Positions 1 to 64,000 of a DNA stretch of 64,000 bases are shown here, piece after piece (within the stretch, counting starts at the first letter, position 1; each line of letters starts with the position of its first letter). Origin of the DNA: Klebsormidium nitens (lineage: Eukaryota; Plantae; Klebsormidiophyceae); contig DF237308.1 of the NCBI GenBank assembly GCA_000708835.1, positions 30,158-94,157 of the forward strand. The letters run 5' to 3'. The translations under genes were made by a program, and so were the position numbers. A model generated the notes under the pieces. That model made no database searches, was not told the DNA's origin, and saw only the letters and a program-made list of their open reading frames with translations.

Positions 1-1077
1 TCGGTGTAAACGGGTGCTCTCTTAGTGCATATAAGAGGCCCTGTCTGCTACAATGGACGTGGGAGGGAGCTAGGTTGAGAGTTGATAAAAGTCTTGGAAC
101 TAAAGGTGTCCTCAAATCCGGAGTCAAGAAGTGAGGCCCACAAGTGGAGAAATCCACTTTATAGCTTTGATCCAAGCTTAGGGAGCTCAACGCGAGCTCA
201 GTCTGTAAGTGCAGTCTAATATAATGAAGTGCTGCAGCTCATGGCAGCTCGGGAGGATGAGCTTAGGTAACCTAAGCTCATCTTGTAAGAACCAATGAGA
301 ATCGAGTATTTATTTAAGAAGATCAAGTTACCGTTAGGGGGGGAAACCTCCAGCTCATCGTATAATCAAGGGTTGAGCTTATCTGCGTATCTACGGCTAT
401 AATTGCCTAATAAAGATCCACGTGTTACAGTCGGAGCTCTGGCAACTTTGATGCGAGTAGAACTGTCCGTCTAATACATATTGGACGGCTACGATGCTTC
501 TTAGCTGCCCGGCTTTCAGCTAGTGGCCGCGCGCGGCCGGGCCCTCGCCGGGCCGGGCAGCTCGAACCGACGGTCAAATCTGTCCGCAGACCAATTGTCT
601 GCAGATATCCAACGGCATGAATTACCCATTAGCAAAGCTGGTTCCTTGCTCCATTTCAAGTCAATGAGCAGTTGGCCAGGGCCAATGACCGCCCAGTGTA
701 CTGTATCGGCGGATCTGTCGCCTTAGGTTTGTCGACGGTGTAGCTACTGAGTACTTCAGAGTACTGTAGCAATCAAAGAAACTTGATTCTCCAGCACCAT
801 CTATTAATAGCGCCGCCTCTCCTGACATCATACTTGTGGTCTCAGATTGTCGTCGCTTTCTCTTTCCTTCCTCAGGTGCTGATCAGCAAACAATCGAACT
901 TCGGGACTCAGTTTTGGTGCTAGCTTTGCTAAGGGGCCGCAATTGTGAAGGTGAAATTACCTGCCATATTGGAATACCTGAACGAAGCGGGAAGCTGCGC
1001 CAGCAACAAGGCCGAGCAAGCAGCCTGTGCATCAAGTGCTTCTGCTTTGTTTCTTTTTCCACTTCTGTGGCGGCAGG

Positions 1078-3363
1078 ATGATTCCCCCTTTACAGTCCCT
1101 TGTCAAGTATGACAATCCTGTGCAAGTGAGCACAGGAAAAGGCAAATCAAAGACCCTGAAAGGAGACAAAGGGACTCTGAAAGGTACTCTACCAAAGGTA
1201 AGCTTCTTCGTAACATTGAGATCCCAGATGCTCATGCTTAGGAAGAGATTATCATCACTTCTTGGAGCTGCGACTCGCGAAAGCGTCAGTGGTTGCTCCT
1301 TCCTGCCGTTGAGACTTGACCTCGGGAAGCACTATCAAGGGGTTTTCTTTACCCAACAGAGCTCCAACGCCCTTAGATTGATCATATAGGTCTTGGCTTG
1401 CAGGGCACAAAGATCCTTCCGCCAGTCGAGCAAAAGCCAGGTTTCACGCAGACAGAGGACATTTTGAACAGCATACTGCCGCCAAGGTAAGGTTAAGGCG
1501 TGTAAGAGCTGGAACCATTCAGCGGCATGCTTGGTCAGCAGTGCAATGCTGATGTTGAAGGTGGAACACTTGTTCCTTGCAACTGATTGAGTCAGGTACC
1601 TGGACGCGAACTTTCCGCAATGTTATTTTGACCATCTACATGGACGAGCTGTGCGGTACAACCAGGACATAAGTGAGGTAAGAAAATACCGTGATAAGAA
1701 GGGAATGGCAGCTAAAGTAGCCAACTGTTCGAATTACGGACCTTTGTCTCTACTTTGGCACTTGCAGGGAGTGGACGGCGGAGGATAGCCAGCTCTGGGT
1801 GCAATATGTGTCCAGCACCCCAGCCACACGGTTAGATGTGATTAACCTTCAGGAGAGATTGGACCAGCAGCTGCAGCAGCGGCAAGCAAGGGAGACGGGG
1901 ATCTGCCCTGTACGGGAGGAGCTGTACGCTCAGGTTGGGAGCACAGCCCCTGGAAAAAGTGACGTGGCCCTTTTTCCGAAGGCTGCACTCTTGGTTTCAA
2001 ACATGAGAGAGGGGTGGAAAGATAGAATCGGTTTGGGGGCAAGGACAAACAATTCATCTGCCTTGCATTCGACAATAGCTTGCCTGAGCCTGATCAGGCA
2101 CTGTTGTCAGGCCAGAACTACCAACGTTTTCAGAACCTTTTCAGGCTCCCGGTGAATGGAAACATGTGAACCAGGTGATGCTTTGAACAGGACTTCTGCA
2201 GGGGGTCTCGGGCGTCTTGACGGTCTTCGTCTCTTATTGAAACTTGATGTGGTGGCAAACTTTACCACCGCTGATGGCGCTCTTGTCGATTCATGCAGTG
2301 CTTTGACGAGCTCATCAGGCAGGTGACAGTCAACTGTGCCGAGCGCGGTCTCTTGCTTCTCAGGGTACGGGACGAGATGAGAATGGTAAGCCTCCACGTT
2401 CACAATGCAACGAACCACCTGTGGTTGCTGAAGCGTTTGCCAGTGTTACAGACCGTCTCGGACCCCGTCAACTTGCATTAATCCTACCTTCACAAGTTCT
2501 GACAAACTCGTTAGCATGCAATGCACTTCAAAAGCTGAAAAGCGTGCTTTTGAATCCCATCCGTAATACGTCCCTCTCTCTCTTATGTGGCAGACCATAG
2601 CCGCGTACCAAACTCTGTATGAGAGCAGCGTTGCCTTTGGCATGCGAAAGGCCCTGCAGACGGAGGCCGGGAAGGCAGACATGGAGGTCCGCATTCAGCA
2701 GCTGGAAGGGGAGCACAAGGAGCTCGAGCGGCAGCTCCAGGAGTGGAAGGTAGGCGGAGCAGCGACAACGGCTTCTGTATGTTCACTCCGCTTTCGTGCC
2801 TCCTTCAACAAGACACGTCTGATCTTTGATGACATTCCGAACCCTCTCATTTACTAGTCACTCGAATGCGGTAAGTAGCTGACGTTTGAATAAAGCGCCA
2901 TCTCCTAGATTTCTGAAGACGTCCAATGACTGGCCACCCGCGCTCACAGTAGACTTTGCTTGAAACGGATGGGGCAGGTCGCCTGTGAGCAATCATATGG
3001 GGGCTCCCGTGTCCCAGCTTAATTTTCACCGGGGTTGCTTTAGAAACGGACGAGGAACTTACTGCTAATGTGGACGGATCAACTCTCTTGCCTTTCGGGG
3101 CGCATGGTGTGTTAAGGGTATTCTTTCAGGTCATTTTTCTCCGGCCGACCCATACGAAAGGCCTTCCATTTAGTGGTCAAATTTTACCCTCATTTGTTTC
3201 TGCTTTGAACGTTCAGAACAAGGCGGAGGCTATCGAGAAGCGGGAAAGCGAACGGCGAGCTCTGGACGAAAAGAAGCACGCCGAGGAGGTAGCCTACCTG
3301 CAGCGATCGAACAAGCAGCTGAAGCAACAGCTGGAAACGTTTTTAGCGCCACCAAAGAAGTAA
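1078..3363 (+). CDS. DNALI1: Axonemal inner-arm dynein light chain p28 (DNALI1/IDA4), 6 exons
   Basis: Phase-consistent GT-AG exons 1078-1197, 1404-1486, 1768-1933, 2299-2385, 2594-2749, 3217-3363. They give MIPPLQSLVKYDNPV...TEDILNSILPPREW...YVSSTPATRLDVINLQERLDQQLQQRQARETGICPVREELYAQCFDELIRQVTVNCAERGLLLLRVRDEMRMTIAAYQTLYESSVAFGMRKAL, the p28 family signature. Confidence 0.97.
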
Positions 3364-4526
3364 GATGCTGCTAAGATGGGGAGATCTGACCGATTTGAAT
3401 GGCAGATAGCTCTTGAGAAGAACACTAGTATCTCTGAAGAATTGGGAATGGGGAATCACAAGCGCAGTTCATTAAGGTGCACGGTGGATATAGTACGGGA
3501 TGCAGACATCTTTGAGAGATAATGAAATTAGGAGTAGTTTTGTATACAATTAATGGGAAGTTCTAAAGCTTTCAAGACGTCGAGGCTGATCAGACTGTTG
3601 GTGCAGAATATAGGGGGAATTTCCAAGCGAAGCGCTGCAAGTCAACATCCAACATGATTGCAACTCTGTGTACTTTTTGCAACGGCACAACAGAAGTTAC
3701 CAGGTCAAGCATGTTGGCCTTAGTCCGTACGATTTCTCAGCAAACCAGCTCTTCTGAACGTGTATGCCAATGATTCATTCAGCATTAGCAAGTTGCTGAA
3801 TTCTTACCAAGCTCGGGAGACCCTTACTGAAGTGCTACCCTGTTGAATCTGCAAGAGCTTGTTCTGCAGCAGATTGACGGTCTGGTTCCTTGTGCCTGAC
3901 GCGGTGCCGCCGCATGCTGAGTTGATCATCTCAGTTACTAGGTCAAAGCTTTTACCACATTGTGCCATCGTAGGCAATTGGTACGTTCCCTTTCTAGCTG
4001 TGCAATTCGGCCTATGCATAGTGTTCTTCGGCTCTCAAATACTCCGACCGGCCTCGAATTACGATTATATGATCCAAACCATGCACATGCACATAATTGT
4101 GGCGTGGTGGCCCGCTGCATGTGGATCTTCATGCTGAACCTGCGCAGTTCATCACATTGACTTTTTGTAGTCCGACGATTAAACATGCAAGATGCTCATG
4201 AAACGAACGTGCCGCCGCCATGATTGATTGGATCGAGGCTTGCCTGGGTGCTGGCACTTCCTTGCCTTCGAGATGCACCGGTATCGATCTATGCTGTGAG
4301 ATATCCAAGCGCTATATCATTGCTTTTCTGTGAACAAGAACCCGCAAATACGGCTGCACACACTTCGTGTCCAGCAGCGTATAGATCAGCAGACTTATTC
4401 GAAAAGACCGTTCTTTCTGAGGTGACGAGCACAACTACTGCCAATGAGCCCTGCTCTTTGAACTCTTAGAGGCGCCTAAAGCACACGGTCCTAGGCCGTA
4501 CCCTCCTTTCAGAGGCCGTACCGACA

Positions 4527-7500
4527 TTAGGAAAAGTCGTCCATCATGGACTGCGCTTCCTTGACCGCGTGCAGGCCCGGGCACGTTGCCCTGAACGCGG
4601 CGACGCAGCTGCCTAGGGATAGAGCGGTGTCTGAGGGCCGCTGGTCGCCGTCCATCTCTGCGGCCAGCTCGAACATCTGGTCCACCGTGGCCTCGTTCAG
4701 CCATGCCTGGAACCACAGAAGTTCACGGTTGACAGAAGGAAGGGGACTAACTAAGCTTTCAGATCTCAGATCTGCAAAAGTGCACGTCGTCCAACTTGTT
4801 TAGAAGCCCACAAAGGCGAGAAGGGCTGCAATATCGCAACCAGGCTTTCATCAGTGATACGGGCTCAGAAACTTCTGAGGCGTTTCAAAACGGTCCCGTT
4901 CGACTGAACCTCATCTTGTTCTGGACATCAAAGATTCGGCGGACCCATGCAAATTCTTGGTAAAGCAGGAGAAAATATGTACTGTTTGCGTAAAGGAACT
5001 GTGACTCAGACAGCATTACCTTCTTTGCACAGCGGATACAGGGGGCGCATTCTCACCGGCACGTCGAGCTGCTTAATGGCTTGGTGAAAGCCCTCCCTGG
5101 TAACCCCCGGCGCGTCGCCCTCCTTGAACCGGTCCAGCACGGTGTGAACGAGCTCCTCGTCCTTCTCTTGCAGCTGCGAACTTTTGGTCACGAGAAAGCA
5201 CAGCAGCCGATCCAGGGCCACAGGTGCCGCCACGTCACCGCTGACGTCGCCCGCCGCCTGTTCCCCGTTCAGGGGGCTTGGATTGCGCGGTCCCCCCCTC
5301 TGCTGCATCCCCCCTACAGACCCGCTGCTGACCCGGGCAGGCTCCGCACGGTGCGGTGGCCGCCCATTCTGGCGGCTCCCCGCGCGCGAGTGAGCGCCCA
5401 TGGGCGACGCGGCGCGCGTCGCGGCCGCGTTCAGCGACGAATCTTTCTTCGCACTGGGCGACGTCGCGGCTTCGGACCGGCCCGCGAAGGCGGCGTCGTC
5501 GCCCAAGGTCCCCGCGCGGTTCTGCTCGCGCATGTCCGCGAGGACCGCCTCGATCTGCTCGCGCGGCCGGGTTTCCAGAACGCGCGCGACGACGGCTTCC
5601 ACCTGGGCGGGGGTGAGGAGGACGGAGTCCCCGCGCTCTAGTTGGCTCCAGAATGCGGCCTGCCCGTTGAGGGACCACGCACACACTTCCAGGATCTGCA
5701 GCAGGGGCCGAGCAAGGGGCAGAATCAGATTGGATGCGCGGTGGCCCATCTCATGCTCTGACGGTTTCTCGCATCAGGCCTGCCGCCGAAGGCCCATGCT
5801 GCCTACATAGACCACTTGCAAGCGGGTCTACGTAGGCAGGTCTATGTAGACATGGTCCGCTTGCTGCCTACATACACCACTTGCTTAAAGGTTCAGTGAG
5901 CAGCAGCAAACGAACAGCATGCCTTCCGCGTGATCCGATGCATACATGCGACCGCACAACCGGCCCCCCAACACTCCCTCAGCCGGGTCCCCACCTGCAT
6001 GACCGAGTTGACGCCGTGCCCCGGAAGGTCGTCGTAGAGGCCGGTGAGGCGCGTGAAGAGGCCGGCCAGGTGGTCGGTTCGCCGCCGGTAGAAGGCGCGC
6101 AGGGAGGCGAGCATCTCCTGCAGCTTGGCCTGCGCCAGGCTGCGCAGCCCGAACATGTGCTTCAAGTGGCCCACCACCAAGTCGCTCAGCGGCGCGCGGC
6201 CGCGGCCCGCCTTGTCGTCCACCTGCACAGGTTTTACGCGGGGTTTGAGATGCGGCTTCTGCAGTGGTTTTAACTTGTGGCAGGAGTTTGTGGGGAGCGA
6301 GCCAAAAGGAGCGATAGTCGGGCTGTCATCAATGAAGGAGACGGCTGTAGGCTGACTACTCAATAGGCATCCGGGTTGCTTATCAAAATGGAACCTTTTG
6401 AGCTCTTCTGTAGCTCGTTTTCAACTGTGAGCTTTCGAGAAGAGTTTCGACTTCTGGCCCGGAAGGCCGCTTCGGTCGCTTCCATTGAAGCCTGCAAGCG
6501 GAGGTATAGCGTCTGTGTCGGATACATGTGCGAACAGAGCAGGGACAAAGCTTAGGGTTGATCGTCCCCTCTTTCAAGCTCTCGTTTTGAGAAAATAAGA
6601 GCAGTCAGCTCCGCGAGAAAATCTCACCGCATTCGCCGCCTGCTTTGCCCGGTAGATGCTCCCGATCAGCGCGCGCAGCTTCTTGGCCGGCATCACCCGG
6701 GCGTTGTTCACCAGGAACGTGCTCAGGTCTTTCCCCCGGCGCGCCCCCTTCAACACCAGCTCCGCTCGTCCACTCACCGTGGCAGCCTTCCCGCCCTCCG
6801 AAGCTCGCTGCTCTAGTTCCCGTGCGTCGAGCATCTCCGCGCGTTTCCCGTGCGGGCTCTCCGACCGCCTTCCGTGCTGGCTGCTTGCCCGGTGAACTGC
6901 CCCGGCCGCGCCGCCGTTTTTGGGGCTTTCTTCTTCCTTCTCCTCCTCACCCACACTCGCGCCGGGCGCCCCCTCTTCGATGAACCGCTCCCAGGCGGGG
7001 GGGATGTGCATCCGTTTGGAGAACTCAAGCGGCGCCAGCCCCTTCGCTTCCCGCCGCTCGTTCACCCTCTGCTTCCACTTGCCCCCCGACTGAAGCGCGC
7101 GCGTTGCCGGCATCAGCCCGTTCTCCCCTGTCACCTTCTCGTCGTCCGACTCCATTTCCAGGCGTGTCGCTTCGTCTTCTCCGTCTTCTTGCACGGACGT
7201 TCCTACCTCCCGGGAGCTCGGCCTGCGTTCCTGCGCCGGTCTCTGCCACCGTTTCCGCCCGGCGCGCTCCCACCGGGCACTGCCGGGGCCGGAGACGGTG
7301 ACCCGGGCAGTCTGATCACCGAGTAAGACCGCCTCCGTCTGGCCCTCCAGGCGCAGTACGACTGAGAACTCCTGCTCCCCTTCTCCAAACTCGTCCTCCA
7401 GCAGCTGCACCCAGATCGACTGAGGGCCGACCGCGCCTTCCGGCCACGTCAGCAGGCCCTCTGTCGACGCGAAGTCGAGCCCGGCGTGCGCGGACCTGCG

Positions 7501-10500
7501 ACAGCCGGAAGGGAGGCCTTCGGCAAGGGCTTCGCAAGAGGAACCTGTTTACTTCGCTCTCGAGAAGAACCTAAAAATTTCTGTAAGAGTTCTTCGAACC
7601 TCATTGCCGCACTGGCGGTGGGGGCCGAGAGGCAAATCAGCGCCCACAGATTGGCGGGCGGCGGCCTTCTTCAAAGAATGGTAGACACCTCGGCATCAGG
7701 ATTTTGGCAAGCTTTGGATCAATTGTACTATTTTCTTGTGAAGATACGCGATCGGTCGGTGGCTCACCCGTCCAGTGTGAGATAATGCACGCCGACCTCC
7801 CCTCGTGCGCCCCCGGTTCGCTCCACGCGCAGCTCCACTTGTTCATCCCCCAAAAGGGCCGCGCACTGGGTGGCCAGAAAACGAATGCCGCCGTGCACTT
7901 GGACGACTGACGCGATGCGTGCGTCGTCATCTGCGCCAAAATAAAGGCAGGTCTTCCTCAGTAAAGCATTACTGGAGGGTCCTTTAGTAAAGCAACGGAA
8001 AAGACCAAAGGACCTCGCCACAACATGCCTGACCTTCGCACTCCAAGCGCTAACAAGTGTAACAAGAATCTGCAACAGGCTCTGTCTCGATCTCACGAAT
8101 CGGCCAGTCAACCAAGACATCGTCCATCTAGACGGTACTGTTTGAACATTATTGGAAAAGCATTCGAGCGTTACCCTGTGGGATCTGTGCGCTCTCCCTG
8201 AGCGCCAACTCCTCCGCTTTCATCCGCTCTAGTTCTGCCCTCAGCACCGCGACCTCCTCCAGCGCGCCCTGCCGCGCGCGCTCACGCTCGTCCGCCTGCG
8301 CGCGCGCGCGCGCATTCTCCTCCTGGAGCCGCTGCACCTCCGCCCGCCATTTGGCGTCCGCCAGGTCCCATTCGTCCGCCCATCTTCTTTCCGAGTTCCG
8401 GCGCTGGTCAGACGGAATGGCGCTAGCATCCTCTCGAGGGGTTGCTGGCAGCTCGGGAGAAGCCCCCCCCGGCAGTGGAGACTCGGGCACGGCAGCGGGT
8501 ACTTCTTCCGCTGTTCCGCCGCTCCGGCCGTGCCTCTCCTTTGGAGACGGAACTTCGTAGATGGCCGCGGACAAGCGCAGGAACTCGCCGTGCGTCTTCC
8601 GCCGCTCCGCTTTCTCGCGCCGCCGCTGCACCGTCTCCGACAGCGACTCGCTCCGCTTCAGCCGGGGCAGAGGCGACCCGCCGATTCGCAAATCAGGTGA
8701 CCGGGGCCCCGGGGACACCGGGGAAAGGTCGCCACGATCGGGCTCCAAGACGAGCATCGCACTGGGAGCGGTCAAGTCGAGCGTCGCTGGCACGTGGCTC
8801 TTGAAGCGGTTCGAAGCGAGCCGTTCAAAAACTTTGGGCAGAGTCTCTGGGTCAGCCGCTGGGTGCTCTCCACCGCGCCGTGTCCCCCGCCGACTGTGAC
8901 TCGGAGAAACAGCCTCACTTTTGGTTGTTTCCGTATCCCCAAGCCCCTCGTTTTCAACGGCTGTCGGTCCCTCTTGAGAGCTCTCTTCCGCAGATTGGTT
9001 GCCCGCTAGTGAAGATTGTTCCGCTCCATTGTCTCCGGAAACAGTAGCCTCCTCAACATGGACGCTTTTCAGATACTCCCCTTGCGATTGGTCTTCGTCA
9101 GCGGCTTCTTCCATTTTATTCGCATCCGTTTGTGGCAGCCTCTTCTCGCTGACTTCATGCCACTGTGACGTACTGTCGTCTATGTTAGCTTCGCGCAATA
9201 CGTTTTGATGGCTGTCCGCTGGAGCTACTTCTTCCGTACTGGGCTCGCCTTCATGAGCCGACGCGGATTCCGCTTCCTCCGGTGACTCTGGTATGCTCAA
9301 CTGAGCTTCAAAGTCTCCTTCAATCATTTCGTTTTCTGCGCTCACTTCCGAAGGCTCCACGTTCTCTTGCCTTTGCCCAGTTTCTGCCTCCGCCCCCCCA
9401 GCCTCCGTCTCTCGTTCTCTTTCTCTCCCACCTTCCGGCCCCTGCCTGCCATCGGGTGCCGATCCCCCCGCCCTTCTGAACGGATTCCACACACGCTTTC
9501 CCGGCGGCCCCTCATCCGTAACTCCAGTGCTCTCCACCTTCTCGTCTGCACCCCCTTGAGCCTCTCTCCTCATGGCTACATCCGTTTCAAAAACCCTCTG
9601 CCCCCCTTCTCGAGACACAGCGCTCTGCCTCGACCCTCTGTCGTCTTTCTCCTGCCCTGCCTCCCTCCCGGCCGTGCCACTCTCCCCCCGACCGCCTTCC
9701 CCGGGCACCTGCTCAGTCTGCACGCCTTCGTCGACTCTGACCGGGGCTTTCACCCGCCGTCCCCCGGGCGCCTTTTTCCCGGCCACCGCCCGGCTGGCCG
9801 CCATGCCCAGCTTGAGCCCCGCCAGAAACTGCTCCGACTGCGCGATCGCCAGCGCCGACTCGCTCTGCGAGCTCTCCGCAATCTCCGGCACCGTCGCGTT
9901 GTCGTTCTCGTCCTCTGACAGTTTCGCTGCCCCGCCCTTCATGGACGGCCAGATGCCGTTGGCCGGGGGCGCCGCGGGGCCCCCCAGGCTGCCCAGCTTT
10001 ACAGTGGGCAGACGCAGGAAGGGGTTGCTCGACGCAATCGGGGCGCCTGCGCGGAGGGGCGACCAAAGCCTTGACAAACAGCAAAAGATAACCCGCCTCG
10101 TTTTGTGGCTAGTTATCTCGTGTCTCGCTGTCGCTACTTCCCGCAAGCAGTCCAGGGTTTCAAACTTGGCAGAAGTGAGCCGTGCCTCGCGACACCGTGA
10201 TATCTCTGCCCTTTGTTTAAGGATCTCGGCTTCGCCGTTCTGGCAGCAAGTCTTCCCTCGGAGGCACGGCCAAAGACTTCGAAAGTAGAACCCGTCACAA
10301 CTTCGATTCAGACCAAGCCACACAGGCAAACTGCACGCAGTCGATGCCACGTGTCAGCCGACCAGCTGCCTGGCGCCTCACCCTGCCGTGGCCGCGCTTG
10401 CTCCGGTGCCACCACGAGGACCTGCGCCAGCCTGTCCCCGTGCTGCTGCAGCCACGTGTCCATCGCCGCTTGGTCCTGCTTCCGCTCGAGAGCAGTCAGC

Positions 10501-13157
10501 GCGCGCCGCAACCCGGAGTTCTCCTCGTGCAATACGCTGGCCACCTGACGCGTGAAAGACACGGGTTTCAATCTGTCGTGCTATTCACGGGATAGAGGCG
10601 CACCAGTTTGTCACCACTCAAAGAAACAAAGGCTCTGTCAACTCGGTCACACTGAAACGCTGCGCTTTCCTATCCCACTGTCTTGCAACGTCAAGTCCAT
10701 TGCATTGCCATGCTAGTAGCTACCAGAATCTCTGCGCGCTTCTCGCCTTTGTTTGCAGGAGACCCGTAAAGGGGAACAATTTTTCGTTGCCAGGGGCAAT
10801 AAGAGGGTACGGCGCGGCTCTGTACTTGCTCGAGGTGAGTTCTGCAGGTAGAGTCACGTGCGCATAGATGCAAAGGACTCCCTTTGCAATCTTGATCCTA
10901 GGGCGAAAGGCCGAGTTGGTGGGTGACCTGACAAGTATCATCTTGTTGCCCACCTTTCTGGAGTTGGCCAGCGCTTTTTGCAGCGCCGGCATCCTGCGGT
11001 GGATCTCGTGGAAGCACGCCCCAAACATCAGCTCCGCTTTCTCCGCCGCATCTGGCACACCACAGAACAGCCGGGGGGGAGTCAGCGCACGCGAAAAAAG
11101 CGGGCCCAATTTAAAACAAGTGGTCTATAATGCGTACAACGGGTGGATCCTTGTTGCCACCGCACGGGATATGAAGGAGAACAAAGCGACCAAAGCGACC
11201 AGAGCGACGCGTGTCTTGAAAGGGACGGCCCTAGATACACCGTTGGTCACTCTTGATCATTAGCAGTCTCGACAGAGGGTTACGGTGCTATCACGCACTC
11301 GAAGTGTTTCAAGTCGGGCAAACGTCAGCGAGGGCCGGACTGCCTGAACGGCTCATTCGACATCTTAGCGCGTCTGTAACTGCTCATGAAAGTCCATCCT
11401 TCGCTTCATACTCTTGCAGCGCACACACGAAGTCGCGTCTGATCGTCTCTGCCCATTACAATGAACTAGAGAACTAGAGAACTAAAGAATGGCAGGCTCG
11501 ATCGCCACTTATCCACGTTCCCAACACCACAGGCGAGAACTCGGTCCCTGCAAACGAGCACGTGTGTTTGCCGCCGTCCTCACCGCGTTCGCCCTGCCCC
11601 GCCTTCTTCAGGCTCTCCACCAGCAGCCCCTTAAACGCGGCCATCTCGCTGCGTGATGCGGCGCTGAGCATCGGGTACAAGCTCCTCTGCCACAGCGCAC
11701 TACTCTCTGCTCTCGTCGGCGGCACGGACCACGACCGCTCCTGAGCCACCCCCCCTGAGGAGTCCTTCCCTTGCACCCATGCCACTTCCGCATCCAGATC
11801 CGACTCGTTCATATGCCCGGCATGCTTCAAGTGGGTGTATTGCACTGTCTTGCTGCGGGTGTTCCCGTTTGGCAGCGGTTGCAGTGCCCGCTGAAGGGCA
11901 GGCCGCGAGCGCGGGCTGGCCAGCTCGTGCAGCTGCTCCAGCATCGCGGTCCGGACGCGGTCCTCCGCGCCGATGAGCAGCCCCGCGGCGTTCTCTGACA
12001 GCTCGGCGCCCCGTCGTTTGCTCCGTTTCGGGGGGCACGAGTGTGGGCCCTCCGCACCTCTTGAAGCTGGGACTTCCAGATCGTACTTGGTCGATGCTAG
12101 TGGGGATTGAGGGGTGGGCTCGGTCAGGTTGGGGGCTGCAAGAACAGAGGGCCCGTGCCGAGCAAAAGATAGGACGCTCCGGGATGGGCTCGGGTAAAGG
12201 GCTTCTTCGGCAGGGTCCAGGCTGTCCTGGCATGGAAGGTGGTTCGTGAGGGCACTGATACTGTGCCGGGAGAGGGGCACCTGCGGCCTGCAAGTGGCAA
12301 AAAGGAGGGTGAATGTTGAGAACACCGTAATGCTGTATTGTTGCAGCTTACCACTCATTATTATTCTTGGAGGTTCGAGATATCAGCATTCATGAAACAA
12401 GGTCCCTAGGAAATATAAAACTATCCATACAATCTTCAGAAAGATTTCTTTACTTACCACAGATTACCACTTTAACCAGAAAGGGGGCTCTGCAATGCTG
12501 CATCGCACGGTTTGAAAGAAACGATTGACAAGGAAAACATGTCCCCTACCTGGTGTCATTCTCCCCGTTTTCCTCATTCGCCCCGTTTGAGTTCCCTCCC
12601 ACGGGTATCTTCACTTCATGTCCAGCTGGCCTCAACTTCGAAGGAGTCTTTGCTCTGGCTCTTGTTACGACTGGCCGCAGGCGCTCTGCCTCAATGCTCT
12701 CTGTTAGCAACCGCGCGTACGGACTCTTTCTCCCTTTTGGCTTTGCCTCTTGTGCACTCGGCGCCCCCATCTCATTCTCATGCGAGTAGCTGTTCCCTTG
12801 CGTGCTCAGGGCTCCCAACTGCTCCTCGGACGCCGCCTTGCTTTCCCACGCAGCTTCAGCCTTCCCCTCAAACGAGCTCCGTTTACTTCGCCCCAGGCTC
12901 CGCTCTCGCGCAGCTTTCAGGTTGTCCAGCTGCTTATGCCCCACCCAGGGGATGTTCGGAGGTGACTTGTGGCCGCCGGAAAGAGGGGGCAGCGCCGGAA
13001 CCATGGCCTCATGATCAGACGACTGCGCAGCATTCGCGTCGAGCATCAAGCTTTTTACCCCTCGCTCTGGACCCATATTGCTTTGCGGCGAGGACAGTTG
13101 GAGCGGGCTTGGAGCTGCTTTGACCGGCCCAGGAGGCCGTCTCTCATACGGGCTCAT
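4527..13157 (-). CDS. Uncharacterised ~1910-aa protein: disordered and coiled-coil regions, one Calx-beta domain, a helical module and a degenerate EF-hand-like C-terminus; 10 exons
   Basis: Phase-consistent exon chain 13157-12550, 12287-11584, 11051-10954, 10544-10382, ~10256-8175, 7930-7768, 7495-6628, 6222-5995, 5695-5057, 4706-4527 (5733 nt, ends TAA). The start codon and the exon-5 acceptor are the least certain parts. Confidence 0.75.
5797..5884. repeat. Intronic nested direct and inverted repeat (foldback)
   Basis: TGCTGCCTACATAGACCACTTGC (5797-5819) recurs at 5862-5884 with 1 mismatch. Inverted partial copies GGTCTACGTAGGCAG (5825-5839) and GGTCTATGTAG (5839-5849) lie between. Confidence 0.9.
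7288..7892 (-). other. Calx-beta domain split by intron 7496-7767
   Basis: Spliced translation GGIRFLATQCAALLGDEQVELRVERTGGARGEVGVHYLTLDG|SAHAGLDFASTEGLLTWPEGAVGPQSIWVQLLEDEFGEGEQEFSVVLRLEGQTEAVLLGDQTARVTVSG fits the Calx-beta pattern VxVxRxGG..G.V.V.Y.T.DGSA.AG.DF....G.L.F..G...I.V.I.DD..E..E.F.V.L. Confidence 0.85.
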
Positions 13158-13799
13158 GGGCGCCACCCTTGGTATTCACTGGTACTCACATTCTTGCCAC
13201 CAGCAGGTTTCTACAGTGCAGAGAGAGGCGCGCTTTGCTTCAGCTCCCCGACTTGCTTGTCACGTACAGAAGTTACAAGCAATGTGGCAGCAGCTCGCAC
13301 GTCGACTCGGGTTCAAGATATTCTCTGACACTTCTACTTACTTACATCTACTAGGAGGATCTAATGCCTGCCAATGCGGAGCCTGGCTCCTGAGGCAGCA
13401 GATACTGCAATCCAGTTCGTGGAGTCCCAGTATCTGCTTGCCGAAGCCCCATGAATATTGCTGAAACCTTATATTGAGTACCTAGGTGGTGCATTTGTAC
13501 CAAGAAAAATGAACGTCCTCTTCTTGGCTTTGATCTTGAGCCAGTACTGGCACTGGTATGCACAGAAGCCTGGACTCTGCTCTGGATCACTGCATATTTA
13601 TGGAGCTCGGGTGGACCGTCAGCCGTACGGGCTGAGTTCGTTCCCACAATGGCCAGCTGACAAGATCAAACTGCGCGCGCAAGACGCATTTAAAATATCC
13701 ACGTCCAAGAATGGAGAACGACTAACCGTACAAGAGTTTCACCGTCGATGGAGCGGCTGGCCTACCGTACCGCTCTGGTGAAGTTCATCCTGTGAGACT

Positions 13800-15700
13800 G
13801 GATATCGTAATGTGCATTACTCGGTGCACTGTAGTATGGTAGTACTAAGTACGTTAGAGAGGGCTCAATTCAGTTGATTAGTTGTCTCACATGAGTCTCA
13901 CGGCATCATCGTTCCACTGCAGTCTCTGAGTAATTCAATCGAATGGCTGGTATCAAGCACTTTCAAGCTCTTACTCAGGCTTGGCAGTCTGATTTAAGCT
14001 TTTAAGTTAAGAGCCTGCCGTCTCTTTAAAAGCTAGAATGTTCGGTTTCATCGTGTACGATTGCTATCGGAGCGTTCCAACGATGTCCCCGTGCCGTTGC
14101 TGATCATCGTTGCGGAGTAGTTCCTTCAAAGGCAAGTTCGACCAGTATCATTTCAAGGTAATGAATTGTACGCGTGCGAGGGCGACATCAAGAACGGTCA
14201 CTAAGTACTATGTTTGCATCACAGTGGGCTACATGATTGGGGGCCCTGCCGCATGATAAAGTTTACATAGCACATGAATATGTGTAGTAGGTTACAGTCA
14301 ATAACTAATTTTTGCATGAGGTACGGTAGCGACCACGCTACCAGTACCCGGGCCGCCCGAGCTGTTGAATAACTTCATAGTTCAGATCTCATGCTTTGAG
14401 CTTTTGCAACGCGCAACTGTAAGCTAGTGGCGCGCGGATGTATTGTAGCTAGAGGCTAGATGCATGAATTGTTACTAGCTAGATAACATTCATGCAAGTG
14501 TATCATGCACTGTTACCTTGAACGTCGGATGCTTAGCATGATTTGATGATTGGAATGTATAACTTGACATTTATACAATTTAGTTGAGTCTATGCAATTA
14601 GATCTTGCGCGCATTGAATGACAAGATGCGTCATGACGTGTGAACTGTATATGATGCAAAGCACGTGATTTATCTTCTAATCTTAATGATGCATTCTCTT
14701 TTCAAAACGCCGTAGCCACATGAGCCACAGGCTTCCATGGCTTATACATGGGAATCAATGCTCGAGTTCCGAACGCCTAGCTACGTCCTACCGAATCTCC
14801 ATGTGCTAACTTAGTCCAAATCTAGCTCCGAGCTATTCATGGCATATTTATGTGGTCCATGCAATGGACTGAGATACGTATGCTAGCAAGATTGCTACAA
14901 ATAATTGCGGCTAGAATAAAACGGTTGGAACTAGGATTAGTACTAAGTAGCAGACGGCGGCTAGCGATGTGCCAGCTATCTCGGAAGGATGTCTGAGACC
15001 GCAGTCGGACCGAGAAGGTGCATGAGCATGGATCATTGTAGTGTTTTGGTACATATGCTACATGTGCCGGCCAGTATAAAGCTTTGGGCCCCGTACTTCA
15101 CAGTTTCGGGGATCACTTCACCGTCGTGGAGCTAGGGAAAGAGGTACCAATATAGGCCGACATGATCGCGGCCAATGGCCGGTTGCGCACATGCAGTACA
15201 TGACGCGCGATCCGATGATGTTGCGCGTGCTCCGGGTCGATCATTCATCTTGCTGAGTCGGCCGTTGTACTGGATCCCACATGTGCAACGTACATCAACT
15301 AAGCTGACAGTTGCTCATTCAGCAGTGGAGCGGTGCCGACATTCCAAAGTTTGCTTCAATCAGGATATGCTTGGGCCGGAAATAGCGAACAACGTCGCCC
15401 AGGACGTATTGACATGAAACGTTGTGACATGTGCATTACGCCGTTATGATCTCAATAGGGCCTGCTGCGTGCAGGCCCTATCATTCCTGTCGAGACAAAT
15501 TGATTCCGACTGCAATCATTACCCGGCAACAATGACAACGTGACAGGGCTGAAGTACGAATGGCAACCGTGCACCAATTCAGGAAGGTTTGATTTTGATC
15601 ATCTTCTACATGCACGAGTCATTCCAAGTACATCCTTCGGAAGTAGAGCTCCTAGCCCTACGTACTGTCAATCACTTCAGTGACATGGCAAGCACCACAG
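13800..15700. other. Degenerate intergenic tract with a cytosine-deamination-like signature (probable ancient repeat relic)
   Basis: No credible ORF. Hand count in 14401-14700: TGCA 7, CATG 5, CTAG 5, against about 1.2 each expected under uniform composition. Boundaries approximate. Confidence 0.5.
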
Positions 15701-15844
15701 CACTTGACAACGGGCACTTCAACAGATAGAATTGGGACTTGGCAATGTAACAATACGACGGACTCAGAGCTTGCTGATTCCGCCGATGTCATCCGCAGAT
15801 GTTGCCATCACTCAGCGATCAAACACCAAAAGAATGTCCGTCTT

Positions 15845-18800
15845 TCAAGGTTGCAGCAAAAACTTGAATATGTCTGTTAGTGTGATTATCCCCTCGACTC
15901 GCCTACTACCTGCTTCTACGCAAACGATCCTCCGAACACCTGCAGAACATGGTGTAAGAATTTAAAAGACTCAATGACCAGAGACATCTGCCTGTGTGCA
16001 CGGCTCCAAAAGCTATTTGCTTTCTGATGACACGTATTACAGGCTGGGTGGGTTTCTCGTGACTAGAGGTCTCAGCAGAACGAAATCACGAGTTCGATAT
16101 CTGCAGAACACATTTTCGGACTTGTGACATCCTTCCAACCCATCACCAGCTGTATCAGGAATTCAACACTTGAACTCATGGATGACGGCAAATCAGGACA
16201 ATTGTAAACACCAAGAAATCTCACCTGGAATCGTCAGTTTTTCTACTACGGTCCGTAATGAGTCGGAACGGAGGCAGATATTGTATCGCTGTCCGATGCC
16301 CCCCCCAGCTCCACCCCCAAGCCCGCTGGTGTCTTGGTTTCGATACGAGAGAGCCTGCAGAGCACAATAAGGTTTGAACACCGCACACCGCACATCGTAG
16401 AGGCGAGAAAAGGCTACTGCACCGGGGCTTTTCCTACATCTAAAGCCGCCTACTTCGTGTGTTACATTCAAAAGCAGAAACGAAGGCCCATCCACAGACA
16501 GCCCCTGCTAAGGTCCTGGATAGATGGCATAACCAAGGTCGAGCTGACTATACCACGTGGGAAAAAGACGGAGGTTATACGAACCTCCTACTGAAGCCAA
16601 CTTCTGAGAGATTCAAGGTGCTCCTTGCAGCTTTCATGAGTCGGGGGTAGATTTTAGCGCGCACGCTATTTTCAACCCTCACCTCTTTTAGCGTCAGATC
16701 TTGCAGTTGCCGCCGTGTGTAGATTCGGTCACGAGCAAGTGACGTGATGTCGTTGCGGGCATAAACGTCTACCAACGCACCATTATCGTCAACTACAGGC
16801 AGTGCGCTGACATCAACTGCAACCCGAGACAACAAGATTAGGACTAACCAGCTAAGAAAGCCCATCGTCAACAAAATCTCCGGCTTGCTTGTTGTGCTCG
16901 ATGGGGTGAAGTGCGTTGAATTCATCGAAAAAGGGCTGGCTAATTCCCGATCGCGTTCACAACAGCCGTATGTACTTCCGTAATTGCTTTGCAAGCTCAA
17001 TCAAGCACCATTGAACGCTCCAATTGACTAGGACCTTTTACTCGGTAGCAGCAACTCTGGTCGAGCATCTTCAGTGCAAGAAACGCAAGGCCGAAGCAAA
17101 CTTCAAAGTCATCCTGCAAAGAAACGTCCCACGAGGGGTGTCTTGCATTGGAAAACTTCATGTCGCGTCAGGCTGTGCAGGCAGGACGCAACGCTCACCC
17201 GCCAGCAGGGCGTCTAGGGCCTGGTTCAAGCGGTCCCGCTCCCGCACTACGCACAGCTGGCGGAGACCGGGACGACCAGTGTCCGCTGCACAACAAGCGC
17301 CACGCCCCTGGTGACCATTGATGGTAGAGCACGGAACCAATTGTGGGTGGTGCTGAGCTCAGCAGGGTTAGCAATGTTGAGGCGACAGCACGACACCATT
17401 GCATACAAGAAGCATGGCGCTGGAGATCGTTCTGGAGTTCGCAAAAGCTTTTGAAGGCAACTAACAACACTGAGCGTCTCCAAAACCGCAACTAGAAAGA
17501 AAGCAATCCATCACGCACCTGCCCAGGTTCCCAGCGGCAGGGCAGCCAAAGGGTGGTTGAAGAGGGGGAGAGAGTTGGGAACGTGGCGGAAATGCCGTCC
17601 TATACCTGCACACGATAGCGGGCCAATTGAGCGTGATATGGGAAAGGGCTGACAACCTGGAAACATGAAGACGTTACGCTTGGAATGGTCAAGCGAACTG
17701 TGGATCATCAACCAAGAAGACGCTCTCGTCAAGCCTTGCGAGCTTTCGCAAGCCGACCCAAGCAACAGCTTATAGACGCGCCTAACATTGCTTCCATCGC
17801 ATTGAAAAAACCTCTAGATGGCCGCCTATCGGACGCCAGCGAACAGAGTTAGTGCTTTGCTAACAAAGTAACCTTCCATAATGCGGCCGTTTGTTTCTCA
17901 ATTTCACAAGCCTCGACTGCCCTCAGACATCCGACACAACCAGAGCCTTCCAATCATGAAGCTCTTTGAGCAACAGGAGTTCAGCAGGCAGAACTTTATG
18001 ATGGTGCCCTCACATTTGAGCACCCCCGAGAGGGACGCCAGGTGCAGCAGCTGCTGGCAGCCGCCCTCCTGCTGGCTGGCCCACGCCAACACGGGCAAGG
18101 TCGCAACGCCTGCTTCCAACAGCTTGTCCGCCAACTTGCGCAAGCTCTCATCCGGCTCCACCGACACCAGCGCCGGCCGGCTCTGGTCTCTCGCCCCCGC
18201 CTGCGCCTGCGCCGCCGCTTTCTCCTCTTTCCACGCTGCAATCGTGTGCGTCTCGAGCTCCTCTTCACTCAGCACTGCCCCCGTGCTGTTGATCTGGCGC
18301 AGGATGGTGATGAAGTCGCTCGCGCTGAGCATGCCCACAAACTGCTGCGACTCAACGTCCCAGAGTGGGGCTGACGGAACCGCCTGCTCGTAGAGCGCAT
18401 GGAAGGCCTGCTTCACAGGCAGGGTCACGTCCAGCGCCACCACCTTCCCGCTCTCCGGTAGCAATTCGTACACCGTGTGCCGGTTCAAGAAGTCCGCGAC
18501 CCGCTGCTTTGTCGCGTCTGCATCGCTTAGGCCCCCTACCGGGGTGTCCGACGGGATGGACACCGCTCTTTCTAGCCCAGGCGCGGCGGCATCATTTGCC
18601 ACGGGCTGGAAGTGCGAGCTGGAGCTCGGCGGCAAGGCAGCGTCTGGCTGCGGCAGGGGGGCCTGCGGTTCCTGCGCTAAGGGGGGATGGGCAGGGCCCT
18701 GCTGGTGGGGGTGCTGTGGTGGGAGGGGCTGTTGCGGAATATNNNNNNNNNNNNNNNNNNNNNNNNNNNNNNNNNNNNNNNNNNNNNNNNNNNNNNNNNN

Positions 18801-20553
18801 NNNNNNNNNNNNNNNNNNNNNNNNNNNNNNNNNNNNNNNNNNNNNNNNNNNNNNNNNNNNNNNNNNNNNNNNNNNNNNNNNNNNNNNNNNNNNNNNNNNN
18901 NNNNNNNNNNNNNNNNNNNNNNNNNNNNNNNNNNNNNNNNNNNNNNNNNNNNNNNNNNNNNNNNNNNNNNNNNNNNNNNNNNNNNNNNNNNNNNNNNNNN
19001 NNNNNNNNNNNNNNNNNNNNNNNNNNNNNNNNNNNNNNNNNNNNNNNNNNNNNNNNNNNNNNNNNNNNNNNNNNNNNNNNNNNNNNNNNNNNNNNNNNNN
19101 NNNNNNNNNNNNNNNNNNNNNNNNNNNNNNNNNNNNNNNNNNNNNNNNNNNNNNNNNNNNNNNNNNNNNNNNNNNNNNNNNNNNNNNNNNNNNNNNNNNN
19201 NNNNNNNNNNNNNNNNNNNNNNNNNNNNNNNNNNNNNNNNNNNNNNNNNNNNNNNNNNNNNNNNNNNNNNNNNNNNNNNNNNNNNNNNNNNNNNNNNNNN
19301 NNNNNNNNNNNNNNNNNNNNNNNNNNNNNNNNNNNNNNNNNNNNNNNNNNNNNTTTGGGGGGCAGCGACTGGTGGGGTGGGGGGTGGAGCTGCTGTGGGG
19401 GGGCAACTTCAGCCTCATCCACATCCATACGGACACCCCCTCCTTGCTGGTCAGGCCCCTGCTGGACATGCTGGGCCTGCTGGGGATCAACCGGAAGAGG
19501 CTCCGGCTCTTTCACCAGGAGCAGATTGTTGACGTTGCCGAGGGGGTCACGGATGCTGTGCTGGGCGTCGTCATGGCGCCACTCCCCGTCCACAATGAAC
19601 TTGTACTGCAGAGGAGAGGCCGCAAAGCAGTTCACCATCTGCGCACTACGATCAATACAATCTTCCAAAAGTACTGCTAAGGAAACGCCCAGTCAAGACA
19701 TCCATCAACTTATACCAAGTCAAATGCGTAATGCATGCTGCCGATCGCTGTTTCTGAATGAGCACCACAGCTTGTACGTTAACGGTCAGCACGAAATCCG
19801 GCAAATTGCAAGGTACGCTCCCCGGGGCCACTCACCTGGTGGTAGCCAGGAGGCAGACTACAGACGACAGCGAACCAATTGTGGTGCCCATCTACCGGCG
19901 ACATGGGCAGTGTTTCTCGCCACCTGCACGTACAGACATTTGCTTCGCAACTTCTGCTGACACTCAACCAGTGACCCACTGGCCAGCTTTTGTCACCAAA
20001 TTCTGCCTCGGAAGCACAAACAATCCAAGGGAGGAATGCGAGCAGAAATAACATGCGATGAAATGTGAGGAAAACAGGAGGAGAAACAGGAAAAAGCAAC
20101 AAAAAATGTTAAGAAACCCACTCAAGGCGGCTTGGAAACTGCCAGATGTACAGCCGTGAGCACAAATGCACTGTAAGCGCAACTGACTTGCCCAAAATGC
20201 AGTAAGTGGTCTACGGTCTACGGTCTACGGTCTAAAAAAATGAGCACAGAGCAGTAAGTAAGCTATTGCTGGCAATCTGGACACCAAACAACGAAATGAT
20301 GACACTCTACGCAAAAGTTGAGGCTCGTTCAAGATGGCAAGCACGTCAAACCATTACCAATTGTTCAGTTCCCAAGGCTGCTCCAAGAAGGATACCAATA
20401 TGGCCCACCAAGGTCCTCACATTGAGCTTGAATATAATGACAGAACAGACAGCTCAAGTCTCACCTGGTGAATGAGCCGCACAAGTGAACATGCCTTCCT
20501 CCATAAGGCCACACAAATCTTGTCGGTATGAGGATGGCACCCTCCCCGTACAT
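15845..20553 (-). CDS. SNF4: SnRK1 regulatory beta-gamma subunit (SNF4; CBM48 plus 4 CBS), interrupted by an assembly gap
   Basis: Exon 1 (20553-20465) [30 protein letters not shown]. Later exons give [12 protein letters not shown]...[52 protein letters not shown]...[58 protein letters not shown]. Last exon (15939-15845) [30 protein letters not shown]. Confidence 0.96.
18743..19353. other. Assembly gap (611 N)
   Basis: Run of n; it falls inside the low-complexity Pro/Gln-rich exon of SNF4. Confidence 1.
20208..20234. repeat. Heptamer tandem repeat (GGTCTAC)x~3.9 in SNF4 intron 1
   Basis: ggtctacggtctacggtctacggtcta seen directly. Confidence 0.95.
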
Positions 20554-21492
20554 CGTGACTTCTGTCTAAACTCCAACAACAGGTGGATAGAAATCTCAAT
20601 ATGCCGTGGACATGTCTCCTACATGCTGACTGAAGGTTGTCCCCTGGTGCTCATAAAGCCCTCCGAAATTCCTCTAGAACACCGAATTCATCTTAGAAAA
20701 GCAGTGTCCTACCGGAGCACCTAGCGGCCCCTGCCAGCGTTTTGAACAAGAAAGACCACACAGATTGCATTTCCCTTCGACTTTTCCTTACAATCTCAGC
20801 ACCAAGTTCCCTGACCGCCGAGCTCAAGACTGACCCGTTTCTAAGTTGAGATGTTTACCGCTTGCGCCAAAAGCCTGAGCTTCTCTGCATTGACACTGCG
20901 ATCCCTCCTTGCACCTCGCCCGCCAAGAAAAGGTAAAACAGGGGAGTTTCAGCAGCAAAATGCCAGGCGGCCGATTATGATTGTGCACTCAGCGCGCCAT
21001 CTTCCTCATGTCAAACTAGGGCAGAGTGCTTTTTGCCGCGACAGTGGACGAAGTATATTAATCACGGTAGAGACGGCGCCGTCGTGGCAAGAAGGCACTT
21101 GAGAATCAGAGACTCTCGTGAACTCCCAGCCAGAGAAAACAACTTCTCTGTTCAATAGCTCGCAAAAGTTGTAAAACCGACGGCTACAGATCGTCGGCGG
21201 GTTCCAGATTTAGTCTGTTCAGAGTGCCACGTAGGCTTATCCATGCCCCCCCCATCGCAGCGTGGATGTAAATCTGCAGCGCGCTAGGAAAGAAAAGCAG
21301 GTGACGTACTGAACTGCAAAGCGCCTTGAAAAGGCGACTTTTTGGCGCCTGCAAATGCAGCAGTGCGCACGGTAGAGGGTCACGTCGCTTAGTCAGGAGG
21401 CGTCTAGTTTCGTATCTTTATAGTTAGCCCTGTGAACCTCGTTGATCACTGTCTTTTGTGGTTGCTGAGCAGCTGGATAGAATTGTTGCACA

Positions 21493-24400
21493 ATGGCGGC
21501 TTCCGTTGCTGGTCGGCGTTTGGGCTCTCAGCTGAATCGGTTTGTAGCAACTTTGAGGCCTCTGTCGGTGAATTCCGGAAACGCTTTGCAAGCGACGCGG
21601 GATTTTGGGGTAAGTGGCTGCTGAACGCCCAGTAAAGTCCAGCAAAAATCTGCCCAATTGGGCTAGGATGCGCTCACAGAGTGTCTACTTCTGGGCTGTA
21701 AGTTGAGAACAACTGAACTTTGGCAGGGAGTGGGGTTTACGCTGCGAACTGCTGAAACGTTCCGGGTAGAGAGGTTGGCGCTGCGTTGCTTCTCCGTGTG
21801 CATATGTGAAAATTCGTTTCGTCTTTATGCCGCCTCGAGCTTCTTGAAAGCCAGTCTAAGTGGGCTTCCATCTTCAACCTGGTAAGTGGTGGACGCTCCG
21901 CCGTTGTACGCCTATTATATGTTTCTTGCCTGAAGACTTTGGGGCTGGGAAATCCTTCCAGATCTCGGTATCACTCAATCTGGATGATACCTGTCAAAGT
22001 TGGTGTCCAAGCATTTCGCTTTTTCTGCTCCTGACAGGTTGGTACAAATGAGGATGCATATGCCCAGCTTGACAGCAAGAAAGGGGCGACGGTGAGTTTG
22101 TATCTTTCTCTATAGCACCATTTGTGGTGAAGATCGATCGCAGGCTTGTGTGAAATTGCGCGCAACAATTGCACTATCCATCATAAGCCTCTCTATCACT
22201 GAGGATCATGCAATTGGAAGAATTGTAATACTAATAGTTGCTCGCCTTTTCTCTGATACAGTTGCTGTGTTTTTGTCTGCAGTGGCCTCGGTTTCTAAAT
22301 AAGCCACTAGCAGAGGTGGATCCCGAGTTGAATGACATCATTGAGAAGGAGAAGAATAGGCAATGGAAGGTACGGGAAGGCTTTGCTGCAAGTTGATGCC
22401 TGCGCGAACACACCCAGATTGCTTTTGTCTGTCTACCCTGGGGAGTTTTGTGCGAGTGGTTGCTTGCAAGATGCATGAAGCCTGGGGTGATTGTCGCTCC
22501 AACCGCCTGATATTGTGTTGGAAAGGGGAGGATTCTGGACAGTGGCTTCTTGATTGTGTGTCTGATAATTCTTAGGTGTTCTCTTTCCAAATTTCTGGAA
22601 GGTGCTTGGATTTCAGTTTGGTTCTGCACCTACAGTCGTTCTCATATCTCATATCTGGTACGTCTTTTCCGTCCAGGGGCTCGAGCTCATCCCTTCAGAG
22701 AACTTCACTTCTTTATCCGTGCTCGAAGCGGTGGGGTCAGTCATGACTAACAAATATAGTGAAGGTTACCCTGGGGCGAGGTACTATGGTGGCAATGAGT
22801 AAGTTAATCAGATTGATGCTTCTGCTCAATCATTTCATCCTTGGATGTTCAATTGCACAATATTATGGTTGCAAAAGCCTATAGTGAAAGTTTCCAATAG
22901 TTGCATGAAGGGTTCATAAGTATTGAACTTGGTTTCCATGCTGGTTGCTGCCGCAAAGATCGATCACAAAGATCATAGTCGGTTCTATATCCTTGTGGAC
23001 TGTTTGGTGTGCAGGTTCATTGACCAGGCAGAACTCATGTGTCAGGAGCGCGCGTTGAAAGCCTTTAGACTAGACCCCGAGCAGTGGGGAGGTGAGATGC
23101 CGAAGAATAGCCCTTTCCTTCCAGTGCCAATGTTGAAGCAAACTTGCCGGAAGGAACTTGCAAGAAGCAAGGTCCGCAAGCATCACTCTGGGTTTGTCAA
23201 GAATCCAGAGCCTTTCCGAAGTTTTTCAGCGAGCTCTTTAAATCCTTTGTCGTTGTGGGATGGGAATGTACAATTTGGGCTGTAGTTGGACTAAATGAGC
23301 CAAGCAGGGCTTGTAGTGGAAGCAGCTTCATTTAATTGCCCCTGCTCTGCAGTGAACGTGCAAGCTCTTTCCGGGTCTCCAGCCAACTTCGCGGTCTACA
23401 CTGCCTTGCTGAAACCCCACGAGCGAATCATGGCACTTGACTTGCCGCATGGGGGTCACTTGTCTCACGGGTATCAGGTAAGTAGAGGGCGGTGTGTCAG
23501 TCAGGTCCTTCATGCCGACAGCAATGATCAGATTGCTATCTGTTGGATGCAGTTATCACCACTGTCTCCTCTGATCATGCGCCAACAGTCTGGAGGAGAA
23601 ATCACACGTGTTGTGGTGTGAGCCTTGACTTCTGACGGAACGCGCTTGTCAGCTCAGACTCGCTTGTTCTTTTCAGTAGCAGCTCATTGATGTCCGAGTG
23701 TATCTCGTATCTTCAGGGCCAATTTTGACGCTCAAGAACACCTATTGCTGCCTGTCTTGCAGACTGACACTAGGAAGATCAGTGCCGTCTCTGTATATTT
23801 CGAGACTATGCCCTACCGCCTGGATGAGAAGACAGGGTACATCGACTACGACACTTTGGAAGCGAACGCGAAGCTCTTCCGGCCAAAGATCCTCATTGCT
23901 GGCTCAAGTGCGTCTTCCAGGCACATTGACTACGCAAGAATGAGGAAGGTACGGCTTTATCTGCCCACCTGACTTGAGCAGAACGTCCTGATGTCTCGTT
24001 TGATGGGGTGGTGTTTCGCGCACATTCAGGCGTTGTGATGTGATGCTGCGCATGGGAATTGCCCCTTGCAATGACGGTGGTCTGCTTGAACAGGGGCTGG
24101 CTTGCAGGACCGTTTGCCGACTCCTCCGATTGCTACGAATGCAGTTGCAGGCCAGTGTTGGAGACCCGAGCTCTACTTGTACAGGCCGTCATATGGCATC
24201 CAAGGATTTGTTTACTGGCCCTCTGCAACGGCATACTGAGCATGTTTTCCCCATGTTAATGGCATTGGCGTTCATTTGCAGGTGTAATTATAGTTCGCAG
24301 CACTTTCTGTCATCATAATCCTTCCAAGGCAATTTCCGCGCCCAATGCTTGCGCCTTCTTGTGCAGATTGCTGACAACCAGGGCGCCTATCTTCTGGCGG

Positions 24401-26805
24401 ACATGGCTCACATCAGCGGCCTCGTGGCTGCCGGTGTTGTGCCGAGCCCCTTCGACTATGCTGACGTCGTCACCACCACGACGCACAAGTCCCTGAGGGG
24501 CCCTCGGGGGTCCATGATCTTCTTCAGGAAGGGCTTGAAGGGAAAGGACAAGAAGGGCAAGGAGGTGAGCACCACTCCTCCTCATTTCCTGCGTCCGCTG
24601 GACCTGTCGCTTCACTACTTGGTAGTGTCTTCGACACTGTTTTTGCAGCTGTTTGACGGGATCGCAAAGGACGTGGTAAACGAGTTCGCAAATAACGTGG
24701 CACATGAGCTTTCCGAAGACTCACAAGGCTTCGGAGCACTGGTCAATTAGTGCATGACATTTAAGCTGCGGCCCAGGGGTGCCTTGTTGGGCCTCAAACC
24801 TTCAAGGGTTCCTGTTGTGTAGTGTTCAAATTGGTCATGTCAGTGTAAGCTATTTCTGACGCTCTTCCTCCTCCTCCGTTGCTCCTCTGCGTTCGACTCG
24901 AACCACTGAGCGGCCCGCTTGTTTTGTTGCGTGCATTCAGATCTACTACGACTTGGAGGACCCTATCAACTACGCGGTGTTCCCGCGGTTGCAAGGTGGC
25001 CCTCACAACCACACCATCTCCGCACTGGCTGTCGCCCTCAAGCAGGTGAATAAAGACGGAAAGGACCGCTTGGTTTGGAAATGCTTTCTCATGCAAGTTA
25101 CTTTTCACAGTCGCTGTGTGCAGGTCGGAAGCTTCCTGCACTTGCACCTTCCAAGTGGTTTGACTTTCGTCAAGTTTGGATGTTGTTAACCATTGGTCGC
25201 GAGTGGTTCCGCATCGCTGCAGTTTCATTTGTTGTCGGAAGGCGGTTTTTTCACGGCCCCAGCTTGTGCGTTTTGAATTGCAACCAGTTGAATGTTCCCT
25301 TGAAACGACGGATCTCAATGCTTCTTCCTTGTGCAGGCTGCCGGCCCTGAGTTCAAGGCTTACCAAGAGCAGGTCGTCAGCAACTCGAGGTCGTTTGCGA
25401 AGGTAAGCTGCTCACAGCTGGCTGTTGGTTCGGAGACAGTCTAGGTTGCACCTTTCAACCTGCCTTCGACATACGAGGCCCCGACAGTGGCCGAAGTTCG
25501 ATGTAGTCAGAATACTCTCGGTCAGCGAACAATCTTGTAACACCGGGAGCTGAGTGCAGGCGCTGATGGAGAAGGGGTACACTCTGGTCGCGGGGGGCAC
25601 GGACAACCACTTGGTCCTCGTCGACCTGAAGCCCCAGGGCGTGGACGGGTCGCGGGTCGAGAGGGTGATGGAGCTCGCCCACATCGCCGCCAACAAGAAC
25701 ACCGTGCCCGGGGACGTCAGCGCCATGGTGCCGGGAGGAGTTCGCATGGGTGAGCCGCACCAGCATGCCTGGCTCTAGATTCTTCTAGGAAGTGGCCCGG
25801 TGGAGCGGGGCAGTAAATTTGGGTCGTGCGCTCACTTGCTGGGTTGTGGGAGGGCATACTTATCTGAGTCAATGAGAGATAAACGGGTTTTATCTTTCTA
25901 AGCCATGGTCTCTTCTCTTAGTCCCCTGCTAGGAACAAAATCGTAAGTACCGAGTTTTAAATTGGTTGCTACATGGATTCTTTAGCAGGATCCTGGAGCA
26001 TATAAGAAGTCGCCTTCCTTACTTTGCAGATTTTTTTTTAGGTTTGCATACAGTTAATTGCACAACAAAAATTGCACAACAAAAGTCGCCTGCAACACCT
26101 ACCCCGTCGAAAGCAAAGGTGATCTTCTGTAGAAGTGCCGTTTCGAAGAAACAGATGTGCGCAGAACCGTCGGCAGGTGCGATGCGCGCCGTTGGATCGC
26201 TCTACTGGCATCAAATGGTCAAGGCCAGGTTGTGTTATCGTTGAACCTGCAGTTTCTTCGGTGTTCTTTCAGTTCATTTTCGTGTATTGACCACGCTGTA
26301 TTTGCAGGCACCCCCGCGTTGACCACCAGGGGTTTTGTTGATGAGGACTTCGTCAAGGTTGCTGACTGCTTCGACAAGGCTGTCAAGATTGCAGTCAAGG
26401 TCAAGAAGGAAGTTGGTAAGGCAGCTTTTTCCTGAACGCTCCAACAGTCGATTCTCGCCCCACGAAGGTAATTGTCGGGTTTGTTGTTGTCTCGACGTCA
26501 TCTCGGTGATTGTGACTTCTCGTGAAAGTTCAAGGAAATTCGTGCATGATGTTGTGGTTTTAATCAGTTCTTGAACCATCATCAGAAGCGCACACGGAGT
26601 CGCTTGGCTGCTCAAATAGCTCTCTTCTATAGCCTCTCAAAATACATCTTGTCTTGCAGGGGGCAAGCTCAAGGACTTCCGTGAGGCGGTTGAGAAGGAC
26701 CCCTATAAGTCTGACATCGACTCACTAAGGCAGGAGGTTGAGGAGTTCGCGAAGCAGTTCCCTACAATTGGCTTTGAGAAGGCCGACATGAAGTACACCG
26801 ACTAG
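21493..26805 (+). CDS. SHMT: Serine hydroxymethyltransferase, mitochondrial type (N-terminal presequence)
   Basis: [17 protein letters not shown] presequence, then [74 protein letters not shown]-lysine motif [38 protein letters not shown], ending [15 protein letters not shown] (TAG 26803-26805). GT-AG introns. Confidence 0.98.
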
Positions 26806-27813
26806 ACCATGCAAAACATTTTTGCAAGGTAACACGTTCCATGAGTGACCGAGGTGCTCTCTCTCTTCAGGCATTACCTTGCTTATCTCAGAAGGAGCTA
26901 GGTTTAGTGCTTCCAAGGTTTTAGATAAGTGGATCTTTGAGACCATCAGAGTACTGGCAATGTTACTCATATTGGTATGCCACCGGGGACGACATGCACC
27001 ATATTTGTGTACATACCAGCTTATGCCGGTCGTTTGTCTGTGGCGGTCGCCGCGTCTGCAATTGATCGGATCAATTATTCCTTTCGAGGATCGGAGGTTA
27101 TGCATCAAGCATACATGCATTGAGATGATCGTGTTTATTTAGTGGCAAGTTTAGCATGTAACACACATATATATACGAAATTCTAATCCATATGCAGTGG
27201 AGTAAGCTCAATCAAAGAAAGTGTGCAGCGATCCGCAAGTGCCGCAATGTTCCGAAATGAAGCTTTCCGAAAGCTGGTGAAGCTAGTTCACACGGGCCTG
27301 CATTTAAATCGTTTTGGCATGACCATGCAGCCGGACCGTCTTAGTGGTGAAAACTTCAGCTGCACAATCCTATAGTATCACTGCAGCTGCGCGACGCGAT
27401 CTGACTATATATATAAACTTTGGCTCATTTACCAGGATGTAGCCGGTTGCGCCATGCTTGATGTTTGACCATATACAAGGCCCAGCTCCGGTGCAGTATT
27501 TGTACTGCAACTAACGGGACGATCGACACAAGTAAGAGGACTCCGGAATCGACTGATTGCATCATGGCGTCACTCCGGGGCGCCTCATGACTTCAAATAA
27601 AACCTGCGGCAAGGCATTGAGGGAGCAGGCTGTATATTGCAGCATACACCACCCCAATAAGCTCGTTGCACAAACCTCAGGCTCTATTACTTCGTCTACG
27701 CAAGCGCTGTACGCCACAGCTGTGAAGGGCGTCACCAAGAAGCCCCCTAGAAGCCCCCTATTTCTACAATATACACAACGTTTAACACAAAGACTCCACC
27801 ACAAGAGCGACAT

Positions 27814-29887
27814 TTACAGGATGACGCAGCAACTGTTGGCCTTCTTTGCTTGCTTATAGAATACCTGTACGAATGTAATACATGGTTTAGACAACAGGTT
27901 TCTATTTGTTCGAGACACCCTTTCCTTTGCTTGATTCGAAGGCTACCATCAAATATAAAACAGCTCGTATGTAGAAGCTTGACCAACTTGATGTGAGAGA
28001 TCAAGAACAACATGACGTGGAAAACATGAGGGCAATTTGCAATCGTAGTGACCTCACCTGTGATGCCATGCTCAAATCCGTGCTCTTCTCAACAAGACTG
28101 TCAAGCTTCTCCCCCCGGGCTAAAACACTGTCAATCGTCTTGTGCTGCACGACAGAAACTCGTCTCGATTAGAGTCCATTCAGAGTCGCCCTGCTGATCT
28201 TGGTAGGAGAGAATTGGCAGGGACATCGGTTCAACAATGAGCGCCTATTCGTCTTACTCGACATTCAATTTCGCCGCATGAACAACATCGGCGAAATGTT
28301 GTCGATAATTTCGAGCGATTTGGGTACTTCTCTGGACAGCAGACACCAGTTACGCACAGTTCATGGTGCAACGTTTACAAATCTGCAACAAGCACTAAAC
28401 TAATTCACTGGAATTGCGAACCAAGCCTTTCAATCTTGACTCACCAGAATAATCTTCGTTTCGTCCAGATCCCGCTGTATCTTCGTAAGCTTGTCCGCTT
28501 CGGAAGGATCCTGCCCAAAAAACAACATGGCTTTTGGGAAAGCTTAGAATAACCTGTGACCTGGATTGAAATTTCGAAACCATGACCAAATTCGACTTAC
28601 GAAGTTCCCCAACTTGTACCAAGGGAGGGGTGAAACTGGTTGCGAACACGTGAACTTGCAATTCATCCGTCCAGGAAAGCTCACCTGGTATTTGACGAGC
28701 GCCTCTTGGAGCCATGGTACAGAGTCTTTGTTGTCTGTTGTAATACTTGACCAGGAACCGACCGCCTGCCTCTCATACTCTTCCAGAATCTGCAACAAAA
28801 ACGTACGTCCTATCGGCACAGGTTTGCCATGGAACTGAACCTCGTCTTTTCGCAATAGTTCAATGCCTGAACGCGCCAATCTTTCAATTGGTGTTTCGAG
28901 ACGGTTTTATTGAGCCCCAAGGCGGCATGTGGACACAGCCAAACTCGCCATCTTTTGTTGACAAACTGCATCAGCAAAGCCCAGTTATGAACAGGAGAAC
29001 AAACATCGCCAGAAGAACTTTAAGATAAGAACTTCTCAGGGCTGGCGCATGCTGCTTAGAAGGTGGGGGAAAGGAACAGGATACCGACAGCCCGATACTC
29101 AACCGTCAGGTTGATATGACGCCAGGAAAACTTGTTACTTACCAGTTCGTTCCCTCTGAGCACATCCTAAAAACGAGACGGCATAAAATGGATGAATGTC
29201 CAACTCGAACTGCGACTGTCCACCCATATCTTCAGGACTTGAGGCTCTAGAGGGACCCGTGTGGTCAGATGGTGGCAGGTTCATTCCCCTTTGGTTAAGT
29301 GCTGCCTTTCATTGTGTCAGAACCTCAAGCTGCCATGCTCACCTTATTGATGACTGAAAACGCCCCTCGAAGCGGATACGCTCTGTCAACAAATGCTAAC
29401 CCGAGCAGACCGTTTTTGTTGTAGCAATGAACCATGTACTCTGTAGAGTAAGAACGAAGAAAGTCAGTGCGTCCAGAAAGCATTAAAACCAGCTGAAGCC
29501 CTTGAGGCCCCTTGAGGGGCAGACTCTAGCAGGCTGGACTGCAATGAACGGCAGCAACTTCTGTACTCTGACACCACAGCAACCTTGCAATAAAAGACAC
29601 CCGCCGCTGGTGCAAACACTAGGCTCCATCTGTGATCTTAGTTATTGAACCAAGATCGCCTTGTGCAGTCCTGACAAGATGGAACACTGCTCACCTTCAT
29701 GCTCCACACTTTGCCGTCGTTGCAGGGGAGTCCTCTTACCAACCGTCCTTGAAACAAAGATGATCATTTCTCGGACAGAGCTCCGCTGGAAGTACCCAAA
29801 GTTGCTGACGTCACTCGCGTTTGCAAGGAGAGTAGGGTCTGCGGTATCGCCATTGAATTTGAGGATCGTCAGTGCCGTGATCTTCAT
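27814..29887 (-). CDS. YKT6: Longin R-SNARE YKT6, 6 exons
   Basis: MKITALTILK...DVSNFGYFQRSSVREMIIFVSRTV; DPSEADKLTKIQRDLDETKIIL; HKTIDSVLARGEKLDSLVEKSNDLS; C-terminal FYKQAKKANSCCVIL* (CCAAX lipidation motif). Confidence 0.98.
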
Positions 29888-30428
29888 CGTTTGTCCTTGT
29901 TGAAGACACGCTGCTCAAGCTTTCTACAAAAGTGCGAACAGTACTTTCATGCAGCGATGGATTCTGACCTGAGATGGCTAACTTCAGCTGGAAATAATGT
30001 GAATCAAAACCAAGGCGCATGTCCACCCCTGCAACTTCAAGAAGGATCTGAAGCCTGAAGGCTCCTGATCTCACGTTTCCAACAGAGAGAGCATGGGGAA
30101 AGAGGTTCCGTATCAACCGTAGAGTGTGGGGAAGAAGAATTGCACTGTACGCATGACGAGAACCCTAAACGCGTACGTCATACACCATGTTTTGTCTGGC
30201 CCGCCGCCCAGTTCTGCTTGCGGCTGCCTGGTGCCAGCATGGCACCAGGTCCTTGGAAGTTGGGTCCAGCTCATTGGGATCAGCATTTGTCCCTGATAGT
30301 TAATTATAATAGGCTGTAGCGGTGCCATTCCGGTTCGCATCAGGAGCCTTCATGCAGGTGTGAAGCTCCTCCTTTTGCTCTTCCATTTTGATTGGAACAA
30401 GGCAACCTTGTTGCAGCTGGCAGCAAAA

Positions 30429-33400
30429 ATGGACGCGCTGCTTTCGACTGAGGGGTTTTTGGAGGTAAGTCATTTCGTGGTCCTGCTGACCACTCCTGGT
30501 TTTCGCCTCCAATCTAAAGTGGCAGAAATGCTGTGGAGTTGTGTAGCCTAGCTGTAGATCTGAACGCTGATGCCCAACGGGCTCCCTTGGTGGTGCGGAG
30601 AAAAGGGGATGAGGATGGAGCTGGTTGAGCCTGCCAGGCGCGAGAAAGGATCCATTGTAACTAGTTCTTTTTGGCCTTTCATATTCAAGGCAGATCTGAA
30701 ACAATTGCTCAGCACTTGGGCATAGGACACTCACTTGAAAAGTTTTCATTCAATCTGCTTTGGTGATGAGCTTGGCCATACACCTGAATCTTTTGCGCCC
30801 CGACCCTCCATTAAAGTACAGCGTCAACGACCCTGGCAACATCCTTAACTTGCACAGTTCCGTATCATGAAATCCCTTTTTGAATGCAGGGGTTTGGAAA
30901 GGCCACCTCCATGATCATCTTTTCTGGTGAGTCGAGACTTTGGAACCCAGCTACACAGTCCCACTACATGGTCTGAAGTGAGGCCTACGGCCCAAGTCAT
31001 TAAGGCCTGATGTGCTTGATGAAAGTTTTTGGAAGTGCTCGTATTTCAAGGACTTTTCAGAAGAAACAGGTTCAATACTTGGTGGTATGTTTCATCCTTT
31101 GAATCATGTTGTGATCTGGTATATCGTGTTTGAAACTACGCATGTGTGACAATGCTGAGGATTTTCTTTGCAAGCATGAACAGTTTGCAACACGATCCTC
31201 TTAGTTGTCTTGTCGTGTCTCAACTTGCACCACCCAAGTCAATACAGCAGAGCCCAAACAATTGTCATTTTATAGTTGTTTGGACCTCCCATGTCCTCAC
31301 AAGTCTTATCCTTTTTTAAGTCTTGCACTTTTATCCTGCAGAGATTGGTGACAAGACGTTCTTCATAGCTGCTCTGATGGGCATGGCCCACCCATTCCAC
31401 ATCATCTTCTTGGGTTGTGGGGGCGCTCTTTGGATCATGACTCTGCTGTCAGTGGCCCTAGGCTGGGCAGCGCCGACGCTGGTAAGTACAGAGTACACAG
31501 GCTTTGCAGTAGTTCTGGCAGAATCCAGGATAATTGCCTGTCGCCAGGGTGTTGGGAATCATTTCAGCTTGTTTACATTGATTGAAACTCTCAGTAAGAG
31601 CTCTAATGAGTAGTTCAATGTGCAGCATGTCGAGATTGCTTGCTTGGTACACTTGCTTTGAACAACTTGCTAACGTGGTCATTCTGCCTATGTTGCTATT
31701 TACAGATTCCAGCGGACGTCACGCACTACTTAGCCACCGTGTTATTCTTCGGATTCGGGTTGAAGTCGCTGTATGACGCCTTCACGGGGGAAGGGTGAGC
31801 AGCCTCGCCACAGCTTACACATAGGCGTGCTTATGACTCCCCACGATTGGAGTAATTGTTTCTGAACTCCTAAGTTAATCGAAAATATGTATCGCTGATT
31901 ACTCGAGTTGTATAGGGCCTTCCTGGTGCCTTCCTGGGGGCGGATTCACTGAATGCTTTGCACCTTCTGCCCGACTGTTACTGAAAGTCACCCTGTCTCG
32001 TTTAAAATGGTTACTCGATTCTCAATTGCAGGGAGAGTGGAGAGTTGGCAGAGGTTGAGGAGCTCGTGGTGAACTTTCGCTCTGACACAGAATGTCCCAA
32101 TTGGTGTCTCTCTGTCGGCGCATATACCAACCCAATGACAAGCGACAGTCCCTTGCATGCCAGCCAACACCCAGTCTCTTAAGTGAGGTGTTACACAGTT
32201 AGTCACTGATAATCGGATTAGTGGCTTCGATTGACGCCGTTGATATCATGCCATGAACTTGATATAAAAGTTTTAGAGTGACCAATTGTCGGTTTTGTGG
32301 CTTCTTTTGGTGGCTACTGGCTTCGACGAGACGAAAAAGCTTCGTTTGCGTGTTTTGCAGGGTGGAAATAGCAAAGCCGTCAAAATTGGCAAAGAGAACG
32401 GGGAGGTAAGCAGGGTCCGGGCGATCCACGATTGGGCTGATTAATGCTCGTGTGGAAATCTTACATCAACGAAGTTGACATTGGCCTCTCGTGAAACTTT
32501 TGTATGGCTCCGTCACTGAAGTACGATCCGCGCAGCATTGAAACAAAACGCGAACTATTTTCAGCCAATGTCTTTCAGCCGATCAGTGGTTCACACTTGC
32601 TATCGTGTGCAAGGAACTTTCACCGCTTGGTTCGTTGCTGAAGATCGTTCAGAAAATCTGGCGCCTGACCTTGCTGCTGCGCTGTCCAGGAGAAGTCCAA
32701 GGAGAAGCCGCTCCTTAGGAGTATGTTTTGGTTCTTGTCACCCGTCTTTTTGAAGGTGGGTAACACTCCCGAGACCCAAGCCCCTTCCCTCTGCTGTGTC
32801 CAGGCAGCCTTTTTAGCGTAAAGTTTGCGCCGGCATCTGTCGCGTTCAGCAATGCAAATTTTCCTGTTGGACTCTCGGGATATGTCTATCAGTTGATGCC
32901 TGTTGGCTCTTCGGTTTGTTGTGGTCAACGGTATTCAGTCAGGTCGAGCCCGCGTCTCAAAGAGCCGGCTCGTTGTGTCGTCTTGTCCCGCAGGCATTCT
33001 CGCTCACCTTCTTCGGGGAATGGGGTGATCGGAGCCAGATTGCGACCATCGGTTTGGCGGCCCAGGACAGCCCGCTCGGGGTCGCGGCAGGGGGCTGCTT
33101 GTGAGTGCACCCCGCCATCGACGCTTCACGGAGCCACGTGGTTCCGGGTCCGGCTGTGTACAGCCCCCTCTGAAAATGGCATGTAGATTGCAGTTTGGGA
33201 AGCGCATGGCAGGCTGTCTAGACTTCTGCAAGGTGCTTTGTAATCTTGCTGTATGTCCAGTCTTTGAGTTGCCACATGTTATGGGTCTGTCCTACACAAG
33301 TTCCTCTGAAAGCCGTCCAATCCTCCATGCATGGAGTAAGGCACGTCATGTTCTTTGCCGGGTCTGTCGTGGATTGAGTCAAAAGAAGGTTGGTTCGAAA

Positions 33401-34410
33401 GCTGTCCGTCTTTACCTTGTAAGGTACGCCCGCTGTACGTATGTCATGAGTGGACTGGTTGCTTCTCCGCTGGACACTAATGCTACGAATTGATTCTTCT
33501 CATCACTCGTACGCTCTAGTACTGACTTGAGACCGGCCCACATATGTGGACGTACCCAGATCACCACGTGCAGTTTTTGGGTTCAGTTTGGATTGGTGGG
33601 TGAACGCAATAAAGTAAGCTGCCTCCCTGCAGCATCATTACAGGGAGTGTTCGGCGACAGTACACACCAGACTAACCCTCCGCAAGCATTGTGGTCTTTG
33701 GTCAATGCGCGTCTGTTCCGGCCCATTCAGTACGTGCGTACGTCTTTGCAGGGGGCATGCCCTGTGTACCGGTGCTGCTATCTTGGGGGGCAGGCACCTC
33801 GCATCCAGGATTTCGGAGAAGATGGTGAGGCAGTCTGCACGTGCCTCGAATCGGTCTCATCGTGACACGGGCCTCTTGGAGGTCACCTGTTTGTTAAGCG
33901 TTGGCAAACGGTATGCCATAACGGTATGCCATTCTTGAAGTACACCCCCGGTAATTTTGCCACATGAGTGAGGAGCAGAATGCAGCAAACAGTTGCAAAG
34001 CGTTACGCAACTTCTGCTTCTTTACGAAGTTAGTTTTCTTCGAAAACGCGGGCCCAAACAGCGGTGTGACGTCAACACAGTAGTGCTAATTGGGGCCAGG
34101 TATCGCATAAATTTCTTCTCTGCTCGTCTGAAGATACCTGGTGTGGCCTTTAGTCGCGGTTTCCATCATCTTCCATTCTTCAACCGAACTCGGAGCAGAA
34201 AGTCTCAGATATACAGGAGCGAATACTTGTCGGCTTTGTTCGATGCACCTTTGACACACGTCGGAAGCGAGGCTTGAAACGGAACTTCGGAGAGGATTTG
34301 AAAAAGGAGCCGAGTTGCAATCCTTTCTCCAGGTCGGAATCTGCGGAGGCATGTTGTTCCTGGCGTTCGGGGTCCACGAGTTGCTCCAAGGCGTCGAGAC
34401 AACGAAGTAG
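30429..34410 (+). CDS. GDT1: GDT1/UPF0016 family Ca2+/Mn2+ transporter (secretory-pathway type, no transit peptide)
   Basis: Two family motifs, EIGDKTFFIAA (exon at 31341) and FFGEWGDRSQIATI (exon near 33000), plus GHALCTGAAILGG and a last exon VGICGGMLFLAFGVHELL...TK* (TAG ends 34410). The start exon MDALLSTEGFLE is less certain. Confidence 0.93.
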
Positions 34411-35162
34411 GCACCAACAGACTACCTTTCGCGGTTCAAGATAGACTGTGGTGGTGGAGATCTCAGAATGCATCGATGCAACATCGAACGCACAGTGCAG
34501 AGATGCAGATCGACAGCTCATTGAAAAGGGGAACGTTGAAAACATTTTGCGAGATCGAGAATCGCATCTTCGGATCAGAGCATTGCGTGTGCTCCACTTG
34601 ATCCAGTAGGAGCTAATTTCAGCTCCTTGAATTTCTTTCGAAGGTCGAGGAAGAGCAGAGGTTTTAGATTGCTTCGTAAGGCTTATCTTTTGATGGAAGT
34701 TCCAGCTGATTGTCTATGGTCTTGGTCGGTGTGCATTGGCTCAGGGACTACTTTTGATGGTGCAAATTGGCGGCTACTATTAGCTTAATTGGCAGGCTAA
34801 GGTTGGATGTCTTGTGTCAAATACCTTAGACTGGCGGACCCAGCTCATGCATGATGCAATCCGGGCGCGATATTTTGCCTGCTGCCAATGACAGAAGGGG
34901 AACTTGAAACTCATGCATGCCGTTGAATAAAGTCATATGAAATCAACTGATTGCATTGCATGAATCGGCCCCCCGGCGGCGGGGCACAGCTGATGCATGT
35001 GCGGGCGCGGCCCTGGCCGGTCCGACGCGGCCGCGCGGCAAGCCGGCCGCGGGTCGCCGGCGGACAAAAGTTCACCCGCACTTCGACTCCGTTCGAAAAG
35101 TTCGACTCCGTTCCGTAAATGGGTTGCCAGGCCGGTTCCGTTCTGAAAATGAGAAGTAGGTA

Positions 35163-35242
35163 CCTAGGAGAAGTACCGTACGTCTAGGAGAAGTACCTAG
35201 GACCTCCTACTCCTAGGACCTAGGTACGGTACTTCTCCTAGG
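35163..35242. repeat. Perfect 19-bp inverted repeat with five CCTAGG copies, upstream of TerC
   Basis: CCTAGGAGAAGTACCGTAC (35163-35181) and GTACGGTACTTCTCCTAGG (35224-35242). The 42-nt loop contains a partial direct copy. Confidence 0.95.
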
Positions 35243-35563
35243 CTAGGTATGTTGAGACTCAGAGTCAGAGCAAGAGGAGGAGCCAGGAATAAGATCCGAG
35301 ACTGCAGTGCGGGAATGCATGGCGGTGGCGCGACCTCTGACACTGCAAAAACCTTGTCAATGCTAGGTACCTAGTCTCCCTTGGAAGAGCACAGCCATCC
35401 ACGACCGCAGAAGCGAGCACTGGCAGGTCTTCTATGAAGGAAACCGGTTGAATGTTCCAACTCTACGCCGGTACCACGCAAATGTGGCACCTTAAGTGAT
35501 AGTATGCTGGCCACCCGCGACATTGCACGAAGTGGAGGCGAGTAGAAGTCTGCTTGTGCAGGA

Positions 35564-38500
35564 ATGGCTAGCGCACACTGCCTGTTGGCGCAGAAATGCA
35601 CGCTTGGTAGTCCAGCATTGGTGCATCATCTTCCAGGGGCAAGCAACAGACTTGAAAGCAGCTGCAACCCTGATCTGTTTGTCAGTGCTGCACATGCTCC
35701 TCATGGACACCCCGAGTTGCGACGAAGGGCGGCAGGGCTTGATGGCGCACATGCGGGTAAGATTGTAGCAGTCCACAGAGTCAGCAGATCTTGGTTTACC
35801 GTGTGTTCATTGTCATTTGTCATTGAACTTCAGTTTCAGGTATCATCGTCTGCCTCCAGCAACGCAGTGCTTCCAGGTGGCGCTTTTGGTGCGGTCTTTA
35901 GCCTGCTGTGAGTAACATTATGTAAGTGCCTGTGGCAGCGGGAGGGTCCCATGCCGCACGCTGTCGAGCTATTTCAGGATTTTCAATCTCAGTTCGGAAA
36001 CATTGCTGCAGGTTGCCATTCAAATCTCCGGTTGGTAAATTCCGCACGAATACGGCATTGGCGGCGGGCGTCCTCAAAACGAGAAGGGGGCCTCGGGACG
36101 GAGGAAAAGGAACGAGAAAAGGATAACAAGAAGGCCGCCGAAAATGGCGCTTCCTCGGGGGAGCGAGAGAACGGGCTGCCTCCAGGCCCGCTGGCGGACA
36201 TCGCGCAGGCAGCGGAGAGCGTAACGGAAGCCGCCACCGAGGTGCTTCATGAGGTGGAGCTAGCGACGGAGAGTCTGCAGTCGTTGATCGAGGAAGTGCC
36301 AGCACCGGTGGCGCCAATATCAGAGCAGAAGACAGCGCTGATAACCGTGGCATTCTGGGTGAGCATCACGGAACTTTTTCTGCGCAGGGAAACAGTGGTG
36401 CGGATGTCGGATGGCTGGCGCCAGAAGGCACAGCTGATTTGAGGAGGGGAGCGCTTGGCCTTCTGCTCGTTTTTGTGTCCAGATTGTAACCATTCTGGGT
36501 ATTGCTTCTGGACCTTCCAGCTGCCTGCAGTTCTTTGGCAGTCTCAAGCACACAGAATAGATTGAGAAGTTGCCGAGTCCAGCGAAGTCTTCCAAAAATC
36601 GCTTCCCACAAGTCTCATATTGCCACTACCTTGCCACAAAGGGCAGGGTCGAGTGCGAGATATCACAAGGACTGCAGCTCAAAAAGTCTCTCTGCTCACG
36701 TGACTAGTCGTCGCTACTTTGCAACATTTTGAGGGTCACAAATGGCAGGCACAGGGTGGAACGCGGTACTGATGCTTTTTGTCTCCGTAGGTTGCTGCGG
36801 CCGCTGTGTTTGGAGCTGGAGTGGGCATCGTGCAAGGGCCTGGCAAGGCATCCGAATACTTTGCGGGGTGAGCTGGGGGCCAGTGAGAACACTGAAACGA
36901 GAGGGTCGAGTGGCATCATCAGCAGTATGTGCGTCCTTCCCTTGGTTCAAACGTTTTGTGGCAGCTGCGCCAGTTTGTGTTGCTGACGTGGAAAGCTGGA
37001 CGGCTAAACAATGTTTTACCTTGATTGCTGCTCACATCGTCTTGTCCTTGCAGGTACATCCTTGAGCAGAGCCTTTCGGTGGATAACTTGTTTGTCTTCG
37101 TGCTCATATTCAAATACTTCCAAGTGCCATTGGATTACCAGGTGGGTCTGCAACCGATGCTACGACTTCGTACGCCATCTCAGCTCTCGCCCAACAACTC
37201 TTCTTCCGAAAAGCCCTTTGTTTCTTCACAGCGATCGGTTGGCCTGACCCACAAGTCTACGTAACTTCAATGTCACCTCGCTTTTCAATCTGAAATGATC
37301 TGTCGAGCCTTCATCACAAGCAAGACCGTCCGGTCCTGCATGCTGCTCTTTCAGCAGTTCGCTGACGACACTTTGCCCGTCGAGCATCATTAAGTGACTT
37401 TCGGCTTCCTTGTGTGTTGCAGAACCGCGTGCTGAGTTGGGGTATTGCAGGGGCGGTTGTCTTCCGGGCCCTTCTTATTGGACTGGGTGCGGCAACCGTG
37501 CAAGTAAGATGACCGGTCCTGGAGGGGCGATGCGCAGGGTGTCTTTGCATGGCCCCAGTCCTCGTTCAACTTCCAGATCGTCCAGAACAAGGTCGAGAGC
37601 AACCGCTTACCTGTAGTGCGACGATCAGACATTCCATCGACTGCGAACGCTTTTGGTAGGAGAGAGATGCTCTTACGCTAATCTGAGCCAATGTTTTACT
37701 TAGATCGCGTAGGCTTTCTCACCATCTCTCCGCCTTGCAGGAGTTCACCGCTGTCAACCTGGTGTTTGCCGGCATCCTTCTCTTCTCCTCCTTCAAGCTG
37801 CTGCAAGGCGACGATGATGAGGATGAAGATCTGTCCGATAACTACATCGTCAAAACGTGCTCCAAGCTCATCAACTCCACGGGTGAGCCGCTCGCTGACC
37901 TGCCAAAAGCAATATGGATCTGTTGGCCGGAGAGTCGACGAATCGAGCGTTCAAAAGGCTTGCTTGCAAACATTGGCGATCTTGCGACGCGCATGCCAAG
38001 TGCAGCTTATGCCCGATCGGGATGCCACGTCTGCGCACAGGTCGTATATCCAGGCAGAATGAAGCAGCCTCGGCGACTGGATGCTATCAGACTTCGCCTT
38101 CGTAGCCAGATTGATGATTCTGTCGCTGGATTGCGGGTAGACGGCTGCAAAGAGCGAACTTCGACGGAAAGGGCACATCAGTTTCCCACTGAAGCAATTT
38201 CTCGCCGCAGATTACTATGACGGGAACAACTTCTTCACTGTGGTGGACGGTGTCAAAAGGGTGAATGTCCATCAAGATCTTTCCGTGTAACCTGATCTTC
38301 GTCCCATCTGAAAATGCACCCCACCTCCATGCGCCTTTTTGAGATAGCTTCTCCTCTGCAAAGGGTCTCCGCTCAATCGGCTTTGGATGCATCCTGATTG
38401 CTTCTGAGTGTGACTGCTCTGCACGCGTCCTTGGGATCACACCGTCTCCCAGCCTTGGCAGAAGAGCTACATACTCATCCGCTGACTTTCTGCGTCCAGG

Positions 38501-39641
38501 CTACCCCGTTGCTGCTGACGTTAGCCGTCGTCGAATTGAGTGACATCGCCTTCGCGGTAAGGAGCCGGCCACACAAGGAGAGCATCAAACACCCGGGCCG
38601 TCTGTTCGGAGACCCTGTGCTTGTGTTGAGTTGAGTTAAGTTAAGTCTTTCTGCAATGGGTCCCGTTCGCCTCTTGGTCAACCACGGAAAGTCGGTCTGT
38701 GTGCAACTTGTCAGCCTGAGCTTCTTGTCCCATCACCGATTCTCCGGTATCCTGAGACATTCGCCATGCTCCGTCGTTGGGCCGCAGGTCGATTCCATTC
38801 CCGCCGTCTTCGGAGTCACCCACGACCCCTTCATCGTCTTCAGCTCCAACATCTTCGCCATCATCTGTAAGTCGCTGGGCCACCTTTTCTTCTGAGAGCC
38901 CATTCAGAATCTCTCACATGGCAAGCACTAACTCGTCTTGTAGTGGACAATGAGTTTGAGCTTACAGAACTCTGTGCAACGCCTTCATCTTGTGTAGGGG
39001 AGTGAGCACGGTTGTTGTACGGCGTTCTTTCCAGTACCGGGCATGCGACAGTGATATCCCGCTTCAACAAAGACGAAGAGCAGCAGCGTACGAGAATACT
39101 CTTGCCTTTGCAGCCACGCTTACACCGCCAAGGATCACAATGGTCGCCGCTCCATACAAGCTAGTTTCCGACCAGTGTTTCTGACGCTGCATTGTTATCC
39201 TCGGCAGGCCTGCGGTCCTTGTACACGCTGGTGGCGGGAGTGATGAAGGACCTCCGGTTTCTCCAGCCGTCCATCGCCATCGTCTTGGGCTTCGTTGGGG
39301 CCAAGCTGATCGCGGAGTTCGCTGGTGAGCAGTCTTCTGGTCTGCCAGAGAGTGGCTTTTGCGGGGTTGATTACGTTTCTCTGATGCGAGAAGTTATGGT
39401 CTAAAGATATCACAAGTGACGTCTCTGTCGTTAGATCCGAACTCACGAGTCCGAAGATTCTGAGAAGCTTTGCAAGAAGGCGCAGGAGAGCCGTACTTAG
39501 ACTTTGCTCGATGCTTACCTGTTGTCATTTATTCGTGCAGGCCTTCAAGTGCCCACCGAAAGCTCGCTCGCCGTTGTGATTGGAGTGCTGGGCAGTGGCA
39601 TCTTCCTAAGTTTGAAGTTCCCAGAGGAGAAAGAAGATTGA
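35564..39641 (+). CDS. TERC: Plastid (thylakoid) TerC family membrane protein
   Basis: Transit-peptide-like MASAHC... start; [93 protein letters not shown], LRSLY; ends LKFPEEKED* (TGA 39639-39641). Start inferred from phase matching of donor 35757 with acceptor 36011. Confidence 0.93.
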
Positions 39642-40099
39642 AGAACGCGCCAAGCTAGTGACAATCAGGTTCTTCGTTCTCGATTGCACGCACTCAGTAG
39701 TGACAGGAATCCCCTTTCGTTGAAGGTCCGTATGCAACGGATCTTGTAAGATACTACCATCAGTGGATGAAAATTTGTCATGAAAGGACGCTTGCGAGGG
39801 TTAAAGAGGGCACTGTACAAGGTCCTTCTGCTAAATTGCATTTGAAGTATTGATCGGCAAGATTTAGAGCCGTTTGCTTGATTGCTGGAAACAACCTTGC
39901 TGAGTTGCTTAAAGTGGCTCATGTAATCTCGCCACATATCTTGTCCGGAAGATTGAGGTCGTCGATTGAAGGGAGCGTCAGTGGTAAAGGTAGACCAATT
40001 CTGCACTTGATAACAGTCGTTGGTTCTCAAGCTCGAGTAGCCGAACTCGCATCATACGTTTATAACACCTAGTAAAGAACACACAGCAATTGAAGCACA

Positions 40100-40950
40100 A
40101 GAGTTAACGTTTCGACTTCCAGGCTTGGCATGCATGTGCGAATCCGAGATGCATGAGGGTTTAGAGGCTTGCTATGTACGGTACATGCAAGAGCGCATGT
40201 TAATTCAAGGCTATATCAACCCGCGATTGATATAATCCTCAAACGGGGTGACCCTGCATCCCTAACGGCCGGTCGCATTCATTGGACGGTGATGGCAAGT
40301 TTGAGTCTTAGCTACACGATTCAGCTGGTTAGAGACTCACCAAATTATAACTCAACGGCATCGATCGGAATTCTGTTGGATCATTCCAGTCGATCGACCG
40401 CGACGGCCGCGCCGGCTGATTGCGACACTGAATGAATGCATGCTCCGGGCCCTGGGCCCGGCACCATGATGTTTGCATACATAATGCAATCATACGTCAG
40501 TCAGTCCCACATGCCACATGCAGTGTATGCGACTCATGCAGCCAGCTTAGTATAGGCCGGCTGCGCTTGCATAATGAAGAGTTCAATTCTTCGAAAGACT
40601 TGACTGCATCCGGACCGCAACCAGTAACGATCTTGACTCTATTATTATTTTGTGTCATTGAACTGTATACCGTCTTTTGCAAGTGGCCGGAGCGACGTTG
40701 AAGATACGATTGCATCTGCGCCTCTCTCCCTCGTTAATTGTACGCGTTCTCTGTGGCCGCGCTTCCAAATGGCCATGCCTATTATATGCCACTAGCTTAC
40801 CCTATTTTGCATATAAATGTACAACCTTCAGTAAATCCACATGATCACGTAATGTTCAGGCCGGATAACACGCATGCTTTGTAGCCATTTCTCCCACGTA
40901 CCGCACCTTTAGTTGATTGCCCTCATATCCCATGTTTTTACCTTCGTTCC
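40100..40950. other. Degenerate CATG/TGCA-rich intergenic tract between convergent TerC and ODA1 3' ends
   Basis: Hand count in 40121-40200: CATG 5 and TGCA 3 in 80 nt; no credible ORF. Confidence 0.45.
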
Positions 40951-41106
40951 CTGATTAGTCTGCAGCAAGCTGGAATGAAGCTTGATGCATCCGATAAACT
41001 GTCCAACACGAAGCACTTATGCGGAGAGCTTGATTCCACGAGACCTGGCTTGACAGAGTTATTCCAACTTACTTTTCGAGCATGCCATAAACAAATCGAC
41101 GGGCGG

Positions 41107-44100
41107 TCACGTGTCCTCGGCGGCGGCGGGCGGCGCTTTCCGCATGGCGCTCGCCCGCCCCGTCGTCTCCGGTTTCCGGAAGCGGGTCGCCGCGTACGAC
41201 TTGGCTTGCCCCTCGCGCTTGCCCAGGCTCTTGAGCGTCTTCACCCGCAGCTCGTCGCGCGTCATCGGCCGCTCCTCCATCTCCTCCTCGTCGCTCTCGG
41301 ACTAAACAACGCGAAAGAAACGAGTCAACGGGGTTCAAGATGTGTATTGCCAGGCATCGAGGCCCCAATGCGGTGCTTCGAATCTTCTTCCGTGTACAGA
41401 AGCACGAAACAGTAGCAGTCACAAGTACACAAGGCGCACAATTCTACAACCGCTTCCGATTCGCACCCCACTGGTTACAGCTGCTCTTTAGCATGCTCAC
41501 AACTTTCGAGGAAGCCGAACCCACACAACAGAAACTTCTACCAGCAAGGACGACGTTTCTTCGACCCTGAAATACTGGACTTCTGACACTCGGAAGACCT
41601 TCTGGCCCCCTCACTTCGGTTTGCATGTCGTCAGTAGTCGACGGCGGCTCGATGGCGATGGTGGTGGCCCCCGCGGGCGTCTGCGGGCCTTGCCCCAGGA
41701 TGCTGCCAATGGTCCCCAGCACGCCGTCCAGCCCGCCGCCGCCGTGGCCGCCGCTCTGGCTCGCCGCGTACAGCTGCAGAATCTCGTTCGTGCGCTGCTC
41801 GATGATGCCCAGGTACTGCAGAGAAAAGAGGAGATGGGTAAGCAGTCAGCGGGGAGGAAGGAAGGAGCGTGCTTTGGACCGCTGGAAAGTGAGCTTTACG
41901 CTTGGCCTTTTGTAAGCGTTCAGCATCAGGTCAATCTACGCTGTACTTTTGTAACGTTTGCCACAAGCTGGGTAGTTCTGTTTTTGAGGTTCCCTTTTTG
42001 AGGGAGACTGGTTCTCAACGACGTCTGCAACTCGGTTAAGCAGCAAAAGTTGGATCGGCGACCATCCTATGCCGCCATTCAATCCCAGCATCTGAAGCTT
42101 CTGCTTGAGCCGGTGCTTGTCGGCCTCGACAACCGGGAACCTTTACGACGGCCGTGCTGCCTGCGCGCCTAGGCGGAACAGCTTCGTTCCGTGACATGAA
42201 AGCCCGTGTTCCCTGCTATAAGCACTCGACTCATGAGAAATTGGGCGGGGCCCAAAGAAAAGAAAACAGAAAAAAAAAACTGCCTGTTACCTGCATCATG
42301 TTGGACTCGGTGACGCCGGCGTCGCCGAGGAGCTCTTTGACGGCGGGCGTGGCGCAGCCGATCTTGGTGAAGATGTTTTGGATGCCCACTTTGAGCGCGT
42401 TCATCGTCTTCTGCGCCACCGCGTGCTTGCCCTCGTACACCTCCGCCTTCGCCTCCGTGCGCACCAGCCGGTCCTCCAGCTCCTGGCAGCCGGAACGGAC
42501 GGACACCGGAACGTCAGAAAAGCTGCTAAAGTCTGGACGAGAGACTCAATGATCGAGCGTCTTGCTTGAAACGGGAGTACAGTGATGCAAACGCAGCAGT
42601 ACTTCTTAAGTGAAAGTAATCTTTTGAGCCACTTTTGCTTTCTGGGCTCCTTACTCGAAAAGAGCGGTGTCCTGGCTGCAAGCATGAGCAACGGGCCGTG
42701 TTGAGCACTCTGTTTACAGAGACTGTCAGGGCTTCGTTATCCCGAGGTTCAGAAAGCCCTGGCATTCGCCAAGGTCTTGAAGGCAACCGACATGTTGCTT
42801 GCGAGATTTTGAGAAAGACCGGTAACAGCGTGAAAGGCTAAGCGGTTTTGCGCCTCGCACGGCGCGTTGTGCCACATCTTACCTTGAGTATTTTCTTGCG
42901 CTGGTTGTCGGTGTTGACGCCCTGCCCCTTGTACTTTTCAATCTCCGCCTTGATGTCCGCAATCTGCTCCTCCAGCTTCTCGATCTCCTGCACCACGCCA
43001 CACACGCGGAGCCTGCTCAACAAGCAGATGGACACGAGTGCGCGAGCGGCCATTCCCAGGCGCTGGTAAGGTGATTGAGAACCAGTAGCACAAGTGTCAG
43101 TATTACTCAAAGGCTTAGTCGTAACCTGGAAGCAAAACCTCAAGACCGTCCCGCATTGTTCAGTAGCTTCGGCAGACTCTGCGGACATCGACGCGGCCTC
43201 CCTGCCTCAAGAGACTCGGCCTTCGAGAAGTGGCGCTTCTTCACAGTTGCCCCGAGCACCGGCAAGCATGCCCTCCAAGCTCAAACACTGCACAGCCACC
43301 TCGCTTCACTCCACAAGTATCCATAGCCCCTTCGACAATGGCCCCGTTTCACGCGGGCGCACCTGGTTGAGCTCGTTGACGTAGTTGAAGAGGCTGAAGT
43401 TCTGGTCCTCCGCGTTGATGAAGGTGGTGACCAGCTCGTCGATGTCGGTGATCCCGGTCGCCTCCTGGATCTTGGCGAACGCCTCGCCGTAGCTCTGCAC
43501 CTTCTCCAGCGACACCGCCTGCGCCACCTTGTCCTTCGCGATGTTCCAGTTGCCGCGGATCACCTGCGCCGATGGCGCGTCTATCACGCTGTGGTCACTG
43601 GGTGCAGCCCCGGGAGCAGCAGAACCCGGCACACTGGTTCCTCTTTGCAACTTTTCGGCACGCGAAAAGACAAACCCACACAGATCGTATCTTGTCCTAG
43701 CGTCAGCAAATGAGCGGTGGCCGGTGCGTTCGTTTGAACGCCGTCTGAACAATGTCTCATCCGGAGCTGGCACTAAGAATACTTGATCCTAGAGCCCATC
43801 TAAAGACACTGCTCACAGTTGTCGACCTGCTCACCTTTTTCTTGAGCTTCTGCTCCTCTTCCACGGACATGTCGCCCTTCTTCTCCGGCTCGGGCGGGGC
43901 CGTCTTCTCGCGGCTCTTCATCATGTCCTTCATCTGCGGCAATCAGAGGGCGAGCACTCGTTAGAGGAGCACGACAGACAAAGCGACCGTGCTTTAGAGC
44001 CCTGCCAAGCGATGCGGCAGTCAGACCAGGCTCCTGTCTGGATCTGCGGTACGTGGTTCCTGTGGATCACGTGTGCTTTTACTGTGTGCTTTTCTCCTGT

Positions 44101-47100
44101 CCTTAACCAGCCGGCTTCTGGCAGCGCTGTGCGACGCTCTGGTGCCTGTCTCCGGGACAGTGACCATGGCTGCTCACGGGTGCAAGGCGGCCCACCTGAT
44201 GGCGGCGGCGATCCATGCTTGCCCGTCTCTTGTTTTCAGGCGCTTCAACAACACGTGACGACTCTCGTCGCGGATGTGCCGCAAGCGGCTCTTCAGCCCA
44301 TCCAAAGGACCCACTCTATCTACTCCGGGTCCTTTTACAACTTTTCTTGCTACTCTTCGCGGGCGTGGCGCACCGGGCGGCCTCACCCGGCGGTCGTGCT
44401 CGATGAGCTTGCCGAGCTCCTTCCACTCCGCCTCGAACGCCGCCTGCTCCTTGTCCGCCTGCGCCTTGAGCGCCGCCATCTCGTTCACCGCCGCGTCGCG
44501 CGACTCGTACCTGCAGGCCGGATCACACGATTATCCGGTACTCCGCTCATGTCTGCATCCTCGCCTCGTTTCGATACACGGCCCCAGCTCTGCCCAGACA
44601 CGGCATCGCAGAACTCTTCAGGGGCCATAGCAATTCTTGAGCGGACTTGAACGAGATCTGCAGGATTCACTGGAAATGTTCTAGACCGGGATTGGCAAAC
44701 GCCTCAGGAAACATAGCCAAGTTCTTTGGGTATGCCGGTGGTACCCAGACCCCAGGACGTCTTCTCCTGTCACCTCTGTCTATCCGCTCTTGTTCGAACG
44801 TCAGAAAATCTACGTGTCCCCAGAAGGCGGGGCTACGTGGAGCCACTCACGCGAGGTTTGAGATTTCGATGATGTGCGCCATCTCGCGCTTCTTCTCCTG
44901 CAACTCCCGCTCCAACTTTTTGTAGATCTGCACAAACAGCAACTGTGCTCAGTTCCTGATAATCACACGTATTTGAAGGGTTTAACGTTCGCAAGGCTAC
45001 TCCGTCCACTTTTAAGGACCCGATCCTAGCTCCTGCGTATCCAAACACCAGTTTCTAGTACAGGTAATCTAGTCAATACGTAGCGGACCGCTAGTCAGCG
45101 ACGCGGTAGTTTTCTGACCTGGTCAAACACAAGGCGCTCCCGCCGCAGGTTGTCAATGTTTTCCCGGAGGGCCTTGTTGTGCGCCACCGCCTCGTTGTAC
45201 TTCACCAGAGCCTGCCGCGAAGAAAGGATGGGCCGTCAGTATGTTAAAATCTGTGAATTTCCCAGGTAAGTGCTTGCAGAATCAGCAGCGCAGCAAGAGC
45301 TTGAATTCAAGTTTTGTGTCAAGACACATTTCAAAGCACGAAGAACGGCAACTCTCGTTACTAACTTACAGTACGATAGAGAGGAAATGATTGTCTTAGG
45401 AACTGGAGTAGCTTCTAGCAAGAAAAGCTACTCCGTTCACAATGATTTCTGTATCCGCTCGTGGACATTGTCTCGATTGCTTGCTTTAGGAGCGCAATAG
45501 CATATTTACACGGCCTTGCAAGCTTATCATCTCTTCTCAGGGAGATCCGCGGTCTCATCGCGAGGCTTAGTCCCCCGAAGCAGAAACGCGCTGGATCTTT
45601 ACCTTGTCGAGCCTGTTCTCCAGTATCTTGATCTGCTTGCTGATTTGCGCATTATTCTCCTTTGCAGCGTTGACTCCCCCCATTTTCTTTCTCTGCTCCA
45701 TGATCTGGAAAGGAGGAGCAGGCAAGCAGTTTGAGTACTGCAGAGAATCGCAATTGTTGAACACTGCCTGAATGGCACATAAGGTATCTAACGACGATCA
45801 CGTCGATCCACCGACTGTCTGCTCTGGTTTCCACTACCATATCCTCTTGCCCGGCCTGTTTACGGCGGAAGGGTACTTCACGGCGGAACTAAATCAGTCC
45901 CCCTAAGCACAAGCTTCTCAACCTAAACACAACTCGATGAATAATGGCCTGCTCGCTGCCTGCGGCTCTTGCTTTCCTGATTGTTCTGGAATGAACAAAC
46001 ATACTCGTCGTTTCTTTCAGAGGCCCCTGTCTCAAGAGGAAAAAGGCCAGACTCTACCTTGACAGACTACGTCTACCAAGCTTCGATCATTGGAATGAAT
46101 GACAGAGGCCGTTCGTCCCCCACCTTGGCGTTCATCTGCTGAATCTGCTTGTCCAGCTCCGCCACTCGCCGCTTCTCCAGCTCAATTTTGCGTGTAAACA
46201 TGTCCGCCTGGTGGAAATCAAGAGTACGTTACGAGGCAGGGAAACAAATCCATTGACCGATTAAGCATTCCTGATCTGGAGGCCTCTCGGAATGTCCTCC
46301 GGCTTTGGGGACTGAGCGGACTTGGCAAACCCAGCCTATTGCTGTTCCTTCACGTACGTTACATCCAGACATTAGCTCGACAAGTGGACTGCTATTAGCA
46401 GTATAAGCGTCACACAGGCCCCACTTTGAAATAGGCCGCAGAAAAACGTCTGCCTTCTGCCAGGCATGTGGACGTTCTTCTGAGTCTTCGCACCAAGATT
46501 CTGAAGCGCCGAGAGCCCAGACCAACGGGTAGAAGACTTGGATGCCACACTTTTCACGGATTTGCTGCTTGAGCGTGAGTGGTGGGCCCAACTTACCTGG
46601 TCCTGCAGTTTCGCAATCTGGGCGGTCGCGCTGTGCGTAGCGGCCGTTGATGTAAACCGATTTTCCTGCTGGTGGCTGTCCTCCTTTGCCTGCACAATGC
46701 ACATGCTCCCACCGGTGGTTAAACCCCCCACCCAGCACAGACACCGCAGCAGCACGTGGGACACTGTACTGGTGGCAGCATTGCTCGACCATGCACTTTA
46801 TCAGATAAAAGGCTTCCGGAGTTTGCACCGGCAATGAGATTTTCGTGAGGCGCATGGCAGACTCACCAGCTGGCTTTTTGGGCGCCCCTCTCCGGGAAGC
46901 ATCCTGCAAGTCCAGTACAGGATAACGTGAAAAAAGAAACAGCTCCATGTTGCACAGTGATGCTCTACAAATAACTCAGAAGAGACTGCGAAAGTGCCAA
47001 GCGACCGTTGAAAGGGAAGTCTCCTATTTGTAGCTGCCGAGGAGAAACGTGCAAAATCAAGCAGTTGTCCATTCCGATTGTACGATCGAAAAAAGGTACA

Positions 47101-47370
47101 GTTGTCCCTGAACTAAGTTCGACTCAAAAGACAATGCTGCCACACAGCTCCCCAAATATGCCGCTAGCTATCAGCTTTGCCCTCAAGGGACCATGCTGCT
47201 CTAGCTCAAGGGAGCAGCGCGGCGCACCTGGCCTTGCTTGGAGTTGGCGATATAGCTTCTGGGGACTTGCTTCCTTTGGGCGTGTTCACCGACACTTTCC
47301 GGAGCATCATGGAAGGGGACTCGAGGCCGCCGGGGCTGCCGGGGGTGGACAACGCACCCTCCGCAGCCAT
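41107..47370 (-). CDS. ODA1: Outer dynein arm docking complex subunit DC2 (ODA1/CCDC114/ODAD1 family)
   Basis: Exons give ENRF...AQIAKLQDQ ADMFTRKIELEKRR, MGGVNAAKENNAQISKQIKILENRLDK ALVKYNEAVAHNKALRENIDNLRRERLVF, EMAALKAQADKEQAAFEAEWKEL, YGEAFAKIQEATGITDIDELVTTFINAEDQNFSLFNYVNELN, VTESNMMQYLGIIEQRTNEIL, EERPMTRDEL. Start model 47370-47228, 46903-46867, then the AKEDSHQQ exon; stop TGA 41107-41109. Confidence 0.94.
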
Positions 47371-48144
47371 TTTCAAAGCCGCACCCCTGATGACGTCCCC
47401 AGTAATGCACCCAAAGAAGGAGAGGGGTGGCGCATCAGGCTGGTAGGAAGCTGCGTCAGCTTGCTAAGCGCTTTGCTGCATTCCTCTTTCTGCACTTTTT
47501 GGTATCTCTATTGGGTTCTTTATTTCAGCAATTGACAGGCTCAACATTGCAGACCTCCCCCCTGGATGAATTGGAGCACCTGTTGTTAAAGCTTGAACCC
47601 TTACTGCCTGCGACTGCGATTATGGGCTACTTGACTTTTAATACAGGATGATTACTCGGCCAATGATGCGCGTGCTAATCACCCTTGGGCCACATGTTCC
47701 GCATCACATTACAACGTCATCAAGCCCTAAAGCTCTGGTCTTCCTGCTTTCGCATAAAAGCTGCATTTCAACAAGCTTCACTTCCTAAATCTGCTACTGC
47801 CATGCAGTGCTTGCATGCTTACGCGCAACCGTGCAGCCATGCAATGAGCTGAACCTCCAGAAAGCTCAAGATGTACCAGTACTTGGCATTTGCCTGCTTA
47901 CACTTTATAGGCTTCTTCCTTGAAGTGCTGGCGACTTTCGGTGGCTGATCTACCTACATACTCAATGCTAGCTGTACATACCAGGTATAATATGATACCT
48001 ACAGTAATTCAAGCTGGACAACCGCTACCCTGGGGTGTGCGTCTAGCTTTGCCAAATTTGAAACCGTCTTCTTGATACATTTCGAGGAGGCACTCTGCGC
48101 GCACGTTTCCGGATACTCGCGCGCGGCTCTGAAGGCTTTAATCC

Positions 48145-48163
48145 AAACCCTAAAACCCTAAAC
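48145..48163 (+). promoter_or_regulatory. Tandem telo-box (AAACCCTA)2 in the divergent ODA1/CWZF promoter region
   Basis: aaaccctaaaaccctaaac seen directly. The telo-box is an established plant promoter element; a function here is inferred. Confidence 0.6.
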
Positions 48164-48691
48164 ACTATTATTAGTTTTTAATTCTAGGGCCAAGGAAATA
48201 ACATTTTGCGGGGGCGCCGCCGTAGAACACGTATTCGTCGAACGGCCTACTCCTGTGATCCCCGGGCTTGTTGATCGACGACGATAGCTGAACAAATTTC
48301 CCAACATCGATCTGGAAGCGATTCGCCAATGATTGGACAATGGCGCTGAGTTTTCCGGCCTTGCATGAGCCTGAGGCTGCAGGCTGGCAAACCCCATTGC
48401 CATTGGCATCAGGGCACCAACTTGCGCTTCGCCAGCACAGCAGCACGGCAAGGGATGTGACGGTGACGAATGTTCTGTTCACAGGGTGAAGAATCTGAAG
48501 TCTGGGCATGTCTTTGCTCTAGCATTGCAGGAAGCTCCTCAGCAGTGCATGGCATTGAGCAGCGTGCTCGTGCAACATGAAAGCTGAGCTGCTTTTGATC
48601 AATCACAAGCTCTGAGCAATTCTTCAGGATGCTTGGGGTCGCGGTTCATTCTGGTCTTTGACATGACGCTGTGACACGTAGCTCAAGTGCG

Positions 48692-51600
48692 ATGGCTGAT
48701 GTAGAGGCCCCATTGTTTGATCCCCGTGAGGCTGATCATCATGATTGGAATGAAGTGGACGGAAGATTGTCAGAGGGAGAGGAAGATGCGGGAGAGGACG
48801 AGATGGGGTCCAAGGAGGAGGCCGAGCTCAGTAGGAGTCTCTCACAGGTAAAGCAGACAAACTCAAGCCAAGTCTTGTTAGTACCAGGATGAGACGCTTT
48901 GTTGAACAGCTCATGAGTGTTCTTGCTGGTCCGAATTCAAACCCATGTCTTTGTGTGCTACTTGGAGAACCACGCACGGAGTGCCTAATCTATGTGCACA
49001 AGGAAAGTGCCATGTGTTCGAAAGCACTTGCTGTGAGTACACATTGCTCTCGCTCTTGCAAGATATAAGCACCGGCAGGAACAAACCATGTTCTGCGGTA
49101 TATGTGAATCTGAAACACCTCATCCATCATTCAGCATATGTGAAGACAAGCACGGAGGCAAAGATTAAGTTCGTGCAGAAAACCCTCACTATTATCCTCC
49201 TTCTAGTGACTCGCTGGCTTGCAAGAGGCTGCTGGGTACAAACCTCTTGTTTGCGCTGCAGAATGTTGCACTGGACCAGCGGATTGCCCGGGTTCTTGGC
49301 AATCTGGACAAGGTGGTCAAGGATCCCACTAGAGGAGGTGGGCCACTGCCTTTCATAGTTGCTTGGCTGGACGGCATAGACTGAGCTCGCAACATATGAG
49401 GGCTACCTACGCATCAGAGCCTGTGGACGCATTGCTTTGACTCGCAATTGTCAGCATTGTTTTGACTCCTTGCAGACCAATGGTCCGTGACCTTGTTGGT
49501 CGAATCGCACCAGCAGACACTCTCTGGAAGGCACCTCTTCAGTCAGAACAGTGATGGCCATGGATTTCTGTGCAAGTCCAAGTCACATTTGCGCCGTTGC
49601 AGCGAGCTGGCTAGCGAAGCATAAGCCTTGTTCTTGTCTGGTGTCTGCAGGGGTGATGGCCGGTGATTATGGCACCTTCATGCCGGTCCAAGTTCGCGGG
49701 AAGGCCGTTCCGCAGCGCTTTGTTCGGGACACTGGGATTGACATCCCCAGCTTGGGGCCTCCTCTGGACCCTGTGCCCCCGCGAGAGACCCCGCCGCTGG
49801 TGCCATCTGCCCTTCGACCGAAGACGGCCGCAAAGAAGCTGGCGATGCCAGCATCTACGGTGAGTGCCTGGCGATACCAGCATCTACGGTGAGTGCCTTG
49901 AGGCGGGTACCCGAGACGGAGGCCTACAGCATAGGAGCAGCGGAAAGTTTGGCGTTGTTCTTTGTAACTAGATTCGGGAGAGGACAGTTGCTGATGGGGT
50001 TTCCACCACAAATGGACAACTTATCTCTGAGCTTCGATGGCTGCACCAAGCGCAGGTCCTTGGCTGAAACTCCTAGGACTCCGCATGCGCAAGATTTCTG
50101 AGGACATCCGTAACCTCGTGCAGTTGTTGGTGAACGTCGATCCCAGCTTGGCTCCCACCAAGTCAGACGGAGCCTCTAGATCCTCCAAGCCGCGCAAGAC
50201 CAAACCGAGCCAGAATGGTGCCCCCCTAGGCAGCAAGCAGGTAGCATCCCCGTACAAGCTGGGGAGTCTTGGGGCCTCTCCCCTTGGAATTGACTACGTT
50301 TTAGCGAGCGCGGCCCCCGTCTCTCCGCTCCTGAATTCGGGGCCCACGCCGTCAAGCACGGCCTCCACTCCTGAACGAAGCCCCGGATCAATCCTGCGGG
50401 TAAGTGTCAATCGGTCTGTGCTGACCTGGACGTTTCCCTGACTCTTTTCATTACACAGCCCTGCCTCACCTGCCCCCATAGTACCTCCCCAGCATTTGCG
50501 TCTGTGTGTAGCTTTGTTTCTGCGAACTTTGCGTAACTCTTCAAGAATCTTCGGTGGACTGACTGCCCGTGCATAAACCATTGACTTTTGGGCGGAATCC
50601 CTGAGCATCGCTGTTGCTGCAGATCATGACGGCATCCACTCTCCCATATGGGAGCTATGTCTCTCCAATCGGGGACCTTGTTTCGTGGAACCGTATGGCC
50701 CGCTCTAGTCGGCTGGGCTCGGTGCAGGAGCACGAAGGGATTGCGGCGGGTGCCATGGACGCATCTGACGAGGAGCGGGGGCACGACGGCGGAAGGGCTG
50801 GGGTCCACGCAAAGGAGGAAGCCAGGAAGGAACTCTGGGGGGCAGAGAGAAAGGAAAGTTTGGCCAAGAAGAGAGTCAAGGAAACAGAGCTGGGCACGAA
50901 ACCGGACAGAGCGGCAGCACGTGCGGATAAAGAGCCGGCCGCTGCGGCACCGGCCAGCGAGGAGACGTCTGTGTTGGACGGCTTCTTGCTTCCCCAGTCT
51001 GGAGTTGCTGAGCTTGAGAGCTTCCTCCCCATAGAAAAGGAGCGGCTGCCGCGGGTGGGGAAGCGGCAGCTGATGCAGCAGCTGAGCGTGGACCAGGAGC
51101 GGCTCAAGGCGTTCCTGGGGGAGGGGGCCGCAGCGGGGGACCTGCTCCAACGGATCCCCCACGCCAACCTGAAGGAGATTGAGCGGCTGAAGAAGGAGAT
51201 TGAGAGGACGGAGGCGATGCTGAGGCGGAAGCTGGAGGAAGATTCGGACTCGGACTCGTCGTCAAGTAGCGGGGGCGGAGAGAGTTGGGGCGCAAGGGAT
51301 AGGAGTTTGGGCCGGAATGCGGAGGAGCAGGGGGGGGGGAATATGAGCGGGCCTGCTCGAGGGCAGAGTGCGGCAAAGTTCTCGGACCGGAAGGGAGGGC
51401 CGGGCACGGTCAAAATTGATGGAAGGGTTGATGGGAATGCAGAAGGGAGGGGACAGGAGACAAGCAGCAAGGGGAGGGAAGAGAGGAAGCGGCAGGGGGA
51501 GGTGCAGTCTCCGACGTCAAAGAAGGAGAAGCGGCTCCGGCTGATGGAAGAACTGGAAGAAGTGAAGAGAAGGCAGGCGCAGGAGGACAGCAAGGGTCAA

Positions 51601-54600
51601 GCGAAGCCTGCGGGCGAAGCAGCAGGGAAGGATGGGCGAACAGAGAAGAGGAAGAAGGACAGGGATACGAGCATCAGTATGGAAGCAGGAAGCAAGGACC
51701 ACTTAGGAGCTGGGGACAAGGGATCGAAGCAGGGGCGGACCCCAGGGGCAGTGGACCATCCAGAGAAGCTGGGAGTGCGAGAAGGGAAGGGCAGTGAAGA
51801 AGAGCAAAGTAAGAAGAAGAAGAAGATGAAGAAAAAGCTTGCCGGGGTGGAAGTGACAACCACGATCCCCCATGAGAAGGTGACGGAGCGGGACGAGAGC
51901 CAGGATGAGGAGGGGGAGCGGCAGCGGTCGCTGGCGAGGTCTATGAAGAAGAAAAAGATGAAGCAACGTGAGCTGCCGGATGCAGTGGATGAAAAGAGAC
52001 CGAAGAGTGGCGCGGAGGACAAGAGCGGTAAAGGGCGGCTCGCAAAAGAGGCCAGCGGGACCGACGGTGCGCACAGGTCGCGGGCCGTGATGGCGGCTGC
52101 CCGCGAGGCGCTGCCCGAAGCGGACCAGAAGCGGCTGCGTGCGGCGGCGGCCAATGCTAAGCTGGTGCAGCAGGCACAGATGAGCGGGGACGTGGTGGAG
52201 CTAGGCCCGCGGGTGGACCTTGGGGAAGACGAGTACGTGGGGTGCGACAAGTGCGACAAGTGGCGCTTCCTGCCCTACTGGCTGCACACCAAGCAGTTCA
52301 CAAACATCCGTTGGACCTGCGACGATGTCGACTGGCTCGAGTGAGTGCGCCCAACAACACAGAGTCGCTGCCGGCAACTGCGCCGGAGCAAAGAGGGCAG
52401 AGTGCAAACCCCCGAAAACCGCGAGACTGGAGATGAAATCAGCAGTCCTCCTCCATGTCTCCAAGAGCTTGATGGTCTCTGTGCTGCATTTAGGAACCGC
52501 TTGTTTCACTTTCCCTGTATCTACTATCCGTAGTTGCAGAAGCATCCAATGTGCGGTGTCGGCAATGTGCTCCGGAGATGCTCGCATGCCCAAAGCTGCC
52601 TGTCAACGCTGTTAAGGAAGCTGATGCCAATTCTCTGTTTGCAGTGCGGCCTATGTGGGCTGCCATGTTGAAGACAAAGTCTTCGAGTTTCAGACTAAGC
52701 TGATCAACTACCCGCCGCTGGGAGGCTGGGAGAAAGTTGCTGAGGACATCAAGAAGAGAGGCCTCATCCCCAAGCTGCCGCCCGTAGTCGCGTCTCCCAC
52801 AAAACCAAAACGCAGTGCGTTCACTCAACAAGGAGACGCGTCTGCTACGCTGATGCGCACCCAGAGTGCTGATAGGAAGAAGGATGTCCGCGGGGGGCCA
52901 CTGGATGGGGTCGCTGGGAGCCCCCTGGGGCAAAGGAAACGGCTGCTGAAGGAGGGGGAGGCGCGCAGGCAGAAAGGGCAAGCAAAGGGTCGGGGCAGCG
53001 GGGAATCGGAGAGCGGGGGTGAGGAGGGGGGGGCCGGCACCAAGGGGGCCAAGAAGAAGCTCAAGAAGAGGCGGGCCGTGCTCAGCGACGAGGAAGAGAG
53101 CGGAGAGGAGAAAGGAGGGAACGCAGGCAAGGAGCAAAACGTTAGAGCGACTGTAGATGCTCCGCCAGGCAAGGGCAGGGATGAGGAGAAGGCGGGCAGC
53201 GTGGTCGCAGCTGCAGTCGAAGAGGAAGACTGGGTCGTGGAGGACGAACCGGGACGGGAAGAGGAGGCGCTAGCGGGTGGGCCGGAAGAAGACATGGGTG
53301 CGCAACATGGTGCGAAGGCGCAGCCGAACGAGGCGGAGGAACGTGAGCGAGGGGGGCGGGAGGTGGTGCGACCGGGGGCCGGCGAGGAGAGGAGACGAGA
53401 AACAGAGGCGAAACGGAAGCTGGATGAGGAGGACAGGGAGCAGCCGAGGGAGAAGAAGGCGAAGACAGAGGCAGGAACAAGGAACAAGGAGGTTACAGAA
53501 GGGGCGAAGGAATATAGGGAAAGGGACAGGGAAGGGGTTGAGAAGCAGCAGAAGCCGGAGGCGCAAAAGGAGCAGAGAGAGGGGTCAGAGGAGAGGGCTT
53601 TCAAGAAAAAGTTGAAGAAAGGCAAGAGGTTGGCAGAAACCATGGACGGCAAAACATTAAACGCTCCTACCCCGCCAGAGGTAAGCACGACAGCGGCAGG
53701 GGACAAGGTTAAGGTCAACGATAGAGGAGATGGAGACAGAAAGGGCGAGGCTGAGGGGCGGGAGACGAAGAGACGAAAAACAGAGGGGAAAGACGAAAAG
53801 CAGGGTGAAAGGGAAAAGGAGGGGGGTTACAGAATCGATCTTTCTGGGGGGCTCGGTGCCCCGGCGGAAGCTAAGGGGGAGGCTGAATCAAAAGCTAAGG
53901 GGGAGGCTGAATCAAAAGCTAAAGGGGAGGCTGAAATCCAAGGAGGGACTGATGTCACGGGGGAGACGGTACCGGAGGTCGTGCAGACTAAAGAGCGGGG
54001 CAGTGAAAGAGGGACAGAGCCGGTGTTGAAAGTGAAGGGCGCGGACGTAGATAAGCTGGAAGGGTTGAGTACTGAGGGGGCGGGAAGAAGAGAGGCCGGC
54101 ACGACTGGGGTAGAAAAGAGCAGTGAGAAGCGGCATCAACCAGAGGGAATGGGGGGAGGAAGGGCGGAAGAGACCACGGGAACGGAGAAGAGAGCTGATA
54201 CGCAAGCGGGCGTGGGGCTAGTAGCAGAAAGAAAAGAGGTGACAGCACCGGCGGGAGGGGAGCACCCCTTCTTGGAAGAGGACGCGGACGCGGACAAGGA
54301 GCGGAAGTCTGAAGCGGCAGGAGCTGCGGCGAGTCTGTCGCGACTCAACAGCTTGGTGCCGAGACAGGTGCAAGTGGCCAGCCGGAAGGTCGTCCCTAAG
54401 GACGAAGAGAGGGGCGACAAAGGGGCAGAAAAGGCCGAACCGAGTAGAAGTGAGAGAACGGCAACGGAGGTGGAGAAAGATGGACCTACGAGCGTCGATG
54501 TCAAAGCGGCACCCGGCGAGTTGAAGAAGGAAGAAACCGCACCGGATGCAAAGAGCGCTGCGTCTGGTAGTCGACGAGTTGCTGCGGAAGCGAGGGCGGC

Positions 54601-57472
54601 GCCGGTTCCCCCGGTCGAGAAAGCCGCTGTTGAGGCGGACGTGCGAGCACCTGCGAAGGCGAAGCGGGCTGAGCTGTCGGACAGCACGTCCTCCTCGGAC
54701 GTGTCGTCATCCGACGTGTCGTCGGACGGGTCGGAGCTGGCGGAAGAGGACGTGGTGCAGCCCGCCAAGGGGGGGCGGAGCGCCAGGGCGAGGGGCAGAG
54801 ATGAGCCGGGGGCGGACCCCCCCAATCCAGCGCGCAGCACGGTCTTGCAGGTGTCGCCCCCCACTCGGCGAGGGCCCAGCCCTCTGCGGCTGGGCCGAAG
54901 GGCGCCCTCGGAGGACCGCGACAGCCCTCCCCCGAGCAGAACGGAGTGGCGGGAGCGCGACAGACGGGACGACAGGGACCGGGACAGGGGGTACCGGAGT
55001 GAGAGGCGGCGCAGCCCGGGGCGGCGATGGGGGGAGCGAGAGAGGGAACGGAGCAGATACTATGACGACAGGGGTCGCGGCAGGGACTACGATCGCGACT
55101 ACGAGCGGGATCAGGACAGAAGAGGGGGGTACCGCAGGGGGGAGTCGCCCCCGTGGCGGGACCGGAGGGGCGGCAGCGAGCGGTTGGAGCATGACAGGCG
55201 GCGGGACGGGCGAGACGACGACCGGCTCTCTGCGGGGGACCGGTCGCGGTCGCGCTCTCTCGGCAAGGAGGGGGCCTTGACCAGGCGGGACGGGCGGGGG
55301 AGCAGCCGCCAGCTGTCGCCGCTGCCCGAGGCAGGCTCCGGCAAAGACGCGGCCGTGCAGAAGAAGGAGGTGCCGCCCGCGGCGGAGAAGCCGCCCAGCG
55401 TTGAGAGCCGGGCCAAGGGGCCGCTCGCCAGGGTGCTGCCTGAGGTGGGGGGGCCGGGAAGTGCGCGGAGTACCCCCCCGGTGGAGATGACCGCGTCGAC
55501 GCCGCCCCACGTGGGGGGGTCCAGTTCCACGCCGGCCCCGGTGGTGAAGGCGGCCAGCGAGTCGAGCCGCATGGCCGGTGCCATGGCGCCGCCCCCGCCT
55601 CCGGCCGCGGCAGGCGGGGCGCTGGACGAGGCGCACCGCGTGTTTGGGAAGCGGATGAAGGAGGCCAAGGACACCAAGCACGCCGCGGATAAGCTCAAGG
55701 TGAGCGGGCAGCAGCGCAGGGGCTCGCGGTCGGGGCAGCGGCCACGGGATTGGCTTGGTCACCGGCTCAGTGGATGTCCTGGGGGCCGAACGCTGCAACC
55801 TTCTTATGAACTTGAGGCGCGTACTGAGGTGTTGGATGAATAGAATAAGGATAAGTGGGCACAGCAAAAACGTCTTCGCTACATCTGAGCGCGGTTAAAA
55901 CTAGCTCAAAGCGGACTCCGCCGGGGCTTCCCCTTCTAACAGAAAACTAGCGTCTTCTCAGCACCAGTGCAGACTTCGTTTTCTTTTTGATGTGCGCATC
56001 TCGTTGCTTCGTCGGTCGTTAGCTCAGCAAGCGCGTCTCTCACATTGTGTGTGATCATGTTCCTTCTAATGCACCCGCTATCTGTTATTCATCTACCTGC
56101 TCTGTGTCGTTGGACCTTTGATATCTCGTCATTTCCGTTGCGGTCGTCGCCTGCTGTCGGTCCCTGCCTCCCCATTCCCTTCTGACGTGTCTTTGCGTCG
56201 CTGCCTGGTGCAGGAGCAGGGGCAGGCCATTGCTGCCATGGTGTACCTGGATGCGGCACTCAAGTTTCTGCTGGCGGCCTCCTCCATCGAGGTGTTCGAT
56301 GCCAAGCAGGCCTCGTCCATCTACCGAGAGACCGCGGCCTACCTCGAGTAAGGGACCAAGGACTGACGGCTTGTGGTCTGCCCGTACCGCTGACTTGACG
56401 AACATCTCAACGAGATCCACCTGGATGTGCGGGCCACCCCCAGATCTGTGCAAATGAGGATCGTTGCAACGGCGATCCATCCGCTGTCGGCACTATCCCG
56501 CTTGCTCTAACGCGCACGGACATTGCTTGTAGACGGCTTCAAATGTTGCACGCCATCTTCTTCATGAAATCAAATGAGTTAGACCCCAGAAAAGTGGAAG
56601 TACGCGCAGCGGATCACAAAGAGCGTGCTCTCACCTTCTTCCCGTCCTGTTTTGGTGGCAGGGGCCTGTGCGTGGGTTCCTTCAGCTCCAACCAGGACCT
56701 GGCCGGCGAGGCGCTGGCGTGGCAGTGCAGCGCCGTGGCGCGCACGCGCGCTCTGCAGGCCGTCAAGGACCGCGCGCTCAAAGACCGGGCCGCGCTGCAC
56801 GAAGGCCTCATCCTGACGGCCCCCACCGGGGCACCTGGAGCCGGGCCCCGGCCCCCGTCAGCAGGGGCACCGGCCACTGCTCTGAACCCGGGGAATGCAC
56901 ACCCAGGAGTGGTGGGCACGCCGCCGGGCACGATTGGTAAGTGGTTCCTTGCCCTAAGTGCTGCAGTTACGGCTGTGGGCGTCTGCGGTGGGCACATGTT
57001 TAACAGAGACCGAAGCAAGGGTTGAACGGTTCGCATGAAGCGCGCCGGGCTGTTTTGGCCAGCGCCTGAGGTGGCCGACCACAGGTACACAAATGTCGGT
57101 CTGTGTGCGGTAGTGTACCTGCGTTGTGGCTGCCTGCTAACCGCGTCCGCATCTGAAGAGTGCTCTGCCGCTTCGACAGCCGGGTCGCCGTCCTCATCGT
57201 CCGCATCGGATGCGGACGCGGCCTCCCAGGCCGCTCTGTCGCTGGGGCCGCACCAGCGCGAGCCGCTGGGCCACATGCTGCACATCGTGCACGAGCACTT
57301 CAAGATCACGGCCTGCTGGGCCCAGGCAGCCAACCTCGCGGGCCAGGCAGCCAAAACGCTGGGGTCCGACGCGCTTAGCGCGCTGAACGCGGTGGGGGAA
57401 AATGGGGGGGTGGGAAGCTTGGATAGCATTGTCCAAGCAGTGCGCATTGCCCTAGATAAGTTTGGCGCTTAG
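48692..57472 (+). CDS. Plant CW-type zinc finger protein (CWZF3/5/7-like), large and mostly disordered
   Basis: N-terminal ALDQRIARVLG...GDYGTFMP and SPGSILR|IMT...SPIGDL blocks. CW finger CDKCDKWRFLP...WTC...W...C split by intron 52341-52644. C-terminal helical block KEAKDTKHAADKLK...YLDAALKFLLAAS...IYRETA...ALAWQC...VQAVRIALDKFGA*, as in plant CWZF proteins. Confidence 0.88.
49840..49897 (+). repeat. 29-bp tandem duplication spanning a 5' splice site
   Basis: TGGCGATGCCAGCATCTACG|GTGAGTGCC (49840-49868) followed by TGGCGATACCAGCATCTACG|GTGAGTGCC (49869-49897), 1 mismatch. Confidence 0.95.
53868..53935 (+). repeat. Coding 24-bp minisatellite x~2.8 (KAKGEAES)
   Basis: aagctaagggggaggctgaatcaa at 53868 and 53892, partial at 53916. 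Confidence 0.9.
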
Positions 57473-57899
57473 AATAGTAGCGTGGTGTAGGTCAGAAGTG
57501 TTTGTGAGCACTAGCGGCTCCGTCAATTCATCCATCCCAGATTTGGCTAGGGCGTCAGTGAGTCATTTGTTTTGTGGATTCATTGAGTTGCAGTCTACTA
57601 AGCATACGCCGCATTACTTGTTAGACGGACTCAAATCAAGCTTTGGCCTGCGGGCTACGCACAATCCAGTGTATTGGAGCAGCCGGGCGTGTTCCTCCGG
57701 CAATAGGTCAAAGTGGCAGTCGAGATTGGCTGGTGAGCCTGCTTGTCTGCCAAGCTACATCATCCGACCCTCCAATTAGAGTCAAATACTAAGCGAGTAC
57801 TGGACAGGCTTCGATTAGACTGAGTTTTGTAACTTGTGGACGTTCGGCGGCTGGCAAACGTTGAGGAAAACTGAATTGTAGGCCCCAAACTGCCAGTGC

Positions 57900-58950
57900 T
57901 ATTGGATGCTTCTTAGAGGGCCTATGCTAGTTCCTAATGCGTTCGGTGCAGGTATGCCATACTTAATGGCATGCAAGTTTGCATGAACTGTACGTTCACA
58001 CCGTACGCGCTCAGTCACCAATCTTTTGTGTGCACCGCCATATGAAGACAGATGCTAATCGTGTGCATTTATGGGCCGCTTATGTTGAAACATTTCAAAC
58101 TGCGTCAACTTTCATGCAATCAAGGACCCGGGGTGATTGCATCATTGCACCTGTCCAACGATATCCGCTGATTGGACTCGGCCTAATTCGCTTCATACAA
58201 GATGCCAGATAATCCGTATGTATACTATAGCTACAATTACTTTCGTCACTACGCACGCCCGTCTTGTGGCGGCAGCAGTGCATCGCCGGTATAATTATCA
58301 TAATACATATATGAATAAAGAGTAATTTTGATCCGACGTGATGATGCACGCCACTATATACTGTACGTCCAATAGCGGCGGCGGTGATTGAATGACTTTT
58401 GTCGCTTGAACCTAATTGCGTGCAGCATGCATGTACTAAACTGCACACGTGCATCATCAGCTGCCAGCTTGCGTCATGATTGATCGATGCAGTTACCGTA
58501 TACGGCATGTTGGCCTCAATACAATATGGCATATAACTTTATTCAGGCATGCTGCTCTGGCTGCAGTGCTGGCCGGGAGAATTGCAGCTACTAGCAATCT
58601 ATAGGCTGCATTGCGGCGACGACTGATATTGCCATGATGGTAGAAAAGTCTGAAATAACAAAGGATGCTGATGATGTGTGCGCGGCGTACTGCTTCAATC
58701 GACATGTGAACCAAGCTTCTATATATCACGCACAAACCAAAAGGCCGCCAGATTGTCGCGCATTGATAAGTTAGCATGGAAATTAGCAAAACTTTTCTTG
58801 CGGGCTCTACTTGCTTACCATACCCGGACCTCTGTAGCGCGTTTTCCATGTTCATGTACGTTGCCACTGTGGGGCTTTCGTCACCAACGAATTTTCAACA
58901 TGCCGTCTCCATCCGACTATAGAAGCAAGTTCCTTTCATGCAAACGAGTC
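57900..58950. other. Degenerate CATG/TGCA-rich intergenic tract between convergent CWZF and LYAR 3' ends
   Basis: Hand count in 58381-58560: TGCA 5 and CATG 5 in 180 nt; no credible ORF. Confidence 0.45.
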
Positions 58951-59319
58951 TGATTGGGAGTTGATAGTCGTTCGATCTCAAAGCCATGCATTTTTCTTCC
59001 ATCATTTGGTTCATTGTGGTGTGCCAAAACGTCTCGTATTCTCTCAGCCGGAAGCCTTGGGAAGTATTTTCGACAAAACACCACTTTGCAGAGCTTGATT
59101 CTTGACTAGAGAAGCCAATCTCCATACAAATTGCGAAGTCCTTGATCTGATCATGAATCTGAAGTGTCACGGTGAGACACCGTTGTTCAAACACGCCCGC
59201 TTCATTCAAAAAGACAGAGGCGGGTCATGGATCCTGTTTACACAAATGCAGTTTGATTCTTATCTGCAATGTGACTTGTCCTTCGTGTCGCTTGATCTAT
59301 CATCTATGCTAAAATGATA

Positions 59320-62300
59320 CTACGTATCCGTTCTAAGGCTCACCTTTTTCCCCGTCAACTGGAATTTTGAGTTCTTCGTGGCCTGCAAATGCCCCAGAGT
59401 GAGCGTCAGACTCCTCTTAGAGCATGCAACATCTCTACAAAAAAAAGAGCTGTGCCAAGTACGTGTGATGTGAGTCGAAATGCAGACCGGAAGAGACTTT
59501 AGCTGCCAACAACGATAGAGCCCAGGACTCTTTCCTTTCCTGCTCATTTTACTTGCGTAATTAAACTTCGACACGAACAGCCTCACAGGGTCACGGCACT
59601 TCGAAGCACTAGAGGGGCACCAACATCACCGTTAGCACACTAGGGTCCCACGTCGACTCACTTGCACCAAAATCTGCTCTTGGAGAGCCTTTGTGGACAC
59701 CTCTATTGCGAGAGTCGCTTGCGATTGCACGCTTTGCAGAAGGCTTTTGAGGCTTAGAGTGTGCTTGTCGGCCTGCAGGTGGGAGACAGCAGAGGCTCGA
59801 AGATGATCTGGCTCAAAACAGTTCCAGCTCTGAGTTGCTCGCTTTTGTCCATGACCGCCCAAGTATCCTTATACATTGACGAGCTTTCTTTTCAGTCTGC
59901 TCCTGCACCATACCGCAGCACCTCGAGTCCTCCACAAACCACGATCCAAGATTGATATCAACAAAGGTGTCAATCTGCACTGAGCTTTCTTCGAGTCTCT
60001 TGTGAATCATGCGTCATCCAATCGAGAGGCACTCAGCAGGCCAGCATAACAAAAGTTTAACCTTCACCTGACCACCGTCAGGTACAGAGTTCGGCCCTCC
60101 ACACGACAGGAAGGGAAAACACATGCCCCTCACCTCTTGCAGGGCAGCTTGCATCATCTTCCGAAGCTTCCCCGGCTTGATCGCAGCAGCTGCAGCATCC
60201 CCTGCATCGACTGTCGAAGCCACAGCGCTTTCATTCGCAGCCCTTTTAATCTTCTTCACTGTTGTTTCACTGGCCCCAATCGCTCCTCCCGAAAGTGTGC
60301 CCACGCCACCGTCCACTTCGCGTTCCTTCTTTCCTTTCTTTCGCGCGCTTTTACCCCCCTCATCGACGTCCGTAGCTATCTTTTCCCCCCTTCTCTTTTT
60401 GCTCTCTTTTCGAGGGGGCTCGTCTACACCGTTCGAAGGCTCGCCCTGCATCTCGTTTGCCCCATGAGTTTCCGGCCCCTCCCTGTCTCCGACCGCAGGA
60501 GAGTCCGCCTGCTTCTTCTTCCTACCCTTCTCCGCCAGCTCCTCCCAGTACTGCTTTTCGTCCAGCACTTTACCCGCCTTGCCGTTTTTCGCCTTCGCTT
60601 CCGATTTCCCGTTCTGCTTGTCGTTCTGTCCGTTCTGCACAGAACTTGTTTCCTTGTCCGCCGTTACATGTTCAAGTGAGCCATTCTCGGGTGGTTTGGA
60701 TGCAGCATCAGAGGAACCCGCGCCCTTCTTCTCCTTCTTGCTCTTCTTTTTAGCTACAGTGCTTGAGTCTTTGACGACAGCCGGGTGAGTGTTGCTCTCC
60801 TCTGCTAATCCGCTCTCCTTAACTTTCTCAGGGGCCTCCTCTTCGACGCCCTCATTTAGACTCATCACTTCCTCGCCTTTGCGTTTCTTGCCCTTCTTCG
60901 TTTCCTTCTTCAACCTGGCTTGTCCGTCAGCATCTCCCGCTTCCGCGACTGTCTCTTTTTCTGCCTCCTGCATAACACCTGGAATGTCTTCCTTTTGCTG
61001 CTTCCCCTTCTTCCGCTTCTTCCCAACCTCAGCAGTGACTTCATGCTGCAAATCATCCGCCCCAACATCTCCCTTTCTCCTTTTCTTCTCCCCACTCCCC
61101 TTGCCGTCTGCCTGCGAATTCCCGCCCATGCTTGCCTTCCCCTCCGCTTCTGCAACCCCCCCCTTTGCCGCAGTCCCGGTCACAGCTCCGTCATGCTCAT
61201 CCCCGTTTTCCGATTTACCCCCCTTGTTCTCCCCAGTCGAAGCAGCCCCAACAACCCCCTCTGTGGGCACCTCCTTTTCTGCCTGGGCCTTGGCGGCTGC
61301 CCTGGCCTTGGCCCGGTGCTTCTTCCCCTGAGCATGCCCCTGGAGCGTCTCTTCGCTGGTGCACTTGACTCTGCAGAGGGTACACTCCCAGGGTGGCCGT
61401 GTCGACAGGCCAATCGTTAGCTCCAGGTTCTCCCCCCCCTTTGCAGGGTTCTCCTTTGAGCCAGCGCTGGGGTTTGCGAGAGCCTGGCGGAAGGCGTCCC
61501 TGGGCCCATATCGCACCTGCACAATAAGCATTGGGACACGTCGGGGCATGTCACAAGAAAAGTTCGATTGGTGATACCAGGGGTAAGGAAGGTCCTCTGT
61601 CCAACTGGTTGAAAACATCTGGCATGACCTTTTCCTCCAGGAAGAGTGCATCAAATGACCCTTGCTAATGACCCTCTGCTTATGGTGGTAATAAGTTGAC
61701 ACAACGTGCGGATGGTGGTATGAAGTCAACAGACCACGCTTAGGGTGGTGATGAGTTGGATAGACAAACAGCTGATGGTGGTAATAACTTGAACAAATTG
61801 ACACATCAAATTGACAGTGGTGACAACTTAACTGCTCATGGTCGTAAGTGATAAGAACAGGGGGCCAGAAGTTACGCCGAAGGGAGAACGCAGACGCAAT
61901 ATCTAACCTGACATGAAGACTGTTATAACTCTGAAACTCTGAGGAAGAGTGAAGAAAGGTGGGCCACGCTATGCTGGGCATGTTGCTGTGAATAACTCAG
62001 GACACCAAATAATCTTGAAAAACTTTCTGTGGATTAACAAGGTTTGCCTTTCAACTTAGCCCCAGGAAGACCTTTACCGATCACATTGCCAACCAGGTGG
62101 ATATGACATCAGTGTGAAAGCAGGAATACAACGTGCCCCAGTCGACTTACCTCTTCAGTTACACACGAAGTGTGCCCCTGCACAGACTGGCGGTCAAACA
62201 CCACCCCACAATCGATACAAGACAGCTGCACACGGAAAATCACATCATCAAACAATCAAAGAGCAAATGGCAACACCTTACAGGGAAACAGAGCATTTGA

Positions 62301-62596
62301 TGTCCTCACAATGTGGAAAAGGGTGCCACCACCGGTGCATCCGACAACGTTGCCAAAATGACAACCAGGCATTGCTGCGAAGCAAGGTCATTTACAACAC
62401 CTGCACGTAGGCTTTGAGATCCTGCCCTCCATAGGAATTATTCCAAGATGGTAAAAGCACAAGCAGGGGGTTTCGCCCGGATTGGAACAATGTGGGAACA
62501 ATAACTTACTTTTCGCGCTGCGCATTGTTGAAAGTGGCTCTGTAGTTTCGGTTTCTTAAGGTTATCACCACAGCTTTCACATTGAAACCACACCAT
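59320..62596 (-). CDS. LYAR: LYAR-type C2HC zinc-finger nucleolar protein with a second C2H2 (U1/matrin-like) finger and a K/E-rich tail; 5 exons
   Basis: Exons 62596-62510 ([25 protein letters not shown]), 62225-62151 ([25 protein letters not shown]), 61516-60134 (VRYGP...[28 protein letters not shown]), then [12 protein letters not shown]...QILVQ and [20 protein letters not shown]. Confidence 0.93.
61682..61812. repeat. Degenerate ~30-33-bp tandem repeat in LYAR intron 2
   Basis: Four units begin (AT/AG)GGTGGT: ATGGTGGTAATAAGTTG, ATGGTGGTATGAAGTC, AGGGTGGTGATGAGTTG, ATGGTGGTAATAACTTG. Confidence 0.7.
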
Positions 62597-62812
62597 TGTC
62601 ACCAACAAATGGCTCGTCGCCTTCAAGTTGACCACCAACCAATTTTCAAATGGAGTGCTAGTAGCTCAGACTCAGATCTTCCAAGTTCCCATGCACTGAT
62701 GCAGATAAGGTACAATATACGGTAGATCAGGACCGCAAAAATACTGTGTTTGAAAGTCACTTGGTCTACTTTAATATACGGTACTTATCTTGCTCTCACC
62801 CCTCCATCATCT

Positions 62813-63022
62813 GGTCAGATGGCCGAGCGGTCTGTTACTTGAAGGCGCCAGCTTCAGGTGTTGCGGGAATCTGCTGGTCTTCGAGAAAGGGCTTACGTTT
62901 GAAATGTTTTCCGCCGTCGATTAGAGTCGGATGCCTGTATTTTCGCGATCGTGTCCATCCGTTAGCGATTTGCCGATCGGACGGCGCCGGCGACAGGGAC
63001 GGTTCTTACAGATGGTTTTTTT
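62813..63022 (+). ncRNA. tRNA-Leu(CAG)-headed Pol III-like unit, copy 1 (with 8-nt and 13-nt insertions)
   Basis: GGTCAGA TGGCCGAGCGGTCT[gttacttg]AAGGCG CCAGC TTCAGG[tgttgcgggaatc]T GCTGG, then a variable-arm-like segment, B-box-like GTTTGAAAT (62897-62905), ~110-nt body and T7 (63016-63022). No canonical T-arm or acceptor 3' strand. Confidence 0.6.
63016..63022 (+). terminator. Probable Pol III T-run terminator (T7)
   Basis: TTTTTTT exactly where similarity between the two copies ends. Confidence 0.55.
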
Positions 63023-63055
63023 AGCGATATTTTATTTGAAGGCTGCCGCCTCATC

Positions 63056-63243
63056 GGTCAGATGGCCGAGCGGTCTAAGGCGCCAGCTTCAGGAGACTGG
63101 TCGTCGAGAGAGGCCTTCCGTTTGAAATGTTCTCCGCCGTCGATTAGAGTCGGATGCCTGTATCCCGCGATCGTGTCCATCCGTTAGCGATTTGCCGATC
63201 GGACGGCGCCTACGATAGGGACGGCTCTTCCTGATGGTTTTTT
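63056..63243 (+). ncRNA. tRNA-Leu(CAG)-headed Pol III-like unit, copy 2
   Basis: GGTCAGATGGCCGAGCGGTCTAAGGCGCCAGCTTCAGGAGACTGG (A-box/D-arm and anticodon arm, CAG at 63090-63092), B-box-like GTTTGAAAT (63120-63128), a body nearly identical to copy 1, and T6 (63238-63243). Period 243 bp. Confidence 0.65.
63238..63243 (+). terminator. Probable Pol III T-run terminator (T6)
   Basis: TTTTTT closing copy 2. Confidence 0.55.
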
Positions 63244-63297
63244 GATGATTGATATATGAAAAGAGTGAGGCGAAGCCGAGGGTTGGGGTGGTTGAGC

Positions 63298-63482
63298 CAA
63301 TCACAGTCAAGACAGTCGATGACTCTTTCAACCGTGAGTGGCTCGGACAAGTCATCGGACGGTACACGTGAGCAACCGTCTTGACTCTGATTGCACCACG
63401 CTGGCAACTGTCTTCACTGTGGATGGCTTACTGTACCATCTCAAACCCGACCGTCAGATCAGCCCGGGTCTGCATCTGACGG
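63298..63482. repeat. Cluster of inverted repeats (hairpins)
   Basis: CAATCACAGTCAAGAC (63298-63313) / GTCTTGACTCTGATTG (63378-63393), 15/16 paired, inner CGATGAC/GTCATCG. Also CCGTCAGAT (63451-63459) / ATCTGACGG (63474-63482) perfect, and GATGG/CCATC (63422-63440). Confidence 0.85.
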
Positions 63483-64000
63483 CCCGAATGTGCAAGATCT
63501 TCTGGCACCTGTAAGTTCAGTCACGATTTGAAAATTGCCACGCTGGCATGGCTGCCGCTAGACTTAACTCCTGAGCTCGCGCCTCAGGTTGGTTCGCTGC
63601 ACCTGCAAAGCCTCTTGCCGCAACACAAGAACCAGGATGAGAGGTATGCCATATGGTCATTGAAGAGAAGGGCAAGAGAATGACAAGCCTATCAGTCTTC
63701 TGCCAGCGCAAGCGGGAGGCAAGCGGAGCGCAAGCAGGGCGCAAGCATGGCCCTTAAAGCGAGAGTGTTGAGAGAGCAGCTGTTTGAGCAGTCTGATTAC
63801 TGAGTGCAGAGCCGCAATATGTCAGACATACAAGCCAAAGGTAAGTCGAGATTTGGTAGAGAAATTGTGTCTATCATGGCGAGTCTCTTTTGTCATGACG
63901 CTGGCAGCTTTGAGGGTTGCCGTTCCGTCATCAGGATGGAAACTACTCTGAATGTTGGCCCTGGCATTAACAGCAGCAGTAGTACAGCAGAGATGGATTT

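Follow-up and report, generated by a model that had tools for sequence, protein, structure and literature searches.

The window analysed here is a 64-kb stretch of Klebsormidium nitens scaffold DF237308.1, and the end of the scaffold coincides with window position 64000. An ORF at 60014-61981 on the minus strand shows 100% identity to K. nitens KFL_003590150, the protein of which carries zf-LYAR and zf-met domains. The first exon of this LYAR-type zinc-finger gene lies at 62438..62596 on the minus strand and is divergent from two related RNA-type units, copy 1 and copy 2, on the plus strand. The LYAR ATG is at 62596 (minus strand), 211 bp from copy 1, which is the nearer of the two copies. An earlier sequence-only reading had described the units as standing head-to-head with LYAR at about 220 bp, and the divergent arrangement holds, with 211 bp as the measured distance. 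Elsewhere in the window, positions 49320-57472 are GC-rich (0.59-0.67) with strong positive GC and AT skew, and contain a 1062-aa open frame that is without a Pfam match by itself and sits within a gene annotated at 2063 aa, which has zinc-finger domains of the CW type (PF07496 weak, PF24756). Positions 17904-19960 hold several long open frames (281-531 aa) overlapping on both strands at a GC content of 0.43, a pattern that is unusual for the window and could represent a repeat or mobile element.

Copy 1 as a whole unit runs from TCATC to a T7 run (63016-63022) and occupies 62807-63022, and copy 2 runs from TCATC to a T6 run (63238-63243) and occupies 63051-63243; both are on the plus strand and were delimited with MAFFT, a repeat finder and nhmmer. 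The copies are direct repeats, 244 nt apart from start to start, and share about 91-92% identity, with 14 mismatches over 193 aligned columns in the MAFFT alignment and four indels of 1, 8, about 12 and 1 nt. Their likeness begins at TCATC and stops at the T7/T6 run. The 28-nt spacer between them (63023..63050, plus strand) is unrelated to either outer flank, giving no match to the flank upstream of copy 1 (shuffle p = 0.21) or downstream of copy 2 (p = 0.34), and no target-site duplication is visible around either copy. A tandem pair with this start, these terminal T runs, an unrelated spacer and no target-site duplications had been proposed, and each of these points was confirmed at the positions given above. 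The repeat finder, short-word blastn and nhmmer detected only these two copies in the 64-kb window. The scaffold ends 757 bp past copy 2, and the count of tandem copies covers the sequence up to the scaffold end only.

Each copy begins with a head derived from tRNA-Leu(CAG). The head of copy 1 (62813..62896, plus strand) was defined by alignment to the minus strand of L002, a contig of a related alga (4859-4961; blastn 79% over 91 nt), and consists of a 5' acceptor strand, the A box TGGCCGAGCGG, a D arm, the anticodon CAG (62855-62857) and a variable arm, together with an intron-like insert of 13-14 nt at 62859-62872. The D loop of copy 1 contains 8 extra nt, GTTACTTG (about 62834-62841), compared with copy 2 and with the tRNA of the relative, and these may represent an intron-like insert of a non-canonical type or no more than a simple insertion. 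The head of copy 2 (63056..63119, plus strand; from sequence reading and alignment) has a normal D arm and the anticodon CAG at 63090-63092. Its intron is almost wholly missing, leaving an anticodon loop of 8 nt with C-A as the last stem pair, and the loss did not produce a clean splice junction, as CAGGAGACTGG is found in place of the expected CAGGTGCTGG. The Rfam tRNA model (RF00005) did not match either K. nitens copy even at E <= 10, and ARAGORN, with introns allowed and at default stringency, called no tRNA in them. Relaxing the ARAGORN threshold returned models with implausible 51-91-nt "introns", which were rejected. The K. nitens copies are not tRNAs. The intron of this locus is consistent with a 2026 review in which ~34% of K. 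nitens tRNA genes are intron-bearing (PMC13578239).

Two relatives of the LYAR protein were traced to contigs, and the contig L002, a JGI metagenome contig, represents a related alga. Contigs L001 and L003 stop before the position of interest, and the comparison below rests on L002. In L002, an intact tRNA-Leu(CAG) gene lies ~300 bp upstream of LYAR exon 1 on the opposite strand, the same position and orientation relative to LYAR as the units in K. nitens. The acceptor stem of this gene is paired, its T-arm GTGGGTTCAAATCCCAC is normal and its intron measures 19 nt; it is recognised both by ARAGORN -i and by the Rfam tRNA model (48.9 bits, E = 1.2e-9, against a threshold of 29). The K. nitens head was matched to L002 4859-4966 by blastn and nhmmer. 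Both K. nitens copies are unchanged relative to the L002 tRNA from G1 to the anticodon loop (37/37), in agreement with the tRNA-Leu(CAG)-like head claimed from the sequence. Copy 1 also matches 19/20 positions of the L002 variable arm, and its intron, shorter than that of L002, can still be aligned with it. The first ~60 nt of the L002 tRNA are kept almost unchanged in K. nitens, and the likeness collapses past the variable arm. MAFFT sets the motif GTTTGAAAT under the L002 T loop and suggests that GTTTGAAATGTTCTCCGCC is what is left of the T-arm and acceptor; when this region was aligned locally with the tRNA, the match was within chance (p = 0.6), and the suggestion was rejected. The T-arm and 3' acceptor strand, described as missing in the sequence-only reading, are functionally gone.

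Short palindromes of G runs and C runs flank the tRNA-Leu gene in L002 at 4670-4760 and 5040-5150 (e.g., GGGGGGGCTCCGCCCCCCCC and GGGGGGCCGCAGGCCCCCCCC), and look like members of a family of small dispersed inverted-repeat elements. The region downstream of copy 2 shared no neighbour gene with the L002 locus in tblastx and blastn comparisons.

We conclude on the basis of sequence comparison that the K. nitens locus is orthologous to a real tRNA-Leu(CAG) gene, and that the pair arose in place from it. Such an origin argues against the locus as a SINE insertion, even if the locus could be the founder of a SINE family. A dispersed tRNA-Leu-derived SINE family, represented here by two retroposed copies or by a master locus and a nearby retrocopy, would explain the layout of tRNA head, unique body and T-run tail. 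Copying through RNA would also be expected to make the limits of the copies coincide with those of the transcript, and could account for the absence of most of the intron from copy 2. Set against these points are the intact tRNA-Leu at the same place in the relative, the lack of target-site duplications, and the junction in copy 2, where CAGGAGACTGG is not what clean splicing would leave. Searches with the unit and the body in loci L001-L006 (57 kb; nhmmer and blastn) returned no further copy, as in the 64-kb window. We consider a SINE family improbable here.

The confinement of the likeness to the stretch from start to terminator, together with a spacer unrelated to the flanks, fits a unit defined by its transcript. 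As a neutral DNA duplication this pattern would be hard to explain; it is compatible with selection, with gene conversion restricted to the unit and with copying through an RNA. The 14 mismatches fall in clusters: three blocks of 43, 31 and 45 columns are identical and the remaining columns differ by ~20%, and a permutation test on the three longest identical runs gave p = 0.03. These identical blocks and the perfect 5' head could owe their preservation to gene conversion, either between the copies or from intact tRNA-Leu paralogues, instead of to selection.

Beyond the head, each unit contains a body of ~110 nt, at 62906..63015 in copy 1 (alignment of the copies, blastn and nhmmer) and at 63129..63237 in copy 2 (alignment of the copies), both on the plus strand, and identical blocks of 31 nt and 45 nt are common to the two bodies. 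The body had not been recognised as a known RNA when read from sequence, and no Rfam family matches it: Rfam 15 gave 0 matches at gathering score over the whole window, and at E <= 10 within 62700-63300 only two chance-level matches. SRP, U6, RNase P/MRP, snoRNA and hammerhead RNAs were rejected on the same searches (gathering score and E <= 10). A presumed resemblance of TGCCTGTA.TCCC and TGCCGATCGG to 7SL was dropped, as the Rfam SRP models give it no support. Plant-type telomerase RNA, a Pol III product, is driven by a type-3 promoter. It was also rejected, TAAAA occurring in neither copy and the promoter being internal and tRNA-type, not USE plus TATA; the template would have to be complementary to the Klebsormidium telomere repeat, CCCTAAAA or CCTAAAA (PMC8287931), and none is present. 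A 20-mer from the invariant block of the body had two matches among JGI metagenome contigs, each limited to the 20 nt and attributable to chance. Two 92-aa frames that cross the units had no counterpart among predicted proteins by exact look-up or word-index search, which would have revealed spurious reading frames predicted on related DNA or RNA-seq contigs; K. nitens is represented there via its annotated proteins only, so that this negative result carries little weight. A weak likeness to tRNA-Leu positions 10-50 (p about 0.04) was seen in the 3' half of the body, and the body may have come from a partial internal duplication of the tRNA. A second degenerate tRNA was tried as an identity for the body; a tRNA-sized element closed by GCCGTC/GACGGC has the support of no detector and is a bare possibility. 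We found no description of such a unit in the literature on Klebsormidium.

Plant tRNA-snoRNA genes and herpesvirus tRNA-miRNA units are precedents for dicistronic precursors, in which the head would serve as an RNase P/RNase Z handle to release the ~110-nt body as a snoRNA-like or miRNA-like RNA. The placement of head and body under one Pol III-type terminator would suit this arrangement, as would, circumstantially, the adjoining gene for a nucleolar protein. We regard it as very improbable: the acceptor stem and T-arm needed by RNase P and RNase Z are absent, no Rfam snoRNA or miRNA model matches above noise, and the body is not a clean hairpin. There is likewise no conserved C/D or H/ACA box pair. 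A C/D snoRNA, alone or in a tRNA-snoRNA dicistron, was rejected on the defective tRNA part, the lack of a C box (RUGAUGA), and the presence of CUGA, near the 3' end, in copy 2 only. The best snoRNA match reached 14.7 bits, compared with a gathering score of 50, and is located outside the unit.

The signals for Pol III transcription are partly preserved. The A box TGGCCGAGCGG fits the pattern of Pol III type-2 genes, TRGCNNAGTGG, and is identical in both copies and the L002 orthologue. A B-box-like motif, GTTTGAAAT, was read from the sequence at 62897..62905 in copy 1 and 63120..63128 in copy 2 (plus strand). Compared with GGTTCGANTCC, which has C56, CGTTTGAAATG keeps GTT.GAA and has T at the C56 position; C56 of the B box is near-invariant and normally critical for TFIIIC binding. 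A TATA-like octamer, ATATTTTA, is present in the spacer at 63027-63034, corresponding to -29 to -22 of the tRNA-like 5' end of copy 2, and the same octamer is found at -30 to -23 of the L002 tRNA-Leu (L002 4991-4984). In copy 1, TTTAATATA lies further upstream, at -43 to -35. TATA-like elements at such a distance are known upstream elements of plant tRNA genes. Terminator-type T runs (at least four T) end both copies, T7 in copy 1 and T6 in copy 2. The earlier description of the units as Pol III-like therefore stands with regard to the A box, the terminal T run and the upstream TATA-like element, and is qualified by a B box that has T in place of C56. Internal T4 runs at 62907-62910 and 62940-62943 occur in the copy 1 body and are absent in copy 2. 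Judging from all these signals, copy 2 looks like the better transcription unit of the two.

The units had also been described as structured. Of the complementary segments named, all are present: CGCCGTC at 63135-41 with GACGGCG at 63202-08, CGGATG at 63151-56 with CATCCG, which lies at 63177-82 and not 63178-83, CCTGT with ACAGG (copy 1) or ATAGG (copy 2), and, between the leader and the 3' end, CATCTG/CAGATG in copy 1 and CATCGG/CTGATG in copy 2. The folding energies do not bear the description out, as MFE z scores of -1.05 to +0.68 for units and bodies against dinucleotide shuffles are no better than those of shuffled sequence. RNAalifold moreover folds the body differently, into a long irregular hairpin with the pairs GCCGUC/GAUGGU, AGAGUCG/CGG(U/C)UCU and CCUGU/A(C/U)AGG. 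The two main body helices of the sequence-only reading show no covariation because the copies do not differ in them, and whichever fold is taken, a G-C pair that becomes G.U through a change on one side accounts for most differences. Double changes preserve pairing at two places, namely the variable arm (U.G to G-C) and the stem that joins leader and 3' end, where copy 1 has U-A and copy 2 has G.U. The claim that the differences between the copies keep pairing thus extends to one or two double changes, and two sequences can give no more than a hint of covariation. CATC in the leader can pair with CAGATGG of the tRNA itself as well, a feature also seen in the functional L002 gene (CCATC...GATGG), so that part of the end-pairing may go back to the tRNA gene. 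The case for a structured, functional RNA is weak.

The failure of both copies in every tRNA test, the lack of excess folding stability and the absence of body relatives in the data searched are what would be expected of two dead tRNA-Leu pseudogenes, in which a rearrangement destroyed the 3' third, tandem duplication and decay followed, and gene conversion maintained the identity blocks. The indels in the D loop and anticodon loop, the internal T4 runs of copy 1 and the degenerate B box also look like decay. Neutral tandem duplicates, however, should share flanking sequence as well, and here the likeness stops exactly at start and terminator. The T run and intact A box in both copies, the copy 2 octamer that is the same as that of the functional orthologue, and the clustering of the mismatches (p = 0.03) also count against decay. 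A decaying pseudogene pair is a serious possibility, nearly as likely as the reading we prefer.

The reading we tentatively prefer, at a little short of an even chance, is a lineage-specific, tRNA-derived and still-transcribed Pol III-type unit, comparable to BC1 or a proto-SINE and proposed from the sequence features set out above. The ancestral state was an intron-containing tRNA-Leu(CAG) gene upstream of LYAR and divergent from it, as still found in the relative. In the K. nitens lineage, everything past the variable arm was replaced or lost, including the T-arm, the 3' acceptor strand and the original terminator, and a transcript would now reach ~110 nt further, to the T6-T7 run. A later duplication copied the unit exactly; one limit is TCATC, the presumed start, 5-6 nt ahead of the 5' end of the tRNA, and the other is the terminator. 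As the body is common to both copies, remodelling preceded this duplication. RNA polymerase III may still transcribe at least copy 2, from the intact A box together with the TATA-like element near -25, perhaps helped by the weakened B-box-like motif. The predicted product is an RNA of ~190-215 nt with its 5' leader and U-tail still in place, since RNase P and RNase Z would find no substrate in an RNA that lacks acceptor stem and T-arm. It would consist of D-arm and anticodon-arm hairpins plus the 3' domain, with ends that may pair (7 bp between leader and 3' end). Such a product would rank with rodent BC1 or a proto-SINE as a tRNA-derived small RNA of recent origin, confined to its lineage. 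A stronger proposal, which we consider unlikely, is that the tRNA-Leu gene was converted in place to a new, selected small RNA, its 5' two-thirds serving as promoter and scaffold for a new 3' domain, and then duplicated.

By the time a tRNA-derived Pol III RNA, for example BC1 or a SINE founder, is recognised, it is usually old and its source gene is beyond tracing. The present syntenic locus allows a comparison of both states, the intact tRNA-Leu in the relative and, in K. nitens, the unit that was remodelled and duplicated. Should this unit prove to be transcribed, it would offer a dated and simple model, in the streptophyte lineage, for the passage from a tRNA gene to a new small-RNA gene or SINE founder. 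If conversion in place is true, a Pol III ncRNA gene would have been caught soon after its origin, with the unconverted ancestral state persisting in a related alga. If the unit is not transcribed, the locus would be an ordinary, neatly bounded pair of tRNA pseudogenes.

Rodent BC1, which is derived from tRNA-Ala and is the master of ID SINEs, resembles the K. nitens unit in its tRNA-derived 5' domain with an internal promoter and no cloverleaf, its unique 3' region, its Pol III T-run end and its lineage-specificity. BC1 differs in its origin by retroposition, its single expressed gene and its known neuronal role, whereas the K. nitens unit originated in place at an orthologous tRNA locus, forms a tandem pair and is known from sequence alone. 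SINEs derived from tRNAs, including plant families with T-rich tails, share the layout of head, body and tail and have copy limits that are also the transcript limits; unlike them, the K. nitens unit has no target-site duplications or dispersed copies in the sequence searched, and its locus is orthologous to a real tRNA gene. In yeast RPR1 and SNR52, a tRNA-like leader with A and B boxes directs Pol III to a non-tRNA RNA that lies downstream, as it would in K. nitens. The yeast leader is cut off and what follows is RNase P RNA or a C/D snoRNA, whereas the K. nitens body matches nothing known and the processing signals are missing. Plant dicistronic tRNA-snoRNA genes (Kruszka et al., 2003, as cited in PMC13578239) likewise place a second RNA after a tRNA gene within one Pol III unit, and in the green lineage, but with an intact tRNA that is cut by RNase Z and a C/D snoRNA downstream. 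With ordinary tRNA pseudogenes, the K. nitens copies share the lost cloverleaf, the loop indels and the failure of tRNA detectors. In contrast to such pseudogenes, the pair shows a sharp break after the variable arm followed by a common ~110-nt extension, a likeness bounded by start and terminator, and the retention by both copies of promoter and terminator signals.
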